Virus record (IMG/VR): IMGVR_UViG_3300014494_000005
Span: 1-64,000 of that record
Reading direction: 5' to 3' (one strand)
Length of the DNA stretch: 64,000 bases
Part shown: in pieces, positions 1 through 64,000 of the stretch
How positions within the stretch are numbered: the stretch's first letter is position 1
Layout: each line of letters begins with the position of its first letter
Program-made: the position numbers and the translations under genes
Notes under the pieces: generated by a model
Databases searched by the model: none
What the model was told of the DNA's origin: nothing
The model's input: the letters and a program-made list of their open reading frames with translations, nothing else

Positions 1-126
1 ACGTGTAGCATCCATTGCGGTGTTAGCAGGTTATTTATTATTTGTGCTACTAATTAAATTCATCTCGTTTTGATAGCTTAGTGTTTCAAAATCCGCAACG
101 ATATGCTACACGCAGCCGTTATAGCC
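1..126. repeat. attC-like palindromic element 1 (left end cut by window edge)
   Basis: Inverted repeats CGTGTAGCAT(2-11)/ATGCTACACG(103-112) and TTGCGG(15-20)/CCGCAA(93-98); ends in GTTATAGCC (118-126). Confidence 0.6.
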
Positions 127-128
127 AA

Positions 129-311
129 TTAAAAAACTACCACACAAGGAAACTCTAATGCTTTACCGAAAACAGGGCAATCGACTTCTTTTGCAAATTT
201 TACAGCAAAATCATAAGGGCAGTTTTCACCAAGCCATTTTTGAATTTGCTCTTTTGCATCGGCAGCAAATCTTACAACATATTTACCATCTCTATTAAAA
301 ACTTTTTTCAT
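129..311 (-). CDS. Hypothetical 60-aa protein between attC-like elements 1 and 2
   Basis: ORF fills the space between the two palindromes; short AT-rich leader. Confidence 0.7.
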   Translation of the reverse strand: MKKVFNRDGKYVVRFAADAKEQIQKWLGENCPYDFAVKFAKEVDCPVFGKALEFPCVVVF

Positions 312-327
312 AATTTAAAAATTAACT

Positions 328-422
328 GGCTATAACACACGGTATAAAACATGCCGTGACAAGCCTGTGTATAATTTGAAACGTTCTACATCGGCACGTT
401 TCATACCGCCACCGTTATACAC
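328..422. repeat. attC-like palindromic element 2
   Basis: GGCTATAAC...CGGTATAAAACATGCCG / CGGCACGTTTCATACCG...GTTATACAC; imperfect ~95-bp hairpin bounded by AAC and GTT. Confidence 0.7.
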
Positions 423-430
423 AATACTAC

Positions 431-462
431 ATTATACGTTCTAATTAGCATTTTGTTACAAA
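431..462 (-). promoter_or_regulatory. TTTGTAAC-N16-CGTATAAT promoter-like motif
   Basis: Motif with fixed 16-nt spacer, repeated at least 7 times in the window upstream of genes. Confidence 0.6.
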
Positions 463-466
463 ATTT

Positions 467-790
467 TTAATTAATATGTTCACAACGTTCAAAATTAATT
501 TCATTAAAATTTAAATTAATTTGACATTTATGTAATTTCCATATATTAGTATTATCATTTGGAATTATAAAAGCACTATCAAATAACTCATATTTTCCTT
601 CAATGTTATTTTCACCAACGACAATAAATTTAAATGGATTCCATTTTGATTTACCTGTAAATTGTTTTGTTCCATTATCATTTATTTTTTCTTCGATAAC
701 AAGAGTTGGATTTTCATTAAAATTTATTCTGAAAATAAAACTTCCCAAAATTAATTTACCATTTTTTACTTCATTTTTCATAATATTCAA
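467..790 (-). CDS. Hypothetical protein between attC-like elements 2 and 3
   Basis: 107-aa ORF; no recognisable motif. Confidence 0.65.
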   Translation of the reverse strand: MNIMKNEVKNGKLILGSFIFRINFNENPTLVIEEKINDNGTKQFTGKSKWNPFKFIVVGENNIEGKYELFDSAFIIPNDNTNIWKLHKCQINLNFNEINFERCEHIN

Positions 791-863
791 TTTTATTTAT
801 AATTATTCTTAAAAAGTTTTTGTTCGTTTTTCATATCAACATTTTACTTTAATAAACCGTACT

Positions 864-960
864 GTGTATAACAACGTGTATAAAACATAGCCAATTAAGG
901 TTTCTGGCTTATATCAAGTGTCGTGCGTGGCAACGTTTCATACACACAACCGTTAGCGTT
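864..960. repeat. attC-like palindromic element 3
   Basis: GTGTATAAC...GTGTATAAAACATAGCCA / TGGCAACGTTTCATACAC...GTTAGCGTT; shares TATAAAACAT.GCC and GGCA.CGTTTCATA with element 2. Confidence 0.7.
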
Positions 961-1135
961 CATTTGCCAACGCACTCTGATACATTTCTTCAAGGTCTTT
1001 AAAAAACTTATTTCCTTGAATTACTATCATTGATGGATTATATGTATTTACATATCTAGTGTAAACATCTTCAATTCTTTCATAACAATCGTGTTTATCT
1101 CTACCTTTTTCAGTATTAATCCATTGTAAATACAC
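953..1135 (-). CDS. Hypothetical 60-aa protein ending inside attC-like element 3
   Basis: Stop codon TAA lies within CGCTAAC (inverse-core-like site). Confidence 0.7.
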   Translation of the reverse strand: MYLQWINTEKGRDKHDCYERIEDVYTRYVNTYNPSMIVIQGNKFFKDLEEMYQSALANER

Positions 1136-1222
1136 TCTCGGCTTTGTTGCTGTTACTATTTTCAGTTCAGATACTTGTTTTTAAAGTCCATTTTAAATTT
1201 GTTTTGTATAACCAATACTACA

Positions 1223-1254
1223 TTAATACGTTCTAATTAGCATTTTGTTACAAA
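1223..1254 (-). promoter_or_regulatory. TTTGTAAC-N16-CGTATTA promoter-like motif (near-identical to 431-462)
   Basis: Same 16-nt spacer AAAATGCTAATTAGAA as the 431-462 copy. Confidence 0.6.
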
Positions 1255-1368
1255 AATTAACGTTTTTTATGAAAAAACTTCATTATTTTAATCCAAATTT
1301 TATCAATAAAAATTAATAAGTACATGAGAACTGCACCAAAAGTAACACCAATACAAAAATATAAAGAA

Positions 1369-1575
1369 TTAAATAGTTCCATTATCTTTATTATTTTTAA
1401 TGAAAATTACAATACCCCATATAGATAACATTAAAAATACTAATGCGCATATATATCCCCAAACAGGACGGTTTGGTTCAATTGTGGTTTTTGACATCGA
1501 GTATCCATAAATTAAGAAATACATTGCGAACATCAAAATCCTCAACACTTTCATTTTATATGGAATTATCTTCAT
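1369..1575 (-). CDS. Small membrane protein (2 TM)
   Basis: Two hydrophobic stretches. Confidence 0.6.
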   Translation of the reverse strand: MKIIPYKMKVLRILMFAMYFLIYGYSMSKTTIEPNRPVWGYICALVFLMLSIWGIVIFIKNNKDNGTI

Positions 1576-1615
1576 ATTATTTTACTATAAATAGTATGTT
1601 TAAAAGTATAATTAC

Positions 1616-1822
1616 TTATTTGTTTTGTAATTTTCTTACTTTATTGACTACTATTGGTCGTAATCCATCAAATTTTATGGTGTATTCAAACATATTACCA
1701 TATTTTATTTGTGTATCAGTAAGCTCATCAAAATGATGGGCATTAGTCCATATTTCTGATTTTTGAAGATTCTTTTGAATATTTTTATCTTCTATTGGCG
1801 AATAAACTTTTACGATTTCCAT
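1616..1822 (-). CDS. Hypothetical protein
   Basis: ORF co-directional with neighbours. Confidence 0.55.
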   Translation of the reverse strand: MEIVKVYSPIEDKNIQKNLQKSEIWTNAHHFDELTDTQIKYGNMFEYTIKFDGLRPIVVNKVRKLQNK

Positions 1823-1874
1823 TTTAATAATAATTAAATTAATTTTTCTTTAAATACTTATAATTTATTTTAAA

Positions 1875-2075
1875 TCATTGTTTTTCAAAATTTTCTAAAA
1901 TAAAGTTTATATTATAACTACAATATTCATTACCATATAATATATGATTTAATGTTATATCATCTTCATCAATGCCTAATACTTCATAATTGTCATTTTC
2001 GATAAATAATGGCATTTGAAAAATATTATATATTGTTTTTAAACATTTTAATTTATCGCCAAATTTTATTTTCAT
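1875..2075 (-). CDS. Hypothetical protein
   Basis: ORF co-directional with neighbours. Confidence 0.55.
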   Translation of the reverse strand: MKIKFGDKLKCLKTIYNIFQMPLFIENDNYEVLGIDEDDITLNHILYGNEYCSYNINFILENFEKQ

Positions 2076-2084
2076 ATTATTATT

Positions 2085-2381
2085 TTAATTGTATGACACT
2101 TCGTCATTTTCTTCAATTTCGTCAGTATTAAAACATTCATTTAAATCTTTAACGATATCATTTGGTTCTACAAATGTTTTAAAACACATACTTAATTCAT
2201 CTAAAACAATTCCATTTGGAAGTCTTATATTTTCAAAAGTAACAGAATAACCACCTAATTCATTAGGTTCGCATCCAAGTAATTCTAATACTTTTCCATT
2301 GGCAATTTCTTTATTTTCAGCTTCTACATTATCTATAAATAAAGAAACTAGACCAGTTGCTTCTACTTCAAATTTTTTCAT
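2085..2381 (-). CDS. Hypothetical acidic protein
   Basis: ORF track 2085-2432; ATG at 2381 (MKKFEVE) is the more plausible start. Confidence 0.6.
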   Translation of the reverse strand: MKKFEVEATGLVSLFIDNVEAENKEIANGKVLELLGCEPNELGGYSVTFENIRLPNGIVLDELSMCFKTFVEPNDIVKDLNECFNTDEIEENDEVSYN

Positions 2382-2446
2382 AATTTTTAATTTAAATACA
2401 AATATATTTGATTTTTTAAAGAAATGCAACAATAATAAAAAATTAT

Positions 2447-2839
2447 TTAAATTTTTTTAAAATTAAATTGGGTTCTTAGTCCAAATTCTTGTTCATCTGG
2501 AGGAAATTTTGTTAAGAACATATTATGAAAACCATTTTTTATTTCTTCAATAAAAAATCCATGAATTTCACCTTTAAATAAATTATTTCTTTCTTTAGAC
2601 TTCCAATAAGCAGTTTCATCATATGAAATAGGTGTTTTATCACTATTTTTATTACCCCAAGATATTTGTGTTTTTCCAACAATAGTCCAAAATTTATATG
2701 TAGATTCCATTATTTCAAATTTACTATCATGTAATTTGACTTCTAAAAGTGTTAAACAAATATCATTATTAGTATCATCTTTTAATATAAAATATTGTTC
2801 AATGATTTTAAAAAATTCGAATCGTGGTTTTACTTGCAT
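2447..2839 (-). CDS. Hypothetical protein
   Basis: 130-aa ORF. Confidence 0.6.
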   Translation of the reverse strand: MQVKPRFEFFKIIEQYFILKDDTNNDICLTLLEVKLHDSKFEIMESTYKFWTIVGKTQISWGNKNSDKTPISYDETAYWKSKERNNLFKGEIHGFFIEEIKNGFHNMFLTKFPPDEQEFGLRTQFNFKKI

Positions 2840-2899
2840 AATGAAAAATTATTATTTAAAATAGTTAAATTTTTTCGAAACATAAATTAAGTAACCTAA

Positions 2900-3262
2900 T
2901 TATGGGTGGTTCACAAAATAATAATGAAAATCTCCTTTAAAACCATAACTATTTTCCACTGAAGTTCTGACAATAATTTCATCGGTTTGAGATAATTCCG
3001 GGACAATAAGTGGTTCTTTATTATACTTATCAATACTTTTTAACATTTTACCTACAATAACAAACTCACCATCACGACCAGTAAAAATACCATGAATTTC
3101 ATTACTTATTATATCACCATCACTAAAAACAATAGTATCTTCATCAATAAAATTAGCAATATTAAATTTAGAATATTTTAATCGATTCTCTTTTCGTTCT
3201 TTGTATTCGCTATACGAAACTAAAATACCATACATAAAATATTGATTTCTTAATCTACTCAT
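2900..3262 (-). CDS. Hypothetical protein
   Basis: 120-aa ORF. Confidence 0.6.
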   Translation of the reverse strand: MSRLRNQYFMYGILVSYSEYKERKENRLKYSKFNIANFIDEDTIVFSDGDIISNEIHGIFTGRDGEFVIVGKMLKSIDKYNKEPLIVPELSQTDEIIVRTSVENSYGFKGDFHYYFVNHP

Positions 3263-3307
3263 ATTACTAAATTTTTTTTATAAAATAAATAACTTTTCAA
3301 AATATTT

Positions 3308-3318
3308 AAGTATTTATA
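3308..3318 (+). promoter_or_regulatory. AAGTATTTATA putative late-promoter motif upstream of tnpB
   Basis: Exact copy of a motif found 11-21 nt upstream of several ATGs. Confidence 0.55.
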
Positions 3319-3339
3319 CTAAATAAGAGAATAGTATAA

Positions 3340-4611
3340 ATGTTAAAATTATACAAATATAAACTAAAACCGGATAATAACCAAATTATTTTATTAAATA
3401 AACATTTTGGCTGTATTAGATTTATTTATAATTATTTTCTCAATGAACGTAAAAAAGAATATGAAACTAATAATCAAACACTTAATTATTATGATAATAC
3501 AAAAGCATTAACCGAATTAAAGCATTCAAATGAATATATTTGGCTTAATGAAATTTGTGCACAATCTTTACAACAGTCTCTTAAACATCTTGATGGAGCA
3601 TATAATGGATTTTTTAAAGGTAGGACAAAGTTTCCAAATTTTAAATCTAAACACAATAAAAATAGTTTTTGCGTTCCTCAAGCAGTAAAATTAATTAATA
3701 ATAAACTATATATACGTAAATTTAAAGGAGGAATTGGTGTTATTATTGATAGGAAATTTAAGGGAATTATAAAACAATGCACAATAACCAAAACACCAAC
3801 TAATGAATATTTTGTTAGTATTTTAGTTGAAACCGAACATGTTAAATTACCTAAAACTAATAAAAGTATTGGAATAGATTTGGGATTAAAAGATTTTGCA
3901 ATAACATCAGAAGGATTTAAATATAAAAACAATAAATATACTAAACAATATGAAAAGAAATTAAAAAAAGCACAACAACATTTATCAAAAAAAACAAAAA
4001 ATTCGAAAAAATTTGAACAACAAAGATTGAAAGTGGTTAAAATATACAAGAAGATAACCAATTCTCGTGTAGATAATCTACATAAAGTAAGTACTGACCT
4101 AATTAAAAAATATGACATAATTTGTTTAGAAGACCTTAATATTAAAGGTATGTCAACAAGATGCAAGCCAAAACAAGACAAAAATGGTAAGTATTTATCC
4201 AATGGTCAATCAGCAAAATCAGGACTTAATAAATCTATATCAAATGCTAGTTGGGGTACTTTTGTTGAAATGCTTAATTATAAAGCCAATTGGAATGATA
4301 AACAAATTGTTAAAATTAATAGATTTTATCCTTCAAGTAAAACATGTCATATTTGTGGCTATATAAATCAAGACTTAAATCTTTCTATTAGAGAATGGAA
4401 GTGTCCTAAATGTGGTATTGTTCATGATAGGGATATAAATGCTGCAAAAAACATATTAAAAGAAGGTCAGAAAATATTACTTAATGATTTAACAAATAAT
4501 ATTGACAATAACAAATCGTCAGGGACTGACGATAACAGACGTGGAGACCAAATAAGACCTGTTATAACGGGCACAATCGATGAAACGTCCAAAATTCTTA
4601 GCATAAGTTAA
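3340..4611 (+). mobile_element. tnpB: IS200/IS605-family TnpB RNA-guided endonuclease (no tnpA nearby)
   Basis: N-terminal HTH (YKYKLKP...FGCIRFIYN), RuvC-I IGIDLG, RuvC-II CLEDL, Zn ribbon CHICG...CPKCG, RuvC-III HDRDINAAKNI. Confidence 0.95.
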
Positions 4612-4657
4612 GAAGCCTAATTATTTTAGGTAGTCCATATGCATTATATTAAGGGAA
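4480..4657 (+). ncRNA. Putative TnpB omegaRNA scaffold, right end and guide
   Basis: GC-richer 3' end of tnpB, then GAAG-CCTAA/TTAGG hairpin (4616-4630)-TAGTCCA, typical of IS605 right ends; the following ~20 nt would be the guide. 5' boundary is approximate. Confidence 0.5.
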
Positions 4658-4671
4658 TATGAATCTTTATA

Positions 4672-5001
4672 TTATTCATTATAATCAGGATGACTTGTTA
4701 AATGCCAAAAACCACATTCATCACATTTATAGCTTCTTACGGGTCGTATATCTTTTTTTCCCATTCTTCTATTCATTCTTTGACCATGAAGATATCTTCT
4801 ATGTTTTTTACCAGAATTAATAGCTTCTTGAGCATCCCTAAATGAGGGATATTGAATCTTACCACATTTTGGTCTGAAATCGTTAGTAAATTCAACTTCT
4901 GCAAGTGGTACATTATCAATTTCTATTTTTGGCTCGGATAATGATAAATTTTTAGTTTCCATAATTTTCATTATTTTGATTATACTTTTCAATTTCATCA
5001 T
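4672..5001 (-). CDS. Hypothetical protein with C-terminal Zn-ribbon
   Basis: RSYKCDECGFWHLTS motif. Confidence 0.65.
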   Translation of the reverse strand: MMKLKSIIKIMKIMETKNLSLSEPKIEIDNVPLAEVEFTNDFRPKCGKIQYPSFRDAQEAINSGKKHRRYLHGQRMNRRMGKKDIRPVRSYKCDECGFWHLTSHPDYNE

Positions 5002-5515
5002 CTAAAATTGCCATTTGAATATATTCATCATCAACATTATATTCATAACATTCTTTATTGGCAATCATAATAACAACACCTTTTTTACAATGTTTTAATA
5101 TTCGTTTTAAATTGGCAAAATTATCATTATTTTGCCAAAATTTTGTTATAATACTAAGTAAATGATGTGGTTTATTAACACTGATGATTGGTGATTTTTT
5201 ATCTACATATCCACCAAGCATTGGTATCATTACATCATATCGTGGATTTATAATATCTGTTTCAATATCATATTGAAATATGGGAGTAAATACAAATCTG
5301 ATTTTATTAATTGATACACGATTTTCTGATAAAATATTTCTGTTTTTAATAATTAATTTTTTTTCATAATCCGATAATACATATGAACCAATAGAATATT
5401 TTTTATAAATTCTTTTATTAATAATTGAAGTGATTATTTTTTTAATTCTACCATAGAAAAAAATAAAAACACTTATTAGTAATAACGCAATTATTATTAA
5501 ATAAATTATTAACAT
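4952..5515 (-). CDS. Hypothetical protein with N-terminal TM anchor
   Basis: Hydrophobic N-terminus. Confidence 0.6.
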   Translation of the reverse strand: MLIIYLIIIALLLISVFIFFYGRIKKIITSIINKRIYKKYSIGSYVLSDYEKKLIIKNRNILSENRVSINKIRFVFTPIFQYDIETDIINPRYDVMIPMLGGYVDKKSPIISVNKPHHLLSIITKFWQNNDNFANLKRILKHCKKGVVIMIANKECYEYNVDDEYIQMAILDDEIEKYNQNNENYGN

Positions 5516-6066
5516 TTCTCTTCAATTAGTTTTTTAAACCATTCATAACTTTCATTTGATTTATCACCTGTTGCATTATCACAACGATAAAATTTTATAT
5601 AAAGGTCTAAACAATCAAGTAAATTTAAATCACCAATAAGTTTTTCAGCACGTCTTTTTGCCTTATACCAATCGCCATGTCTTCCACCTTGTGACCATGC
5701 ATTATATGCTTCATCATGTGATTGAATAACTTGAAGTATTTTAGTATTATTGCAATATTTTTCAGCAAATATTTCGGCAATTTTACCATGATGATTATCA
5801 CCCACTTTTGGTTTTGTATTGTCAACTTTATGTTTAAAAGTATCGTGAACTATTGCAATTAAACGTAAATCCTGACGGTCTTCATCATCAGCATAAAATT
5901 TATCAATGTTTTCTAATACTTCTTTAATATGATAAATAACCTGACCTTCTGGATGTCCACTTCTTGGGCGACCATGATTTGCACCTTGAATAAAAACAGC
6001 ATCAGAGATTATTGCAATCTCGATGCCGTTTTCAGGTTTCACGATATTTTTAATTAATTCGTTCAT
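5509..6066 (-). CDS. HD-domain phosphohydrolase
   Basis: GHPEG..YHIKEV, IAIVHDTFKH, late D (RCDN). Confidence 0.75.
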   Translation of the reverse strand: MNELIKNIVKPENGIEIAIISDAVFIQGANHGRPRSGHPEGQVIYHIKEVLENIDKFYADDEDRQDLRLIAIVHDTFKHKVDNTKPKVGDNHHGKIAEIFAEKYCNNTKILQVIQSHDEAYNAWSQGGRHGDWYKAKRRAEKLIGDLNLLDCLDLYIKFYRCDNATGDKSNESYEWFKKLIEEKC

Positions 6067-6128
6067 TATTTCAACTTTATTTCGAAACGATTAACCATCT
6101 TATTAATAGTTTCTTCTGGTACATTATG
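6066..6128 (-). pseudogene. C-terminal remnant of a P-loop (AAA_33/polynucleotide-kinase-like) gene
   Basis: HNVPEETINKMVNRFEIKLK* with its stop overlapping the HD ATG; upstream frame is broken. Confidence 0.45.
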
Positions 6129-6216
6129 ATTATTGCTTCATGCAGTGAACAACAATTCAGATTTCCAGACGCTGTATTTCGTTTCGACCACATGAAGTTT
6201 CAATAGTATATCTTTG

Positions 6217-6483
6217 TTACATTATTCTAAAATTTGTCACATATATTAATTTATTATTATTACTATAGATACCATCAACAAGAATAAATTTTTCATATCT
6301 TGTTTTAGATGAAACAACAGTTTTTTCTAACATTTCAAATAAAACAGAACCTTCAAATGCTTTTAATTTATGCTTATGTTTTTCATTTTCTGCAATATAT
6401 GAATAATATGTTTTTTTTATTCTTACTTTTGGTGTTGCTTTTCTAATTATTTTCCATATTATTTTGAGAGTTTCCGATTTCAT
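6217..6483 (-). CDS. Hypothetical protein
   Basis: 88-aa ORF. Confidence 0.5.
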   Translation of the reverse strand: MKSETLKIIWKIIRKATPKVRIKKTYYSYIAENEKHKHKLKAFEGSVLFEMLEKTVVSSKTRYEKFILVDGIYSNNNKLIYVTNFRIM

Positions 6484-6967
6484 TTTTTTCTTGTTTTACT
6501 TGTTTCCGTACTTCCATTAACGCTTTGCCTAAAAGATTCATACCTTGCCATTTAGTTTCATCAAGCACATCATCATTACTCCAATGCAATCCAATTCCCC
6601 ATACAGAATCATTTGGATTTGTTTCAACCAATATTTTATCACTAGTTGATAATAGTAATTCTTTTGAGCGTTTATCTTGACTAAATTTAGCATAATTAAC
6701 AGCTACCATTATATCAAAACAAGCAATCATCCATTTTTCAGTATTAAAATTTTTAACCATACGACCCAATGCTTTATTTTCTCTTGGTTCTGGTGTTTCA
6801 ACTATTTTTTTTGCTGTTTCCATATCACCAAAGAAAACAGCTTTTTCCCACATGAATGCTTGTTCTGTGTTAAAAAAAGTAATTCCTTTATATTTAAATT
6901 GACATATATGCCAATTTGATATTCTGGACTTATAAAAAAATACGTATTTATCCGTTATTCGTTCCAT
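6443..6967 (-). CDS. NADAR (YbiA/DUF1768) family ADP-ribosylglycohydrolase-like protein
   Basis: FFNTEQAFMWEKA, KALGRMVKNF, AKFSQ, LVETNPNDSVWGIG, GMNLLGKALMEVR. Confidence 0.9.
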   Translation of the reverse strand: MERITDKYVFFYKSRISNWHICQFKYKGITFFNTEQAFMWEKAVFFGDMETAKKIVETPEPRENKALGRMVKNFNTEKWMIACFDIMVAVNYAKFSQDKRSKELLLSTSDKILVETNPNDSVWGIGLHWSNDDVLDETKWQGMNLLGKALMEVRKQVKQEKNEIGNSQNNMENN

Positions 6968-6973
6968 TTTAAT

Positions 6974-7159
6974 CTATTTTAATAGTTTTCGTATATCTTC
7001 TTCCATTATTATAATTTCATTAATTTTTTTTGAAAAAGAATCAAATTTATCTTTATCATATTTAGATATTAAGATATTAATAATCCTTCTATCAAATCCC
7101 ATTTTTTCCAGAAAAATATATTGTTTTTCATTTAAATATAATGCTATGTTATTCATCAA
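6974..7159 (-). CDS. Hypothetical protein
   Basis: 61-aa ORF. Confidence 0.5.
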   Translation of the reverse strand: MMNNIALYLNEKQYIFLEKMGFDRRIINILISKYDKDKFDSFSKKINEIIIMEEDIRKLLK

Positions 7160-7446
7160 TTTTTGTTATATTTTACTGCTCTTTTATACGTACCAACACT
7201 TCCAAACGGATTATGATTATATAATGATTTATCTGCGGTATATGCCGATATGTCAATCCAAATTTCATCACCGGATTTTAAATCAATCACAGATTTAGCA
7301 ATGCTATTGTTATCAACAAAACTATGTAGATTAACACAAGCAAGTCTTTTATTGGTATTCTGAAATCTAATTTCATAAAAATTGTTTCTTTTTACAATCT
7401 TATCAATCTTAAATAAACCAAAATTTCCGTTAAATTGAGTTTCCAT
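7156..7446 (-). CDS. Hypothetical protein
   Basis: 96-aa ORF directly downstream of a promoter motif. Confidence 0.6.
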   Translation of the reverse strand: METQFNGNFGLFKIDKIVKRNNFYEIRFQNTNKRLACVNLHSFVDNNSIAKSVIDLKSGDEIWIDISAYTADKSLYNHNPFGSVGTYKRAVKYNKN

Positions 7447-7470
7447 ATCGAAAATATTAAATATTATACA

Positions 7471-7502
7471 ATATTACGAAAAATTATTTAAATTGTTGCA
7501 TA
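7471..7502 (-). promoter_or_regulatory. Variant motif TGCAAC-N16-CGTAAT
   Basis: Same 16-nt spacing as the TGTAAC motif. Confidence 0.5.
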
Positions 7503-7555
7503 ATTACAATACTTTTCCAAAACTAATTTGTATTTATCTATACAATATATATACC

Positions 7556-7708
7556 ATGAAAGCAAATAAAGAAATGTATTCATTAAGAATACCGTCAGAA
7601 CAACTGAAGTATTTACGTGATACTGCAAAAAATAACTTTACTACAGTTACACAATTAATTTTGGACTTAGTAAATCAAAAAATGAAAAGTGATATAAAAT
7701 ATGAATAA
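7556..7708 (+). CDS. Small ribbon-helix-helix-like DNA-binding protein (copy 1)
   Basis: 50 aa: beta-like MYSLRIP, then two helices (EQLKYLRDTAK, TVTQLILDLV); paralog at 12141. Confidence 0.65.
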   Translation: MKANKEMYSLRIPSEQLKYLRDTAKNNFTTVTQLILDLVNQKMKSDIKYE

Positions 7709-8534
7709 AATATGTGGAATTTATAAAATAACGTCACCATCGGGTAAAATTTATATCGGGCAATCGAGAAATATAAAACGAAGATTGAATGATTATATTA
7801 ATAATAGATGTTATGAACAATTATTAATATATCGTTCAATTAATAAATATGGTTGGAATATGCATAAATTTGAGGTAATTCATGAATGCACAGAACCAGA
7901 ATTAAATTATTTGGAAAAATATTATATAAAGTTTTACGATACATTTGATACAAAACATGGAATGAATTTAACAAGTGGTGGTGACCACATAAAACTTTCA
8001 AAAGAATCATTACGAAAAATTAGTGATAGTTCTAAGAATAGAATTGTTTCACAAGAAACTAGAGATAAATTTAGTAAAATTCATAAATGGAAAAAAATAT
8101 CTAAAGAACATAAATCAAGTTTAAGAAAATTTCATTTAGGTAAAAAACACACTAAAGAAAGTATTGAAAAGATGAGAATAATAAAATTAAATAAAAAACC
8201 ATCTAATGAAACAAAAGAAAAACTAAGAATTGTTAATACAGGAAAAAAACGTTCAGACATAACAAAAGAAAAAATAAGAAAATCAAAATTAGGAAATAAA
8301 ATATGGCTAGGTAAAAAACATTCTGAAGAAACCAAACAAAAATTAAGTGAAATTCATAAGAATAATTATGAAATTTATAACCAAAATAATGAATTGGTTC
8401 ATAAATTCAGAAATACCATTAGATTGGAATTAAAGAAATTAAATTTACCTCGTGAACGTTTTTGTGAAACATATAGAAGAAATGAAAAAATAAAAAATGG
8501 TAAATATAAGGATTGGTATATTATCAAACTATAA
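7701..8534 (+). CDS. GIY-YIG homing endonuclease with NUMOD3 repeats
   Basis: CGIYKITSPSGKIYIGQS, R and E catalytic positions, repeated GKKHS/TEETK.KL. Confidence 0.92.
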   Translation: MNKICGIYKITSPSGKIYIGQSRNIKRRLNDYINNRCYEQLLIYRSINKYGWNMHKFEVIHECTEPELNYLEKYYIKFYDTFDTKHGMNLTSGGDHIKLSKESLRKISDSSKNRIVSQETRDKFSKIHKWKKISKEHKSSLRKFHLGKKHTKESIEKMRIIKLNKKPSNETKEKLRIVNTGKKRSDITKEKIRKSKLGNKIWLGKKHSEETKQKLSEIHKNNYEIYNQNNELVHKFRNTIRLELKKLNLPRERFCETYRRNEKIKNGKYKDWYIIKL

Positions 8535-10022
8535 TTATTCATCAATTTTATTACATAATATGGTTGCAGTTAATTCGGGTCTTGTAAGGGCAGTATAAAA
8601 CAATTGATTTTTTTCACGTAACACCCAATTTTCTTCAAAATCGCTTAAGATGATTGTAACATGCTGATATGTAGACCCTTGCACTTTATGACAAGTTAAA
8701 AAATAGCCATAATCTAGGTCCTTGACAATAACTTCACCACTATTTCTAAGTCTACCATTTTGATATTTATCAATATTTTTCATTAATAAATTATTACGCC
8801 TGAATTCATAATATTTATTCCACATCTTCTTATTTGATTTTGCACAATCTTTAAAAAAATCGTGCATTTGTGCATATAAATGTAAATTTTTGTGGTTATT
8901 CGTATTAATAATAAAAACGTCTTCGAATTTAAATTTACCTTTGGGAAGGTCTTCACGAATTTTAACGGGATACCCACTAATTCCATAAGAATTTTCTTCT
9001 AAACCAGACTTTTCAATAACTCGATAATCAGCAGAATTTTGAATAATTATTTGATTTTGTCTATCATTTGTGATTGTTCGATATCCGCAAATAACATCAT
9101 TCACTTCAATAATATCTGCTTTATTTCCAAAAATTGCGGTTCTAACAACATTATTTGATTGCATTACAGTTTCATTTTTCCAAGCAATTCCTCGACAAAA
9201 ATTTATGTCTTTATTAAATTCTTCAGATGTGAATTTTTCCAAAACCATTTTTCTGAATTCTCTTTTATCTATAGTAAATATAATGCCCTCACCATTTATA
9301 TTAATATTAGTTTTTCTTGAAAAATTACCAGCATCAATACTCGTTAAATTATTTCTTATGATATCTGCAATCAATAATATGGGATTTGTGTCAGCTTGTC
9401 TCATAATTTCAGTGAGAATATATTTTTCAATATCTTCTTGAATAAAAACTGCAGATTCTTTTTCATTTATCGGAGGTAGCTGATGTGGGTCTCCTACGAA
9501 TAATACCTTTGTTCGACTATCTTTTGTTTTTTCTTTAATTAAATTAAAAAGGTCTTGATTTACCATTGAACTTTCATCCAAAATTACAAGGCTATAAAAT
9601 GTAATACGTGGTAAAGCGATTGGATTAAATTGAGGGAAGTTCGGTGAAAAATTTTCTAAATCCAAATCCGGACGTAAACCTAAAAGTGAGTGAAGGGTTT
9701 TGGATTCTTTTTCGGTAATATTTTGAATGATTCTGGTCGCCTTATGCGTGGGTGCTGATACTACAACACCATATCGATAATCATCTAATATTTTCTTTAT
9801 AATTGTTGATTTTCCACTACCAGCAGGTCCTTCAAGAGTAAAAAATGTTTTATCCTTTTCTTTTAGCCATTTCTTAATTCTTTGAATAGCTTCAAATTGT
9901 TGGTCATTAAATACAATTTTTTTACCATTTGGAAGAATTAGTTCATTATCAGCTACTGTTTCTTCTTCGTCTTCATTTAAAAAACTAAAAATATCATCAT
10001 TAGTTATCAATTCTTTACTCAT
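8535..10022 (-). CDS. dda: Dda-like SF1B DNA helicase
   Basis: Walker A GPAGSGKST, SAPTHKA, ILDESSMV, VGDPHQLPP, TCHKVQGSTY, YTALTRP. Confidence 0.88.
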   Translation of the reverse strand: MSKELITNDDIFSFLNEDEEETVADNELILPNGKKIVFNDQQFEAIQRIKKWLKEKDKTFFTLEGPAGSGKSTIIKKILDDYRYGVVVSAPTHKATRIIQNITEKESKTLHSLLGLRPDLDLENFSPNFPQFNPIALPRITFYSLVILDESSMVNQDLFNLIKEKTKDSRTKVLFVGDPHQLPPINEKESAVFIQEDIEKYILTEIMRQADTNPILLIADIIRNNLTSIDAGNFSRKTNININGEGIIFTIDKREFRKMVLEKFTSEEFNKDINFCRGIAWKNETVMQSNNVVRTAIFGNKADIIEVNDVICGYRTITNDRQNQIIIQNSADYRVIEKSGLEENSYGISGYPVKIREDLPKGKFKFEDVFIINTNNHKNLHLYAQMHDFFKDCAKSNKKMWNKYYEFRRNNLLMKNIDKYQNGRLRNSGEVIVKDLDYGYFLTCHKVQGSTYQHVTIILSDFEENWVLREKNQLFYTALTRPELTATILCNKIDE

Positions 10023-10261
10023 TTTGTATTAGCTAAACTAAATAAATTATATAAAATATGTCTATCTATTATTTTTGCCATAAATGCTGCATTCCAATCA
10101 GGAAATTTTGGTTCAATATTATCTTCTGATAAATTATATGCAACTTCTTTTTCAAATTGTTTGATTTCTTCATCTGTCATTTTATTTAAGAAATCTGGAA
10201 ATTTATCGTTTCTAATGATTGGTTTTTTAATTAATTCTTCTATTTTAATTGTATATTCCAT
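10019..10261 (-). CDS. Hypothetical protein
   Basis: 80-aa ORF overlapping the helicase start. Confidence 0.55.
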   Translation of the reverse strand: MEYTIKIEELIKKPIIRNDKFPDFLNKMTDEEIKQFEKEVAYNLSEDNIEPKFPDWNAAFMAKIIDRHILYNLFSLANTK

Positions 10262-10264
10262 TCT

Positions 10265-10675
10265 TTATTTTTTAAGACATTTTAAAGCACTAATTAAACT
10301 TTCCAATACATTTGCATTATCGATATATCCAGCATCTTCTTCATTAAAGAATTCAACAGTATAATTATTACATCTACTATCATAATCAATATGGTCATAA
10401 ACATCACTATCAGTATTATCTTTACATTCATCATTTGCACATGAAATCAGTATTGCTCTTTCATTTTTTAGATTATATACAAAATAATAATAAGGTGTGT
10501 TTCCAGATTCTTCTGCAGAAACATCTTCTCTTTCAAAACCTAAAGATAATAAAGTTTTTTCAGTTATTGGAAATTCTTTTATTGTTTCTTTTTTAATTAA
10601 AATTATTTTTAATTCATTCATTGCATCCCAAAGTCTTTGATATGCTTCATTTAATAATTTTTCATTGCTTTTCAT
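10265..10675 (-). CDS. Hypothetical protein
   Basis: 136-aa ORF. Confidence 0.6.
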   Translation of the reverse strand: MKSNEKLLNEAYQRLWDAMNELKIILIKKETIKEFPITEKTLLSLGFEREDVSAEESGNTPYYYFVYNLKNERAILISCANDECKDNTDSDVYDHIDYDSRCNNYTVEFFNEEDAGYIDNANVLESLISALKCLKK

Positions 10676-10685
10676 ATTTTAACTA

Positions 10686-10853
10686 TTAATTTTCAGATGT
10701 AATTTTTAATTTTTTTAAACACTTTTTACATGTTACGGCTTCTTTAATAGATGTCCATTCTTCATAAAATTCCATTCCACAAGCTGTTAACGAATAATAA
10801 GTTTCTGTATCACTTTCATTTCCATTTATTGCAGTAGCATAATGTATTTTCAT
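10686..10853 (-). CDS. Small Cys-containing protein (below ORF-track cutoff)
   Basis: MKIHYATA...TACG...VTCKKCLKKLKITSEN*, 55 aa, fills the gap between neighbours. Confidence 0.6.
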   Translation of the reverse strand: MKIHYATAINGNESDTETYYSLTACGMEFYEEWTSIKEAVTCKKCLKKLKITSEN

Positions 10854-10860
10854 ATTTCAA

Positions 10861-11454
10861 TCATTTTATATAATTACTTTGATAAAATTCGATTGCTTTT
10901 TTTATTGTTTCATTATGATTAAATGCCCAATTAAGTTTTTTATCATATTTACAATAAAAATCTGAAATTGATATCCATTGAGCTAATTTTGTTTCATTAT
11001 TTGAATAATTTTCAACATAAATTGGAAGTCTTTCAAGATGTTCATGAAAATCATATACTGAAAGATATATAAATGAAACATTTTGGCGATGATTGCCCGG
11101 ATTATCTCTGATTTCTATAGGTTTTTCATTATTATTTGTGATTAGTAAGTCATTATAATCTGGAAGATATAAACTGGTTTCTTCATATACTTCTCTTATC
11201 ATTGATTCAAAAATATTTTCATTAAAGTCAACATAACCATACGGTAAGCAATATTTATTTTTTTCATCACGCATTTTATTTGACCTTTGGGTAATAAGTA
11301 CATGCATTCCACCAACTAATGGAATAATTAATACAACTCCAACTGTTGCAATAGACCTACTTATCCAATAATCAAGATTTATAATACCTTGATTTGATTT
11401 ATGTTTAATTATTAGATGTTCATTAGGAACATTATTAAATATAGGCTTATTCAT
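10861..11454 (-). CDS. Nudix hydrolase
   Basis: Nudix box GYVDFNENIFESMIREVYEETSL. Confidence 0.85.
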   Translation of the reverse strand: MNKPIFNNVPNEHLIIKHKSNQGIINLDYWISRSIATVGVVLIIPLVGGMHVLITQRSNKMRDEKNKYCLPYGYVDFNENIFESMIREVYEETSLYLPDYNDLLITNNNEKPIEIRDNPGNHRQNVSFIYLSVYDFHEHLERLPIYVENYSNNETKLAQWISISDFYCKYDKKLNWAFNHNETIKKAIEFYQSNYIK

Positions 11455-11457
11455 AAA

Positions 11458-12021
11458 TTAAAATTTAACCCAACCATTAATAAAAGATAATGGAAGTTCA
11501 ATATAATTAATAATTCCACTCTCAGTATGTTCTTTAACTATTTCACCTATATTATTTAATTTTTCTCTTTCTAACCAATTAATTATTGATTGAATAACTT
11601 CTTCTTTTGAATCATTAGTTTTAAATTTACCAACACAACAATCCGAAACATCTTCATCGAAATAAAAAAACATAAATTTATTTGGTTTATTATTAGAATC
11701 ATAATTTTCTGCTTCAATTTCAGCAAGAATAACAATATCATCTCTAAAACAATTTAATTCAGTATGAAACATTTCGTTTTTACCTAATAAAATTTTATCT
11801 TTTAATTCACCTTTTGTATGATTATCATCGACTTTTTCATCATCTGGTGTATATCTATCGATTAAATAACACTTAATCGGATTAACATAATTAATAAATT
11901 CATTTAAAAATGTTGAAGATATATAACACCAAATAGTTCCATAAGGAATTGGATTATGTGCCACTTCTGATGGATAGTCAATACTTTCATTAAAGTAATT
12001 CCAAATTGTTTTATCTTTCAT
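11458..12021 (-). CDS. Hypothetical protein
   Basis: 187-aa ORF; TATCTTTG element upstream at ~12040. Confidence 0.65.
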   Translation of the reverse strand: MKDKTIWNYFNESIDYPSEVAHNPIPYGTIWCYISSTFLNEFINYVNPIKCYLIDRYTPDDEKVDDNHTKGELKDKILLGKNEMFHTELNCFRDDIVILAEIEAENYDSNNKPNKFMFFYFDEDVSDCCVGKFKTNDSKEEVIQSIINWLEREKLNNIGEIVKEHTESGIINYIELPLSFINGWVKF

Positions 12022-12140
12022 AATTTTTATAATTTATAATACAAAGATAATTATTATTTTTCTTTTAACGCAATTATTTTTTACAAATATAGAAATTTTT
12101 TAAATAAATACAGTATTTATCTACATAATATGTAGACAAT

Positions 12141-12293
12141 ATGAAAGAAAATAAAATTTTTTACACATTCAGAATTCATTCTAAACAATTAGTATATCTT
12201 AGAAAGAAAGCTAAGACTGAATTTACTACCGTTACACAACTAATTTTAGATTTAATAACCAAAGATATGAAAAATAATTTAAATAATGAATAA
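12141..12293 (+). CDS. Small ribbon-helix-helix-like DNA-binding protein (copy 2; not in ORF track)
   Basis: MKENKIFYTFRIHSKQLVYLRKKAKTEFTTVTQLILDLITKDMKNNLNNE*, 50 aa, clear paralog of 7556-7708. Confidence 0.7.
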   Translation: MKENKIFYTFRIHSKQLVYLRKKAKTEFTTVTQLILDLITKDMKNNLNNE

Positions 12294-13131
12294 AATATGC
12301 GGAATTTATAAAATAACTTCACCTACTGGAAAGATTTATATTGGTCAGTCTGTTGATATAAATCGTAGATTAAATTCATATAAAAGTACAAAATGTAAAA
12401 GACAACCTAAATTATATAATTCAATCATAAAATATGGTTGGAATGCCCATGAATTTGAAATAATTTGTGAATGCGAAGAATCGAAACTTAATGAATTAGA
12501 AAAATATTATATTAAACAATTTAATTGTTTTGACACTAAAAATGGTATGAATTTAACAGATGGTGGTGACCATTTTAAATTTAATGAAAAATTTAGGGAA
12601 AGAATGCGTATATTTATGAAAGATAATAAATATTGGTTGGGTAAACATCATTCTGATGAAACCAAACAAAAATTAAGTATTGCAAGTAAGGGTAGAAAAC
12701 ACACAAAAGAAAGTATATTATTGGTTGCTAATAAAAATAGAGGACAAAAACGTTCTGATGAAACCAAACAAAAAATGAGAATGGCTCAGTTAGGAAAAAA
12801 ACATACTAAAGAATCAATATTAAAAATGTGTATCGCAAGTAAGGGTAGAAACTTGGGAATGAAATTTAGTGATGAAATTAAGAAAAAAATGAGTATTGCT
12901 CAATTAGGAAAAAAATTTTCTGAAGAAGCTAAACAGAAAATGAGTATGGCACATTCTAATAATTATGAAATTTATAATCAAAATAATGAATTAATTTATA
13001 AATTCAAAAGTAATATTAAAAAAGAATTAAAAAAGTTAAAATTACCTAGAGAATCTTTTTGTAATACGTACAAATATAATATAAAAATTAATAAAGGAAA
13101 GTATAAGGATTGGTATATAATTAAATTATAA
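12286..13131 (+). CDS. GIY-YIG homing endonuclease with NUMOD3 repeats
   Basis: CGIYKITSPTGKIYIGQS; paralog of 7701-8534 including the C-terminus GKYKDWYIIKL. Confidence 0.92.
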   Translation: MNKICGIYKITSPTGKIYIGQSVDINRRLNSYKSTKCKRQPKLYNSIIKYGWNAHEFEIICECEESKLNELEKYYIKQFNCFDTKNGMNLTDGGDHFKFNEKFRERMRIFMKDNKYWLGKHHSDETKQKLSIASKGRKHTKESILLVANKNRGQKRSDETKQKMRMAQLGKKHTKESILKMCIASKGRNLGMKFSDEIKKKMSIAQLGKKFSEEAKQKMSMAHSNNYEIYNQNNELIYKFKSNIKKELKKLKLPRESFCNTYKYNIKINKGKYKDWYIIKL

Positions 13132-13143
13132 TTAATAATTCTT

Positions 13144-13641
13144 TTAAGAAACAATATCTATTTTATATTTCCTATAACTAAAAACTCTAGGCATAATACC
13201 CTCTCTTCTTAAAAGAGATAATAAAATACAACGTTCTTCTTTATAGTTATTAGATTGTATTTCAGGATTTTTAATTATAGTTATTTTACCTTCATTTGAG
13301 ACATAAAGAAGTCCCCATTTTTCAGGTAAATCATTTTCTTTTATAATTCCAATTGGACACATATAACTTCTAAATTCGCCTAGTCCTAGTTCAGGATATT
13401 TTCGCCAATATTTTTTCTTATCTACAAGAAAATCAGAACGAGACATTTTAACTTCAATTAATTGTGTTGAACGACTTGAAATTCCAAATGCATCTGGACA
13501 TTCACCAACACGGTCTAATTCACATACAACATATTGACATTTATGAAATGAATGAATTCCAGTATATCTAAGATATTTAGCAGCTTTAACACATAAATCT
13601 CTATGAGATAAATTATTAAATTTTGTTAATTTTTTCTTCAC
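13144..13641 (-). CDS. PD-(D/E)xK nuclease, MmcB-like
   Basis: ECPDAFG...LIEVKMSRSDF..D..K, LPEKWGLL. Confidence 0.65.
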   Translation of the reverse strand: MKKKLTKFNNLSHRDLCVKAAKYLRYTGIHSFHKCQYVVCELDRVGECPDAFGISSRSTQLIEVKMSRSDFLVDKKKYWRKYPELGLGEFRSYMCPIGIIKENDLPEKWGLLYVSNEGKITIIKNPEIQSNNYKEERCILLSLLRREGIMPRVFSYRKYKIDIVS

Positions 13642-13666
13642 TTTTCATTTGAATCTGCTTTAAAGG

Positions 13667-14041
13667 TTATTTTTTTGTTGTCATATAATTAATATATGAT
13701 TCAATATAAACATATGTATTATTTTTTTTACATAATTCTAAAAATTCTAAAATAACTTCTTCATTATTAAATGATATAATATATTCATATAAATCATGAA
13801 GAAAATACATTGGATGAAAATCTTTATTAGTAAAATGAGCAGAAGAATATTCTGGTTTTGCATAACTTCCTACACCGCCATCACTTAATTCATCTGTTTT
13901 ATGAATTTCAATTTTTACTCTTGCAAGTGTTATTGAAGAATGATTAGAATCTCCACAATCATCAGACCAATTTATAAATCCAAATTCTTTAAGAAGTATA
14001 TCAGTTAATAATAATTCACTAAATTCAAATGGATATTTCAT
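13667..14041 (-). CDS. Hypothetical protein
   Basis: 124-aa ORF. Confidence 0.6.
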   Translation of the reverse strand: MKYPFEFSELLLTDILLKEFGFINWSDDCGDSNHSSITLARVKIEIHKTDELSDGGVGSYAKPEYSSAHFTNKDFHPMYFLHDLYEYIISFNNEEVILEFLELCKKNNTYVYIESYINYMTTKK

Positions 14042-14060
14042 AATTTTTTAAAATCTTTTT

Positions 14061-14648
14061 TTATTCTTTAATATATTTATCAATAAATGATTGAGAAACT
14101 TGTGGAAATCTTGATTTATCATAAATCGATTTATAATGTTGTCTTAAAACAGATAATTTTATATCAGTTCTTATCCATTTATTAAGTTCATATAGGGTTT
14201 CTGCATATGAATTTTCAAAAACCTGTATGGTTTCCATTTTCCAATCACGTTTATTTTCCGGATTATTTAAAATATCTTTTAAATATTTAAAAGCAATATA
14301 TAATATATTAGTTTGAGATATTGGTTTGGTTTTATATTTTTCCCATTCATTACTACATGAATTACAATGGTTTATTTCACGTGTATTTATTATCATAATA
14401 CCTTTGATATTAATAAAACTTATTTTAATATTAATATTGCCAGTATTTTGAACACAAACAATTCGATTTATAATATTTTTTCTACTTTTACATATTGGAC
14501 ACTGACCATCATGAAAAAGTTTATTATCTTGCTGTTCTTCAATTTCTTTACGTGCAATAACATCACATTTCTTCAAAACAATTTCTTTATTATTCTGAAG
14601 AAATGCTTTTTGTGTTTTATTAGGTAAATTTAAAATTTTACGTATCAT
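14061..14648 (-). CDS. Hypothetical protein with two CxxC motifs
   Basis: CPIC and CNSC. Confidence 0.6.
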   Translation of the reverse strand: MIRKILNLPNKTQKAFLQNNKEIVLKKCDVIARKEIEEQQDNKLFHDGQCPICKSRKNIINRIVCVQNTGNINIKISFINIKGIMIINTREINHCNSCSNEWEKYKTKPISQTNILYIAFKYLKDILNNPENKRDWKMETIQVFENSYAETLYELNKWIRTDIKLSVLRQHYKSIYDKSRFPQVSQSFIDKYIKE

Positions 14649-14649
14649 A

Positions 14650-15219
14650 TCATGCTAGTTTTTTATCTCTAATTAATTCACGTAAGAATACGTTCTTAAT
14701 CCCACCAATGAAGCGTACCCATTCTTTATAATATTCTGGAAACATTTCTTGTAGTTTTTCCATGCTTTGTGTTTTAAGCATAATTATATTTTCTGCAGGT
14801 GCTGCTTCTTTTGCTTCGGGATACATTTTAATATCAAGAATATAATCCACAAAATCTGGATAATCTTTTCTGTTAAATACTCGTTCATCTACGATAAAAC
14901 ACAATGCAGTAAGTGCATCATTAAGGTCTGGTTCTTGAAAATAAGAAAATTGTATATCGTTTTGTTGTAAATCATCAGCAATTTGATTTAAACTACCCAT
15001 AACAATACCTTCAATATCTCTACGTTCATTTGTAGTACCACCATTTAAGATAATCCAAGTTTTCCAATTTCTTACAAAAATGATAAATTCTTCATCACTC
15101 CCATATTTATTAGCATATTCAAGTGCTGCATGACCACATTGTATACCAGCCTGAATACCAGTAAGTTGGTAAATTGTGAAGAAATACATTTTATATTCAA
15201 GTAATTTTTCTTCTTCCAT
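14650..15219 (-). CDS. Peptidyl-tRNA hydrolase 2-like protein
   Basis: KMYFF...GIQAGIQCGHAA, WKTWIILNGG, FQEPDLNDALTALC. Confidence 0.6.
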   Translation of the reverse strand: MEEEKLLEYKMYFFTIYQLTGIQAGIQCGHAALEYANKYGSDEEFIIFVRNWKTWIILNGGTTNERRDIEGIVMGSLNQIADDLQQNDIQFSYFQEPDLNDALTALCFIVDERVFNRKDYPDFVDYILDIKMYPEAKEAAPAENIIMLKTQSMEKLQEMFPEYYKEWVRFIGGIKNVFLRELIRDKKLA

Positions 15220-15244
15220 ATTATTTTTTAATTATAGCTTATTA

Positions 15245-15463
15245 TTAAAATTGCCAACACATTCCAACACCATCACACATTTCACATAATTCTTTTTCTA
15301 AATAATTTCTTCCCGCTTTTGTTTTTCTTTCAGTTTTTATCTCCATTATATGTAATGAGATTATTCCAATATCTATTGGGTTTGGTAAATCAAAGTAATT
15401 TATTTTTTTGCCATAACCTTCACATTCAGGACATTGCTTATATATTTTACCTTTAAAACTCAT
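15245..15463 (-). CDS. Small Zn-finger protein (CxxCxGxG x2)
   Basis: CPECEGYG and CEMCDGVG. Confidence 0.65.
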   Translation of the reverse strand: MSFKGKIYKQCPECEGYGKKINYFDLPNPIDIGIISLHIMEIKTERKTKAGRNYLEKELCEMCDGVGMCWQF

Positions 15464-15558
15464 ATTATTATTTCAACTTATTTTTTATAATTAATGATAC
15501 AAAGATATACAAAAATTGTAAATAACAATGCAATATTACGAAAAAAAATTAAATTTAA

Positions 15559-15840
15559 TTAATATTTTATTGAATCTAAGAATTCATCCTCTGTAGAAGG
15601 AGTCCAAGATACTATAAAAAACCTTTCACTTTGATTATCAATATAAACCACATAATGAAATGCATAATATTCGTTATTATTTGTTGGATAAATTACATAA
15701 TCGGAATATATTTTTATATGTCCGTCTTCAATGTTATTTTCTTTTCGAATTTCTAACGCTTGTTCATGAATATAAACAGCCATTAGTTCCACTATTTTCT
15801 TTAAACTAACATTTGCAATAATTGATGATACGGCATTCAT
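15559..15840 (-). CDS. Hypothetical protein
   Basis: 93-aa ORF. Confidence 0.55.
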   Translation of the reverse strand: MNAVSSIIANVSLKKIVELMAVYIHEQALEIRKENNIEDGHIKIYSDYVIYPTNNNEYYAFHYVVYIDNQSERFFIVSWTPSTEDEFLDSIKY

Positions 15841-15945
15841 AATAAAGACTTTATTATAAATACTTTTTTAAAAAGAAAGAAGTGTTAAATTTATATTAAT
15901 ATAAAATTTATGATGTTATTTTCCTTTAAAATTAAGGAAAATATT

Positions 15946-17871
15946 TTACAATTTTTTTAAATTTAAAAAATGTTGAACTTTTTCATCATATGAATAAATT
16001 AATTTATCATTAATTTCTTTTTGTATTAAATTTAATCCATTTTCATTACATAATTGTAAAAAATTGACAATTGAAATATCATTATTATCAATACAATGTT
16101 TTACAATTATTTTATATAAAGTAATGTGTTTATTTAATAAATCTCTTGCTCTTTTCTTTTCTTCACCTAATATATTTTCAATAATATCATTAGTTTTTTC
16201 AACATCATAATTTGATTCGTAATATGTATCTACTTCTTTTTTTAATATATTAGAAATAGTTCCATCCATAGCATAATGTCTAACATATCTTGCTGCAATA
16301 TCTGTTGCATTTATAATATCAGCAAATGCACCAGTAGATTTAAATTCCTCACCAAAAACCATTTCTTCGGCAATAAAACCAGCTAATAATATTGCTATTT
16401 GATTTCTTAAAAATGTTCTATTATCAATTGATTCATGTTCGATAATAAAACCTTTACTAAAACCAGCAGCATTGATATTTATTTGTTTTGGCGGTGTATC
16501 AAATAGTAAACAATAAAGTATAGCATGTCCAATTTCATGTATAATATATAATATTCTTTCATCAACAGATTTATTTTTATGAATATTGTCAATTTCTAAA
16601 ACAATTTCTTTTTCATATATTTTTTTATTAATATTTACAAATAAATTATTATTTTCATATTCAATATATAACTCATTAACGTTTTCACAAAAAGCATTAT
16701 ATATAAAATACGGTAAATTACTTCCAAGTATATTAAATACTGTTGAAATTGCTGGTCTTACACCTTGTGTTGGAAAAACACCATTTCTATATATTATATC
16801 ATATATATCATTAGATAATTTAATATCTATATTATGCTCATTTTTTACTTTATCAAGAATTTTTTGACAATTCATTTTAATGATTGTATAATATGATTTT
16901 TTATCTAAACATGGATATATTACATGATTATTTCCAAAACGAGCAATTTGTTCTGGTTTAAATTGATGTGATAATGCTTGTTTAATATTAATAATATTAA
17001 CTCTTTTTGATAATTCATGATATACATCAGCATCAGTATCGCTATCATCAACTTCATCCGACATTTTGAATGCACTATCTAAGTTTCCAGAAATAAAAAT
17101 TAAAAGTTTTTCATATGATTTACCTTCATTAATATTATCAGCTTTTAAACTATTTTGAACCAGAAATATTCTTTCTTCTGCATCCATTTCCATTATTTCT
17201 TCAATAGTATTATTTAAATTAAGAGTTTTCTTTATTCTACTTGCTGTCCAATGTGAGGTTTTAAATCTACGTTTTTTTAAAACTTTAATTTTATTAGATT
17301 GTTCATCTTTTTTTGATTCAATATCTTTTGGTTCTTCCTCATTATCTCTTGCATCAAGCCAATACATTTCATCAAAAAGCATTTCCATAATTTGAACTTT
17401 ACGTTCAGAATTATTTTGAAACCTACCATCTGAAAGTAATGTCCAAACATCATTAAAATACTTGTTTTCAAGCATTTTTCCGTTTTCATCTAAAGTACGA
17501 TAACGTTGAATTTCATCGAGTAATAATACTGCAGGTTCTTTTGTATCAATACCACCACTTTCTAAAAAACTTTCAATGTTTTTCATGTAATCGTTTTTCA
17601 TATCCATTTGAATTTCAATGAACTTATCAGTAAATTTTAATAAGCTCACAAGAGTTCTAACTAAATCAGTTTTACCAACACCAGTTATACCCCATAATGA
17701 AATTATAAGTGGTCTGAATTGAATATTTGGCATTAAATACCAGAGGGAAATATAATCGATTATTTTGTCAATAACATTATCGATTCCAATAAATTTTTCT
17801 TTTAATTTTATTTTAATTTCTTCGAGTTTTTCTCTTTTCTCTTTGATTTGATTAAAAAAATCTTTATTCAT
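15946..17871 (-). CDS. AAA+ ATPase fused to an FtsH/M41-like zinc peptidase
   Basis: Walker A GITGVGKT, Walker B LLLDE, FKPEQIARFG, HEIGH zinc motif, LAGFIAEE...GA..DI..AT; no TM segment. Confidence 0.8.
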   Translation of the reverse strand: MNKDFFNQIKEKREKLEEIKIKLKEKFIGIDNVIDKIIDYISLWYLMPNIQFRPLIISLWGITGVGKTDLVRTLVSLLKFTDKFIEIQMDMKNDYMKNIESFLESGGIDTKEPAVLLLDEIQRYRTLDENGKMLENKYFNDVWTLLSDGRFQNNSERKVQIMEMLFDEMYWLDARDNEEEPKDIESKKDEQSNKIKVLKKRRFKTSHWTASRIKKTLNLNNTIEEIMEMDAEERIFLVQNSLKADNINEGKSYEKLLIFISGNLDSAFKMSDEVDDSDTDADVYHELSKRVNIINIKQALSHQFKPEQIARFGNNHVIYPCLDKKSYYTIIKMNCQKILDKVKNEHNIDIKLSNDIYDIIYRNGVFPTQGVRPAISTVFNILGSNLPYFIYNAFCENVNELYIEYENNNLFVNINKKIYEKEIVLEIDNIHKNKSVDERILYIIHEIGHAILYCLLFDTPPKQININAAGFSKGFIIEHESIDNRTFLRNQIAILLAGFIAEEMVFGEEFKSTGAFADIINATDIAARYVRHYAMDGTISNILKKEVDTYYESNYDVEKTNDIIENILGEEKKRARDLLNKHITLYKIIVKHCIDNNDISIVNFLQLCNENGLNLIQKEINDKLIYSYDEKVQHFLNLKKL

Positions 17872-17941
17872 ATATATAATATTTTTAATTGTCAAATATA
17901 AACATTATAAAAATAATAAACAATTAAAAAATATTATTATT

Positions 17942-19312
17942 TTAATCATCGTTCATATCATATATATCATTCGTTATTATCCAATAATTTACAGCAATAC
18001 TAATAAGAAATGCAATTATATATATAATAATAATTGCAGTACTTGAAGGTTCAACAGTTAAATAATCAAATTCTTTAAATGTTCTTTTCTTAAATTGACT
18101 AAGATTTTGATTAAGATATTGATAAAGGTCATCCCAAGTTTTTTCAGTTAATACTGGATATTTTGGTGATTGAATTTTTATTGTAGTATCTTTAAATATT
18201 GGTGGTAATTGTTTTAATTTTCCTAATTTATTTCTAAACATTTTATTATTAACTGGTGGTAATTGCATTTTAATTACGCTATCTTTATAAGTATAAAGAT
18301 TTAATACTTGATGTGCTACTGCTGTAGTTAATACATTTGAATTTGCCCATGAAAATGAATGCGCCCATTGAATTTCATTTCCCTTTTTACCTATACAGAG
18401 TACAAGTTCATTTTTATTACCTTTCACCCAATAATTTTCTTGATATTCAGCAATTTTTTCTGGCTTATTTTCAAAAATAAGCACCCAAAGTCGCATTTTA
18501 TTGCTAACACCAAATTTACCGTTAAGTCTTTTAAATTTTTCTTGTGTTTCTTTATTAATATTAGTACCTAAAATTGTTGGATAATCCATACCTTGTGACA
18601 TAGAAAATAGTCCACCACCATTATATTCAGGATATTTAAATAATTTAAGACTATCTGCTTTCTTTTCACTTACAACTGATATATTAAATACAGATAAATC
18701 ACTGGCTTTAATTTTATTCACATAAGTATGTATACTTGTATATGCTTTTCTGGTATTGTCATTACCACTCCAAACTGTTTGATAATTGTATGAAACATTA
18801 CCTACACGTTTACCTTCAAATTTAGTTCCACTACAACCAGTACCTTCATCATTTGGTGCATAATTTTTATGAGAACCAACAATTGTTTTAGTAGTTCCAA
18901 ATTGTTTTACAAGTTCATCATGTAGTTTCTCAGTAATAGTAAAACTTTCATCTATATCTGTAACAGCATACCAATGAGGTGCAACATCTTCTTGATGTGA
19001 ACAATCATAATATTCTGTGCAATATGTTGTATTACCTTTACTATCACTTCCACAAGGAACTTGTCTGGAACAAGTTTCTGTTTTCCAATAATTATATGGT
19101 TCATTTTCATAAATTGCAGTAATTGTTGAACCCCAATATTCTGTGAAATGAACACTTGAATAAGAAATAATTAATTTGGATATAATTATTGCAACAAGGA
19201 CAGAACCAATTGGAATAAAAAATTCCCACCAAGTAAATTCACGTTTTTTAAAATAATAAAATATCGCAGTTACGATTATCGGAACTAATAATGCTAAATA
19301 AAGTACTGACAT
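17942..19312 (-). CDS. Membrane protein with a large extracytoplasmic domain
   Basis: 2 N-terminal and 1 C-terminal TM; Cys-containing CSRQVPCG...YCTEYYDC. Confidence 0.7.
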   Translation of the reverse strand: MSVLYLALLVPIIVTAIFYYFKKREFTWWEFFIPIGSVLVAIIISKLIISYSSVHFTEYWGSTITAIYENEPYNYWKTETCSRQVPCGSDSKGNTTYCTEYYDCSHQEDVAPHWYAVTDIDESFTITEKLHDELVKQFGTTKTIVGSHKNYAPNDEGTGCSGTKFEGKRVGNVSYNYQTVWSGNDNTRKAYTSIHTYVNKIKASDLSVFNISVVSEKKADSLKLFKYPEYNGGGLFSMSQGMDYPTILGTNINKETQEKFKRLNGKFGVSNKMRLWVLIFENKPEKIAEYQENYWVKGNKNELVLCIGKKGNEIQWAHSFSWANSNVLTTAVAHQVLNLYTYKDSVIKMQLPPVNNKMFRNKLGKLKQLPPIFKDTTIKIQSPKYPVLTEKTWDDLYQYLNQNLSQFKKRTFKEFDYLTVEPSSTAIIIIYIIAFLISIAVNYWIITNDIYDMNDD

Positions 19313-19337
19313 GATTTTATGTTTTAATTATTAATAG

Positions 19338-20174
19338 TTATTCCATATCTGGAATTAAATTATATAAAAATTCCATATCTTGAGTAAAAATTGGACATTC
19401 AGTACTTACCCAACGACTACGAATTGCTACTGCACTATTCAATTTATCTCTATCAGGTTCAATTTCAAATTCCTGTTTAATAATAAGTCTACCTCTTTTT
19501 AACTTAGGTGCATAGTCATTCCAATTAATACCCTTTTGAAATATCATTTCTTGTTGTTCGTTTGAACTTTTATTTTCCAGTTCTTTGTGACTGTAAAGAC
19601 TTTGGGCAACACTTGAAATACTATTTCTTACACAATCTTTTTGTCGCCAAACTATCATGTTAGCAACTTCAGTTTTTGAAGGAATTGTAAATACACGAGC
19701 ATCAAATTCAGCAAACTTAATTCCTTTAATTAGTATTTCACTAAATACCGCACCGTTTTGCAGTGAAGTAGGAAAGTATGAAGTATCAGGGCAAGCATTT
19801 TCAGTAACGTATCTTTTTAATCTTGCCATGTTAAATGCATTTGTTGCCATACTTGCAGCAACACTTGTCATTTTCTGTATATTACCATCAAACCAAGCAT
19901 CTGTAGCAATATCATCAAAATCAGTCAATAATATACTAATTTCATCTGACTGTACAAATGCAAATTTAGCACCTTGTATATTTTTACAAAGATAACAAGC
20001 GGTTTCATCCATATCATAAATTAAACCATCATCAAAAGGTCTTATTAATCCACGACAAAATTGTGAAAAACATCGACCATCAATACGAATTATAGTATAG
20101 GTTCTACGAGGAAGACTTATACGAGTTCTATCCTCATAATATTTTTTCATTCTATCACCAAGTGCGTCTTTCAT
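19338..20174 (-). CDS. tRNA-His guanylyltransferase (Thg1)-like 3'-5' polymerase
   Basis: IIRIDGRCFSQF, FVQSDEISILL, FDARVF, WRQKDCVRNS; likely start 20174 (MKDALGDRMK). Confidence 0.9.
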   Translation of the reverse strand: MKDALGDRMKKYYEDRTRISLPRRTYTIIRIDGRCFSQFCRGLIRPFDDGLIYDMDETACYLCKNIQGAKFAFVQSDEISILLTDFDDIATDAWFDGNIQKMTSVAASMATNAFNMARLKRYVTENACPDTSYFPTSLQNGAVFSEILIKGIKFAEFDARVFTIPSKTEVANMIVWRQKDCVRNSISSVAQSLYSHKELENKSSNEQQEMIFQKGINWNDYAPKLKRGRLIIKQEFEIEPDRDKLNSAVAIRSRWVSTECPIFTQDMEFLYNLIPDME

Positions 20175-20184
20175 TATTTTTATT

Positions 20185-21003
20185 TTATTTCCAATTCCAC
20201 AAATAGTCTCTTTTTTCATCATCTTGATGAAAGCCATCATCATATATTCTGTATTTATTAGCTTTTATTTTAGGCGAATCAATTTTTTTTAATTCTTCTA
20301 AATTATCTTCAGATACATCATCAATTTGTATATCAGATTTTTTTGATTTTAATGGTAATGCACCACCGCATTTTTTACATGCCCAATCAATTTGATATTG
20401 ATATTTACTTAAATCATATTTCCACCAATCTGGATGGTCATAAATATTAATACCGTCAACACCATTGAATAAATATGATAACATGCCAGCAACTTCACAA
20501 AAGAATGCACCTTTAGGATTTATTGTTGCTGACCATTCATTTTGAATCCAACATTTGTCAATACATTTATTAATTGTATCTTGACTTATATTATATTTAT
20601 TTTTTATTGATTCTGATGATGTTAATAATGGTGTATGTTTTGATATAAAATCACCAGTATGTTCATTAATAATAATATTATTTGTTATAAAATAATTACC
20701 AGCATATTTCATACAATCCTTATTATTTGTCCATAAACCTCTTTTATCATATGCTCTATATTTTTTAAAAAGTTCTAATATTTGTGGAAATTGTGGATGT
20801 AATAGTGGTTCACCACCCATAATACCAACAGTGCCTTGAAAATCTTTTAAGGTAATTAAAATATCTTCAATATATTTTAAATCCATAAAATATATTCTTT
20901 CTTTTGTGTAATGTCCACAAAATCTGGTACAATTACAACAAGATTTGTTGCATAAATTTGTAACATCAATTTGGATAATCCACATGTCTTTAATTTGTCT
21001 CAT
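20185..21003 (-). CDS. Radical SAM protein
   Basis: CNKSCCNC (CxxxCxxC), GGEPLLHP, C-terminal Cys cluster. Confidence 0.85.
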   Translation of the reverse strand: MRQIKDMWIIQIDVTNLCNKSCCNCTRFCGHYTKERIYFMDLKYIEDILITLKDFQGTVGIMGGEPLLHPQFPQILELFKKYRAYDKRGLWTNNKDCMKYAGNYFITNNIIINEHTGDFISKHTPLLTSSESIKNKYNISQDTINKCIDKCWIQNEWSATINPKGAFFCEVAGMLSYLFNGVDGINIYDHPDWWKYDLSKYQYQIDWACKKCGGALPLKSKKSDIQIDDVSEDNLEELKKIDSPKIKANKYRIYDDGFHQDDEKRDYLWNWK

Positions 21004-21015
21004 TTGTTTTAATAT

Positions 21016-22059
21016 TTATTCTTTATTATCAATTAAAAACTTATTTGAAATTGCTTTAAAGCTAAGTCTACCCTGATTTTTAAGTTCATGCTTTACAAAT
21101 ACTACTCCTTCTCTTTCAATTAAAGGATTTAATACACTTTTATTTTGTGCATAAGCAAGTATTTCATCAACACTATTTGGAAGTACATAATTCCAATCCA
21201 ATATGGGAACGGTTTCTAACTTAAATTGATTAACTATAATATCAACCATTTCTTCATAAGGTAAGAATTCATATTTGTCAATATCAAACATACGAAAAAA
21301 TTTAATTGTTTGACCCTTTAACTTATATCTATTCTTTTGAATACCTTCACCAATAATTTCACCTTGTAATCCAAGATTTCTTCCAAGTTCACCAAGTTTT
21401 TTTTCAAGATAATTTTGTCTTGCGAATTTCCAAAATGAATTAGTTGAACTTTCATAAAATTCATAATTTCTACTACAAACACCAAATTCACCATTTTTCC
21501 AATAAAACGAACCACTGCTACCATCAAGTTTTTCTGTCGTTATAAACATCTGACCAACATATTCTATTGGTATATGCGGAAGTATTTGAATACGGTCTTC
21601 ATCAGTTATTATCATAAATGAAGGAAATCCACCCTTTGCATCACCTGCAAGTTCAGCAGGAATTGGTGCTTCATATTTAGTGATACCAAGTTCTTCAGTA
21701 ACATCAAGACCTATAGGACTAATAGCATTTTCATGTAATATAAGTTCCGATTTATCCAATTCATTAATATGCCATTGAAGTTCAATAGGAAGAATATCCA
21801 ATGGAAAACAAATGCCCTGCGAAATCTGTCCACGAAATTTACAGGTTCTAATACGAAATTTGTCTTTTCTTAAAAATTCAAATTCTGAACGTTCAGATAA
21901 TAATGAATCTATTTCACAATAAACACATAATTCTCCTACATGAAATTCATCTTTCTTTACAACTACTTTCCAACCCAATACTTGTGCAACTTCAATTGCA
22001 TCAGCATCTGGAATTGGATTGATGGATAATATTTTTTGTATTGTTGCTAATTTTCTCAT
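21016..22059 (-). CDS. RNA ligase, Rnl2/DRB0094 family
   Basis: N-terminal RKLATIQKI..PIPDADAIE, motif I TEKLDGSS, LQGEIIG, REGVVF, FKAISNKFL. Confidence 0.9.
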   Translation of the reverse strand: MRKLATIQKILSINPIPDADAIEVAQVLGWKVVVKKDEFHVGELCVYCEIDSLLSERSEFEFLRKDKFRIRTCKFRGQISQGICFPLDILPIELQWHINELDKSELILHENAISPIGLDVTEELGITKYEAPIPAELAGDAKGGFPSFMIITDEDRIQILPHIPIEYVGQMFITTEKLDGSSGSFYWKNGEFGVCSRNYEFYESSTNSFWKFARQNYLEKKLGELGRNLGLQGEIIGEGIQKNRYKLKGQTIKFFRMFDIDKYEFLPYEEMVDIIVNQFKLETVPILDWNYVLPNSVDEILAYAQNKSVLNPLIEREGVVFVKHELKNQGRLSFKAISNKFLIDNKE

Positions 22060-22070
22060 AATTTTTATTT

Positions 22071-22200
22071 AAAACCAGTTCATTTATCTACTGGCAAAGT
22101 TAGGTTTAGTCGATAACTTTCCTTTATGTGGAGAACGTTTTTATTTTTTCCAGAGGCATATTATTCCACCCATCCATTGGCTTTGCCTAATTCCAACTCG
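22071..22200 (-). ncRNA. Structured leader between the tRNA-like RNA and the RNA ligase
   Basis: Pairings GGCAAAG/CTTTGCC, GTGGA/TCCAC, AAAGTTA/TAACTTT, and a CCAGT/ACTGG hairpin followed by TTTT. Confidence 0.4.
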
Positions 22201-22206
22201 TCTTCG

Positions 22207-22312
22207 AGCGCAGAATGAGATTCGAACTCATACTATGGGCAATTAATTCAAGTGCACTTTTGCCGAGACCATACATTTGTATATGTGCCTTACCAATTGA
22301 GACTATCTACGC
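22207..22312 (-). tRNA. Non-canonical tRNA-like RNA (tRNA-Gly-like body, aberrant anticodon arm, 38-nt extra arm)
   Basis: Acceptor GCGTAGA/TCTGCGC + U73, D arm GTCT-CAATTGGTA-AGGC, T arm ATGAG-TTCGAAT-CTCAT; anticodon stem CATAT/GTATG with a 6-nt loop; no encoded CCA. Confidence 0.65.
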
Positions 22313-22336
22313 TTATGGGATTGCTCCCACAAATAT

Positions 22337-22912
22337 TTACTTTTTAAATAAATCAACATTATCTTCTTTACCGGATTTATATGCATTTTCAGTCACTTCG
22401 GAAGTAATTATTGTAATACCTTCTTTAAGAACTTTACCATTAGCATCTGCTAAATAACCTATATTATGACGACTACCAATAACAATACTGTTTGGAAATG
22501 TCTGGCACATAGTTTTATGTTGACGGTCAATATCAATAAGTTTTTCCTGTTCAACAAAGAAACCATTTCGTTCACCTTCAATAGCTGCCATCAATTTATC
22601 ATACAATTTTGTATCAAAATTTGGATTACTTTCTGTTATCCATTTCATTAATGAACCATCATTTTTTGAATAACGACCTGCAATAAGGTCAGGATAAATT
22701 TTTGCAAATGCATCTTTATACTGGTCAGCAACTTGTGCATCCTGATGAATAATTTTCCACATTTTATCAAAGAATGCAGCACATACTTTTTGCTGTGCAT
22801 CACCTGTTTGGTGAGTGCGTATTTCTGAGTTACTTACACTAACCACCCAGAGAAAGGCGAATAATGCGAATATTGCACATACTCCAATTCCAATAAATAA
22901 ATTTTTTTTCAT
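22337..22912 (-). CDS. LemA-like membrane-anchored protein
   Basis: N-terminal TM then helical domain ending FPNSIVIG. Confidence 0.5.
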   Translation of the reverse strand: MKKNLFIGIGVCAIFALFAFLWVVSVSNSEIRTHQTGDAQQKVCAAFFDKMWKIIHQDAQVADQYKDAFAKIYPDLIAGRYSKNDGSLMKWITESNPNFDTKLYDKLMAAIEGERNGFFVEQEKLIDIDRQHKTMCQTFPNSIVIGSRHNIGYLADANGKVLKEGITIITSEVTENAYKSGKEDNVDLFKK

Positions 22913-22955
22913 AATTTTTGTTTTAAATTAATAAAAATTTTAATTTTAAAATAAA

Positions 22956-22986
22956 TAATACGAGCAAAGATACAAAATTGTTACAA
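22956..22986 (-). promoter_or_regulatory. TTGTAAC-N17-CGTATTA motif containing the Bacteroidota -7 element TATCTTTG
   Basis: Directly visible upstream of ORF 22337-22912. Confidence 0.55.
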
Positions 22987-23379
22987 TAATTCAGACAAAT
23001 ATTTAATAGAAATTTCACTTTGTTCAATTTCTTTTTTAATGTATGTTTCTATTATATCTTTTTTTTCTTTATCTTCTTCTTTAAAATATAATTTAAGCAT
23101 ATTCACCAAATTATTTAGTGGACTAAGTTTGTTTCTAATATCAGCACAAATAACACCCGCTTCAATTAAATCATATTTTATTAATTCATAATCATCTAAG
23201 TTAATTTCTTTTGGAAGTGGTGAGTGTTCTTCATAATATTTTTTTAATAAATCCATTGTTGCTGTAATATTCATTAGAACTGGAAGTATACATGTAAATA
23301 TCATATTTATACCACCAATATTGCTGATTTCAACAAATTCTTTTGGTTCTTTTTTAGTTCTAAGTGCTTTGATTTTCAT
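22981..23379 (-). CDS. Hypothetical protein
   Basis: 132-aa ORF. Confidence 0.6.
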   Translation of the reverse strand: MKIKALRTKKEPKEFVEISNIGGINMIFTCILPVLMNITATMDLLKKYYEEHSPLPKEINLDDYELIKYDLIEAGVICADIRNKLSPLNNLVNMLKLYFKEEDKEKKDIIETYIKKEIEQSEISIKYLSELL

Positions 23380-23702
23380 ATTGAAATTATTTTAGTTTTA
23401 CCTCTTTTTCTTAAAATTGGCATTATTGTATTTGCAAAAGAACTTCTAATTATTGTTACAATATATGCATAAACATTATCACTTCTATCTGGATTAAAAT
23501 TTAATACATGTTTACAACATGCATCATATGCATTAGTTTCACAAAGAATCTTATTGATTTCAATCATTATTGAATATCTTTTTTCAATTTCTTGATTAAT
23601 TATTTCAAAAAACATATCTTTAATTTCAAGTGTAAGTTCATTTAATTCTTTACAAAGAATTATTTCTTTTAATAATTGTTCTTTAAATTCTTTTGTTATC
23701 AT
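23376..23702 (-). CDS. Short T4 gp55-like (late sigma) domain protein
   Basis: CCKHVLNFNPDRSDNVYAYIVTIIRSSF resembles the gp55 region NFDPEKSxNPFAYFTQIIxxAF (recalled consensus). Confidence 0.5.
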   Translation of the reverse strand: MITKEFKEQLLKEIILCKELNELTLEIKDMFFEIINQEIEKRYSIMIEINKILCETNAYDACCKHVLNFNPDRSDNVYAYIVTIIRSSFANTIMPILRKRGKTKIISI

Positions 23703-23989
23703 TTTATTTCTTCCCCTTTTTGTCTAAAAGTTTTACCTTCTTGTCGTAATTTTTTCTTTAATTCTTCTCTTAATTTTAATCCAATTTCTTCTGCAGCAAA
23801 TTTAGCGTTTACAGAATGAGAAATATCAATTCCATTATATATTGCACCGTTTATATAAGCAATGCCTCGATAAACATTTTGAAACTGTTTTAATGGAAAT
23901 TCATTTGGTATTAATTCAACTTCAACCAATAAATTTTCTTCGTGTTTATTTGTAGTATATATTAATTTATACTTGCCTTTCATTATCAT
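23699..23989 (-). CDS. Hypothetical protein
   Basis: 96-aa ORF. Confidence 0.55.
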   Translation of the reverse strand: MIMKGKYKLIYTTNKHEENLLVEVELIPNEFPLKQFQNVYRGIAYINGAIYNGIDISHSVNAKFAAEEIGLKLREELKKKLRQEGKTFRQKGEEIK

Positions 23990-23990
23990 A

Positions 23991-25118
23991 TTAAATGTCT
24001 TCTCTAATACGCATTGCTACTGGAAATCTTGGTACATTATTTTTTGTAGTCAATCCTTGATATTTAACTGTAAGCATTTTTCCAACAATTAATTCTGGAT
24101 TTTCAGCATATTTAATTAAATTATCCATATTACCAATCATTTTTGCTGCAAATTGAGTACCATTTTCAGTTTCACAAACAAATACTGCTTTTCCTGCCAT
24201 TCTACCTTTATTTCCAACCTTAACATCAACTACTTTATATTCAGAATCTTGAAATTCTTTCACCTTTTGTAAATCATATGAACGTTTATTTACATATAAT
24301 CCATCCATATTTCTTACCATACAACCTTCATAACCTTCTGCAAGGAAATGTTCAAATGCTTCCATAAGTTCATCTTCATTATTAACTACTATTGTTTCAA
24401 CAATATGAACTGCAGTATTTTCAAAAAATGGCTTAAGTGATTGTAAAAGAGTATTACGTTCACCATTAGATAGATTGGGAAGTGCAATGTCATAAATATG
24501 ATATTGAACAATTTCACAACCTTCTTTTGGTTTTTCTTGCCTGATAAATGAAGTTAATTCTTCAAATCTATTATGATATTGATGATTATAAAGTTCGCCA
24601 TCAAATCTATCACTAAGTCCACATTTTTCAAGTATTTTAATAATATGTGGCATACTTGTTATTTGTTTTCTGGTTCTTGACCAAAGAGTTACAGCACCAT
24701 CATCATATTGCGAAGTTGCTCTACACCCGTCCAATTTAGGTTGACAAAGTGCAGAATATTTTATTTTATGTCCTTGTTCACTGAATTTATGTGCAAGCAT
24801 TGGAGCAATACCACCTTCAATAATATCATCAGTTTTACCTGCTTGTGCATCTTCAATATTTTGAACGTAACCTTTTTTTAATTGTTTTTCCCAATCAGAT
24901 TTAGCTTGAGTTTCAGCTTGTTGTATTGGAGTAGTTTCATTTGACCTGCCAATATTTTTACCTCTAATTACTTGTTCTTTGCTTTCTTGAATTTTACCAC
25001 CAACTTGACCATAATTACTTATAATTGTAGGTATATTTTCAATTTCATTAACACTAACTTGCCATTCTTGAATAGCACCAGTACTGGTTTTTTTAAATAA
25101 TTTTGGAAATTCTTTCAT
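23991..25118 (-). CDS. ATP-dependent DNA ligase (phage type)
   Basis: PMLAH, QPKLDGCR, FDGELY, YEGCMVR, KRSYDLQKVK, TVKYQG..PRFP. Confidence 0.92.
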   Translation of the reverse strand: MKEFPKLFKKTSTGAIQEWQVSVNEIENIPTIISNYGQVGGKIQESKEQVIRGKNIGRSNETTPIQQAETQAKSDWEKQLKKGYVQNIEDAQAGKTDDIIEGGIAPMLAHKFSEQGHKIKYSALCQPKLDGCRATSQYDDGAVTLWSRTRKQITSMPHIIKILEKCGLSDRFDGELYNHQYHNRFEELTSFIRQEKPKEGCEIVQYHIYDIALPNLSNGERNTLLQSLKPFFENTAVHIVETIVVNNEDELMEAFEHFLAEGYEGCMVRNMDGLYVNKRSYDLQKVKEFQDSEYKVVDVKVGNKGRMAGKAVFVCETENGTQFAAKMIGNMDNLIKYAENPELIVGKMLTVKYQGLTTKNNVPRFPVAMRIREDI

Positions 25119-25149
25119 TGTTAAAATTTTTATTTAATATATTTAAATT

Positions 25150-25902
25150 TCATTTTTCTTTTTGAATATATTCTTGAAAACATTGATAAAACATATTTGG
25201 TAATATGGCATGGTTTACAAAACCATAAAGTCCGCAGGAGAAGAATGTGTGAATTTCGATTATGAAAGTACCATCTTTATCATTAACACCAACATCCAAT
25301 GTATATGCAATTGGTGCTGATTTATATTTCTTAATCATACTTCTAATTTTATTTATATTAGGAAATTTAGTAAATTCACCACAATAATTTTGCAACCCAA
25401 CTAATTTATTTTGATATACAAAAGCACGCCATTCACTATCAATATTAATATATTTAGAAATTTGATAATTACCTTCAGGTAATGGTTTAAATTCTTTATT
25501 TGTATTAATAATAGCTGAATATCCTTTTATTTTGTCATTACTTTTAACAAAATATTCACCGTCAAAACCATCTAATGATGATTGATTACCATTAAAAATA
25601 ATTCTTTCTGTATAACAAAATAATTCTTCTGGAACATTTATTGGCTTTGGAGTAAGATTGTAAAAATGTTGCAAAAATGCTGTTACAAATTCTACACTAC
25701 CTATGGGTACATATGTAAAATGCATTGGTTTAAATATTGAAGGGTCAATAGTTTCTACATTACAATCAGTATTAAGAAATTTGACTTTAATATTATCTTT
25801 TTCTAAATGAAGTAACCAATTCTTGAATCTAATTGATTCAAGTAGAGTAAATGAGAAATCGTGAGTAACATTTCCGTTACATTTTTGAATAAGAAATTTC
25901 AT
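25150..25902 (-). CDS. ATP-grasp domain protein (DUF4343/R2K-like)
   Basis: PIGSVEFV, YFVKS, SEWRAFV, YTLDVGV, IIEIH..FSCGLYG. Confidence 0.7.
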   Translation of the reverse strand: MKFLIQKCNGNVTHDFSFTLLESIRFKNWLLHLEKDNIKVKFLNTDCNVETIDPSIFKPMHFTYVPIGSVEFVTAFLQHFYNLTPKPINVPEELFCYTERIIFNGNQSSLDGFDGEYFVKSNDKIKGYSAIINTNKEFKPLPEGNYQISKYINIDSEWRAFVYQNKLVGLQNYCGEFTKFPNINKIRSMIKKYKSAPIAYTLDVGVNDKDGTFIIEIHTFFSCGLYGFVNHAILPNMFYQCFQEYIQKEK

Positions 25903-25907
25903 TATTT

Positions 25908-26219
25908 TTATTTTTTAGGTGCATAATTTTTATCAAGCCAATATACTATAGGTGCAAGGTCTTCATCATCATGATACATATCTTTCACATATTCTTTGCG
26001 AGTTTCTATCCATTCATCGATTCCATACCACCAACCTTCTGGTAAGAATTTTTCTGCTGCAGCAACTGCTTCAAATTTATTTTTAAAAATAAATGTTTCT
26101 TCACACATTAATATAGTAATACCTATTGGTTTAAAACCAGCATCACAAATTTCTTTTAATAGTTCACTATTTGGAGTACCATAAGAACCATGTCCTAAGT
26201 ATGTTGAATGTGGTGACAT
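25908..26219 (-). CDS. Hypothetical protein
   Basis: 103-aa ORF. Confidence 0.6.
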   Translation of the reverse strand: MSPHSTYLGHGSYGTPNSELLKEICDAGFKPIGITILMCEETFIFKNKFEAVAAAEKFLPEGWWYGIDEWIETRKEYVKDMYHDDEDLAPIVYWLDKNYAPKK

Positions 26220-26262
26220 TTTTTATTTTAAATTATTGCCAAATATATAAAATAAATTCGAA

Positions 26263-27420
26263 TTAATCAATACCTTTATCAGAATAACTTGAAAATTGTT
26301 TGGGAATACCAATGCATGAACCAATTGCTGTTGCATCTACAGTAATTAATTTACCACCACCAATACCAGTAACTGGAACTTTATCTGGAACTTGGTCAAG
26401 ACAAGTAACTACAACATTTTTTCGAGATTTTGGATTATTATAATTGTCACAATCAAATGCATATCTTAATAATCCAATATCAAGTATTGATTTTCTGAAT
26501 ACACCTTGCCATCCATCATTTACGTTGGTTTCTAATGGATTATCCTTAATATAACTAATGTCCATGCCTTCATTTGTCATCGGACCATTTCCATGACGAG
26601 TCTGATATGCACGTGTTATATAGTATGTATCGACATTTCTTTCATTAATTGTAATTCCAAGTTTGTTTATGATTTCAATTGCATTTTTGCTTGTTGTATT
26701 GCTTCGTGTAACATGTGGAAAAAATCCATAATCCATATCAAGCATGATGCCTTGACCACCTTCAAAAATTAAGTCAAAATAATCAGTAGGTATTGATGAA
26801 CCAAGTAAGTATATATCATATATTGTATTTACAATATCAAATCTACTTACAAGGTCATCACATGCTAATTTAAAATCATCAATTATTTTTTGAGTTTTGG
26901 AATTGGCAAGACTAATATATTCATAATATTTTTCTTGTAAAAGTTTGAGTTTAATATCACGAATTTTTGGATATTGTAAATCTCTGGCATATAAATGAAA
27001 AAAATCTTCATTTCTTTTAATTGTTGTACCAAAACCAACGCCAACAGTACCATGAAGATTAAGACTATCAAGTTTAATATTTTTCAAAATATCAAAAGGT
27101 GTTGTTATCATTGCATTTGCATTAATAAATAATTGAGGATGAATTTCCATTTTTCTCAATGCATTGCCTTCTTTTAGTATTCCCACAGGATTTACAGTAC
27201 AATATTCTGACCAATATGTTGGTGCGCCTAATAGTGTACCCGAACCAAAATTTGAGAATACATGTCTTTTATCATCAATAACTACTGTATGTCCGCATTG
27301 ATGCCCGCCATTGAATCTTATAACTAATGGATTATTGGATTTACTACAAAGATAATTTACAAATGCACCCTTGCCTTCATCTCCAAACAAAAATCCTAAA
27401 CAAATTGATATTGAATTCAT
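26263..27420 (-). CDS. purA: Adenylosuccinate synthetase-like protein
   Basis: GFLFGDEGKG, RFNGGHQCGHTV, GTVGVGFG, FEGGQGIMLD..YG.FPHVTRSNT, RAYQTRHGNGP. Confidence 0.85.
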   Translation of the reverse strand: MNSISICLGFLFGDEGKGAFVNYLCSKSNNPLVIRFNGGHQCGHTVVIDDKRHVFSNFGSGTLLGAPTYWSEYCTVNPVGILKEGNALRKMEIHPQLFINANAMITTPFDILKNIKLDSLNLHGTVGVGFGTTIKRNEDFFHLYARDLQYPKIRDIKLKLLQEKYYEYISLANSKTQKIIDDFKLACDDLVSRFDIVNTIYDIYLLGSSIPTDYFDLIFEGGQGIMLDMDYGFFPHVTRSNTTSKNAIEIINKLGITINERNVDTYYITRAYQTRHGNGPMTNEGMDISYIKDNPLETNVNDGWQGVFRKSILDIGLLRYAFDCDNYNNPKSRKNVVVTCLDQVPDKVPVTGIGGGKLITVDATAIGSCIGIPKQFSSYSDKGID

Positions 27421-27439
27421 TATGATTAATTATTATGTT

Positions 27440-27820
27440 TTACTTTATTCTTACAACCCAACAATAACCAAACATTAAAGGACATGGATTGACTATTTCA
27501 TCATCTGATTCATCCATAACATTCATAAATTCAGAATAATCTTTTTCCCATACAGACCCCGGAATTTGATTTTGCATTCTTTTTATTTGAACATCAGCTT
27601 CTTCAATTTTCCATTGTCCTATTTCCTTAGAAATTATAGTATATAATGTTTTTATTTCACGAAAAGATATCAAGGTATTTAATGGAGCAATTCTTGTTAA
27701 AAAAAATGTTTTTATTTGAGACTTCAAATCATGTCCTTCAGAAAAGTCTTGTTCGATATTTACTTTAACTTCTGTTCCAGAATTTGGAGAAACATATGTA
27801 CATTCGAATTTTCTTAACAT
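27440..27820 (-). CDS. Hypothetical protein
   Basis: 126-aa ORF. Confidence 0.6.
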   Translation of the reverse strand: MLRKFECTYVSPNSGTEVKVNIEQDFSEGHDLKSQIKTFFLTRIAPLNTLISFREIKTLYTIISKEIGQWKIEEADVQIKRMQNQIPGSVWEKDYSEFMNVMDESDDEIVNPCPLMFGYCWVVRIK

Positions 27821-27837
27821 AATAATATTTTTTACAA

Positions 27838-27868
27838 TAATACGAAAAACAATTTATATTGTTACAAA
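27838..27868 (-). promoter_or_regulatory. TTTGTAAC-N16-CGTATTA motif
   Basis: Spacer AATATAAATTGTTTTT = 16 nt. Confidence 0.6.
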
Positions 27869-27898
27869 AAAAGGGATATATTTTAATATATCCCTTTT
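27869..27898. terminator. Intrinsic terminator downstream of the vWA gene
   Basis: AAAAGGGATATATT-TT-AATATATCCCTTTT perfect hairpin with A/T tracts on both sides. Confidence 0.75.
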
Positions 27899-27916
27899 GT
27901 TTCATTTATATTTTTA

Positions 27917-28831
27917 TTAAAGTTTTAATGCTCCTTCATCACTTGTTGATACGACAGCACCACTTACAACTGTTGCAAGAGCAGTAGTAACCAAACCAGC
28001 AGTTTTTTCATCAAATTTGCTTACAACTGATTTAATATCAGCACCATGCTGAACTGCGATAAGTGTTGCAATTGTAGCACAAATTGCATGATAATCGTCC
28101 AAAATGATAAGTCTTTCACCAAGCATTTTTTTCCAATAGCCAAGAACATCTGGGTCATTTTTGTAACTAGCTTCATTAACGTGTATATGATATACATTAT
28201 AAAGTCTTTGTGCTTCTGCAAGAAGTTGTTCATCAGTATATTCTTCATTTTCTTTATATCCAAGAATATTTTTTAAAGTACTTGCATCAACAAAATCCCA
28301 ACTTTTTTCATCACCAATTGTAAAAAGAAAACCCTTTTCATTACGTTTTTCAAAACAATCAATACTGGTATGTTTACCAGCAATTAACCATGCAAGTAAA
28401 TAACTTTCCATGTCTTGACCACCACCACCACCTTGAATAGCTACGTTTTTTAACCATTTATCAAGGTCTTCAGTACTTGATTCAAATTGACCTATCTGAA
28501 TTGGAGTACTGATGCAATGGTGGTCATTAATTGCACCAAAAAGTACTTGTGGATGTTCTACGCCATTATCAATAATAGTATTCATAAGAGTATCGAGTTC
28601 ATTTTTGATAATATCTTCAGGAATTCTACCCATACTACCAGTATCATCAAGAAAAATCATTATTGCTAAAGATTTTGGATGTTCATCACTGTCACGAGAT
28701 TCTCTAACTGTAATATTTTTTGGAAGCATATCATTTATTGCAGATTTTGAAAAAATATCATCTGCACTTTTACTTGCATAACTTGCACTTATGTGCGTAT
28801 ATGCATCATGTGACCATTTACCACCACCCAT
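27917..28831 (-). CDS. von Willebrand factor A (vWA) domain protein
   Basis: MGGGKWS N-terminus, IFLDDTGSMG MIDAS-like motif, GGGGGQDMESY, FTIGDE. Confidence 0.8.
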   Translation of the reverse strand: MGGGKWSHDAYTHISASYASKSADDIFSKSAINDMLPKNITVRESRDSDEHPKSLAIMIFLDDTGSMGRIPEDIIKNELDTLMNTIIDNGVEHPQVLFGAINDHHCISTPIQIGQFESSTEDLDKWLKNVAIQGGGGGQDMESYLLAWLIAGKHTSIDCFEKRNEKGFLFTIGDEKSWDFVDASTLKNILGYKENEEYTDEQLLAEAQRLYNVYHIHVNEASYKNDPDVLGYWKKMLGERLIILDDYHAICATIATLIAVQHGADIKSVVSKFDEKTAGLVTTALATVVSGAVVSTSDEGALKL

Positions 28832-28833
28832 AA

Positions 28834-29028
28834 TTATTTAGTTTTAGTTGTTTCGTCATTGCATTCACAGTTTTCATCTGTACATTCGCAAGGTTTATCA
28901 CCTGTTTCTGTTACAGGTTCTGTGGTATCAGCAACTTTAGTTGCTTCTTCTGCAGTTTTTACTTCTGCATTTTCTTGTTCTTGTGCCATATCTTCGAAAG
29001 ACTTGGCATCATTTGTATTAAATCCCAT
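28834..29028 (-). CDS. Small acidic protein
   Basis: 64 aa, E/T-rich, three Cys. Confidence 0.55.
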   Translation of the reverse strand: MGFNTNDAKSFEDMAQEQENAEVKTAEEATKVADTTEPVTETGDKPCECTDENCECNDETTKTK

Positions 29029-29099
29029 AATTTAAAATTTTAATTGTTAATACTATTTAATTTAAATAAAACTCATTATATTTATATAAAAAAATTAAG

Positions 29100-29987
29100 T
29101 TACAAATTTAATAAATAAAATTTCTTTTCAAAATTTTTTGCCAATATTTCTCTATATTGTTTATATTCATCAACATGATTTTTATGTTTTGTTAACAAAA
29201 ATGTTAAGATATTTTGATTTACATTAACTTTATCCATTTTTAATTTAGTACCTGCTGCTGACTTATCTCCTAACAAATATAATGCAATTTTTTTACAAAG
29301 CTCCAAATCTATATCAGGAGTTGCTATTTTTTCTGAAAAAAGAGTGGTAGGATACCACATTTTATACTTTGCCGAAATTGTTTCAGCTTTCTTAAATAAT
29401 GTGGTCATATGATAGAAACTAATTATTATAATTCCATGAGTTTCAGGCACTACAAAGACTGTTGTAGGATTTAATCCCATATGAGAATAGCTAATTTGCC
29501 TTAACCATAGCACAAACTCGAACATTCTACTAAACAACCAATTAACATGAATTTGTTTTAATTTCTGTCCAGTAAGAGGAACACTACGGTTTTTTAAATT
29601 TATAGTAAGTTTATTTTTTTCTAAGACCATACTTTCTGGCAGATATCTATGAAAACTTTCTGACGCTTTGTCAGTTTTTGCCATAAGTTGTTTATAATTA
29701 TTTACTGATTTCGTAATTAATTTTCTATTAGCATCAGTTACAATATATTCGATTTTTTTTTCAAATACTCTAAAATCACCGCTTTCATCAGTAAATTTTG
29801 TACCATTTTCCAGAATATCTTTATAATTATTCATTTTCGCCATTGCTTCTGCTGCTAATGAATTTGGATGATAATCTGGATGAATGAGTTTACAATAATC
29901 CCTATACAATTTTTTCCAATCATCTGGGAATATATCTGATGGTTTATTTGATTTAATTAGTTTATCAATTAATTCACGGTCTGTCAT
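29100..29987 (-). CDS. J-domain-like (HPD) protein fused to a degenerate kinase-like domain
   Basis: YRDYCKLIHPDY...AMAKMN; SHMGLNPTTVFVVPETHGIIII catalytic-loop-like segment lacks Asp/Asn. Confidence 0.6.
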   Translation of the reverse strand: MTDRELIDKLIKSNKPSDIFPDDWKKLYRDYCKLIHPDYHPNSLAAEAMAKMNNYKDILENGTKFTDESGDFRVFEKKIEYIVTDANRKLITKSVNNYKQLMAKTDKASESFHRYLPESMVLEKNKLTINLKNRSVPLTGQKLKQIHVNWLFSRMFEFVLWLRQISYSHMGLNPTTVFVVPETHGIIIISFYHMTTLFKKAETISAKYKMWYPTTLFSEKIATPDIDLELCKKIALYLLGDKSAAGTKLKMDKVNVNQNILTFLLTKHKNHVDEYKQYREILAKNFEKKFYLLNL

Positions 29988-29992
29988 AATTT

Positions 29993-30190
29993 TTAATAAT
30001 TATTATTGTATTGTCTTAAAATACCTATTTCATAATCTTCCCATACTTCAATTTGTGCTCTTAAATATTTTTTAAGAACATCATCAGTAGCATCTGCTAA
30101 ATCTACATATAATGTTTTAATAATATCACCACAACGGACATATGCTTCATTATTTCTAATCACTGAGACAATTTTAACATTATTTCCCAT
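29993..30190 (-). CDS. Hypothetical protein
   Basis: 65-aa ORF. Confidence 0.55.
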   Translation of the reverse strand: MGNNVKIVSVIRNNEAYVRCGDIIKTLYVDLADATDDVLKKYLRAQIEVWEDYEIGILRQYNNNY

Positions 30191-30191
30191 A

Positions 30192-30455
30192 TTATTTTAT
30201 TTTTGAATGTAAAACACTATCAAGTTCTTTAATTTCAATTTTAATTGAATCTTTTGTGAGATAATTTTTATCGTGAAGATATTTCACAGTTTTATTAAAA
30301 CCATCCCAAAGACCTTGTTCATAAGTTTTTTGTGGATTTTGTTCTGTTAAAACTACAGTAGAGGGTTTAAAACCTTTATGTTTTTGTACAACAACAAAAA
30401 AAATACCAATTGCAATTATCGTAATAAATAATATAAAATTTATAATCCTTTTCAT
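30192..30455 (-). CDS. Small membrane-anchored protein
   Basis: N-terminal TM. Confidence 0.55.
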   Translation of the reverse strand: MKRIINFILFITIIAIGIFFVVVQKHKGFKPSTVVLTEQNPQKTYEQGLWDGFNKTVKYLHDKNYLTKDSIKIEIKELDSVLHSKIK

Positions 30456-30457
30456 AA

Positions 30458-31048
30458 TTAAAATGTTTTATGTATAAAAAATCTTTTTATTCTATAACAA
30501 ATATTAGGGGTTAAACCCGAATAATTATCGGTTTGAAAAAAGTTGAATTGTTGATTTAGAAGCATATCACTATCATCATCAATTATAGCAAAACGATAAA
30601 AATCATAATAATGAATACCAAACCATTTCATACAATTTTCTTTTAACCAAAGTGATATTTCAGTTCCTCTTTCAAATCCAGTATGCTTTGTTTTATCAAT
30701 AATAGTAAATGTTGCACCACAATATTTAAAAATTTCTTGAAGTCTTTCAAGGGTATGTCCATTTCTCATTGAAGCCGACAATACTACAGCAGAATTAGTT
30801 TCTTTACAAAGATTATTTAATAAATCTATGCGCATAGGACAAATTTCATTTTTATAATAATCTAATTTTGAAATTTCATTTGCTTTTAACATTTTGCGTA
30901 AATATTTCTTAACTGTTTTATAAAAAGGTATACCATCATATTGAGTTAAATGTTTATATCTCTCAGTATAAAACAATTGACAATTAAGTACCCCATCTAT
31001 ATCAAGAAAAATTATTGAATTATATTTATTAAGTTCCGCTTCCATCAA
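30458..31048 (-). CDS. HAD-superfamily phosphatase (HAD_SAK_2 RNA-repair type)
   Basis: IIFLDIDGVLN, VVLSAS.R, RGTEI..WL, FAIIDDDSDM. Confidence 0.85.
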   Translation of the reverse strand: MMEAELNKYNSIIFLDIDGVLNCQLFYTERYKHLTQYDGIPFYKTVKKYLRKMLKANEISKLDYYKNEICPMRIDLLNNLCKETNSAVVLSASMRNGHTLERLQEIFKYCGATFTIIDKTKHTGFERGTEISLWLKENCMKWFGIHYYDFYRFAIIDDDSDMLLNQQFNFFQTDNYSGLTPNICYRIKRFFIHKTF

Positions 31049-31259
31049 TTAATTCATCTACTTCTTCAAAAGTTTTTACTGTAACTTCACCACAATAATT
31101 TTCAAATAATGATTTTATATCTTTCCGAAAAACTTCAAGTTCTTCTTGATTATCAAAATAAAAATCATGTTGTAATTTCCATCGAACATCGTTTATACCA
31201 ATAGTTGGGTCTCCTTTAGATAAAACATGAAATCCACTAACTTTAATTATATTAATCAT
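31029..31259 (-). CDS. Hypothetical protein
   Basis: First gene of the leftward block. Confidence 0.55.
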   Translation of the reverse strand: MINIIKVSGFHVLSKGDPTIGINDVRWKLQHDFYFDNQEELEVFRKDIKSLFENYCGEVTVKTFEEVDELIDGSGT

Positions 31260-31271
31260 AATTTTTATTTT

Positions 31272-31303
31272 ATTAAACGAATCTTCTATCAGAAGGTTAC
31301 AAA
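31272..31303 (-). promoter_or_regulatory. TTTGTAAC-N16-CGTTTAAT motif at the strand-switch region
   Basis: Spacer CTTCTGATAGAAGATT = 16 nt; a divergent TATTTTTG -7 element precedes 31426. Confidence 0.6.
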
Positions 31304-31425
31304 CTTTTAAATATTTTTTGACAAATGTAAATAAAAAAATTAATAATACTATAATAATATTTATTTTTTATAAAAATTATAGTAAAAAAAATTTTTTATT
31401 TAAATTATTTCATTATTTTTGCATC

Positions 31426-31986
31426 ATGATAAATTTAGAAAAAATAAAAGAATTTGCGCAAAAATCTTATGATGATGCTAATTGTAAATATAATGATGGA
31501 AATTATTTTATTCATATTAATATGGTTGTCGATACATTAAATAATCATATGAATATATTTTGTAATCATAATGATTTTATTAATACTCTTGCAGCATGCT
31601 ACACACATGATTTGTTGGAAGATGCAAAAAAATCATATAATGATATCAAAATAATATCAAATAAAGATGTTGTAGACATTACATTAGCAGTTACTGATGT
31701 TCCAGCAGAAAATCGTTTGATGCGACATTTACTTACTATGGGTAAAACTGTAAGAGATTATCGTGCAATAATTCTTAAAATGTGTGATATGCTTGCTAAT
31801 GCTCAATATAGTAAAGAACATAATAGCTCAATGTATAAAAAATATGTTGAAGAATACGAATATCGCAAACCAATTTTTAAAAAAGCATTAACTTGGTATA
31901 AAGATAATCTCGATATGGATGAAGTTGAAAAACTTTGGGTAATATTGGATTATATTCACAATAATAAAAATATAAATAATTTATGA
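31426..31986 (+). CDS. HD_4 (Mesh1/SpoT-like) hydrolase
   Basis: YFIHINMV, ACYTHDLLED, V.DITLAVTD, ILKMCDMLAN; ATG 31426 preferred over the ORF-track start. Confidence 0.75.
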   Translation: MINLEKIKEFAQKSYDDANCKYNDGNYFIHINMVVDTLNNHMNIFCNHNDFINTLAACYTHDLLEDAKKSYNDIKIISNKDVVDITLAVTDVPAENRLMRHLLTMGKTVRDYRAIILKMCDMLANAQYSKEHNSSMYKKYVEEYEYRKPIFKKALTWYKDNLDMDEVEKLWVILDYIHNNKNINNL

Positions 31987-32528
31987 AAAATTTAGGACAT
32001 CTTATGCTTGACCTTGAAACAATGGGTAATAAAAGCAATGCAGTAATTGTTTCAATTGGTGCTGTTGAATTTGACCTTGAAACAGGTGAATTAGGTAAAG
32101 AATTTTATGAAAGAATTGATTTACAATCATGTCTTGATGTTGGCTTAATAGTTAATGGTAGTACACTTTACTGGTGGTTACAACAAAGTGAAGCAGCAAG
32201 AAATGAAATTTGTAAAAAAGGTAATGACCTCAGAAGTGCATTAGTTTTGTTCAATACTTTTATGATATTTGAAAATGATTTTAAAGATATTCAAATTTGG
32301 GGAAATGGTGCAAGATTTGATATTGGTATATTGGAGGATGCATATACTGCACTTAAATTAGGTACTCCTTGGAATTTTAGAAATGAAAGAGATGTACGTA
32401 CATTAGTTTCATTTGCTCCACAAGTTAAAGAACATTATCCTATAAGTGGTATGGTGCATTATGCGTTAGATGATTGTAAAAACCAAATTGGTTATTGTTG
32501 TGCTATTTGGCAGAAATTAAATAAATAA
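31983..32528 (+). CDS. DEDDh 3'-5' exo(ribo)nuclease (phage/Rv2179c-like)
   Basis: MLDLETMG, WGNGARFDIGIL, HYALDDC..Q. Confidence 0.88.
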   Translation: MKNLGHLMLDLETMGNKSNAVIVSIGAVEFDLETGELGKEFYERIDLQSCLDVGLIVNGSTLYWWLQQSEAARNEICKKGNDLRSALVLFNTFMIFENDFKDIQIWGNGARFDIGILEDAYTALKLGTPWNFRNERDVRTLVSFAPQVKEHYPISGMVHYALDDCKNQIGYCCAIWQKLNK

Positions 32529-32539
32529 ATTTAATTATC

Positions 32540-32780
32540 ATCATTAATGGTACTTTTACATACATATTTGTAATGAATTAACTAAATATATAAAAAAACC
32601 ATTAATGTAAATATTAAATCAACTATTAGATATAAAAATATTGGTGCTGTTCGTTTAAGTGACACTAAACAAGTAATTAAATTCATGGATTGGTTATATT
32701 ATGATTCAACAATTTATTTAATAAGAAAATATAATAAATTTAAAAATTTTAAATTATTATGGAATGGGAAGATGAATTAA
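32540..32780 (+). pseudogene. LAGLIDADG homing endonuclease C-terminal remnant
   Basis: ..GAVRLSDTKQVIKFMDWLYYDSTIYLIRKYNKF resembles the C-terminus of 33617-34603; frameshift/stop upstream, no start codon. Confidence 0.55.
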
Positions 32781-33145
32781 AAAAACATATTCTTAAATGG
32801 ATTAAAGAAGAATTTGACCCAGAAGCCAATATGAATAATTTATGTTTTATTGATATTGGATTACCAGAGGATATTGATTTTAATGAATTTTCTATTCCAA
32901 ATTTAGGTAAATTTTATGCTTATTCTATAATGAAAGAAAATTATGAACAAGCAGAAAAAATTAAAGAAATGCTTGCTAAAAAAGGTAGTAACGTTAATTT
33001 AGATATTAATGAAAAAACCAGAGAAGGTATTCTTGAAATATCTTTTGTTCCTGAAAAAGGTGTGGAAAAAATTGAAATAAATATGAAAGTATTAAAAAAT
33101 GGTTTAAGTATTGATTGGGATAAGGAATTAAAAGATAAATTATAA
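32759..33145 (+). CDS. Hypothetical protein
   Basis: 128-aa ORF. Confidence 0.6.
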   Translation: MEWEDELKKHILKWIKEEFDPEANMNNLCFIDIGLPEDIDFNEFSIPNLGKFYAYSIMKENYEQAEKIKEMLAKKGSNVNLDINEKTREGILEISFVPEKGVEKIEINMKVLKNGLSIDWDKELKDKL

Positions 33146-33156
33146 TAATTAATTAT

Positions 33157-33507
33157 ATGAAAAATTTAACAGCAGAAACATTTAAAGAAAAAATATTTGA
33201 CTTTTCAAAAGAAACTGAATGGTCATTTAAAAGTAGTAAACCTGCAATTATTGATTTTTATGCTGATTGGTGTTCACCTTGCAAAGCAATTGCTCCAGTT
33301 CTTGATGAACTTAATAAGGAATATCAAAATATTGATTTTTATAAAGTAGATACTGATGCAGAAAATGAAATAGCATCTGCTTTTAATATTAAAAATATAC
33401 CTTCAATACTTTTTATACCTCTTACAGGTATGCCACAAATGTCTTTAGGTGCAATGCCTAAAGAAATATTTAAGAAAATAATTAAAGAAGTATTAGGTAT
33501 TGAATAA
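33157..33507 (+). CDS. trxA: Thioredoxin
   Basis: IDFYADWCSPCK, FYKVDTD, cis-Pro IPSILF. Confidence 0.95.
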   Translation: MKNLTAETFKEKIFDFSKETEWSFKSSKPAIIDFYADWCSPCKAIAPVLDELNKEYQNIDFYKVDTDAENEIASAFNIKNIPSILFIPLTGMPQMSLGAMPKEIFKKIIKEVLGIE

Positions 33508-33521
33508 AAAATATTCGTAAT

Positions 33522-33553
33522 TTTGTAACCTATTAATTTTTTATTAGTATAAG
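33522..33553 (+). promoter_or_regulatory. TTTGTAAC-N16-AGTATAAG motif
   Basis: 16-nt spacer. Confidence 0.5.
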
Positions 33554-33616
33554 TAAAAAAATGGACAACAATAATATTTTTGGATATGGAGAAGTATTTA
33601 TAACTAAAATATAATT

Positions 33617-34603
33617 ATGGATACAATACAAACATTTGAAAAAGAAATTATTGAATTATCGAAAATTAAATCGCAAAAAGAAATTGCATTACTATATAAC
33701 AGTACTCAGCCAAAAATTAGTAATATTTTAAGGAAAAATAAAATTATAAATAAAAAGAGTAGATTAAATATGAGTCATCTTGCACTTAATATTGACTATT
33801 TTAAAGAAATTAATTCTAATGATAAAGCATATTGGCTTGGATTTATATGTGCTGATGGTAATATTAAAAAAACAAACAATAAGGTTAGTTTAATATCTAA
33901 AGATTTAGAAGTAATTGTAGGATTTAAAGAAGCAATTGGCGCAGAACATAAAATTAGTAAAAGGGAAATTTTTGATAAACGAACAAATAAAACATATACT
34001 GGATATAGTATTCAGATTGGCAATGAAATATTTACCCAGCATTTAATTAATTTAGGTATTACTAATAATAAAACAAATGTATTGGAATTTCCAAATATTG
34101 AAGAGAAATACTATTCATATTTTATTGCTGGATTATTTGATGGTGATGGGTCAATTTCATTGAAAGGGATAAATAAAAATAGATTAGTAATTAATTTAAT
34201 TTCTACAAATGAAATGTTATTATATATTAAAGAATATATTTTAAATAAATTAAATATTAAACCAAAATATTGTTGTGATGTTAGTAAAAATAAACAAAAT
34301 GTTTGGAAAATGTATTTGTATTCAGATGCACATAGATTTTTAAAATTTATATATTGTGATGCTAATTTCAAATATTATTTAAAAAGAAAATATAATATAT
34401 TTCTAAAAAATATTAATTATCGAAATAATATTCGTCATTTAAAAAAAGTAATACAATGTGATAAAAATATGAATATAATTAAAATATGGAATACAATTAG
34501 AGAAGCAAGTATTGAAATGAATTGTCACGAAAACACGTTAAATTATAATATAAAGAAAGAAAGATTATTTAAAAATTATCATTGGAAACATGAAAATGAA
34601 TAA
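33617..34603 (+). CDS. LAGLIDADG homing endonuclease (two motifs, C-terminal NUMOD1-like)
   Basis: YWLGFICADGNI and YFIAGLFDGDGSI; KVIQCD..IWNTIREA; AAGTATTTATA at 33592-33602. Confidence 0.9.
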   Translation: MDTIQTFEKEIIELSKIKSQKEIALLYNSTQPKISNILRKNKIINKKSRLNMSHLALNIDYFKEINSNDKAYWLGFICADGNIKKTNNKVSLISKDLEVIVGFKEAIGAEHKISKREIFDKRTNKTYTGYSIQIGNEIFTQHLINLGITNNKTNVLEFPNIEEKYYSYFIAGLFDGDGSISLKGINKNRLVINLISTNEMLLYIKEYILNKLNIKPKYCCDVSKNKQNVWKMYLYSDAHRFLKFIYCDANFKYYLKRKYNIFLKNINYRNNIRHLKKVIQCDKNMNIIKIWNTIREASIEMNCHENTLNYNIKKERLFKNYHWKHENE

Positions 34604-35051
34604 TAATGTGGTTTTATTTTTAGATTTAGATGGTGTTATGTGTACCACCACTCAATATTATACTAATAAAGATAAATGGAATTCCGAATATCATCGTTAT
34701 AAATTCGATGAAAAATGCGTGAAAGTGTTTAATCAAATTATTGAAAAAACAAAACCAATTATTATATTGTCAAGCGATTGGAAAGATAGTTATACTATTG
34801 AACAACTTAATCGTATTTTTGAAATAAATAAGGTCGATGTAAAAATTTTTGATATTACACCGCAATTATGGGGTATTAAATATTTTAAATTAACTGAATT
34901 AGAAGAATGTCGTGCAAATGAAATATTAAAATATGTTGAAGGCCATAAGATAAAAAAATTTATTGCAATTGATGACCTTGATTTATCGAAATGGCTTCCT
35001 AACAATTTCATTAGAACACCAATGGCAAATGAAGGTATTAAAACAAAGTAA
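34590..35051 (+). CDS. HAD-superfamily phosphatase (HAD_SAK_2 type), second copy
   Basis: VLFLDLDGVM, IILSSDWK, CRANEI, FIAIDDLD. Confidence 0.85.
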   Translation: MKMNNNVVLFLDLDGVMCTTTQYYTNKDKWNSEYHRYKFDEKCVKVFNQIIEKTKPIIILSSDWKDSYTIEQLNRIFEINKVDVKIFDITPQLWGIKYFKLTELEECRANEILKYVEGHKIKKFIAIDDLDLSKWLPNNFIRTPMANEGIKTK

Positions 35052-35092
35052 TGTTAAAGATAAGATTTTTAAATTAATTAATTTATTATAAA

Positions 35093-36490
35093 ATGAAAAA
35101 CGAAAAATTAGAATTATTATTGAACAAGGTGGTTGAATATAATCGACCAGATATTGCTCACTATAGAGGATTTCTCTATAAAAATGGTGTTGACGACTAC
35201 TATATTAAAATCGTTGAAGTTGATAGTGGTAATATTACTATTGATGAAAAAGTATATCTGCAAGAAAGTGATGCACAATTTATCACTTTATCTGAAAAAC
35301 CTAAATTAATGCGAGTTAGTATGAAATCATGGCATTATCGTTTGATTAAATTCGTACTTCGCAGTAATGCACCTACCCCTAAAACAATGCAAAATGGTTG
35401 TCCTTATTTTTGGTTATTATTGTTTTCATTATTTATGGTAATATTTGTATTACTTAGACATTTAATTAAATTTATATTTTTATTAATCCCTAAAACATTG
35501 CTTTGGGGATTGAAAAAACTTACTGATGGTTGGATAATGAATATCGATGAACGACAAGTATATGGCATGTATTGGAATAATGATACAAAAATGCCAATAA
35601 CTGCAAAAATATATTTTGATAAATCCGATGAGAATTTTTTGGATTATTTTTTGCTTGAAAAATATCATCTTGATGGTAAAATAAATCCAGAAGAATATGA
35701 AAAAAAGAAGCAAGAACTTTTAGTAAAATGGGAAAAATGGCGTGAAGAATTAGCAAAATCTCGTCAATTTTTTAGAGAAGAAGCACAGAAAAGAGAAGAA
35801 GAAATTGAACGTAGAAAAGCTGAACGTGAACGTCTTCAAGCAATAAAAAAAGCTAAATGGGATGCCAGAATGAAACCAATTAATGATGGTTTTAAAAAAA
35901 TATCTACATCAATTTCAAATGCATTTACTTTTAATCCTGCTAATTTAAAAAACATTATTAAAAGAACAAAACAATTTGTTGGTGCATTAATTACATTGTT
36001 TTTACTTGCAGTAACATATTTTGCAGTTAATGGTCTTACATATTGTATAATTGCTGCTATTGATTGGTGTATTGTAAATTGGGTAATTTTTGTATGTATT
36101 GGTTTAGGTGCTGTTGCTGTCGGTATTATCTATATACTTTATGTACTTATTGGCGGTTGGTTACAAAATATAGTTAATAAATATCAAATTGGTAAAAAAG
36201 TATGGTATATTGAACCATTGATTTATTTAATTTGGTATCCAGTGAAATATGCAGTACATGGAATAGTATATGGATTTTTTTACATAGTATGTATACCAAT
36301 TAAATTCGTATTTTATAATTTAATATTTAAATTCATACTTATACCATTAAGTATTCTTATTTGGAAATTATTGAAAGCATTAGGTAACGGTCTTAAAAAT
36401 AGTAGTGGCGTATTTGGTGAATATTTCAATGCAAGTTACAGTGATTATTGTCCGGGAATTGAATGGGTTGATACTGAGGAAGAAAAATAG
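35093..36490 (+). CDS. Multi-pass membrane protein with a central coiled coil
   Basis: Several hydrophobic segments; E/K/R-rich coil; CPYFW motif. Confidence 0.7.
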   Translation: MKNEKLELLLNKVVEYNRPDIAHYRGFLYKNGVDDYYIKIVEVDSGNITIDEKVYLQESDAQFITLSEKPKLMRVSMKSWHYRLIKFVLRSNAPTPKTMQNGCPYFWLLLFSLFMVIFVLLRHLIKFIFLLIPKTLLWGLKKLTDGWIMNIDERQVYGMYWNNDTKMPITAKIYFDKSDENFLDYFLLEKYHLDGKINPEEYEKKKQELLVKWEKWREELAKSRQFFREEAQKREEEIERRKAERERLQAIKKAKWDARMKPINDGFKKISTSISNAFTFNPANLKNIIKRTKQFVGALITLFLLAVTYFAVNGLTYCIIAAIDWCIVNWVIFVCIGLGAVAVGIIYILYVLIGGWLQNIVNKYQIGKKVWYIEPLIYLIWYPVKYAVHGIVYGFFYIVCIPIKFVFYNLIFKFILIPLSILIWKLLKALGNGLKNSSGVFGEYFNASYSDYCPGIEWVDTEEEK

Positions 36491-36519
36491 TAATTTTTTA
36501 ACACTTAAAACTTAAAGTT

Positions 36520-37137
36520 ATGTTAACGTTTATATTATCAGTTATAATAGTTTCCTTTATTTGTCTTTGTTTTTTCAAAGGTAATTTTTGGGAAAATAGA
36601 TACTTAGTACTTTTAATTAGTGGTGGTGTGGCATTAGTTGTCACACTTACTACTAATTTAATTATTCGTGGACATTTGCAGACCAAAACAGAAATTGTAT
36701 CTACAAGTCCATTACATACCTTTTTTGTACAAAAGAGTCTTTTTAAAAATAAAACTCATTTTATTAAAGATTATGATTATTTTAATAATCATTATGCTAC
36801 CGAATTTTTTTATAATAAAAAAGATAGTTTGCATAAACAAAAACCTGTTACTATTCTTCTTTATACTCAAAATAAAGATGATAATAATATTATTGTTGGA
36901 ACATTTTATAAATCATATAAACAAGATTATGATGATTTAAATGATGTATATCTTGCTCCAAGTAATGCTGATAGTATTGCATATAGATGTAAGAAAAAAT
37001 TAATCTATGATGTACCTAAAAGTAATTGGTTAACTGGTTTTAGTTTACCACGTATTAAAACAATTACTATTCTCTATATTCCACCAAAGGAATATAAGTT
37101 AATACCAGATTCATTAATTCGTAAAATACCATTCTAA
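36520..37137 (+). CDS. Membrane protein (2 N-terminal TM)
   Basis: Hydrophobic N-terminus. Confidence 0.6.
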   Translation: MLTFILSVIIVSFICLCFFKGNFWENRYLVLLISGGVALVVTLTTNLIIRGHLQTKTEIVSTSPLHTFFVQKSLFKNKTHFIKDYDYFNNHYATEFFYNKKDSLHKQKPVTILLYTQNKDDNNIIVGTFYKSYKQDYDDLNDVYLAPSNADSIAYRCKKKLIYDVPKSNWLTGFSLPRIKTITILYIPPKEYKLIPDSLIRKIPF

Positions 37138-37139
37138 TT

Positions 37140-37385
37140 ATGAAAACAAATTTATTTATAATTCTTTGGAAAAAAGAAAAAATCCATTGGAAACGAATTG
37201 TAATATTATTCAATCGTTTTAATGGTTGGATGTATAAATTAACTTTTGGTTTAATTGTTGCTTTACTTGTAACAATATTTCATTATGCTTTTGCATTAAT
37301 GCATACACTTTATGAAATATTTTTATTTATTTTTGCAAGGCAAGCATTTAAAGCAAATTTACAAAAAATGGCATTAAAAGTATGA
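37140..37385 (+). CDS. Small membrane protein
   Basis: Hydrophobic segment. Confidence 0.55.
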   Translation: MKTNLFIILWKKEKIHWKRIVILFNRFNGWMYKLTFGLIVALLVTIFHYAFALMHTLYEIFLFIFARQAFKANLQKMALKV

Positions 37386-37909
37386 ATAAAAATAAATTAA
37401 TATGTGTCGATGTTGAAAGTGATGGTGGATATATGCCAGATTATTCAATAGTTTGTTTTGCTGCAATAATTGTTGAACCATCACTTTCTAAAACATTTTA
37501 TGGACAAATGCGACCAATTTCTGATAAATGGAATCCTGATGCATTAGCTATAAGTGGTTTTAGTAGAGAAGAACATCTTAAATTTGATGAACCTTATATA
37601 GTAATGAAAAGATTTGCAGATTGGTTAAAAGAAAATGTAAATGGTCAACCAATAGGTATTTCAGATAATAATGGTTATGATTTTGGTGTATGTTTAAATT
37701 ATTATTTTCATAAATTTTATGGTAGTAATCCATTTTCTTGGAGTTCAAGAAGGATTGGGGATTTGTTTTGCGGTGTTGAACACGATATGTGGTATAAATG
37801 GAAAAAACATAGAATAACATCCCATAATCATAACCCCAAATTTGATGTAAAAGGAAATGCTGAAGCATTATTGTATTTATCTAAAACATATAATATTAAA
37901 TTACCATAG
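37382..37909 (+). CDS. DEDDh 3'-5' exonuclease
   Basis: CVDVESDG, SDNNGYDFG, HNHNPKFDV. Confidence 0.85.
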   Translation: MNKNKLICVDVESDGGYMPDYSIVCFAAIIVEPSLSKTFYGQMRPISDKWNPDALAISGFSREEHLKFDEPYIVMKRFADWLKENVNGQPIGISDNNGYDFGVCLNYYFHKFYGSNPFSWSSRRIGDLFCGVEHDMWYKWKKHRITSHNHNPKFDVKGNAEALLYLSKTYNIKLP

Positions 37910-38005
37910 TGTTATGATAATCCATCAAGAATTTTTAATGAAATTAATTGAAAATAATATTCATTATAAAAATAAAAAATTTAAAGTAATTGGTGAATAT
38001 AAAAA

Positions 38006-38794
38006 ATGAGAGACCATATTTTAATTGAAGATAAATTTGGATTATTAAAAAGTACACCAGATAAACTTTTACATGGAAATAAACCTACAGTACAATCTGC
38101 ATTAAATAAATATGAATATATTGTAAATAAATTTAATTATATTCATTTCAACAAATATGTTTATAAAAAATTTCTTTATTTAAAAGAAACTACAGAATTT
38201 GAATTTATTTGCCCCAAACATGGTATAATGAAAACATTAGTTAATTATCATTTAAAGCATGGGTGTTCAAAATGTGGAATGGAATTAGCAAAAAATAGAC
38301 GACCTAAATCTTTAAATAATTTTATAAACCAATCTAATGCAGTACATAATAATAAATATAATTATTTTAATGCCAAATATATTAATACTTCAACCAAATT
38401 AATTATAACATGTTCAATACATGGTGATTTTTTACAAACACCCAATAAACATTTACAAGGTAGGGGTTGTAAAAAATGTAGTAGAGAAAATAATAATTTT
38501 AAAAAATTGGACTGGATTTCCAAAAAAGGTATTGCAACCTTTTATATTTTAAATTGTTGGAATGAAAATGAAAAATTTTATAAATATGGAATTTGCACTG
38601 GAGAAATAAAAAATAGGTTTAATTCAAAAACAAAAATGCCATATAATTATACAATAGAAATTAAATTACAAAATCTTAACAGGTCAATAATTTGGGAAAT
38701 GGAAGAAAAATATAAAAAGAATAATTTATTAATTCATTATAAACCTAAAATTTATTTTAAGGGTTCATCTGAATGTATTATTAATATAAACTAA
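38006..38794 (+). CDS. Putative homing endonuclease: CxxHG repeats (DUF723-like) + GIY-YIG-like C-terminus
   Basis: CPKHG..CSKC, CSIHG..CKKC; FYIL...FYKYGI...NRF. Confidence 0.7.
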   Translation: MRDHILIEDKFGLLKSTPDKLLHGNKPTVQSALNKYEYIVNKFNYIHFNKYVYKKFLYLKETTEFEFICPKHGIMKTLVNYHLKHGCSKCGMELAKNRRPKSLNNFINQSNAVHNNKYNYFNAKYINTSTKLIITCSIHGDFLQTPNKHLQGRGCKKCSRENNNFKKLDWISKKGIATFYILNCWNENEKFYKYGICTGEIKNRFNSKTKMPYNYTIEIKLQNLNRSIIWEMEEKYKKNNLLIHYKPKIYFKGSSECIININ

Positions 38795-38866
38795 ATAAGT
38801 TATGTTAAGAAATATCAGGAATTATTAAAAATTTAATTAATTTTACACTAAATAATTAAGAGTATT

Positions 38867-39127
38867 ATGGATAATTTTAAAAACATATGGTTTATTTTTC
38901 CAGTAATGGTATATTACTTTTTAGAATCTATTGTTATTGCGATTTTTATTTCCGTTATATGGAAATTAGTATTACAATCACTTACTACAATTAATATTAC
39001 ATATTTTCAATGGGTATGTATAATTTGGATTATTAAAGTGATATTTTTTGATGTATTTAAGTTATTATCTGGATTATCTACAATGAATAATCAAAATAAA
39101 GAAACCGAAGAAAAACAAATATTATGA
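38867..39127 (+). CDS. Small membrane protein
   Basis: Two hydrophobic segments. Confidence 0.6.
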   Translation: MDNFKNIWFIFPVMVYYFLESIVIAIFISVIWKLVLQSLTTINITYFQWVCIIWIIKVIFFDVFKLLSGLSTMNNQNKETEEKQIL

Positions 39128-39339
39128 AATATGCGAAAGAAACTCCAAGACTAACCGTTAAATTTATTAATGCTGATACAGAAAAAACACTTTTTGAAAT
39201 AAATGACAGGACATGGTTAAATATAGGTGAAATTTTTTCTGATTATTACATTGATGCAGTAATGAAAACTGAGATGAAAGACAAAAAAATGCCTACCAAT
39301 CTTATGGTATTGGCAGTCGGTGAATATAAGTTAAAATAA
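39124..39339 (+). CDS. Hypothetical protein
   Basis: 71-aa ORF. Confidence 0.6.
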   Translation: MKYAKETPRLTVKFINADTEKTLFEINDRTWLNIGEIFSDYYIDAVMKTEMKDKKMPTNLMVLAVGEYKLK

Positions 39340-39361
39340 GACCATTTTTTATTTAAAATAC

Positions 39362-39390
39362 AAAAACACGTACAAAAATACGTGTTTTTT
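39362..39390 (+). terminator. Intrinsic terminator
   Basis: AAAACACGTA-CAAAAA-TACGTGTTTTTT. Confidence 0.7.
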
Positions 39391-39419
39391 GTAACATTTA
39401 TGCTTGTTTTTCGTATATT
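39388..39419 (+). promoter_or_regulatory. TTTGTAAC-N16-CGTATATT motif
   Basis: Spacer ATTTATGCTTGTTTTT = 16 nt; overlaps the terminator U-tract. Confidence 0.6.
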
Positions 39420-39442
39420 CAAGTAAACAAATAAATAAAAAG

Positions 39443-40045
39443 ATGAAAAAGTTTATTGGATTATTAATAATTGTTCTGTTTACTGCCAATTTGTTTGGGC
39501 AAAAACAACATCTACAACTAAGTCGATTTAGAACATACCCATCATATATTGATGTTGATGAAACAAGAGTTTGGTGCGCACAAAAGGGTGGAGATTTAAA
39601 TGAATATTTAAAAACAAGAACATATTCATTTTATGGTGAAAATGGCAAATTGTATTTGATTTCATATGCAGATACACTTAATATTCAGAATTTTCCTGTT
39701 TTACATTATGGAGAAAAAATAGAAAGGAATCTTTATTTACTTCGTTATGATAATGGTAAATGGAATGTTGCCTCAGATATTATTCAAACTGATTATAATG
39801 GTTGTACTTCTAATGGTGAAGCATCATATAGTTATACATATTTAAGTAAAACTGACCTTAAAGATTTACTTTATGTTAAAAATGGTGTTAGCAATGGATA
39901 TGTAAAAAAATTGGATAATGGTAATGTAGAAATACGCTTATTGATAATTATCAGTGATAATGGACATGATGATGATTATTATTGGAAAACTTGGCGTTTT
40001 ACACCAAAAAGTGATGGAACATATGATATTAAAGAAATAAAATAA
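39443..40045 (+). CDS. Secreted/periplasmic protein with signal peptide
   Basis: MKKFIGLLIIVLFTANLFG|QK signal peptide. Confidence 0.7.
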   Translation: MKKFIGLLIIVLFTANLFGQKQHLQLSRFRTYPSYIDVDETRVWCAQKGGDLNEYLKTRTYSFYGENGKLYLISYADTLNIQNFPVLHYGEKIERNLYLLRYDNGKWNVASDIIQTDYNGCTSNGEASYSYTYLSKTDLKDLLYVKNGVSNGYVKKLDNGNVEIRLLIIISDNGHDDDYYWKTWRFTPKSDGTYDIKEIK

Positions 40046-40480
40046 ATGATAAAGGTAGTTCCATTTATACAAACAACAGGGAGCGAGAAGTTCAAACAAT
40101 TTCTCGCTCTTTCTTTCACTATTGATATGCTATATCCAGTATTTAATGAAAAATCTTGTGAAACTCTTTTTGAGGGTTGGCATTGTAAGAATATGATGAA
40201 TTGGTATAGATTCACGAATGATGATAAAATTATTCTTGAATTTTATCCAAAACATTATGTTATTTATAAAAATGTTTCAAATACTGTAAAATATATATTA
40301 TCAATACCAGTTACCATTAATGATTTTATTAATGATATAGAAAGATTCGGTATTCAACTTTATTGGATGGATTGGATTGATAAGAATTTTGAACCTAAAG
40401 AATATTTACATGTTAATGAAATAAAGAATTATTATATTGATTTACTTACCAAGATGGGAAAATCAAATGAATTACAATGA
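40046..40480 (+). CDS. Hypothetical protein
   Basis: 144-aa ORF. Confidence 0.6.
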   Translation: MIKVVPFIQTTGSEKFKQFLALSFTIDMLYPVFNEKSCETLFEGWHCKNMMNWYRFTNDDKIILEFYPKHYVIYKNVSNTVKYILSIPVTINDFINDIERFGIQLYWMDWIDKNFEPKEYLHVNEIKNYYIDLLTKMGKSNELQ

Positions 40481-40517
40481 ATTTGCATATTAAAATAATT
40501 TTACATATATTTGCATA

Positions 40518-41252
40518 ATGAATGATAGTGATTGGAGATTATGGAGTAATATCACATTCAAAACACAGGGTTATCGTAAAAATTTTGACCTTGTAAATGA
40601 TGATGAAAATATTATTACCGAATATGAAGGATGTGTATCAGAAATTAAAATAGCTAATCAAGAACCACCACTTATTATTGGTGAATATGGATTTTCAGTG
40701 TGGAATATTGAATTAGGAATAAAATTTGACGTGAATTTGAATAAATTAATTACAGAACGTATTGTTGAAAATACTTTTTCTGAATTAATAAATGTTATTC
40801 AAGATAAAGAAATTGAAATAAAAGATTTTAAAAAAATTGTTTTTATTTATTCTTTTATTTTACGTAAAGATTATCGTAAACGTGGAATAACTGAAGAGTT
40901 CATTGAAATGATTTATAGGGATTTTTATGATAAAAACACTGCAATTATTGCATTAATTAAACCATTTCAAGATAATTCTATTGATGCTGATTATTATTAT
41001 AATCGTAAATCAGTACAAGTTAGAGAAAATTTAAAATTATTTGAAATTATTAAAGTTCCAGCACATGAATATTATTTACTTGATGAATTAGTTAAGAAAA
41101 AAGATACTGAAATAAATGAATATAAATTATTTGCAATCGCTAATAAATGTGGTTTTAATAGAATTAACAATTCTTATTTATTTCTATATTCACCAGAAAA
41201 AACAATCGAAAGAATGTTGGAAAAACGTCAATATGTAAAAATAATTGAATAA
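40518..41252 (+). CDS. Hypothetical protein, possible GNAT-like fold
   Basis: FILRKDYRKRGITEEFIEMI resembles acetyl-CoA binding motif A; TATATTTG element upstream. Confidence 0.4.
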   Translation: MNDSDWRLWSNITFKTQGYRKNFDLVNDDENIITEYEGCVSEIKIANQEPPLIIGEYGFSVWNIELGIKFDVNLNKLITERIVENTFSELINVIQDKEIEIKDFKKIVFIYSFILRKDYRKRGITEEFIEMIYRDFYDKNTAIIALIKPFQDNSIDADYYYNRKSVQVRENLKLFEIIKVPAHEYYLLDELVKKKDTEINEYKLFAIANKCGFNRINNSYLFLYSPEKTIERMLEKRQYVKIIE

Positions 41253-41257
41253 AATTA

Positions 41258-41467
41258 ATGGCAAAGAAAAAAAATAAATTATCTAAATTTTATTATCATG
41301 AAGCACTTGATAGGTCTCATGTAGTTAGTATGATTATTGAAACTCATTTAATTGAACATCCTGTTTTTATAAAACATAAAAAATTAAGAAAAAAGATTGA
41401 AAAAGTACAAGATATTTTATATGATGTATATCAAATAGTTGGTAATTTAGAATTTAAAAAACGTTGA
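41258..41467 (+). CDS. Hypothetical protein
   Basis: 69-aa ORF. Confidence 0.6.
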   Translation: MAKKKNKLSKFYYHEALDRSHVVSMIIETHLIEHPVFIKHKKLRKKIEKVQDILYDVYQIVGNLEFKKR

Positions 41468-41751
41468 AAATCAATTGTTTAATAAATTAAAAATATCACA
41501 GTATTTATATCTGCTTATAAATTTAAATTAAAACAATAAAATTTGAAACAATTAAAAAAAACATATAAATTTGCCGATTCTACTGAAAGTACAGGTCAAA
41601 TTTCTCCAATATATAAGGCAATACCCGAAAAAATAGTGTTTTTCGGGCATTTTAGTTTAAAAATGCCACTAATTTGTGGTAATATTTAAAATTTTTATAG
41701 TTAGCAACTAATTGATTTTCAATAAATAACATTATTATTAAAAATTAAATT

Positions 41752-42432
41752 ATGAAAAAAATATTATTTATGACTGTAATTCTCTTTACTTGTATTATGA
41801 GTGCTACAAATATTGGTAATCCTAATATGATGAGAACTCATGGTAGTGATAATGAAAGAGTAAAACTTAATCAAATTAAACAACAAAAGAGATTAGAAAA
41901 AATACATAAAATGATTGATACTATTGAGTTTCAGGCAGAGATTAAAATTCCAAATTATGTAGATACTAATGATATAGAATTTATATATGATAAAACAATG
42001 GAATTTCAATTACCAATAAGAACGATTTTTAGATTAGTATTTAATGAATCAAAATTTATTGATACTATTGTTTCACCTGTAGGTGCAAAAGGTTTTTTTC
42101 AACTTATGCCGGAAACAGAAGATGCATATTCGTTAATGCTTAATATTGACACATTTAATTTTACTTATAATCAAAAAAATATATATATTGGATTAACAAT
42201 GGTAAAAGATTTATATGATTATTGGCGTGGTAAAGGTTGTACTGATAAATATTCATGGAAATTAACTCTTGCATCATATAATGCAGGTATTAAAAAAGTA
42301 TTTAAATTTCGTGGTATTCCACCAATTCAAGAAACAATTAATTATATAGATTATATATTAAGAAGGCATTCAAATTCTAAATTTTATACTAATATAAAGA
42401 AAAATGAGAACAAAACTAAAATCGGCACATGA
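41752..42432 (+). CDS. Soluble lytic transglycosylase (SLT) with signal/anchor
   Basis: VFNESKF (catalytic E), SPVGAKGFFQLMPET, LASYNAG, ETINYI. Confidence 0.9.
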   Translation: MKKILFMTVILFTCIMSATNIGNPNMMRTHGSDNERVKLNQIKQQKRLEKIHKMIDTIEFQAEIKIPNYVDTNDIEFIYDKTMEFQLPIRTIFRLVFNESKFIDTIVSPVGAKGFFQLMPETEDAYSLMLNIDTFNFTYNQKNIYIGLTMVKDLYDYWRGKGCTDKYSWKLTLASYNAGIKKVFKFRGIPPIQETINYIDYILRRHSNSKFYTNIKKNENKTKIGT

Positions 42433-42709
42433 AGAACAATATTCTGATGGTAGTAAAACATTAGGAATTATATTTAATTATTCTCTCGAAGTTGAAAATG
42501 ATGGATGGAAAGAAAGTTTCGCATTTATTTTTAATCATGAAAATAATATGTATATTTTCTTTGATACAATGTTCGATATGTTTAACTATTTACTTAATGG
42601 AGTTTATAATATAAGATGTGCTTATATGGAAGAAGATGAATATGATAGTTATTATGATGCACCATATATTGAAGATAAATTTGCTAATATATTGAAATGG
42701 ATTAATTAA
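42404..42709 (+). CDS. Hypothetical acidic protein
   Basis: 101-aa ORF. Confidence 0.6.
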   Translation: MRTKLKSAHEEQYSDGSKTLGIIFNYSLEVENDGWKESFAFIFNHENNMYIFFDTMFDMFNYLLNGVYNIRCAYMEEDEYDSYYDAPYIEDKFANILKWIN

Positions 42710-42732
42710 ATCTATTTCAGTATTTATTATTA

Positions 42733-42903
42733 ATGATAAGTATAAAAAACGATATTGAAGCATATAATCTTTGGAACAAACTATCTTATGATGATAAGGT
42801 CAAATTACTATCAGAATGGAATTTTTGGGTAGGATTTAGCCAATATATATATGGATACTTACCTGAAGACCTTAAAGAAAAATTAAGGCTTAAAATCGAT
42901 TAA
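42733..42903 (+). CDS. Small hypothetical protein (56 aa, below track cutoff)
   Basis: MISIKNDIEAYNLWNKLS...LRLKID*. Confidence 0.5.
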   Translation: MISIKNDIEAYNLWNKLSYDDKVKLLSEWNFWVGFSQYIYGYLPEDLKEKLRLKID

Positions 42904-43846
42904 AATATTGTTTTTTAGTAATTGGCTGGAAAACCTCAATTCTTTTTGGGTCTAATGCCGTATTATATCCTTCTTCCCACCAAGCAAGCATTTCTTCTTG
43001 ATTAAATATCATACTATTTGAACTTAATTTTCTTGGTAACCAATAGATTGTAACTTTTGTACCTTGTCGATTTAATTTTTTTATTCTATCATAAAAATAT
43101 TCAAATTCAATATCATATCTCATAGCATTAATACTGGTGGTTACATTTTCCATAAGACTATTAATTTTTTTACCTTCATAAACGTCAGTATTTTTTGTTC
43201 TATGCAAAATAATATCAATTTCATTAAATCCTTTATTTATTAATTGATTAATACCAACCAAATCTGTTAAACCACCATCACTCCATAAACCGACATGAAA
43301 ACTTCCAGTTTCATTATTCCAACTTTTTTTAACTAAAGAAGTAAAAAATGGAACATTGGTACTACACCACATCCAATCTTTCATATCTTCATAATCTTCA
43401 TTTAATGAACTAAAATAATGTATTTTTGAAGGTACTTGTGCAAAATTTTGTGTACCAACTAATATTTCTTTATTTTGTTTTCTTAATTCATTAAAATATT
43501 GTTTGGGAAAAAATTTATCAATTGTTTTTCTTAAAACATTTGATGTGCAAATAGTTTTTTGTTTTAATAATAATGATATTATTATTGGTAATATTCTAAT
43601 ATTACCTGTTTTTGAAATAGGATATGGTTTATACCAATATGTATCAAAAATATTTTTATTTGTAACTGTTGTGTATCCTGCTTTAAGTAATTCCCATTCT
43701 TTTAATGCAGCAAGTGGTGCTAATAAACTTCCAGTTGATACTCCAACAATGGTGTTATAATCTTTATTAATTCTTGCTAAAGTACCACCACCGAATGCAC
43801 CCCAAGCACCACCACTTGAAATGACACACCCCTTTTTTATTTCCAT
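42890..43846 (-). CDS. Patatin-like phospholipase
   Basis: SSGGAWGAFGGG oxyanion loop, GVSTG nucleophile, SDGG. Confidence 0.88.
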   Translation of the reverse strand: MEIKKGCVISSGGAWGAFGGGTLARINKDYNTIVGVSTGSLLAPLAALKEWELLKAGYTTVTNKNIFDTYWYKPYPISKTGNIRILPIIISLLLKQKTICTSNVLRKTIDKFFPKQYFNELRKQNKEILVGTQNFAQVPSKIHYFSSLNEDYEDMKDWMWCSTNVPFFTSLVKKSWNNETGSFHVGLWSDGGLTDLVGINQLINKGFNEIDIILHRTKNTDVYEGKKINSLMENVTTSINAMRYDIEFEYFYDRIKKLNRQGTKVTIYWLPRKLSSNSMIFNQEEMLAWWEEGYNTALDPKRIEVFQPITKKQYFNRF

Positions 43847-43910
43847 AATTATCTTACTTTTTTAATTTATTAATTTCTTGTTTTAGATAATTAATTTCTT
43901 TATGTTGTTA

Positions 43911-44723
43911 TTATAATTGTCTTAATTCATTCATGAGTTGAATGACAAGGTTTGTTTGTGTAGCTGATTGTAATGATATAAATTCAAGAGTTTCTTCTGG
44001 GTTTTCTACGACATTATTCCAATAATATTTTGATAATTCATTATTTGGTAATAAATCTACCGTTCTTTTAAGATTCATAAAATCAGAAATTAGCATTAAT
44101 GGCATATAATCATAACCATTGAATTTCCAGACATTAATAGTATCAATAATACCAGATTCCCAAGGTTTCATAATTAAACTTTTTTTCAAAATTAATGGTA
44201 ATTCTTTATTTGTTTTAAATTTATTTTTGTTAATTATAAATCTTTTAATTAAAAGGGGAATATCATGACTTATGATATTATGTCCACAAAGCATTGGAAA
44301 ATTCTTAGGGGTTGATAATTCACCATCACTTGATAATTGATGTAAAATATCCATAAATTGTTCAATTATATTATGTTCATTTTCTCCTGTAAATTTTTTT
44401 AAACTTCTTTTCAATGTACCATTTTCCATATATAACATTGCATATGTTATAGTAATAATTCTACTATATTCAGGATAGTTTGGTGCATTATTTTGATACA
44501 TGGATTCTTCAAATTGGCGAAGTTCATCACCTACAAGGTCTTTATATATTTTATCTGGATAATGTTTATTAAACGCTAAATCTTTCCAACTATCAAATAA
44601 AGATTTGTTTTTTTCTTCAAGGTCTTTAAGTGTAGAATAAATAAGAACTGATTTTACATTAAAGAAAAGCATTTCATAAATGCTTGCTTTGTTAAATACA
44701 TCTTCAAATAATTGATTTGCCAT
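43911..44723 (-). CDS. PolB-type 3'-5' exonuclease-like protein, apparently inactive
   Basis: LCGHNIISHDIPLLIKR and KPWE..IDT..VWKF; ExoI position reads FFNVKS instead of FFDIET. Confidence 0.65.
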   Translation of the reverse strand: MANQLFEDVFNKASIYEMLFFNVKSVLIYSTLKDLEEKNKSLFDSWKDLAFNKHYPDKIYKDLVGDELRQFEESMYQNNAPNYPEYSRIITITYAMLYMENGTLKRSLKKFTGENEHNIIEQFMDILHQLSSDGELSTPKNFPMLCGHNIISHDIPLLIKRFIINKNKFKTNKELPLILKKSLIMKPWESGIIDTINVWKFNGYDYMPLMLISDFMNLKRTVDLLPNNELSKYYWNNVVENPEETLEFISLQSATQTNLVIQLMNELRQL

Positions 44724-44764
44724 ATACGATTGTTTTTATATTATAATACAAATGTAATTAATCT

Positions 44765-45127
44765 TTAATTAATATTAAAGAGAAAATGTAAATATTTTGA
44801 AATTGTTGAACGATTTTCTTTTTTTATTTGATTATAAATATCTTGAATATCTTCGAAACTATATGAATTTAATTCCTCAATATCATCAACATCATATTTA
44901 CCTTTTGAATGTTTTATGATATATGGAATTAGTTTAGTTTTTTTAAGTTCTTTTTGTTTCTTTTTTTTATTAATTTCTTTTAGATAAAAATTACCCATTT
45001 TTTCAATTTCAGAAATTGTTTGATTTTTCTTTCGTACAGTATCTGTTTCAAGATATTCATTAAATGCTGTAATATCTTTATCATCATCATTATAATCAAT
45101 TGATAATATTTTTTTATCAATAGTCAT
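44765..45127 (-). CDS. Hypothetical protein
   Basis: 120-aa ORF. Confidence 0.6.
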   Translation of the reverse strand: MTIDKKILSIDYNDDDKDITAFNEYLETDTVRKKNQTISEIEKMGNFYLKEINKKKKQKELKKTKLIPYIIKHSKGKYDVDDIEELNSYSFEDIQDIYNQIKKENRSTISKYLHFLFNIN

Positions 45128-45131
45128 AAAA

Positions 45132-45659
45132 TTATTCTTTATCGATTTCTAATAGTTCTGTGGTTGTTTTTGTTGTACTTGTTTCACCAGTAGATAAAAT
45201 TACTTTAGGTTGTCTGGTTTTTTTTAATTTCTTTTCATCATTATTGTCTTTATGTATGTTTTTAACGAAATTATCATTAATTTTCTTAAATGAATTTTCT
45301 TTTAATTCATCTAATTCTTTAAAGAATGCACTTGCTTTTTTTTCAAGACCCTTTTTCATTTCTTCCATTTGCAATTTAAATTCTTCTTCTTTTTCGGCAA
45401 TTTTCTTATTGGTGTTAATAATAATTTCAAAAAATGCAATTAGGTCATCAATAACAATATTTTGATTTTTAGGTGATATTTTTATCATTTTACCTGATTT
45501 ATCTTCAGCTAAAATTTCACATTTAATTTCATCATTTTCGTCAAAAACCCAATTATTCGGTATTCCAATTTCTATTTCATACCAACCATTGACAGTATTT
45601 CGAGTTATTGAAATTAAGTAACCTTCTACTAGCTGTAGTGCTAATTCAATTGTTTTCAT
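45132..45659 (-). CDS. Hypothetical coiled-coil protein
   Basis: 175-aa ORF. Confidence 0.65.
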   Translation of the reverse strand: MKTIELALQLVEGYLISITRNTVNGWYEIEIGIPNNWVFDENDEIKCEILAEDKSGKMIKISPKNQNIVIDDLIAFFEIIINTNKKIAEKEEEFKLQMEEMKKGLEKKASAFFKELDELKENSFKKINDNFVKNIHKDNNDEKKLKKTRQPKVILSTGETSTTKTTTELLEIDKE

Positions 45660-45854
45660 TTAAAATAAATATGTAAAAAATATTCCTAAAGAAATCCATA
45701 ATATGATTTTTTCAGAAATTGTTAAAACAAATTGTGTTTCTTTGTCTAATTTAAACCTCCCATACATTTTTATAACTAAATCACCAAAGATATATATCAT
45801 AAAAATGATGGAAGATATAAATAAAAATTGATATATTTCAGTTAATATATTCAT
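45660..45854 (-). CDS. Small membrane protein (2 TM)
   Basis: Hydrophobic; candidate holin-like (weak). Confidence 0.55.
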   Translation of the reverse strand: MNILTEIYQFLFISSIIFMIYIFGDLVIKMYGRFKLDKETQFVLTISEKIILWISLGIFFTYLF

Positions 45855-46135
45855 TATTCACCGTGACTCTGACCTTGATGTACTTGTCCTTTAGGTATTA
45901 CTTGTTGCTGAGTATTTGTTTCGGCAGCAGGTACGGGTGCTGGTTCTTGAAAATATTGGGCAACTAAACCAATTTGTGCATTCAAAATTGAAATGCTTCG
46001 AAGTCTACAAGCCATGTTATCAATTTTTTCTTTATAATTTGTATTTGGGTCTGATGCAAGACGAACTAATTCAAGTTCTTCATAATACTTGTTGTTGTTT
46101 AAATAATTTAATAAATCAAGTTTCAAATTTGCCAT
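45854..46135 (-). CDS. Hypothetical protein
   Basis: 93-aa ORF. Confidence 0.6.
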   Translation of the reverse strand: MANLKLDLLNYLNNNKYYEELELVRLASDPNTNYKEKIDNMACRLRSISILNAQIGLVAQYFQEPAPVPAAETNTQQQVIPKGQVHQGQSHGE

Positions 46136-46212
46136 AATTCTTTTTGGTTTTAAAATAATATTATTTTTATGTTCGTAAATTTAATTATAATAAATACAAT
46201 ATGCAAGGATTT

Positions 46213-46638
46213 TTAGACAATCTCTAAAACATTTTTTTCTTGATTAATTGATTTGTCATAAATATTATATATTTCAATTAAGATATTAATTATATTTTTG
46301 TTCTTTTGATTATCAATTTCGAATATATTTCTCCAAAATTTTTCATAATATCCTATTGATGTATCCTGATTATTATTAACTTTATAAAATTGATGGTAAT
46401 AATATGCATAAAAATATTCTTTTAACTCTTTATTTTGACTAAAATCAATACTTTCTTGTTTAAATTCATCACAAACTTTATTAAAACACCATATATAGTG
46501 ATTACGAATATCTTCATCAGCACTTAAACTTTCTCTATCAATATAATAATTAAAAATATAATATAATAAATTCATAGCAAAATCTTTATAGATTTCAACT
46601 CTATCTTTAACTATAATATATTTTTGAACACTACTCAT
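46213..46638 (-). CDS. Hypothetical protein
   Basis: 141-aa ORF coupled to the GH25 gene. Confidence 0.65.
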   Translation of the reverse strand: MSSVQKYIIVKDRVEIYKDFAMNLLYYIFNYYIDRESLSADEDIRNHYIWCFNKVCDEFKQESIDFSQNKELKEYFYAYYYHQFYKVNNNQDTSIGYYEKFWRNIFEIDNQKNKNIINILIEIYNIYDKSINQEKNVLEIV

Positions 46639-47324
46639 TAAAATTTATTAAAAAAATCTTTTTTCATTATATTTAAGTCAATATCACCAACATAACCATC
46701 AATTAGTCCTTTTTCAGTAAATTGCCAAATTTTCCATTCTGACCATCCTTGTGGTACTGCTGGTTGATAATTTTCTGGGTCGTCTAAATAAGCTGCCTCC
46801 CAAAGCGGATTTGAGCCAAAACTATGATTAGTATTTGTATTAATAAAACTTCTATATGAATAAATAATAACTGAAATATTGCGTTGTTTTAATCCACTAA
46901 TAAATGCCGTAATAAATTTATTCATATGGTCAATTTTTTCTGTATCACTCCAAATAATATTGTTTGCATATGCTTCAACATCTAAAACTAATGGAAAATT
47001 AGGTTTTGGTAATATATTATAATGATTAATAATATTAGTTATTTCAGCATTAGCATCATCTTCGGGATTATTGATATCTCCGGGGCGACAAAAATGATAA
47101 TAAGATATTTTAACATTATTTTTTTGTGCTTCAAGAACTCTATTCCTTACATTATAAATGCTATCTTCATGTCCTGTAGTTCCTTCGGTTATTTTTACAA
47201 ATGCAAAATCAATTCCTGCTGCTTTTGCTTTACTCCAAGTAATATCTGCTTGATATTTACTACAATCAAGTCCTAAAACACAATTTAATGCTGCCAATCT
47301 TTCCTTACTTATCGTACTTACCAT
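46638..47324 (-). CDS. GH25 muramidase (endolysin)
   Basis: GLDCSKYQ, FAFVKITEG, YYHF, VLDVE, LWEA.Y, WKIWQFTEKG, DIDLN. Confidence 0.92.
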   Translation of the reverse strand: MVSTISKERLAALNCVLGLDCSKYQADITWSKAKAAGIDFAFVKITEGTTGHEDSIYNVRNRVLEAQKNNVKISYYHFCRPGDINNPEDDANAEITNIINHYNILPKPNFPLVLDVEAYANNIIWSDTEKIDHMNKFITAFISGLKQRNISVIIYSYRSFINTNTNHSFGSNPLWEAAYLDDPENYQPAVPQGWSEWKIWQFTEKGLIDGYVGDIDLNIMKKDFFNKF

Positions 47325-47331
47325 AATTTAA

Positions 47332-48228
47332 TTATATTAATAAATTCAATTTATTTTTTATATTTTCATCATATTTAATTCTAGTGAGATTTATATTGTT
47401 ATTTTTACAATATTCTTCTTTCATTTTATCTCTTTTCTGTTGTACATCAAATCCAATTTCACCTCCAAAAAACTTAATTGATTTAAAATGTTGTATTCCA
47501 TCATATTCAATACATGTACCATATTTAGGTAAATAAAAATCAAAAAATAAATATGACTTATATTTACAATTATTGAATTTCTTTTGATATTCGAAATTAA
47601 TATTATTTTCTTTTAAAAAATTCATAACATGAATTTCTCCTTTACTTTGTTTACATTTAGAACAACCAATACCACATAAATGATTATTTGCTCTTTGTTC
47701 AAATATACCATGAATGGGACAAATAATTTTTATTTTAGTTTTATTATCTTTATATTCAACTAATGAATAATTATATTTATTATTATGAATTTTATTTGAC
47801 TTTTCTTTAAAATATTTATTATCCATATAATTTCCAGCACATTTAGAACAACCCTTATTACTTAAGTGGTCATTTGGTGTTTGTTCAAATATACCATGAA
47901 TAGGACAAATTATTTTAATATTTGTTTTTGAATCAACATACTCAACCAATGAATAATCATACTTATCACCATGAATAACTTTTGTTTTTTCAATAAATTC
48001 AATATTTGTTAGTATGATAGATAAATGATTTTTTATTTTTCCACATTTAGGACAACCCTGACCATTTAAATGATTATGAGGTGTTTGCTCAAAAACTCCA
48101 TGTTTTTTACATGTTATTTTTACTTTAGTATAATTATTAGCATATTGAACTAATGAATAATCATATTCATTATTATGAATAATATTTGCCTTTTCAATAA
48201 AAGTAATATTTGTTAATCTCCTTGCCAT
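47332..48228 (-). CDS. Homing endonuclease: three CxxHG repeats + PD-(D/E)xK/Vsr-like domain
   Basis: CKKHG/CPIHG x2; SKGE...FDFYLP...IEYDGIQHF; AAGTATTTATG at 48243-48253. Confidence 0.85.
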   Translation of the reverse strand: MARRLTNITFIEKANIIHNNEYDYSLVQYANNYTKVKITCKKHGVFEQTPHNHLNGQGCPKCGKIKNHLSIILTNIEFIEKTKVIHGDKYDYSLVEYVDSKTNIKIICPIHGIFEQTPNDHLSNKGCSKCAGNYMDNKYFKEKSNKIHNNKYNYSLVEYKDNKTKIKIICPIHGIFEQRANNHLCGIGCSKCKQSKGEIHVMNFLKENNINFEYQKKFNNCKYKSYLFFDFYLPKYGTCIEYDGIQHFKSIKFFGGEIGFDVQQKRDKMKEEYCKNNNINLTRIKYDENIKNKLNLLI

Positions 48229-48263
48229 TATTATATTTTTCTCATAAATACTTATAAATGTAA

Positions 48264-48289
48264 AAGGGTATTAAATACATAATACCCTT
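48264..48289 (-). terminator. Intrinsic terminator-like hairpin
   Basis: AAGGGTATT-N8-AATACCCTT followed by a T-run on the minus strand. Confidence 0.55.
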
Positions 48290-48314
48290 ACAAATTTAAG
48301 AAATTAATCTCAAA

Positions 48315-48683
48315 TTAGCTATAAATTTTTGTAACTAAAGTATTATATTCTTCTTTAGTTATATTGAGTTTTTCACAAATTTTATTTATTCTAAGATTGT
48401 TAAGAAACACTGCACTGAATAAATAAAATACAAGTACTACAAGTAAAATACTATATATAATTGTAATAGTAACTATTATTGGTTTTGATAAACCAAAAAT
48501 AGTACATATAAATCCAACACCAAATAATCCAAATAAAACATATAAAATAGTATTTTTTAATGACATGTTTTTCTTTTCAGTTTCATTTGAAAAATATTTG
48601 TAAGCGAATTTAATCCATTTATTTGGCAGATACTTATTATATGCGGTATCAAATTGTTCTTTAGTTATTTTATTAACATCCAT
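48315..48683 (-). CDS. Membrane protein (2 TM)
   Basis: Hydrophobic hairpin. Confidence 0.65.
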   Translation of the reverse strand: MDVNKITKEQFDTAYNKYLPNKWIKFAYKYFSNETEKKNMSLKNTILYVLFGLFGVGFICTIFGLSKPIIVTITIIYSILLVVLVFYLFSAVFLNNLRINKICEKLNITKEEYNTLVTKIYS

Positions 48684-48686
48684 ATA

Positions 48687-51600
48687 TTAAAATCCTCTAT
48701 TTTTCTTTACATTATTCGTATTTGTAAATGTTTCGGGATTGTAGCCAAGTAAATGTTTCATTTTATCCATTTGTTCATTTATTACTGGTTTTTCTACTTT
48801 TTGTTCATTTTCATTTAATTTCTGAACAGGATTTTTAATCGCAAATACTATCTTACCATCTGTATAAAATTTATGTTCTGACATTGCTTTAACAACTGCT
48901 TCATTAACGATTACTTTATTATCAATTGTTTTACTATTATATGTATTACCTAATCCAGTAAAATCTAGTTCAAACAAACCTGTTTGTCTTGCAGTTCCAG
49001 ATGGAGTAATTAAATTTTTTACTTCATTTAATTTAAAATCAATTAAACGTCTTTTGTCTAAAGCATCAATATATCTACCAGTAACCATTGATTCATTAAG
49101 ACCCTTACCATCATTAAATCCAGATTTTTCTTTATTAAATTGTGTTTTATCAATACCTTTTTCAATTGGTTGTGGGTCTTTATTATACATGGGTGCTTTA
49201 CCTTTAAATTTAAGTTGTTTTTGTCTTATATTATATACTTTATCACCCATGTCTTTTTTCATGCGGTCTTCAAAACGTTTTCCCGGTTCATTATCATAAA
49301 CCAAACTATGTTGACCATTACGATACAAATTAACTTCATCTTGTTCCTCAGTTGTCATATTACGTTTTGGAATTTCATCACCTTTATTATTTGTACTATC
49401 GCCAACATTTTTTAAAGATTCATCACCTTTAGCATCTGTTGTTTTAATTTCTTTTTCTTCAATATCCTGACCTAATTTTTGTGGGTCTTTGCCAACATCA
49501 GTTTGTTGGTCTTTCCATTGAAGTTCTTTTTCAACATCAATGATTTCTTTAGTACCACTATGTTGTAAGTCTTTCTTAAAATTGACTGGATTTTCACCAG
49601 TAACACGGTCTTTTAAAACCAATGCAGATGGTTTTCTATCTTCACTCATTTTTATTAATTTTTGATGATGAATTGAATAAGCATTCAATTCGTTATTTAA
49701 TTCTTCTAATAATTTAAAATCTTCGTTCATACCACCACTTGTTTGTTGCATACCAACAGGCATTGTAGTATTATCCATTTTGTTTGACATTGAATCTTCT
49801 TTAGGTTGCATTTTTGATGCATTTGCCATTGTTGTAGAATCTTCATCTACCTTGTCAGGTAATTTATCATGTTTAGTTGAAGCGAAATCTTCAACATCTT
49901 TTTTACTAACATTTTTTGCAATTTTATTAACTTTATCACTAACTTTATTTGGAGATAATTCGCCCTTTTGTACTGCATGTGCCATACCAAAAAGACGTTG
50001 TTGTGATGCTGACTTAGCTTTTTCTTCGATTTTTTTTGATTCTTCCATTGTATTAAGATTTGGTTTGTCTGGGTCGCCAGTTTTTATTGTATTTAATTCA
50101 ATACCAGTGTCTTTATTATTCCAATGTTTAACTGCATCACTGGTGAATGCATTTGTTTTATCTATAATAAAATTATCTTCTTTTTCTTTGTTTGTTCCAA
50201 AAGGTTTACTTATTTCTTTACCTTGTTGATTAATACCTGAAATACCATCATCAGGTAAATTTGGATTATCTGGATGCGGAAAATATGAATGTTTTTGTGT
50301 CATATCATTATGTAAAATTTTTACATCGTCATCTCTCATTTTATCGACATCCTGACCAATATATAATGATGTATTATCATCAATTCCTTTTTTACTTTTT
50401 TCACGTTCTGATGTTTGTGGTATTTCACTAACGCCTAATCCTTTATTACTTCCAGTATGAGATTGTTTATATTCTTGACCTAATTTTGTTTGATATGAAA
50501 GGTCTTCTTCATTTAATATTTTAATAAAATTTTCAAAACCACTTGGGTCAACAAGATAATTTTTATTTTCTTGAATTATTGTACCACCGGGAAACATTGG
50601 TTTAGTTTTTACTTTTGATTTACCCTTTACTTTCATTAAATCACCACTACCCCATACTGAAGGTCCAACATATGCCCCTGAACCACTTACATTACTTCCA
50701 GTATCACCTGCACCACCTGCAGCACCAGTACCAGTCATTTCATTAAGAATATTACCATTATCATCAACTAAAGAATAATTTCCGTGGTCTGAAATGAACC
50801 ATGTATTAGGATACCATTTATTAGAATCCTTCCAAGTTTTTACTGCATCAAATGCGTCTTGGTCTTCAACAAATTCACCAATAAATTTTCCACCACAACT
50901 AACTGAAAGTTTATAACCATTTGATGAAATAAAACAATCTTCTTCATTTGGTTCGTCAATTTCATTTTCTTCACTAATCGTATTCTTCTTATATCCTAAT
51001 GCTGGAGCGAATGCACCAGAACCACCTGCAGCACCCGTACTTTCATTTGTAGAATTTAATACATCAAAATTATAACCAATACTTTCAAGTTCGGTTTTAA
51101 GATTTTGATATTCTTCAGGAGTTGCAAGTCTACTTTCTTTTGCATACCTTGGGTCTACTCCACCGTGTTGACCAACATGAGAATATCCCACTTTTAAATT
51201 TCCTTTATTGTCATAATTTTCTTCAGGAAAATATGCAAATAAATCAGGATTTTTGGGGTCTTTTTCATTAACTAAAAATAATACTTTAGTTAATGGTTCA
51301 CTAGTTTCATCAACTTCAGATTTAACTTTGGGTTCAACTAATTTAGTTCCTGTACTGTCAGTCTTTTTCATTTTTTCTTCTCCTGCTTGTTTTAATTGAT
51401 TAATGCCGCTTTGGTCCCTGCGTTCTTTTTTTACAGGTATTGCCATTTTATATTTTTGTAAATATTTTGGGCTATTAAGCACATAATCATTGAACAATAT
51501 ATTTTGAACGGTTTCGTTTGCGTGGTATCCATAACGATTTGTTCCAGTATTATCATCTTTACCATCGCCCATCATTTTATTATATTCTGCACTTAATTTT

Positions 51601-51821
51601 GGGTCAGAAAAAACTAATGCTTCCATTTTCGGCAATGAAAATATTTTTTTCTTAAGTTTAAAATCTTCTTCATTTAAATATGAATCAATTTCATTCATTA
51701 CAATACTTTCACTTAACTTAACATCAGGTGCAGTGTTATGCATAGTTTTATTAAAATTACTTTCATATTTCTTTGACTGTACACTTATCGGTTTTGCTAA
51801 TGTTGGTTTAAATGTTGCCAT
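48687..51821 (-). CDS. Large multi-domain low-complexity protein, probable virion/internal head protein
   Basis: 1044 aa; Gly/Ala linkers, KSASQQRLFGMAHA (DUF3008-like) segment, many [ILVM]xE sites; AAGTATTTATA at 51839-51849. Confidence 0.55.
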   Translation of the reverse strand: MATFKPTLAKPISVQSKKYESNFNKTMHNTAPDVKLSESIVMNEIDSYLNEEDFKLKKKIFSLPKMEALVFSDPKLSAEYNKMMGDGKDDNTGTNRYGYHANETVQNILFNDYVLNSPKYLQKYKMAIPVKKERRDQSGINQLKQAGEEKMKKTDSTGTKLVEPKVKSEVDETSEPLTKVLFLVNEKDPKNPDLFAYFPEENYDNKGNLKVGYSHVGQHGGVDPRYAKESRLATPEEYQNLKTELESIGYNFDVLNSTNESTGAAGGSGAFAPALGYKKNTISEENEIDEPNEEDCFISSNGYKLSVSCGGKFIGEFVEDQDAFDAVKTWKDSNKWYPNTWFISDHGNYSLVDDNGNILNEMTGTGAAGGAGDTGSNVSGSGAYVGPSVWGSGDLMKVKGKSKVKTKPMFPGGTIIQENKNYLVDPSGFENFIKILNEEDLSYQTKLGQEYKQSHTGSNKGLGVSEIPQTSEREKSKKGIDDNTSLYIGQDVDKMRDDDVKILHNDMTQKHSYFPHPDNPNLPDDGISGINQQGKEISKPFGTNKEKEDNFIIDKTNAFTSDAVKHWNNKDTGIELNTIKTGDPDKPNLNTMEESKKIEEKAKSASQQRLFGMAHAVQKGELSPNKVSDKVNKIAKNVSKKDVEDFASTKHDKLPDKVDEDSTTMANASKMQPKEDSMSNKMDNTTMPVGMQQTSGGMNEDFKLLEELNNELNAYSIHHQKLIKMSEDRKPSALVLKDRVTGENPVNFKKDLQHSGTKEIIDVEKELQWKDQQTDVGKDPQKLGQDIEEKEIKTTDAKGDESLKNVGDSTNNKGDEIPKRNMTTEEQDEVNLYRNGQHSLVYDNEPGKRFEDRMKKDMGDKVYNIRQKQLKFKGKAPMYNKDPQPIEKGIDKTQFNKEKSGFNDGKGLNESMVTGRYIDALDKRRLIDFKLNEVKNLITPSGTARQTGLFELDFTGLGNTYNSKTIDNKVIVNEAVVKAMSEHKFYTDGKIVFAIKNPVQKLNENEQKVEKPVINEQMDKMKHLLGYNPETFTNTNNVKKNRGF

Positions 51822-51857
51822 TATTTGTTCTTTTTTAGTATAAATACTTGAATATTA

Positions 51858-52760
51858 TCAATTGTTTATAGTAATAATATTTCCCGATTTAATATGTCTA
51901 TTGGTGTATGAACAAAGCGGTTGAAAATTGGTATAATGATTTAACTTTAAAACATCTTTTTCGGTTTTTGCTGTTGACATTGGTACTATATGGTCAATAT
52001 CCCATGCAGTATTTATTTCTTTGGGATATCCATTCCAATTCCCATAATTATTCCAATTCATCCAAGGTTCAAATTTTGATTCTAAATGTTTTTTAAATTC
52101 TTCAAACGTACAACCGAGAATATCTTGTGTTTTTGACGATTTTTTATTGCCTTTTAATTTTATGGAACAACGAATTAAACTTCTAATATTAGTCGTTAGT
52201 TTATATAAAGCATCATTAGAATTTCTATTCTTTTTATATATATAATTATAATTTTTTATCCATTCTTTACGTTTTATGTTATATTCCTTAATTTTCTCAC
52301 CATTTTTTTCTCTATATTCTTTATTTTTTTTATTTCGTTCTTCTTTATTTCTAAAATAATTTTCAGACCTTTGCTTTACAATTTTTTCTTTATTAATTTT
52401 ATTATAATTTTTTAAATATTTTGAAATTTTGTCTTTATGTTTTTCACGATATTTTAAAATAATATTTGAAATTTTTTCTTTATTCTTTTTATAATATTCT
52501 TTTTGTTTTAATCGAATTTTATTATTTTGATTTAAATAACGTTCAGAACTACGTTTTTTTATTATATTAGAATTATTTTGATAATATTCAGATAATCGAT
52601 TTTTAATTTTTTCTTTATTTATTAACGACCATCTTTTTTGACGTTGTGAAATTTTTTCTTTATTCTTTTGAACATATTCTTTAGCATATTGTGATATCTT
52701 TTCTTTATTTCTTAGATAATAATTTCTTTTACTTTTTGCAATTGCTTCTTTACTTCTCAT
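51858..52760 (-). CDS. HNH homing endonuclease with K/E/Y-rich helical repeats
   Basis: ILGCTFEEFKKHLE..F...M.W.NYG, WDIDHIVP, LNHYTNFQPL..TN. Confidence 0.85.
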   Translation of the reverse strand: MRSKEAIAKSKRNYYLRNKEKISQYAKEYVQKNKEKISQRQKRWSLINKEKIKNRLSEYYQNNSNIIKKRSSERYLNQNNKIRLKQKEYYKKNKEKISNIILKYREKHKDKISKYLKNYNKINKEKIVKQRSENYFRNKEERNKKNKEYREKNGEKIKEYNIKRKEWIKNYNYIYKKNRNSNDALYKLTTNIRSLIRCSIKLKGNKKSSKTQDILGCTFEEFKKHLESKFEPWMNWNNYGNWNGYPKEINTAWDIDHIVPMSTAKTEKDVLKLNHYTNFQPLCSYTNRHIKSGNIITINN

Positions 52761-52781
52761 AACTCATTAATAATCAATCGA

Positions 52782-52988
52782 TTACTTAATTCCTGTCTTC
52801 CAAAAATCCTTTTTAACCCATAATGTCTTAAACACCATTTCCATACTATCTTTTATTGTTGAAATCATTTCATTTCTTGTTTGACTTCCAGATTTTTTAA
52901 GTATTTTCTTAACTTCCCTATCTAAAGCATCATTAACAAACTTATTAATTTCATCATTAACGATTTTTTTTACATCATCATTATTCAT
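52782..52988 (-). CDS. Hypothetical protein
   Basis: 68 aa; AAGTATTTATA at 53002-53012. Confidence 0.65.
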   Translation of the reverse strand: MNNDDVKKIVNDEINKFVNDALDREVKKILKKSGSQTRNEMISTIKDSMEMVFKTLWVKKDFWKTGIK

Positions 52989-53086
52989 ATAATAATTTTA
53001 TTATAAATACTTAATCGGCATTAAAAATAAAAAGAACGCATATTAATAAAACATGTGTTCTTGAATATGTTTGCTTAAACATATTT

Positions 53087-53872
53087 TTATTTTATAAGAA
53101 AATGTCCTACTGCAACACCAGCACCACCAATTAATACATATTTACTATTTTTTCCAATCCAATCAGTAAATTTTTTCCAATCAGATTTATCTATCTTATC
53201 TTTATTAATTGCAGGAATTGCATAACTATCAATATTTACTGTTTTAAAATAATCATTACTATTACTTACACTAAATGATACGGGATAATCAGTTTTTGCT
53301 TTTTTATCCCAATGAAATTCAATAAATTGTTTATTTGGTAGTAAAAATTCTTTAAATGTTAATAATGGTTTAACATTTTTTAATGCGGGAATTGCATGAC
53401 TAATTAATAAATCATATTTAATATTTTTTGTTGAATCTTTAAAAGTAATGCTACTATCTTTTTCATTGATACTAACTTTTCCACCTTTTAGTGAATCAAG
53501 ATTTACATTGGTTTGAATTAATGCTGCTGCAATAATATCATTCTTTTTATTAATATCTTTTACTCTATCCATCAATTCTTGTTGAGAAGCAGTTAATTGA
53601 CCATACATTTTGCTAAGATTTTTTACTGTTTCTTGCATTGTCAATTTTTCAGCAACCATTTCGCCTTGTTTATTTTTATAAACATGAACAGTATCCAGCA
53701 AAGCATCTTTTAATTTAACTTCTGTATCATATTTATCTTTCAGTCCTACAATTTTCTTATGTTGAAAATAATCGACTATAGACAAAAACAAAATGATAGC
53801 AATTACAATTGCAATTAACATATTGTTTTTTTGTTTTAAAAACGTCCAAAATTTTAATAATATTGCGTTCAT
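53087..53872 (-). CDS. Membrane-anchored coiled-coil protein (spanin-like candidate)
   Basis: N-terminal TM, coiled coil, C-terminal hydrophobic tail. Confidence 0.45.
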   Translation of the reverse strand: MNAILLKFWTFLKQKNNMLIAIVIAIILFLSIVDYFQHKKIVGLKDKYDTEVKLKDALLDTVHVYKNKQGEMVAEKLTMQETVKNLSKMYGQLTASQQELMDRVKDINKKNDIIAAALIQTNVNLDSLKGGKVSINEKDSSITFKDSTKNIKYDLLISHAIPALKNVKPLLTFKEFLLPNKQFIEFHWDKKAKTDYPVSFSVSNSNDYFKTVNIDSYAIPAINKDKIDKSDWKKFTDWIGKNSKYVLIGGAGVAVGHFLIK

Positions 53873-53883
53873 AAATTTAATTA

Positions 53884-54390
53884 TTATTGTTGTAACATGT
53901 TATTTCTCCAGTATTTAAAAAATGTATCATAATATGATTCAATTCTACCTACAATTTCATCATTTTCGGGATTATCTGGTGAAAAATCTTCCAAATAATT
54001 AAATTCAACTCCTGATGTTTTTTCATCGGGTGTTACTTTATAAATAAATTGAATTACACCATCAATTGTACCACCCCAGAAAACCAAATTATCATAAATT
54101 TCTAAATCAATGAATTTAATATTAACATTCATATCTCTAAAAAAATCATTAAATTTTTCTTCTTCTCTGCTTTGGTCATAGACGGTTTTTTTATTCTGTG
54201 CTATTTTTTGTTCATCATCACCAATACCCTCATTAATTTTACGTGTAATTTTAAGCATATCACGTATAGATAAATCCTTCTTCATTTCTTTTGGTGATTC
54301 ACTTGCTTCATATTTTCCTTCACGTATTCTTTTCATAAGAATACGCATTTGATTCGGTGTACTTTTGTTGTTTATATTTTTATTATCCAT
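53884..54390 (-). CDS. Hypothetical protein (probably late)
   Basis: 168 aa; AAGTATTTATA at 54402-54412. Confidence 0.65.
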   Translation of the reverse strand: MDNKNINNKSTPNQMRILMKRIREGKYEASESPKEMKKDLSIRDMLKITRKINEGIGDDEQKIAQNKKTVYDQSREEEKFNDFFRDMNVNIKFIDLEIYDNLVFWGGTIDGVIQFIYKVTPDEKTSGVEFNYLEDFSPDNPENDEIVGRIESYYDTFFKYWRNNMLQQ

Positions 54391-54535
54391 ATAAATTTTA
54401 TTATAAATACTTAATCAACATCAGTATATATTAAAACAATTGAATTCTTTTTAACATATTTCTCTAATTTATGCATGTAATGATGAAAACCAACATTTAA
54501 CCACCACCAATCTCCAATTTTTCTTATAATTTTTT

Positions 54536-55150
54536 TCATACAAGTTCTTTATGTAACATTTCATTGAATTTGGAAATATCAAATAATGGATTTATATCAC
54601 TACTATCTTCGATATAATTACTTCTAAATACAATACCTCTAAATTTAATAGTATCTTTATGATAATGATGAAATTCAATGCAAACTTTTGGAATATTGAA
54701 TTGTTCACATAATTCCTCACAAAGTAATACTAAACTTTCTAATTGTGTATCTGAAAATTTTTCCCAATAATTATATCCATACCATTGTTTTTCAATTACA
54801 TTTTGTTCATCACAAACTTCATTTATCCAATTAATATGTTTTCCTTCAGTTGTTTGAAATAAACTTCCCATGTTTTCCATTATAATTGAAACAGATTGTT
54901 TATCTACTTCTTTAATGCCAAGAAAATCTGAATGATATTTATTATCGTAATGTTGAAAAATAGTTCCATCTCTACTAATAGTATATGTGTTCCATTTTTT
55001 TGTTTTACCAAAATCTTTATGTAATAATCTAGTAATATAATAACTATCTTTTCTCAAACTTGATGCCAATACAATTTGTGTTTTAACTGTTTGAGTTTTA
55101 TGACGATTTACTTCATTTATTTTATATGTTTCATTATCTATGTGCATCAT
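54536..55150 (-). CDS. N-acetylmuramoyl-L-alanine amidase (Amidase_2)-like protein, degenerate
   Basis: YTISRDGTIFQH, SVSIIMEN, FSDTQLESLVLLCEELCEQFNIP; the IVLH motif reads IVLA. Confidence 0.65.
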   Translation of the reverse strand: MMHIDNETYKINEVNRHKTQTVKTQIVLASSLRKDSYYITRLLHKDFGKTKKWNTYTISRDGTIFQHYDNKYHSDFLGIKEVDKQSVSIIMENMGSLFQTTEGKHINWINEVCDEQNVIEKQWYGYNYWEKFSDTQLESLVLLCEELCEQFNIPKVCIEFHHYHKDTIKFRGIVFRSNYIEDSSDINPLFDISKFNEMLHKELV

Positions 55151-55595
55151 AATTCATGTATATAACTTCTACACTTCCTTCAGATAAAATTATCAATGCC
55201 CTTTTAAATCCTTCACCAAATTTAGGGTCATTAAAATCAGGTTCTTTATCACAGAAAACTTTTTTTATTCCTGCTTGAACAATAAATCCAGCGCATGTAT
55301 CACAAGGAAATAAATTAACATATATATCAGCACCTAATGTACTTTTACCTTGTCGTGCTGCATTAATTATTGCATTGGATTCTGCGTGGATAAACCAATG
55401 ATATTTTTCGGGTTTTTCATGACGGGCATCAACATCATCATTAACACCTCGTGGCATTCCATTAAAACCAGTTGTAACTATTTCTCTGTCTTTAATAATT
55501 ACTGCACCAATTTTTCTCGAACGGTCTTTACTCCATTGAGCCACCTCTAAATCAGCCATTCTCATAAATCTTAAATTCCAGTCTGTTTTACTCAT
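55134..55595 (-). CDS. dCMP deaminase
   Basis: SKDRSRKIGAVI, TGFNGMPRG, HAESNAI, PCDTC. Confidence 0.92.
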   Translation of the reverse strand: MSKTDWNLRFMRMADLEVAQWSKDRSRKIGAVIIKDREIVTTGFNGMPRGVNDDVDARHEKPEKYHWFIHAESNAIINAARQGKSTLGADIYVNLFPCDTCAGFIVQAGIKKVFCDKEPDFNDPKFGEGFKRALIILSEGSVEVIYMNYDAHR

Positions 55596-55607
55596 AATTA
55601 TTTTAAT

Positions 55608-55787
55608 TTAATCTAAATACACATCTTTAGCTGCTTGCCAAGAATTAATTTCTTTTATTCTAAATTCTTCTTTAATTTTCACCATTTGTTTCATCCATTC
55701 AGATATTTGTTCAGAAGTCATAATTACTTCAGTCACTTTGCCTTCTTTTCGTAAGCGTTTAATTATATTTTCACTTTGACTAATCAT
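55608..55787 (-). CDS. Small hypothetical protein (59 aa, below track cutoff)
   Basis: MISQSENIIKRLRKEGKV...AAKDVYLD*. Confidence 0.55.
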   Translation of the reverse strand: MISQSENIIKRLRKEGKVTEVIMTSEQISEWMKQMVKIKEEFRIKEINSWQAAKDVYLD

Positions 55788-55790
55788 ATT

Positions 55791-55985
55791 TTAAAATAAT
55801 TTCCACCATTGATTTTTCTTTAATGAACGAGATTTTATTATTAAATCTTGTAAACTTCCATAATCAAAATCATCATTTGTAAATTTACCGTCTATATCTG
55901 CCAAATCTGATTTAGCAAGTTTATCTACAATTTTTAATGCCTCTTTAATGAGTCTACCTTTTTCTAATGCTTCAATATTTTTCAT
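55791..55985 (-). CDS. Hypothetical protein
   Basis: 64-aa ORF. Confidence 0.6.
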   Translation of the reverse strand: MKNIEALEKGRLIKEALKIVDKLAKSDLADIDGKFTNDDFDYGSLQDLIIKSRSLKKNQWWKLF

Positions 55986-55987
55986 AA

Positions 55988-57139
55988 TTATTTCATATTT
56001 TCTAATATTCTCAATGTATCATCAAAACTTTCAATTATATTCATTGCTTCATGATATGTTACAGCAATAAATCTTCTTTTACCAACAGTATTAAACACTC
56101 CAAGTCTATCCATATCAAATAAAAATCCTTCAACCATTTTATTAGAATTTCCTATATTTGTTTTCTCAGCAACCAATTCTTTTAATTCTAAACCACTTAT
56201 TACTTTATCGCCATTTGTTAATTTACCATCATTATATACAAATGTTAATAGTGAACGATATCTATCTTTTTTCGTATATATTTTTTCAAATTTTTGTTGA
56301 TGTATAATAAATAAATTATATTCAAACCATTCTCTAAAATATACACCAGCAAAAATGATAATTTCACAAAAACATGCAACAATTACAAATAAAATAATGT
56401 TTTGTACATCTTCTGTCTTATTAACATTTTTTACTTCACTAAGATTTGTTTTTAAATCAACAACATTTTGAGATAATTTATCTTCGATTTTATCCACTTC
56501 ATTTTGATTAATTTCAATAATTTTTACATTTTTATCAATATTTGCTTGATATTGATTTCTAATTGTTATATAAGTAACTGGAGTTTCTGTTAATTTTTGA
56601 CGTAAATCATTATTAATCATTCTTAAAGTTGTATTATCATCCTCATATGTTTTCTTTTTCTTTTCATATAATATTGATAAACTATCGGTAATATTTGTTG
56701 TTTTATTTTCAATAACATTATCTTTATAAGTGCTTGTTGATGCCAAATTTTTTGAACCAATTATTGATAAGTAAAAGCTCAAAAGAATTATTGAAACTGA
56801 TATTGTTAACCAACCAACAATACTTGCTTTTATTTTCTTTTTATTTGAAACAAAATCTGTTGAAAAACTCCTAATTAAATATCGTTTAATTACTTCAAAA
56901 ATAACAAGAAATATTATTGTGAAAGTAAATGCAAAAATACTTGCCCAAATACCACCGATTAAATTAATTGTAATTGCTTTTAATAAACCCGGATATACAA
57001 GAAAGTATGAAAAGAAAATAGAACCAGCATTTCCAATAAAAGAGAATAAATATAACCACTTATCAAGACCCTTATTATTACCCTCAAAGTCTTTAGTGTT
57101 AATCTTTTTTCTTAATTCATCATATTTTTTTAAATCCAT
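55988..57139 (-). CDS. Multi-TM protein with coiled coil
   Basis: 3 N-terminal TM, coiled coil, further TM. Confidence 0.7.
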   Translation of the reverse strand: MDLKKYDELRKKINTKDFEGNNKGLDKWLYLFSFIGNAGSIFFSYFLVYPGLLKAITINLIGGIWASIFAFTFTIIFLVIFEVIKRYLIRSFSTDFVSNKKKIKASIVGWLTISVSIILLSFYLSIIGSKNLASTSTYKDNVIENKTTNITDSLSILYEKKKKTYEDDNTTLRMINNDLRQKLTETPVTYITIRNQYQANIDKNVKIIEINQNEVDKIEDKLSQNVVDLKTNLSEVKNVNKTEDVQNIILFVIVACFCEIIIFAGVYFREWFEYNLFIIHQQKFEKIYTKKDRYRSLLTFVYNDGKLTNGDKVISGLELKELVAEKTNIGNSNKMVEGFLFDMDRLGVFNTVGKRRFIAVTYHEAMNIIESFDDTLRILENMK

Positions 57140-57177
57140 ATCTACAGTTTATCCATAAATAGTTTTAGAATACGTTT

Positions 57178-60100
57178 TTATTCTAATATAAGTGATGATA
57201 TTCCATCTTCATTTAATTCGACATTAATTAAATAATCAGGATTAATATTTGCATTATGTTCAACAACCAATACTTTCTTCATATTATTTTTTATTAATTG
57301 TAATATTTCAATAAATTCTTCAATACTATCCTCATCTAATTTACCCATTACTTCATCAAGTAAAAATATTGTTGGTTTTGCTTTTACATTAATTTGATTT
57401 AATGCAAATTTCAATACTACACTAGAAAATGTTCTTTCCTTACCACTAGCACTAATACAATCAATAATTGCAGGTCTGTCATTATATTTTAATTTGGGTC
57501 TAAGTTCATCTAAATCAAGCCATACTTTAAATTGTGCAACAGATAATATATTTTCCAGAGTTAAATTAATTTTTGGTATAATATAATTACTTAACATTTG
57601 TCTTGGTATACCATCCCGATGAACGCATTTTTTATAAAGATTCATAACCGTATCTCTATATTCTTGTGCTTTAAAATCTATAATTAATACTTCATTATTT
57701 TTAATTTTTAATTGTTTTTCACCAATATTTGTTTTTCTAATATATACATTTTCATTCTCATTGGTTTTTTCAGTTTCAAGTTCGTTTAATTTTAATTTAG
57801 CTGTAGCAATACCCTTTTCAATCTTTTGATTTTCTTCAATTTGAAGTAAACTATTCTCATGGCTTGTTATCTTTTGTTCAAGAATACCAATTTTTAGTTC
57901 TTCATTTTGAATTTTTATTGGAACTTGGTCTAATTCTATTTGTAATTCTTTACGTTTTTCAACATCATTTTTTTCATTGGTGAGTGTTCCTATTTCTTTA
58001 AGAATCTCTTCCATTTCTAATGCAGATTGTTTTATACTTTCATTTATTTTTTCAATTTCATTAATCTTTACATTAATTATTATTTGATGTTCATGTATAT
58101 CAATTGCTTGTTTTACATTAATTTTATCAGCAATAATATACATTTCCTTTTCCTTTTCTTTAACAGCATTTTCAATATGGTCTTTATGTTCTTGTTTTTC
58201 AATAACTTGTCCACATTGACTACAAATTTTACTATTTTTGAGGTCAGCAATTTCTTTTTTTAATTTAATACCGTCTTGTTTTAATTTAAAAATATCACCA
58301 TTAATTATTTCAATTTTATGTTCTTCTTCAGATTTTAGCCGTTCAAGATTTTTAATTTCTAATTTTTTATTATATTCAGTAGTTTTATGTGTATCTTTTT
58401 GTTCAAGAAGAATTTTTAATTTTTCAATATCATATGTTTCTTTCAATGGTATTATACTTTGCTTTAAAACCATTTCTTGTGCCTTTATTTCAATGATATT
58501 CTTTTTATTGGCACTTATGTCCTCTCGTGCTTTATCTACGTCCAGATTGTAAATTTCTGAGTCTATTTTATATAATTTCTTTGAAAGGTCTTCCACATAT
58601 TTTCTACCAATTTCAATTCGATTTTGAATGTCAGGAAGTTTTACTGTTTCAATTTGAGTTATTTCTCCTTCAAGTGCAATAATTTCCTGTTGTAACCTTG
58701 CATTCTCCATATTTGTAAATTCTACATTACATAAAACTCTAGGTTTTTCATTAACCCGTTTTTGATAAACTTTAAGACCTTCAAGTTTTTTATCAAATAT
58801 ATCCAATCCGCTATCATAGAGCAAACTGTCGATAAATGTAGACATATCGTTACTGAGTATGCGATTGAGTGAATCGGAAGTTGTCATTACAATTCGCATA
58901 AAATTATCATAACTGCCGATAATTGATTCTACTTTCTTTTGAGTTTTTACTCTATGGTTTTCATCAAGTTTTTCTATTGATGTTTCGTCATTCATTTCAT
59001 CATCTGGCGTTGCCAGCATATAATAACTCAATGTTGTTGGTGCACCAGTAATTTCTCCACATTTGTTTTTATTAATTTCTGTTTTCTTTTTAATACCAAA
59101 ATATTCACCATTAGCTTCAATAATCATATATACCTCACATGATGTTGCACCATTTCTATTATTAATAAATCGTATGTCACCGTATTTCATACGAGTTTCA
59201 GTTTCCAAAGTTTTACCAAAAAGCGCATAACTAATTGATTTTAAAATAGTTGTCTTGCCGAAAGTATTTTTTCCGATTATTTGATATAGACCATCTTCAT
59301 TTCTCCAGTCAATATCAAATTGACCATATGACATAAAATTTTTACCACCAAATTTGACAACATTCCATTCTATACTTTGGTCTTCAACTATATCAATTTC
59401 TGTAAGTATTTCTTCATCTAATGCAATTACATCATTAACAAGTTGTTCATCACTACCTATTTTAGTTAAAAATTCTTTAAAAATTTCATGTTGAACTTCT
59501 TTTGTGGTTACATTTTGTAATGAAACATTTTCATTTACATCAATTTTTTCATTTTCAAGAAATTCATTTTTATGTGAAATTGTGACATTTTTATGTTTAG
59601 ATTTTAAATATTCAATTACTTTTCTCTCATTTTCTTTAGTACGTGTTTGTGGTAATGTGCCCCAAATGAATCTAATTTTCATATATTTGGTTGGATTTTC
59701 AATTTCGAAATCCAAATCATCAAAATCAACATATTGTGTAATTCTAATATTTTTAAATGAATAATCATCATATATGGGAATTTCTTGAACTGTTTTATTT
59801 AAAATATTCCACAGAAGATATCCGTGAAAACAAGAATCTCCTTCTGTAACATCCTGACTTACAAGGCTTCCACAATATCCTTTAGTTTTATTTTTATCTA
59901 AGTATTGTTGGATATGAATATCAGCAAAAAAACCAAAGTCTGATTTGAAGTCTGAAAGTTTATAATATGATTTACTTTTCATTTCAAAACCTGTTGTGGT
60001 TTTACAACCATTTATTGGGTCATGGAAAAGGTCAATATAAACCCTCTTATTAGTTTTTCTATCAATTTCAATTTGCTTGCCTTGTTTGGTTTTCCAAGAA

Positions 60101-60504
60101 TTGTTGTTCTTATCACCATGATGCCAAACCACCCATGTTACATTTTCATCATCATAAAATCCGGTCTTATTATAATAAATAATATTAGGATTGTTTAATA
60201 TTTTTGTTATAGCTTCAATGCTATCAGTTCTTTTATTATTTTTACGAAGAAAATCATGATTACCACGAGTTATTCTAACAGGAGCAATATTTGCTAATGT
60301 ATTTAAAAAATTTGAAGCTAGAACTAATTGTTCGCTTTCGAGATTTAAATAATCATGAACGAGGTCTCCTACAATTACTATCCTATCAGGTTTTTGTTCT
60401 TCTAAACTTTTATATAAGGTTTCAAATACTTTTTGATATTCTTCATTACGAGATGGTGATTTGCGTATATGAATATCCCCAAGATGGGCAATTTTTTGAA
60501 TCAT
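57178..60504 (-). CDS. Single-chain Mre11/SbcD nuclease - Rad50/SbcC ATPase fusion
   Basis: GDIH, GDLVHD, GNHD phosphoesterase motifs; Walker A GKNTFGKTT; Zn hook CSQC; signature SGKE; Walker B LLDE; H-loop VEH; one uninterrupted ORF. Confidence 0.92.
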   Translation of the reverse strand: MIQKIAHLGDIHIRKSPSRNEEYQKVFETLYKSLEEQKPDRIVIVGDLVHDYLNLESEQLVLASNFLNTLANIAPVRITRGNHDFLRKNNKRTDSIEAITKILNNPNIIYYNKTGFYDDENVTWVVWHHGDKNNNSWKTKQGKQIEIDRKTNKRVYIDLFHDPINGCKTTTGFEMKSKSYYKLSDFKSDFGFFADIHIQQYLDKNKTKGYCGSLVSQDVTEGDSCFHGYLLWNILNKTVQEIPIYDDYSFKNIRITQYVDFDDLDFEIENPTKYMKIRFIWGTLPQTRTKENERKVIEYLKSKHKNVTISHKNEFLENEKIDVNENVSLQNVTTKEVQHEIFKEFLTKIGSDEQLVNDVIALDEEILTEIDIVEDQSIEWNVVKFGGKNFMSYGQFDIDWRNEDGLYQIIGKNTFGKTTILKSISYALFGKTLETETRMKYGDIRFINNRNGATSCEVYMIIEANGEYFGIKKKTEINKNKCGEITGAPTTLSYYMLATPDDEMNDETSIEKLDENHRVKTQKKVESIIGSYDNFMRIVMTTSDSLNRILSNDMSTFIDSLLYDSGLDIFDKKLEGLKVYQKRVNEKPRVLCNVEFTNMENARLQQEIIALEGEITQIETVKLPDIQNRIEIGRKYVEDLSKKLYKIDSEIYNLDVDKAREDISANKKNIIEIKAQEMVLKQSIIPLKETYDIEKLKILLEQKDTHKTTEYNKKLEIKNLERLKSEEEHKIEIINGDIFKLKQDGIKLKKEIADLKNSKICSQCGQVIEKQEHKDHIENAVKEKEKEMYIIADKINVKQAIDIHEHQIIINVKINEIEKINESIKQSALEMEEILKEIGTLTNEKNDVEKRKELQIELDQVPIKIQNEELKIGILEQKITSHENSLLQIEENQKIEKGIATAKLKLNELETEKTNENENVYIRKTNIGEKQLKIKNNEVLIIDFKAQEYRDTVMNLYKKCVHRDGIPRQMLSNYIIPKINLTLENILSVAQFKVWLDLDELRPKLKYNDRPAIIDCISASGKERTFSSVVLKFALNQINVKAKPTIFLLDEVMGKLDEDSIEEFIEILQLIKNNMKKVLVVEHNANINPDYLINVELNEDGISSLILE

Positions 60505-60580
60505 TTCATAATCAAATTACATAAAATTATTTTTACAAATATATTGAAAAGCCACGTATAATGCAAGGATTTTAAAAATT

Positions 60581-60613
60581 TGTCAACGTGTCTATTTTAG
60601 TGTCAAGATGTCA
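60581..60613. repeat. TGTCA direct repeats upstream of hsp20
   Basis: TGTCA-acg-TGTCT (60581-60593) and TGTCA-aga-TGTCA (60601-60613). Confidence 0.45.
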
Positions 60614-60685
60614 TATATTTGTTTATGGTATAACATTTGATTAATTCTAATTAAAAATAATTTTATATTTAAAAATTTATATAAT

Positions 60686-61093
60686 ATGTTAATAAAAAGA
60701 TTTCACTATGACCCATTCATAAGTTTGTTTGATGACATGATGAATGATGCATCAACAAGTACTACAACAGCAAGAATACCCAAACATAATGTCATTGAAA
60801 ATGATAAAGAATTTCAAATAGAAATATCATTAGCTGGTGTAAAAAAAGATGATATGAATATTAATATTGACAAAGATGTTATGACAATTAAAGCTGAACG
60901 TAAAGAAATAAAAGATGTAAAATATAATCGTAAACAAACTTATTTTGGTAAATACGAAAGAATGTTTGTGCTTCCAGACGAAATTGATAAAGAAAATATT
61001 AGTGCTTCATTAGTTGATGGAATACTTAGAGTAATTGTTCCTAAACTCGTGGGTGATACAAAGTTAACTAAAAAAACAATTGAGATTAAGTAA
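60686..61093 (+). CDS. Small heat-shock protein Hsp20/alpha-crystallin
   Basis: NVIENDKEFQIEISLAGVKKDD, FGKYERMFVLP, ISASLVDGILRVIVPK. Confidence 0.93.
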   Translation: MLIKRFHYDPFISLFDDMMNDASTSTTTARIPKHNVIENDKEFQIEISLAGVKKDDMNINIDKDVMTIKAERKEIKDVKYNRKQTYFGKYERMFVLPDEIDKENISASLVDGILRVIVPKLVGDTKLTKKTIEIK

Positions 61094-61115
61094 ATATATT
61101 AAGAGTCCCAAAAAT

Positions 61116-61145
61116 AAAAAAGGCATCGAATATGATGCTTTTTTT
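61116..61145. terminator. Bidirectional intrinsic terminator between convergent genes
   Basis: AAAAAAGGCATC-GAATAT-GATGCTTTTTTT. Confidence 0.75.
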
Positions 61146-62508
61146 ATTGTTCTGGTTGCATTTGTTGTTGCATACTTGTTCTTGCAGCTTCAAATTCATC
61201 TTTATATACATCAATTTGACCAATTATAAAGTTTGATACATCAGTAATTGTTGTAATATTTTCTTTAATTAATTGTTTGCTACTTAATTTACCCTGTGCT
61301 TGCCATAAAGCCATATATGTTGGGTGATGTTCTACTGATAATCCATAATGCTTACAAAGAACTGCAGATACTGTTTCTGCTTGAATTTCTTTAATTTGTT
61401 TTATCATTGCAAAATTTAAATCACCTTTTTTCTGAAAATAATCTAATGCTTTATTATAAAATTTACCACCTGATTGATGTAATAAATCGTGTGCCCATTC
61501 ATGAAATATTGTTGATGCAGCACCACTACCAGTCGCATTCTGACTAACATTTATTTGTCCTTTTCTACTCCAGCCAGCTTCACCTGCAGTTGCAGGGTCT
61601 TGTGTTACTCTCATGCCCATCTTTTCCAAACTTTTTTTTGCAATTGTAAATAATGCTTTTGCATCGGCACGGTCATCATATTCACCTTCCCATTCCGGTT
61701 TATCTTGAATTGGTTCACCTTCTGTATTTGCAACATCATAAACAACACATGGGTCGAATTTTACATGAACAATATTTCTTCTTGTTTTAATTGCATTCAT
61801 TTTAGTATTATCAATTTGTTCAATACCTGCTTCAACTTTTGTAACATATTCATTATCTCTATTTTGCTGGTCTAAAGTATATTGAGAAAGTTTTCCATCT
61901 GCAGTTTTAAAAAATTTATTTGCACACCAAATTGAAATTGCTTTCTTTTTATCAATGACTTTTCTATGAAATTTTTTATTCCATTTACCTTCACCTGCAA
62001 CCTGTGTTGCATTTGGGTCTTGTAAATAGATTAACATGATATTACTGAAACTATATTTATGAAATTTATGAGAAAAATCTAAAAATTTTTGAAATTCTGC
62101 ACTTGCTGCTCTTTCATCAGTAGCATTTGCAATATCTTCAATATATTGTTCTATTTTTGTTTCAAGTTCTGATTTTGTTTTTGCTGGCATACTTGAATTT
62201 TGAACTTCGGATTTAAGATTTTCTAATTGTGACATAAAATCTTCAAGATTACCAGTTTGACCACCTTGTGTTTCTAATTCAGCATTAATTGTTTTTAATC
62301 CATCAAGAACTGCAGTACTTAATTTATTTCCGAACATCCACCATTCTTTACCATTCCATTGAAAACCAAGTGCAGATAATTTTTCTTTTACTTTTTTTGT
62401 TTCTAAATTTACATCAGAAACTACAATATATCTCACATAAGATTTTCCTTCTTTACTGGTAAGATTTTGCTTTTGTAGATTAACATACTCGAAAATACCT
62501 TTTTTCAT
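61144..62508 (-). CDS. ArdC-like ssDNA-binding domain + zincin-like metallopeptidase
   Basis: FHKYSFSN.MLI..Q.P.ATQVAG..KW; VYDVANTEG; HEWAH (HExxH); EIQAETVS; AAGTATTTATA at 62525-62535. Confidence 0.8.
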   Translation of the reverse strand: MKKGIFEYVNLQKQNLTSKEGKSYVRYIVVSDVNLETKKVKEKLSALGFQWNGKEWWMFGNKLSTAVLDGLKTINAELETQGGQTGNLEDFMSQLENLKSEVQNSSMPAKTKSELETKIEQYIEDIANATDERAASAEFQKFLDFSHKFHKYSFSNIMLIYLQDPNATQVAGEGKWNKKFHRKVIDKKKAISIWCANKFFKTADGKLSQYTLDQQNRDNEYVTKVEAGIEQIDNTKMNAIKTRRNIVHVKFDPCVVYDVANTEGEPIQDKPEWEGEYDDRADAKALFTIAKKSLEKMGMRVTQDPATAGEAGWSRKGQINVSQNATGSGAASTIFHEWAHDLLHQSGGKFYNKALDYFQKKGDLNFAMIKQIKEIQAETVSAVLCKHYGLSVEHHPTYMALWQAQGKLSSKQLIKENITTITDVSNFIIGQIDVYKDEFEAARTSMQQQMQPEQ

Positions 62509-62538
62509 AGTATCAAATATTTTTTATAAATACTTGAT

Positions 62539-63156
62539 TTAATTGTAAATTATCTCTGGGTTATTTTTTTTGAGTTTGGTTTTTATATAATTAACTCTAT
62601 TACTAATTGTAGAACTTGTAACATTAAATTCTTTTCCAATTTCGCAATAATCGTATCCTTGAACGTATTTCATATCAAGCAATGTAAAATCTTGTGGTGA
62701 TATTTGTGTTGAAATATAACTTATTGAACTATTATTTTCGAATTCCATATTATTTGTAGTACATATTCCATTTGCCATAAATGTTAAACTGCATGTATTA
62801 TTGGATGTCGTGGTGAATGAATTACTAATATCTGCTGATGATGTAAATGATATATTACCAGTTATTGATGTAGCGGTACAAGAATTATTTCTCCATTTAT
62901 CAATCATATAATTTTTAGCAATACTAAAAACCCATGACCTAAATTTTGATTTTGTACAATCAAATGATTTTAAATTTAAAAAAACTTTAATCATTATTTC
63001 AGATACATCATCTTCAAGGTCGTAATAAATAGAATATTTACTTTTTAAAAAATTTTTAACAGATTTTTTATATTTGTTATATAGTTTTTCTTGTGCTTGT
63101 TGATTTCCATTCAAAATATTTTGAATAAGTATCGTATCTTCCTGTTCTATTATCAT
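62539..63156 (-). CDS. ECF-type sigma-70 factor
   Basis: Region 2 (EDDVSEIMIKVF...SKFRSWVFSIAKN..ID.WR) and region 4 HTH (YCEIGKEFNVTSSTISNR). Confidence 0.82.
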   Translation of the reverse strand: MIIEQEDTILIQNILNGNQQAQEKLYNKYKKSVKNFLKSKYSIYYDLEDDVSEIMIKVFLNLKSFDCTKSKFRSWVFSIAKNYMIDKWRNNSCTATSITGNISFTSSADISNSFTTTSNNTCSLTFMANGICTTNNMEFENNSSISYISTQISPQDFTLLDMKYVQGYDYCEIGKEFNVTSSTISNRVNYIKTKLKKNNPEIIYN

Positions 63157-64000
63157 ATGGTTTTTGTAACTTATTAATAAAATAATCATCTATAGTTAAA
63201 CCTCTTGCAGTATAAAGACTTTTAATTACTTCATCAATTCCTTTATTTTTACGAAGTTCATCTAAATCTTTTTCATTTGGAATTTTAACTAATTTAACCC
63301 TTTCTTCACAGCCAACATAAATAGTATGTAACATATAATATAGTTCTATAGCATTTTTATAGGCATCAGGGTCTAACAAAATAACGACATCAGGTTTTAA
63401 TTCTTGCAGTTTCAAAAACAATGTGGCTGATAATGTTTTTCCTAATATTGGTATAATATTGACGGGAAATGATAACATTTCAAACGCACCTTCAACAAGG
63501 TATACAGTAGAATCCCAATTTACAAAACCTTCATTAAAAATGATTTTATCTTTATCCGCAAATGGATTTAAATATTTTTTTCTTTTTTCTTTCGGGTCAT
63601 AACTTCTACCAACAAAATAATTTATTTCACCGTTCTTATCATAAGATGGAATAATTATTCTTTTAGCATATTTTCCAGTAGTACAAAAACCAAGCCGATA
63701 TTTTAAAATAATATCTCGACTTATTTTTCTTTCATTAATGATATAATTATATGCTTCAAAATGTTCAGGATTTCCTTCTTCTAATTGAGAAAACGATATC
63801 ATTTCATTAGGAAGTTTAATTTGTACAAATTCTTTTTCATCTTCATTATTACTATAATCAATTAAAATGTTAGCATATGACTTATATATATCATAATCCA
63901 TATGACTACCAAACATTCTAATTAACCTACCCAAAGAACCAGAAAATTTAGGTTCATCACATTTCCAACAACGAAACATTCGTTTGGCAGTATTTATTTC
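63077..64000 (-). CDS. DNA primase (Zn finger + Toprim), 5' end beyond the window
   Basis: FRCWKC, RIIIPSYD..G.INYFVGR, VYLVEGAFE, ILLDPDA; frame stays open to the window edge. Confidence 0.85.
   Translation of the reverse strand, partial: EINTAKRMFRCWKCDEPKFSGSLGRLIRMFGSHMDYDIYKSYANILIDYSNNEDEKEFVQIKLPNEMISFSQLEEGNPEHFEAYNYIINERKISRDIILKYRLGFCTTGKYAKRIIIPSYDKNGEINYFVGRSYDPKEKRKKYLNPFADKDKIIFNEGFVNWDSTVYLVEGAFEMLSFPVNIIPILGKTLSATLFLKLQELKPDVVILLDPDAYKNAIELYYMLHTIYVGCEERVKLVKIPNEKDLDELRKNKGIDEVIKSLYTARGLTIDDYFINKLQKPYDNRTGRYDTYSKYFEWKSTSTRKTI

Follow-up and report, generated by a model that had tools for sequence, protein, structure and literature searches.

The element described here, 106 nt on the minus strand of a phage genome (22207..22312), is on the evidence of its sequence and its relatives a real and conserved small RNA, not catalogued before, that belongs to a group of giant phages. 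Its predicted fold keeps the shape of a tRNA and replaces the anticodon by a capped stem, so that the RNA is a putative tRNA mimic unable to read codons. With confidence a little above even, we regard it as a functional member of an uncatalogued family of non-decoding RNAs of ~105 nt, found in a clade of ~350-kb jumbo phages, that may mimic tRNAs in conflicts over their cleavage and repair. The window, that is the whole stretch of DNA analysed here (64,000 nt), is the first 64 kb of a virus record of 348,923 bp with 25.6% G+C, and the phage sequence is present in many peat and permafrost metagenomes.

Sequence and fold of the element

The RNA, a member of what we call type 2, runs from G1 to U73, its limits being set by the sequence, by the match to a covariance model (R1) and by homologues. 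Read directly from the sequence, the acceptor stem has 7 bp (5' strand GCGTAGA, 22306..22312; 3' strand TCTGCGC, 22208..22214), in which G1-C72, C2-G71 and G3-C70 are followed by a U4-G69 wobble, and it ends in the discriminator U73 (22207) with no encoded CCA. U8 and A9 (TA) lead to the D arm (22287..22303), where the stem GTCT/AGGC closes the loop CAATTGGTA with G18 and G19, and the T arm (22215..22231) reads ATGAG-TTCGAAT-CTCAT. A preliminary description of this DNA had reported the same minus-strand cloverleaf, with its three terminal acceptor pairs, U73, the GG of the D loop and the T loop TTCGAAT, and all of these can be read off the letters. The T arm is identical in 17/17 positions to that of the phage's own tRNA-Arg(CCT); a search for paralogues in the phage's own genome returned only this T-arm identity, of 18 nt, and the insert is not a repeat.

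The 7-bp acceptor stem, the D arm with G18 G19 and the TTCRANY T loop are features of canonical tRNAs, whereas the canonical anticodon arm, with its 5-bp stem, 7-nt loop, U33 and anticodon, is not found. Instead, a single A joins the D arm to hairpin 1 (CATATA-CAAA-TGTATG, 22270..22285), which occupies the place of the anticodon arm. The anticodon loop had been taken as 6 nt, ACAAAT, without U33; the missing U33 stands, but both ViennaRNA and the homologues favour a 6-bp stem capped by a CAAA tetraloop, with no 7-nt loop. GTCTC separates this hairpin from hairpin 2 (22238..22264), a long extra arm at the variable-loop position, and CATAGT separates hairpin 2 from the T arm. The extra arm spans 27 nt, GGCAA-AAGTGCACTTGAATTAA-TTGCC, with 17 nt enclosed by GGCAA/TTGCC and a tip that folds as AAG-UGCA-CUU according to homologue folds and covariation. 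Earlier it had been seen as a 38-nt insert containing GGCAA/TTGCC in place of the variable loop; the pairing holds, and the insert is better understood as a genuine extra arm with a conserved tip. A TATGG/CCATA pairing is absent from the family consensus structure. The folding energy of the element alone is not significant (z = -1.4), and for the window's copy the consensus fold (-22.2 kcal/mol) lies ~3 kcal/mol above the minimum free energy (-25.4).

Neither ARAGORN nor Rfam makes a tRNA, tmRNA or Y-RNA call for the element. ARAGORN in default mode called no tRNA in the window, and with introns allowed and in tmRNA mode it returned nothing, or low-threshold artefacts only. At gathering thresholds Rfam had no match to the element, and at E<=10 on 801 nt it gave no tRNA, tmRNA or Y RNA. 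When the tRNA model RF00005 was run against the whole genome, the element yielded only a 12.5-bit local match on the T arm, against a gathering threshold of 29 bits; the tRNA threshold is reached by only two family members and one RNA of type 3 (see below). Rfam 15 holds no family entry for the element, and a full-text search of the literature found no description of its family.

Homologues and a covariance model

The copy is identical across all near-identical contigs, which are therefore uninformative by themselves. In IMG/VR, the exact T-arm pattern and the upstream protein retrieved identical copies only, and the relatives found through the ligase were either identical copies or loci without the RNA: L006 and L007 do not have the whole 1.6-kb segment (the L006 ligase being 83% identical), and L008 has an unrelated tRNA-Met. 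Searches of GenBank phages with blastn matched only the ligase, and nothing there matched the RNA and trailer of a relative. Homologues were reached by another route, from the homologues of the upstream 191-aa protein in a large protein database (90-59% identity) to the contigs that encode them. In every homologue contig examined, tRNA-like elements lie directly 3' of the upstream gene.

Clear homologues of the element are found in L062 and L064, where the upstream protein is 66% and 65% identical. Both share the acceptor form GCGTGGG../..CTGCGC-T, and in L062 the pair A7-U66 is replaced by G7-C66, a double change. The hairpin after A26 is dissimilar in sequence in the two (CTATC-GGAA-GATAG in L062 and CCAATGT-AAA-ACATTGG in L064), and the stem of the second hairpin reads AAATGT/ACATTT and GATAGG/CCTATC, respectively, around a loop that retains GGTGCACC. 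A search pattern made from the window, L062 and L064 (GTGCAC, a gap, GTTCGAATC, N5, CTGCGCT) led to 4 further viral and ~21 metagenome loci, and the family now comprises 20 distinct sequences of 100-113 nt from related jumbo-phage contigs. In the homologues that it recovered, the T loop, positions 67-73 and GTGCAC were set by this pattern, so the conservation of these parts is not counted as evidence.

The architecture is uniform among members: acceptor stem, D arm, A26, a hairpin, a short linker, a bulged extra arm and the T arm. Hairpin 1 has 5-6 bp and a loop of 3-7 nt (GGGAA, GGAA, GAGAA, AAA and others) and is never a 7-nt anticodon loop with U33; no triplet in it is common to the members. 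The GG of the D loop is retained in 20/20, and none of the 20 encodes CCA after the discriminator. The G-UGCA-C tip of the extra arm occurs in 21/21 sequences, its GTGCAC being fixed by the search pattern. At the second tip pair, 15 sequences have GC, 2 have AU (the window's copy among them), 2 have GU and 2 have a mismatch. This architecture is kept, with compensatory changes, in homologues whose neighbour proteins are 39-66% identical.

Of all family members, the window's copy has diverged the most. It has the features of type 2: A26 is followed by a capped hairpin, and the long extra arm ends in the G-UGCA-C tip. It also occupies the slot of the family, with the phrog_1383 gene on one side and the RNA ligase gene on the other. 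The covariance model R1, built from 8 sequences of one subgroup with the window's copy left out, recovers 20/20 family sequences and aligns to the window's copy end to end (model positions 1-105; 39.1 bits, E = 1.3e-6 in 320 kb). Over the 349-kb genome the element is the top match (E = 1.4e-6), with a tRNA-Ser next at 29.7 bits; tRNA-Ser and tRNA-Leu are among the next-best matches.

Covariation of the helices

In alignment A4, which is model-based, hence fitted to the model, and holds mutually related sequences, 94.4% of cells are paired, compared with 73.4% after shuffling and 36-53% when slid by 1-3 columns. The observed pairing was reached by 0/500 shuffles, and the covariation score is 0.63 vs 0.26 and 0.08. 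Double changes occur in 19 of the 28 pairs, and each of the six helices covaries among the homologues. The acceptor (helix 1) is 97.9% paired, with pair 7-66 present as GC in nine sequences, UA in five and AU in three. The D stem (helix 2) is 100% paired and has double changes in two of its three pairs, the T stem (helix 6) is 99% paired with double changes in four of five, and in hairpin 1 (helix 3) all five pairs have them; helices 4 and 5, which make up the extra arm, both covary. Whether the homologues would prove to be ordinary tRNAs, with uncompensated damage in this copy, was decided in favour of a mimic: they keep the odd architecture through compensatory changes, in line with the earlier proposal of a tRNA mimic rather than simple decay.

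Two further pairings were considered. RNAalifold offers a long-range pairing of GCAC, at the junction of the D stem and hairpin 1, with GUGC of the tip; it was set aside because it would compete with two helices that covary and is a consequence of the palindrome. For a kissing-loop dimer through GUGCAC, the same covariation is explained by the local G-UGCA-C tip helix, which is clearly local on other scaffolds (L136, L096 and L094). At the level of sequence comparison, the covariation in A4 shows selection maintaining the full tRNA frame, the capped anticodon-stem stub and the tipped long extra arm.

Genome and neighbouring genes

The genome has 33 tRNAs by ARAGORN and three more full-length RF00005 matches above threshold, most of them at 238-283 kb, far from the element. 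A test for TAG/TGA recoding gave no gain in ORF cover. The element itself lies among protein genes on the same strand. Upstream, a 191-aa protein with a hydrophobic N-terminus (22337..22912, minus strand) is assigned to phrog_1383 ('virion structural protein') by PHROG and to nothing by Pfam, and a DNA ligase is found 1.5-2 kb upstream. Downstream is an ATP-dependent RNA ligase of the NgrRnl/Rnl5 type (21016..22059, minus strand), with N-terminal OB and nucleotidyltransferase domains (PF21189 and PF09414), which matches the Naegleria gruberi RNA ligase 5cot over its full length (E 6e-67). The same gene string continues after the ligase with a radical-SAM protein and a Thg1-like protein (19338..20243, minus strand; PF04446, phrog_4717), a predicted 3'-5' nucleotidyltransferase of the tRNA 5'-end repair type that, among solved structures, comes closest to 4kgk ('Thg1-like uncharacterized protein', E 2e-52). 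The genome also encodes a nucleotidyltransferase of the CCA-adding type.

In 24 loci the RNA is preceded by the phrog_1383 gene in the same orientation, and most loci have an RNA ligase downstream. At this site the window, L061 and L064 have a full-length NgrRnl/Rnl5 homologue; L062, L106 and ~14 other loci have a shorter PF09414 ligase, in several cases with an ORF of ~84 aa before it. L066 has a tRNA-framed RNA with no ligase or Thg1 at the site. The linkage to a ligase is thus kept across two ligase architectures, all within one phage clade, so it is suggestive only, and the synteny may be inherited rather than functional. Among GenBank phages, the nearest relatives of the upstream protein are in Lak megaphages and Tenacibaculum phages; R1 had no match in the phrog_1383 flanks of Lak-A2, LR756511 and Tenacibaculum phage pT24.

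Leader, trailer and the RNA slot

The upstream gene stops 24 nt before G1, and a hairpin with a GNRA loop, GTGGGA-GCAA-TCCCAT (22315..22330, minus strand), has its 3' end 2 nt before G1. This leader hairpin, already noticed in the preliminary description at 22330..22315, is present and also conserved and covarying in relatives, with the compensatory forms GTAGGA-GCAA-TCCTAC in L064 and GTGGGA-GTAA-TCCCAC in L080/L089. A pairing of A-1 with U73, suggested at the same time, does not hold for the family: opposite U73, nearly all homologues listed have T at position -1, and two have A. Comparison with L058/L061 reveals a conserved 3' trailer (22071..22206, minus strand) that starts directly after U73 (CGAAGACGAG...) and is closed by a terminator-like hairpin and T run (22095..22071) just before the ligase ATG. 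The trailer has 91-92% nucleotide identity to L058/L061, vs 84-91% for the upstream gene, its terminator stem differs from theirs with compensation, and related trailers occur in at least 14 loci. A scan for promoters and terminators found nothing above shuffles.

In relatives, the slot holds up to three kinds of tRNA-framed genes, several of them in tandem. Type 1 (116-142 nt) has, by eye, a D arm of class II (tRNA-Leu-like), type 2 is the window's family, and type 3 (123-184 nt) has A73 in 6/7; the other module types bear other acceptor stems. A conserved RNA of ~250-300 nt is also present in many relatives. L058 and L061 have type 1 in the slot where the window has type 2, and this exchange stops exactly at the discriminator base, after which the same trailer resumes. 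The borders of the modules therefore coincide with tRNA-like 5' and 3' ends, a position to be expected if tRNA-processing enzymes make the ends of the element. The same UGCA tip is found on other tRNA scaffolds, in contigs without the locus proteins by tblastn.

Four peat metatranscriptome runs hold the region as unspliced contigs. In run X16, a 917-nt contig runs through upstream gene, RNA and trailer as far as 22042 at a depth of 14, compared with 0-2.7 over the ligase body. These are assembler contigs, from which rare forms are dropped and to which DNA carry-over may contribute. The depth in X16 fits co-transcription with the upstream gene and termination at the trailer hairpin, and the contigs are silent on processing.

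The main rival to our reading is 'tRNA punctuation', in which the frame would serve only to recruit RNase P and a 3' nuclease; the phrog_1383 mRNA would gain a hairpin-protected 3' end, the trailer RNA a defined 5' end, and the excised piece would be a by-product. We consider this unlikely. It accounts for the stable, covarying GNRA hairpin that ends 2 nt before G1, for the conserved trailer that starts exactly after U73 and has a covarying terminator at its end, and for the way in which different tRNA-framed modules are interchangeable in the slot. However, a cleavage signal needs only the acceptor stem, T arm and elbow, whereas hairpin 1, the extra arm and the G-UGCA-C tip are also maintained family-wide, and that tip recurs on other tRNA scaffolds away from the locus proteins. 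The conserved extra arm is left unexplained by punctuation, which does account for leader hairpin and trailer.

Charging, splicing and decay as possible alternatives

The acceptor end raises another alternative, which we judge very improbable: a non-ribosomal aminoacyl carrier, charged with glycine in most members, that donates its residue to a transferase or titrates a toxin acting on aminoacyl-tRNA or CCA ends. Microhelices made of the acceptor stem are substrates for charging by bacterial GlyRS. The Gly identity set proposed in the preliminary description (G1-C72, C2-G71, G3-C70 and U73) is indeed present in the window's copy, as it is in 19 others, and the phage encodes an enzyme of the CCA-adding type. 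Elsewhere in the family the claim fares less well, because positions 67-73 were fixed by the search pattern; L106, found without that constraint, keeps G1-C72 and C2-G71 but has A3-U70 and A73. C35 and C36, major determinants for Gly, are missing, there being no anticodon loop; the other module types have other acceptor stems; and neither a FemAB-type transferase nor a class II aminoacyl-tRNA synthetase core was found in the genome.

The element had also been offered as a possible intron-containing tRNA, which would decode after removal of an insert and joining by the neighbouring ligase. An RNA ligase does adjoin it, other phage contigs have RF00005-positive tRNA genes with anticodon-arm inserts of 22-45 nt, and ARAGORN at relaxed thresholds offers intron models. 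Against this, deletion of every single segment of 1-59 nt produced only one call, Ser(TGA) (d34-36/27 nt), with a 6-pair anticodon stem containing two mismatches. The 20 homologues have no anticodon-like loop in common, and both hairpins covary as hairpins. No splice joints appear in the contigs of the four RNA libraries, where rare forms can be missed. The deletion scan and the homologues largely refute an interrupted tRNA, to which we give hardly any credence. A decaying tRNA pseudogene or a chance cloverleaf, for which rejection by tRNA finders, the ordinary fold energy, the identity of the copy in near-identical contigs and the absence of the segment from L006, with its closely related ligase, might be cited, is just as implausible and, unless the alignment is a model-fitting artefact, refuted by the covariation data: diverged homologues keep every helix via compensatory changes, none is an ordinary tRNA, and the R1 E-value is 1e-6.

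Proposed function

A conserved tRNA mimic acting around tRNA cleavage and repair, the reading that we favour, would work as follows. The RNA would be co-transcribed with the upstream gene, cut by RNase P at G1 and by a tRNA 3'-end nuclease after U73, and given CCA, possibly by the phage's own CCA-adding-type nucleotidyltransferase. It may then accumulate as a stable L-shaped molecule. As no codon pairing is possible, the action of the RNA would depend on a protein that recognises tRNAs and binds it as if it were one, at the elbow, the acceptor stem, the stub of the anticodon stem and the tip of the extra arm. The setting of this binding is most likely the conflict between tRNA cleavage and tRNA repair. 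The RNA could thus be a decoy or competitor of a host tRNase that reads tRNA shape, or a partner of the nick-sealing ligase and the 5'-end repair enzyme.

These two roles are favoured because the neighbour genes point to tRNA damage and repair. Ligases of the NgrRnl family seal nicks in duplex RNA, so that a cut in a duplex is a substrate for a nick-sealing ligase, and in acceptor stems the 5' strand is rebuilt by Thg1-like polymerases. The cuts made by bacterial Schlafen tRNases fall in the anticodon stem, which is duplex RNA, and not in the loop (PMC13056530), and this target region is retained in the element. Jumbo phages are rich in RNA-repair sets (PMC7824862). For the engineered tRNA scaffold, the frame is by itself sufficient for precise processing, stability and protection from decay (PMC3753655).

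A bolder extension, which we offer tentatively and think unlikely as a whole, is that the tRNA frame is a natural scaffold of giant phages for interchangeable RNA modules, with type 2 as an RNA-based anti-defence factor derived from a tRNA, either a tRNase decoy or a guide for the ligase and the 3'-5' polymerase, within a wider hidden class. That class would take in types 1-3 and the expanded tRNA-like genes of unrelated phage contigs.

Comparison with known systems

tRNA-like non-coding RNAs are a known kind of molecule, as YrlA, the tRNA-like domain of tmRNA, viral tRNA-like structures and T4 RNAC/RNAD attest. YrlA, encoded beside Rsr/Ro and RtcB, is likewise a non-decoding mimic of the D/T elbow and acceptor that is found near RNA-repair genes, and the preliminary description had drawn an analogy to Y RNAs. 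The analogy does not hold further, and strict identity as a Y RNA is rejected. The 349-kb genome has no TROVE/Ro protein (PF05731, with control genomes positive), and the element matches no Rfam Y-RNA model. Where a Y RNA would have its Ro-binding stem, the ends of the element pair into a genuine acceptor stem of 7 bp with a discriminator, and the neighbouring ligase is of the ATP-dependent Rnl5 type rather than RtcB. The Ro system is present in a few jumbo phages (PMC7824862).

The tRNA-like domain of tmRNA shares with the element an acceptor stem, a T arm, D-loop contacts and the lack of an anticodon. In contrast to tmRNA, the element has G3-C70 instead of G3:U70, no mRNA-like part or tag and no pseudoknots, and it keeps a D stem and an anticodon-stem stub; identity as a tmRNA is rejected on G3-C70, the missing tag, the negative ARAGORN -m result and the lack of an Rfam match. 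Class II tRNAs (Leu, Ser, Tyr and Sec) also have a long helical arm between the anticodon arm and the T arm. Their variable arms measure ~13-21 nt, whereas the extra arm of the element has 27 nt and a conserved tip, in an RNA without an anticodon loop.

RNAC and RNAD, which are sited in the T4 tRNA gene cluster, resemble the element, by description only, as small stable RNAs encoded by a phage. The element differs in its location, which is the 3' region of a protein gene and away from the tRNA genes clustered elsewhere in the phage. RNAC and RNAD are made late in infection and their function is still unknown (PMC9697503). The engineered tRNA scaffold keeps the acceptor, T and D arms and uses the anticodon stem-loop as the insertion hairpin (PMC3753655). 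The element, by contrast, is natural, has its insert mainly at the variable-arm position and has relatives with tandem modules. What we rate as new is the combination of a full predicted cloverleaf, a capped anticodon arm, a conserved motif in the variable arm and a modular island beside RNA-repair genes.

Significance

A new entry for an RNA family could be started from R1 and the 20-sequence alignment. At the locus, the RNA, an Rnl5 ligase and a Thg1-like enzyme form a defined and testable set, and the locus also provides a natural counterpart of the engineered tRNA scaffold. As neither tRNAscan-type tools nor Rfam detect the family, counts of such RNAs in phage genomes are probably too low. 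Where tRNA cleavage is fought over, phage tRNAs are now regarded as weapons, and a conserved phage RNA with a tRNA body but no decoding would extend this idea from replacement tRNAs to tRNA mimics.

Further structured RNAs of the island

A conserved trailer RNA (window 22071-22206, minus strand) begins directly 3' of the discriminator base of the type-2 RNA, the non-decoding tRNA-framed small RNA of the window, and is closed by a covarying terminator hairpin ahead of the ligase ATG. At least 14 related loci have a kindred trailer (…GGATAACGTGCC…AAACCTAAGTTTGCCAG-hairpin-TTTT) 3' of their last tRNA-framed RNA. The trailer may function as a small RNA, or it may attenuate the ligase.

Other phage and metagenome contigs (L-numbers) have two further kinds of tRNA-framed RNA, types 1 and 3, which relatives carry in the RNA island, the slot between the phrog_1383 and RNA ligase genes. 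These RNAs are 116-184 nt long and have large, fast-changing bodies and D arms that, judged by eye, are class II (tRNA-Leu-like). They were located at L058:1188-1303, L061:4582-4698, L062:4593-4734 and 5110-5282, L065:3599-3769, L069:1684-1867 and L006:6845-6970, and also in L073, L075 and L087. In L058 and L061, the tRNA-framed RNAs carry TAA or CAA inside a 13-nt loop, at a possible anticodon position.

In the same island, relatives also encode a larger structured RNA, conserved and roughly 250-300 nt long, upstream of the type-2 RNA (L062:4845-5109; also L067, L068, L070, L071, L073, L074, L077, L079 and L082), which starts with GTTCTTTGA..AGTCTTTCTG, ends with CAGAAAGATTTTTT and is held by a long closing stem. 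It corresponds to no Rfam family and was not found in the genome of the window. The GTTCTTTGA motif, often followed by AAAT..TATAG, lies just upstream both of this large RNA and of tRNA genes, with sites at positions 238474, 240523 and 258890 of the whole genome (G000:C1), among others, and in the RNA islands of relatives; possibly the motif serves the phage as a promoter of RNA genes.

Indels and mobile genes around the island

A 1.6-kb segment (window 22060-23700), comprising three ORFs and the type-2 RNA, is missing in L006 and L007, which have an 83%-identical ligase, and the region is therefore an indel hot spot. Two relatives have IS605-type TnpB genes inserted next to the RNA island (L061:2635-3849 and L065:4121-6125), accompanied by a resolvase in L065.

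Unusual tRNAs and tRNA-like genes of the genome

A tRNA-framed gene of 137 nt that lies outside the window (G000:C1:134197-134333, minus strand) adjoins tRNA-Met and is preceded by GTTCTTTAAAATATAT. Its D-arm region is enlarged by about 60 nt and its anticodon-type loop reads CGTTAAA; the gene scores 25 bits with the Rfam tRNA model RF00005 (partial match) and 22.5 bits with R1, the covariance model of the type-2 family; ARAGORN did not call it. Another odd tRNA-like gene outside the window (G000:C1:263279-263354, plus strand; RF00005 34.5 bits) combines an acceptor stem identical to that of the phage's own tRNA-Trp with a body in which no D arm or anticodon arm is recognisable. A weak full-length RF00005 match at window 49577-49653 (minus strand; 14.1 bits, E about 1) is probably due to chance.

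Four tRNAs, namely tRNA-Pro, tRNA-Gln, tRNA-Thr(TGT) and one tRNA-His, measure 85-93 nt (G000:C1:238316-238402, 238643-238730, 261779-261863 and 282699-282791) and bear long variable arms, which are unusual on these normally class I tRNAs. No tRNA-Ala was detected among the 36 tRNAs of the genome, and one tRNA has the amber-suppressor anticodon CTA (G000:C1:268386-268463). The genome shows no sign of recoding, since its ORF cover did not rise with TAG or TGA read as sense (0.748 versus 0.756 and 0.766).

Expanded tRNA-like genes in other contigs

In other viral contigs, RF00005-positive tRNA genes have insertions of 22-45 nt in the anticodon arm, which bring them to 107-117 nt (L044:2004-2111; L045:1151-1258; L049:3614-3728; L057:3166-3282, 3305-3417 and 3652-3758). 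The insertions share the motifs GCGTAA and AGTAAGT, and possibly represent short tRNA introns, or else the genes may form another tRNA-framed class.

A hairpin with a UGCA tip (e.g. CTTGG-TGCA-CCAAG) also occurs within expanded tRNA-like genes whose D arms resemble that of tRNA-Leu (L105:4417-4528; L125:3262-3373; L136:10602-10715; L137:1952-2063; L096:8129-8240; L094:2313-2416). At these six loci, tblastn detected none of the proteins of the window locus. The UGCA tip may be a portable motif.

What the first reader, a model, noticed from the sequence alone, without database searches (positions are those of the whole stretch)
25150..29987. J-domain pseudokinase - acidic peptide - vWA - PurA-like - ATP-grasp cluster
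Co-directional genes encode an HPD J-domain fused to a kinase-like domain with a degenerate catalytic loop (HMGLNPTT), a 64-aa acidic Cys peptide, a vWA protein with an intact MIDAS-like DxTGS, an adenylosuccinate-synthetase homolog, and an R2K-type ATP-grasp. The PurA homolog is short and lacks the usual long C-terminal GTP-binding stretch. None of this is standard phage replication machinery. The chaperone-recruiting, scaffolding and amide-ligase activities suggest an uncharacterised protein- or nucleotide-modification or conflict system rather than plain AMP synthesis.
Basis: partly seen in the sequence, partly recalled or inferred. Interest (0 to 1): 0.6.

Follow-up and report, generated by a model that had tools for sequence, protein, structure and literature searches.

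The report
Phage vWA–PurA-like–J-pseudokinase module
A peat-soil jumbo phage carries a three-gene module (a chaperone-recruiting dead kinase, a metal-site vWA protein and a rebuilt adenylosuccinate-synthetase paralog) that also occurs as an unstudied operon in many bacteria, often under an ADP-ribose-sensing regulator, so it is probably a new nucleotide-handling system tied to NAD/ADP-ribose conflicts rather than ordinary AMP synthesis.

Summary
Only three of the genes form a conserved unit: the J-domain pseudokinase, the vWA protein and the PurA-like enzyme.

- **Conservation.** In 76 of 76 bacterial loci with enough sequence, a vWA homolog is followed directly by a PurA-like gene. These loci come from Bacteroidota, Actinomycetota, Chloroflexota and others. 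The upstream partner is a J-pseudokinase (25 loci, all with HPD) or a small coiled-coil protein (45 loci).
- **Phage carriage.** The pair or triad recurs in Mycobacterium cluster C, Rhizobium and Vibrio phages. One further jumbo-phage contig has an intein at the catalytic His.
- **The enzyme.** Host genomes keep a canonical purA as well. The paralog keeps the phosphoryl-transfer residues (P-loop, Asp13, His41, Gln224). It has clade-specific replacements in the aspartate loop and the IMP 5'-phosphate site. It is neither PurA nor PurZ.
- **Bacterial context.** The operon often follows NrtR. In Flavobacteriia it sits among Nampt, PRPP-synthetase-like, NADAR, Macro, ARH, PARG, SIR2 and Tpt1 genes.
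- **Neighbours.** The R2K ATP-grasp, the acidic peptide and two small ORFs are lineage-specific.

I found no description of this module in the literature. The chemistry is inferred, not shown.

The parts
29100..29987 (-). J-domain (HPD) fused to a protein-kinase-fold pseudokinase, 295 aa. One of the alternative third partners of the core pair.
   Evidence: HPD is near-invariant in 83 homologs. The catalytic loop reads HxG[IL]NPxS, with no Asp or Asn. DFG is replaced by SFY. No conserved beta3 Lys or Gly-rich loop is seen. AF2 pLDDT is 97.5 and Foldseek returns protein kinases and pseudokinases. The gene is homologous to mycobacteriophage Gizmo gp267 (profile E 1e-42). A homolog lies directly upstream of vWA in most of 25 bacterial loci, all with HPD.
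28834..29028 (-). 64-aa acidic, probably disordered peptide. A lineage-specific accessory gene.
   Evidence: A small ORF at the same position in 13 related jumbo-phage contigs shares an N-terminal MG..SFEEMA motif and an acidic E/T/P-rich tail. Cys clusters occur only in the window and in L008. No family hit was found. It is not found in the bacterial loci.
27917..28831 (-). vWA-fold protein with a complete MIDAS-like motif set. Core gene.
   Evidence: AF2 pLDDT 82.7; Foldseek returns integrin I-domains and NorD. Residues invariant over 41 phage and bacterial homologs are M1 G2, RESRDSxxHP, DxTGSM, PLQxGQFE, GG, E142, Y144, T155, D158 and GDE. At least 585 bacterial homologs were found.
27869..27898 (.). 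13-bp-stem palindromic hairpin between vWA and orf126. A possible terminator or processing site.
   Evidence: Terminator-like scan. No functional evidence.
27440..27820 (-). orf126, a strain-specific insertion between vWA and the PurA-like gene.
   Evidence: Found only in the four 100%-identical contigs, not in the 18 diverged relatives. No significant family hit (one chance-level NCBIfam match, E 0.007).
26263..27420 (-). Divergent adenylosuccinate-synthetase paralog (PurA-like), 385 aa. Core gene.
   Evidence: Pfam PF00709 1.2e-40. NCBIfam PurA scores 120 bits against a 402 cut-off and PurZ scores 31 against 300. P-loop, Asp13, His41, Gln224, Thr239 and Arg272 are invariant. The clade-specific changes are N38Q, T129C/V, loss of R143, V273H, a rebuilt Asp loop and K331C. 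It follows vWA in 76 of 80 bacterial loci.
25908..26219 (-). orf103, a small gene of unknown function that is variably present.
   Evidence: Homologs at 59-71% identity occur in 4 of the 18 related contigs. No family hit.
25150..25902 (-). R2K-clade ATP-grasp. A syntenic neighbour, not part of the conserved module.
   Evidence: Pfam R2K_2 8e-18 and R2K_3 2e-14. It is adjacent to the PurA-like gene in all jumbo-clade relatives. It is absent from the bacterial loci. Its phage homologs are in genomes without the pair.

Best explanation
The core of the finding is an old, mobile two-gene unit. A MIDAS-bearing vWA protein is followed by a divergent adenylosuccinate-synthetase paralog. Here, and in many bacteria, the unit is headed by a J-domain pseudokinase.

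**Shown**
- The unit exists and is conserved across bacterial phyla and at least four phage lineages.
- It is carried in addition to a normal purA.
- In many bacteria it lies next to the ADP-ribose-responsive regulator NrtR and to NAD/ADP-ribose genes.

**Inferred**
- The paralog still binds GTP and phosphorylates the 6-oxo group of a purine nucleotide, because the P-loop, Asp13, His41 and Gln224 are intact.
- It then hands the activated carbon to an amine other than free L-aspartate.
- Its nucleotide substrate is probably not a plain 5'-monophosphate, because the aspartate loop and the 5'-phosphate contacts are replaced by clade-invariant residues.
- The vWA protein binds a partner or ligand through its metal site.
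- The J-domain recruits host DnaK to that complex. The dead kinase domain acts as a scaffold or sensor.
- In bacteria the operon would be switched on when ADP-ribose accumulates, that is after NAD+ cleavage or ADP-ribosylation.
- In the phage it would be expressed during infection, to keep or repair the adenine-nucleotide/NAD pool, or a nucleotide-modified target, under NAD- or nucleotide-directed host immunity.

The R2K ATP-grasp, the acidic peptide, orf126 and orf103 are lineage-specific neighbours.
For: **Conserved adjacency**
- All 18 diverged jumbo-phage contigs that reach the genes keep them in the same order.
- Gizmo has gp267-gp268-gp270. RHph_Y65 and phiKT1024 have the vWA/PurA-like pair.
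- L029 has the triad with an intein between His41 and Thr42.
- 76 of 80 bacterial loci have the pair; the other 4 are cut by a contig end.
- The vWA/PurA-like gap is 6 bp or less, or an overlap, in about half of the loci.
- Upstream partner: J-pseudokinase in 25 loci, coiled-coil protein in 45.
- In the phage database, the 219 records with a vWA hit show almost the same host breakdown as the 238 with a PurA-like hit.

**Paralogy**
- 5 of 5 host genomes also have a canonical PurA, at 550-606 bits against 140-176 for the paralog.
- A quick tree splits PurA plus PurZ from the paralog clade.

**Active site**

**NAD/ADP-ribose link**
- The cluster holds NrtR, PRPP-synthetase-like, NADAR, Macro, DUF4291, Tpt1, ARH, Nampt, PARG and SIR2 genes.
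- NrtR is also adjacent in 8 actinomycete loci, in Saccharibacteria and in Mucilaginibacter.
- NADAR lies next to the pair in phiKT1024 and is encoded in this window.

**Other**
- Metatranscriptome contigs from 4 peat runs match all genes exactly. This is weak evidence, because DNA carry-over is not excluded.
Against: - No biochemical data exist, and the substrate inference rests on alignment to E. coli PurA only.
- Asp333 and Ser414 equivalents and most IMP base contacts are kept, so IMP plus aspartate chemistry with an altered loop cannot be excluded.
- This phage, and the four other phages tested, lack Nampt. This phage also lacks NMNAT and PRPP synthetase. The NAD link therefore comes mostly from bacterial neighbourhoods, and those are dominated by Flavobacteriia.
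- Many bacterial loci (Saprospiraceae, Hymenobacter, Dyadobacter, Chloroflexota) have unrelated housekeeping neighbours.
- GIY-YIG endonucleases split vWA from the PurA-like gene in five phage relatives, so tight coupling is not obligatory.
- The complex prediction gave no verdict.
Confidence: 0.4

Rival explanations
1. Ordinary auxiliary metabolic gene. The PurA-like protein is a working adenylosuccinate synthetase that boosts AMP supply for phage replication. The vWA and J-domain genes are unrelated neighbours.
For: The Pfam AdSS match is strong. Catalytic Asp13, His41 and Gln224, the P-loop and Asp333 are kept. Phages often carry nucleotide-metabolism genes.
Against: The enzyme always sits next to vWA across phyla. 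Bacterial carriers already have a canonical PurA. The aspartate loop (T300, T301, R303) and the 5'-phosphate contacts (T129, R143) are replaced by clade-invariant residues. It scores far below the NCBIfam PurA cut-off. The phage has no PurB.
Confidence: 0.15
2. PurZ-type enzyme that makes 2-aminoadenine (Z) DNA, as the PHROG and RefSeq label '2-aminooxy adenylosuccinate synthetase' implies.
For: phrog_1211 carries that label. RefSeq copies it onto the Gizmo and RHph_Y65 homologs. Two HD-domain proteins are encoded in the window.
Against: Asp13 is kept in 79 of 79 clade members, whereas phage PurZ and PurZ0 have Ser there (PMC12884076). NCBIfam PurZ scores 31 bits against a 300 cut-off. PDB PurZ chains were not among the matches. 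The tree places phiVC8 PurZ with canonical PurA, away from this clade. The HD proteins hit the HD and HD_4 families, with no hit to the YfbR-like family of DatZ.
Confidence: 0.03
3. An immune or abortive-infection effector system. ADP-ribose release during infection de-represses the operon, and the paralog makes a toxic or antiviral nucleotide or drains GTP/IMP. Phages carry it to exclude competitors.
For: Distribution is patchy: about 3% of 300 Bacteroidota and about 0.3% of 300 Actinomycetota genomes. The tree suggests horizontal transfer. The module lies next to NrtR among the ADP-ribose-processing genes that Iyer et al. 2022 read as conflict systems (PMC9503650). The third partner varies.
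Against: No PADLOC match. The module is kept with high conservation in at least four lytic phage lineages, and one copy is invaded by an intein at the active site, as is typical of genes important to the phage itself. No nuclease or membrane effector is attached.
Confidence: 0.17
4. J-pseudokinase, acidic peptide, vWA, PurA-like and R2K ATP-grasp act together in one modification pathway.
For: The order is conserved throughout the jumbo-phage clade. The acidic peptide is kept in position.
Against: That synteny extends to the DNA ligase and HAD genes as well, so it reflects shared descent. R2K and the peptide are missing from every bacterial and other phage occurrence.
Confidence: 0.1

Closest known systems
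Adenylosuccinate synthetase PurA (E. coli type)
   Same: Same fold family. P-loop GDEGKG, Asp13, His41, Gln224, Thr239, Arg272 and Asp333 are kept.
   Different: N38Q, T129C/V, R143 lost, V273H and K331C. The aspartate loop TTGRxRR is replaced by N-x-[YWF]-Q-[GK]-x-[LF]-R. The C-terminal half is shorter. The gene is always paired with a vWA gene and is present beside a canonical purA.
PurZ / PurZ0 of Z-DNA phages (PMC12884076; PMC8342488)
   Same: A phage-borne AdSS paralog with changed substrate use.
   Different: PurZ has Ser at position 13 and keeps a TT..RR-like loop. This clade keeps Asp13 and rebuilds the loop. No DatZ, MazZ or DpoZ partners were seen. It forms a separate clade.
ARG-centred, Nudix/WYL-regulated systems with vWA 'chaperones' predicted to counter ADP-ribosylation (Iyer et al. 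2022, PMC9503650, section 3.8)
   Same: The bacterial relatives share the Nudix-wHTH regulator, ARH, Macro, NADAR, a calcineurin-like phosphoesterase and a vWA protein in one neighbourhood.
   Different: That paper does not mention an AdSS paralog or a J-domain kinase. The phage copy has no ARH or regulator. Many bacterial copies stand alone.
TerY-P triad (vWA + Ser/Thr kinase + PP2C phosphatase); from my own knowledge of Anantharaman et al. 2012 and Gao et al. 2020, not re-read here
   Same: A vWA protein is encoded with a kinase-fold protein in a three-gene unit.
   Different: There is no phosphatase. The kinase lacks its catalytic residues and carries a J-domain. The third gene is an AdSS paralog. 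No PADLOC hit.
Phage NAD+ reconstitution pathways NARP1/2/3 (abstract of PMC13464706)
   Same: Phage-carried metabolic counter-measures. The bacterial relatives sit beside Nampt and a PRPP-synthetase-like gene, which I take to be NARP1-like components (own knowledge).
   Different: None of the NARP enzymes is in this phage. The module's chemistry is different and unknown.

Membership tests
Adenylosuccinate synthetase (PurA) | P-loop GDEGKG with catalytic Asp13, and the GH(T) motif with His41 | tested here: met
   G12, D13, G15, K16, G17 and H41 are invariant in 79 of 79 clade members, the window included.
Adenylosuccinate synthetase (PurA) | L-aspartate loop (Gly298, Thr300, Thr301, Arg303) | tested here: not met
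   The positions are replaced by N, [YWF] and Q, with a gap at Arg303. The replacement is conserved clade-wide.
Adenylosuccinate synthetase (PurA) | IMP 5'-phosphate contacts Asn38, Thr129, Arg143 and Thr239 | tested here: not met
   Q (77 of 79), C/V, and P or other residues replace the first three. Only Thr239 is kept.
Adenylosuccinate synthetase (PurA) | Score above the NCBIfam equivalog cut-off | tested here: not met
   119.7 bits against 402 (NF002223) and 103.8 against 395 (TIGR00184).
Adenylosuccinate synthetase (PurA) | Makes adenylosuccinate; complements purA | not testable with these tools
   Needs an enzyme assay or genetics.
PurZ / PurZ0 | Ser in place of Asp13 | tested here: not met
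   Asp in the window and in all 79 relatives. phiVC8 PurZ has Ser. The criterion is taken from PMC12884076.
PurZ / PurZ0 | Score above the NCBIfam PurZ cut-off; partner genes DatZ, MazZ or DutZ | tested here: not met
   31.5 bits against 300. The window's HD proteins hit HD and HD_4 only. Partner genes were not searched for exhaustively.
vWA domain with MIDAS | Rossmann-like vWA fold | tested here: met
   The AF2 model (pLDDT 82.7) matches integrin I-domains and NorD at E about 1e-5 and TM up to 0.6 by target. There is no Pfam hit.
vWA domain with MIDAS | DxSxS ... T ... D metal-site motifs | tested here: met
   D62-x-T64-G-S66, T155 and the GDE at 173-175 are invariant in 41 homologs. Metal binding itself was not tested.
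J-domain (Hsp40 co-chaperone) | HPD tripeptide between helices II and III | tested here: met
   H36, P37 and D38 occur in 82, 78 and 82 of 83 homologs. The model has helices at 24-35 and 45-61. All 25 bacterial homologs have HPD. The Pfam DnaJ score is below the cut-off.
J-domain (Hsp40 co-chaperone) | Stimulates the DnaK ATPase | not testable with these tools
   The phage has no Hsp70 of its own, so the host DnaK would be the partner.
Active protein kinase | HRD Asp, catalytic-loop Asn, DFG Asp, beta3 Lys | tested here: not met
   The loop is HxG[IL]NPx[ST] and DFG is replaced by [SGT]-F-Y. No conserved Lys or Gly-rich loop is seen. The fold itself is met. An atypical catalytic activity, as in SelO or SidJ (own knowledge), is not excluded.
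R2K ATP-grasp | Pfam R2K_2 / R2K_3 above the cut-off | tested here: met
   65.1 bits against 26.2 and 54.7 against 26.3.
Known anti-phage defence systems (PADLOC 2.0) | Any component model matched | tested here: not met
   0 hits for all seven proteins.

The most novel reading that the evidence does not exclude
The paralog may not be a free-metabolite enzyme at all. It may be a GTP-driven purine-C6 transferase that works on a macromolecular or dinucleotide substrate. One candidate is joining an activated 6-oxopurine nucleotide to a protein amine, such as the invariant N-terminal Gly of its vWA partner. Another is re-aminating hypoxanthine in a 5'-substituted nucleotide such as IDP-ribose or deamino-NAD. 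The vWA and J-domain/DnaK pair would present the substrate. That would be a new kind of nucleotide-protein or nucleotide-repair chemistry, induced by ADP-ribose in bacteria and borrowed by phages.
Probability: 0.1. Interest if true: 0.9.

Novelty: new variant of a known kind. Interest (0 to 1): 0.72.

Why it matters
AdSS paralogs have already yielded one surprise: PurZ, which rewrites phage DNA. This second clade is much more widespread. At least 585 bacterial vWA homologs were detected and the listing limit was reached. About two thirds of the 481 phage AdSS homologs counted in PMC12884076 fall outside the PurZ group and are not discussed further in the passages I read.

The clade has a rebuilt substrate site. 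Wherever enough sequence was available it sits next to a vWA gene, and in at least three phyla it sits next to an ADP-ribose sensor. Working it out could reveal new purine chemistry. It could also add a component to NAD/ADP-ribose-centred phage-host conflict.

It would also correct current database labels. Cluster C mycobacteriophage and Rhizobium phage genes are named '2-aminooxy adenylosuccinate synthetase' and 'serine/threonine kinase'. The first label does not fit a protein that keeps Asp13. The second needs re-checking: Gizmo gp267 lacks the catalytic-loop Asp but keeps the loop Asn and a DFG-like Asp.

Tractable models exist: Flavobacterium johnsoniae, and Bxz1-like phages on Mycobacterium smegmatis.

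Tried and rejected
- **Complex prediction.** Complex prediction on PurA-like plus vWA gave no verdict (score 0.01). I do not use it either way.
- **vWA sequence searches.** Pfam, a PDB profile and NCBIfam all came back empty for vWA. Only the fold search worked.
- **Atlas search.** It gave a weak VWA_4 lead at 0.83.
- **PADLOC.** No hits.
- **DNA search.** Megablast of 14 kb against cultured phages found nothing.
- **J-pseudokinase in other phages.** The profile finds no copy in the Rhizobium and Vibrio phage genomes. Those carry a different Met-rich protein upstream of vWA.
- **Coiled-coil partner.** The bacterial coiled-coil protein has no phage homolog.
- **NAD and purine genes in this phage.** Nampt, NMNAT, PRPP synthetase, PurB and Hsp70 were not found. 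Nampt is also absent from four other carrier phages.
- **Promoter scan.** At chance level, 56 hits against 50 expected.
- **Reads.** Read laying had contigs only, so neither transcript structure nor true expression can be claimed.
- **Literature.** Eight full-text searches found no paper on this module. The de Souza and Aravind 2012 paper on NAD pathways could not be fetched.
- **Tree.** The careful search did not finish. One canonical PurA row (L112) was mis-extracted and forms a long branch. Only the quick tree is cited.

Full report
**What is in the window**

The window is the first 64 kb of a 348,923-bp viral record with 26% G+C. Exact copies of the region occur in peat, permafrost and bioreactor metagenomes from 12 studies, 2018-2025.

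Between 25150 and 29987, seven ORFs lie head to tail on the minus strand:
- a 295-aa J-domain/kinase-like protein
- a 64-aa acidic peptide
- a 304-aa vWA-like protein
- orf126
- a 385-aa PurA-like protein
- orf103
- a 250-aa R2K ATP-grasp

**Checking the domain calls**

- The PurA-like and R2K assignments are solid by Pfam (1.2e-40 and 8e-18).
- The J-domain is below Pfam's cut-off. In an alignment of 83 diverse homologs drawn from 727 hits, H36, P37 and D38 are nearly invariant.
- An AlphaFold2 model of this protein is very confident (pLDDT 97.5). It matches protein kinases, and the pseudokinases STK40 and VRK3 rank first.
- The family consensus has no catalytic-loop Asp or Asn, no DFG Asp, no conserved beta3 Lys and no Gly-rich loop. 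It is a J-domain fused to a pseudokinase.
- The vWA call has no sequence support from Pfam, NCBIfam or a PDB profile. The model (pLDDT 82.7) matches integrin I-domains and NorD. The MIDAS residues (D62, T64, S66, T155, D174) are invariant.

**Which genes belong together**

Eighteen diverged contigs of the same jumbo-phage clade keep the same order as far as each contig reaches: HD/exonuclease, HAD, J-pseudokinase, small acidic ORF, vWA, PurA-like, R2K, DNA ligase. That is shared descent and says little about function.

The informative cases are distant ones.
- In cluster C mycobacteriophages (Gizmo), gp267 is annotated as a Ser/Thr kinase. It is in fact a J-domain plus kinase-fold protein that matches this family at 1e-42. 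It is followed by a vWA homolog, a small gene and a PurA-like gene.
- Rhizobium phage RHph_Y65 and Vibrio phage phiKT1024 have the vWA/PurA-like pair without the J-protein.
- Another 341-kb contig has the triad. Its PurA-like gene is interrupted by an intein placed exactly between the catalytic His41 and Thr42.
- Among cultured phages, the vWA hits have almost the same host breakdown as the PurA-like hits: Mycobacterium 200 against 201, Rhizobium 10 against 10, Vibrio 6 against 6.

By contrast, R2K homologs occur in Bacillus phage G, S-CRM01 and Erwinia phage AH06, which lack the pair. The acidic peptide is confined to the jumbo clade. Its position, an N-terminal MG..SFEEMA motif and its acidic tail are conserved, but the Cys cluster is not. 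orf126 is strain-specific, and orf103 is variably present.

**The module is bacterial as well**

A scan of one genome per prokaryotic species found at least 585 vWA homologs. In the best 80 loci, a PurA-like gene follows at once in 76. The other four are cut by a contig end. The gap is 6 bp or less, or an overlap, in about half of the loci.

Upstream lies either a J-pseudokinase (25 loci, all with HPD) or a 111-131-aa coiled-coil protein (45 loci).

Carriers include Bacteroidota, Actinomycetota, Chloroflexota, Saccharibacteria, Desulfobacterota, Gammaproteobacteria and Leptospiraceae. Only about 3% of 300 sampled Bacteroidota genomes and about 0.3% of 300 Actinomycetota genomes carry it.

Five of five carrier genomes also hold a canonical purA that scores 550-606 bits, against 140-176 for the paralog.

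A quick maximum-likelihood tree separates canonical PurA plus phiVC8 PurZ from the paralogs. It puts the window's clade inside a Bacteroidota-dominated group and Gizmo with actinomycete and Chloroflexota sequences. This suggests separate captures by phages from host-like lineages. It is a quick tree, and one mis-extracted outgroup row should be ignored.

**The enzyme**

I aligned 79 clade members to E. coli PurA.

Kept:
- G12, D13, G15, K16, G17, H41, Q224, T239 and R272 are invariant.
- D333 and S414 are mostly kept.

The phosphoryl-transfer half of the site is therefore intact.

Changed, with replacements that are themselves conserved across the clade:
- N38 to Q (77 of 79)
- T129 to C or V
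- R143 lost
- V273 to H (79 of 79)
- K331 to C (72 of 79)
- aspartate loop G298/T300/T301/R303 to N, an aromatic residue, Q and a gap

PurZ differs in the opposite way. It has Ser13 and keeps a TT..RR-like loop (PMC12884076). The protein also fails the NCBIfam cut-offs for both PurA and PurZ.

My inference, from established AdSS mechanism, is that the enzyme still phosphorylates a purine 6-oxo group with GTP. The amine it then uses, and the 5' end of its nucleotide substrate, are not those of PurA.

**Context that hints at the role**

In Flavobacterium and Chryseobacterium the pair sits in a cluster that begins with NrtR (Nudix plus winged helix). The cluster contains a PRPP-synthetase-like gene, NADAR, Macro, DUF4291, Tpt1, a calcineurin-like phosphoesterase, ADP-ribosylglycohydrolase, Nampt, PARG, SIR2 and a 2OG-Fe(II) oxygenase.

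NrtR also lies directly upstream in eight actinomycete loci, in a Saccharibacteria locus and in Mucilaginibacter.

This resembles the Nudix-regulated, ARG-centred systems with vWA 'chaperones' that Iyer et al. 2022 predicted to counter ADP-ribosylation (PMC9503650). That paper does not mention an AdSS paralog or a J-kinase.

In phages the link is weaker.
- phiKT1024 has NADAR three genes upstream, and RHph_Y65 has an NMNAT/Nudix gene nearby.
- This window encodes NADAR, a Nudix protein and RNA-repair genes (Thg1-like, RNA ligase, HAD_SAK) within 25 kb.
- Nampt, NMNAT and PRPP synthetase are absent.
- Many bacterial copies sit among unrelated genes.

**Best reading and its limits**

I take the core to be a vWA/AdSS-paralog machine with a swappable adaptor, here a J-domain pseudokinase that would recruit host DnaK. 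The phage has no Hsp70 of its own.

In bacteria the module would respond to ADP-ribose. In phages it would be used to survive NAD-, nucleotide- or ADP-ribosylation-based immunity.

The existence and conservation of the module are shown. The chemistry, the physical complex and the role in conflict are inferred. The complex prediction gave no verdict. Metatranscriptome contigs match every gene exactly, but they cannot prove transcription.

They are weighed in their own sections.

**Novelty**

Eight literature searches and two Aravind-lab surveys gave no description of an AdSS paralog coupled to vWA. PMC12884076 counts 481 phage AdSS homologs and discusses only the 151 in the PurZ group.

I rate this a new variant of a known enzyme kind, set in an undescribed operon.

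Noticed in passing
window 6443-6967 (-), 5509-6066 (-), 10861-11454 (-); genome 326862-327305 (outside the window): The phage encodes a NADAR domain protein (1.7e-44), an HD protein, a Nudix protein and, far away, a Macro-like protein. These are ADP-ribose-processing functions of the same kinds that flank the module in Flavobacteriia.
   Followed up: partly
In other carriers the module also lies near a polynucleotide kinase (Gizmo), a T4 Rnl1-like ligase (L029) or Tpt1 (bacteria).
   Followed up: partly
L029:8003-10498: The PurA-like gene of a 341-kb contig carries an intein with a LAGLIDADG endonuclease. It is inserted between the catalytic His41 and Thr42 (…QAGH|C…HN|TV…).
   Followed up: yes
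L008, L016, L019, L021, L022, between vWA and PurA-like; window 7701-8534 (+): GIY-YIG homing endonuclease genes are inserted between vWA and PurA-like in five related phages. A GIY-YIG/NUMOD3 gene also lies elsewhere in the window.
   Followed up: partly
L024 (Gizmo gp267, gp270); L025 (RHph_Y65 gp019): Some public annotations look wrong or doubtful. '2-aminooxy adenylosuccinate synthetase' is attached to proteins that keep Asp13. The cluster C 'serine/threonine kinase' is a J-domain protein whose catalytic-loop Asp is replaced (HGAITPDN), although it keeps the loop Asn and a DFG-like Asp.
   Followed up: partly
L025:3939-4730 and L026:4802-5515: The Rhizobium and Vibrio phages have, upstream of vWA, a shared protein with a conserved N-terminal FRKVDGVVWD motif and a Met/Gly-rich tail. 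It may be a third alternative partner of the pair.
   Followed up: no
window 31318-31986 (+) and 31983-32528 (+); L026:7873-8517: An HD_4 phosphohydrolase and an overlapping exonuclease-like gene are conserved upstream of the module in the jumbo clade. A 32%-identical gene annotated as an exonuclease directly follows the PurA-like gene in Vibrio phage phiKT1024.
   Followed up: no
window 15946-17895 (-): A phage-encoded FtsH-like protein (AAA+ plus peptidase M41), 649 aa.
   Followed up: no
window 27917-28831 (-), residues 1-2; window 28834-29028 (-), residues 1-2: The vWA protein starts with an invariant Met-Gly in all 41 phage and bacterial homologs. The acidic peptide and its relatives also start with Met-Gly. 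No explanation has been tested.
   Followed up: partly
window 25150-29987: The stretch is held word for word by 14 DNA runs from peat, permafrost and a bioreactor (12 studies, 2018-2025), and in part by 6 peat metatranscriptomes. The phage is therefore persistent and nearly clonal in these habitats.
   Followed up: partly
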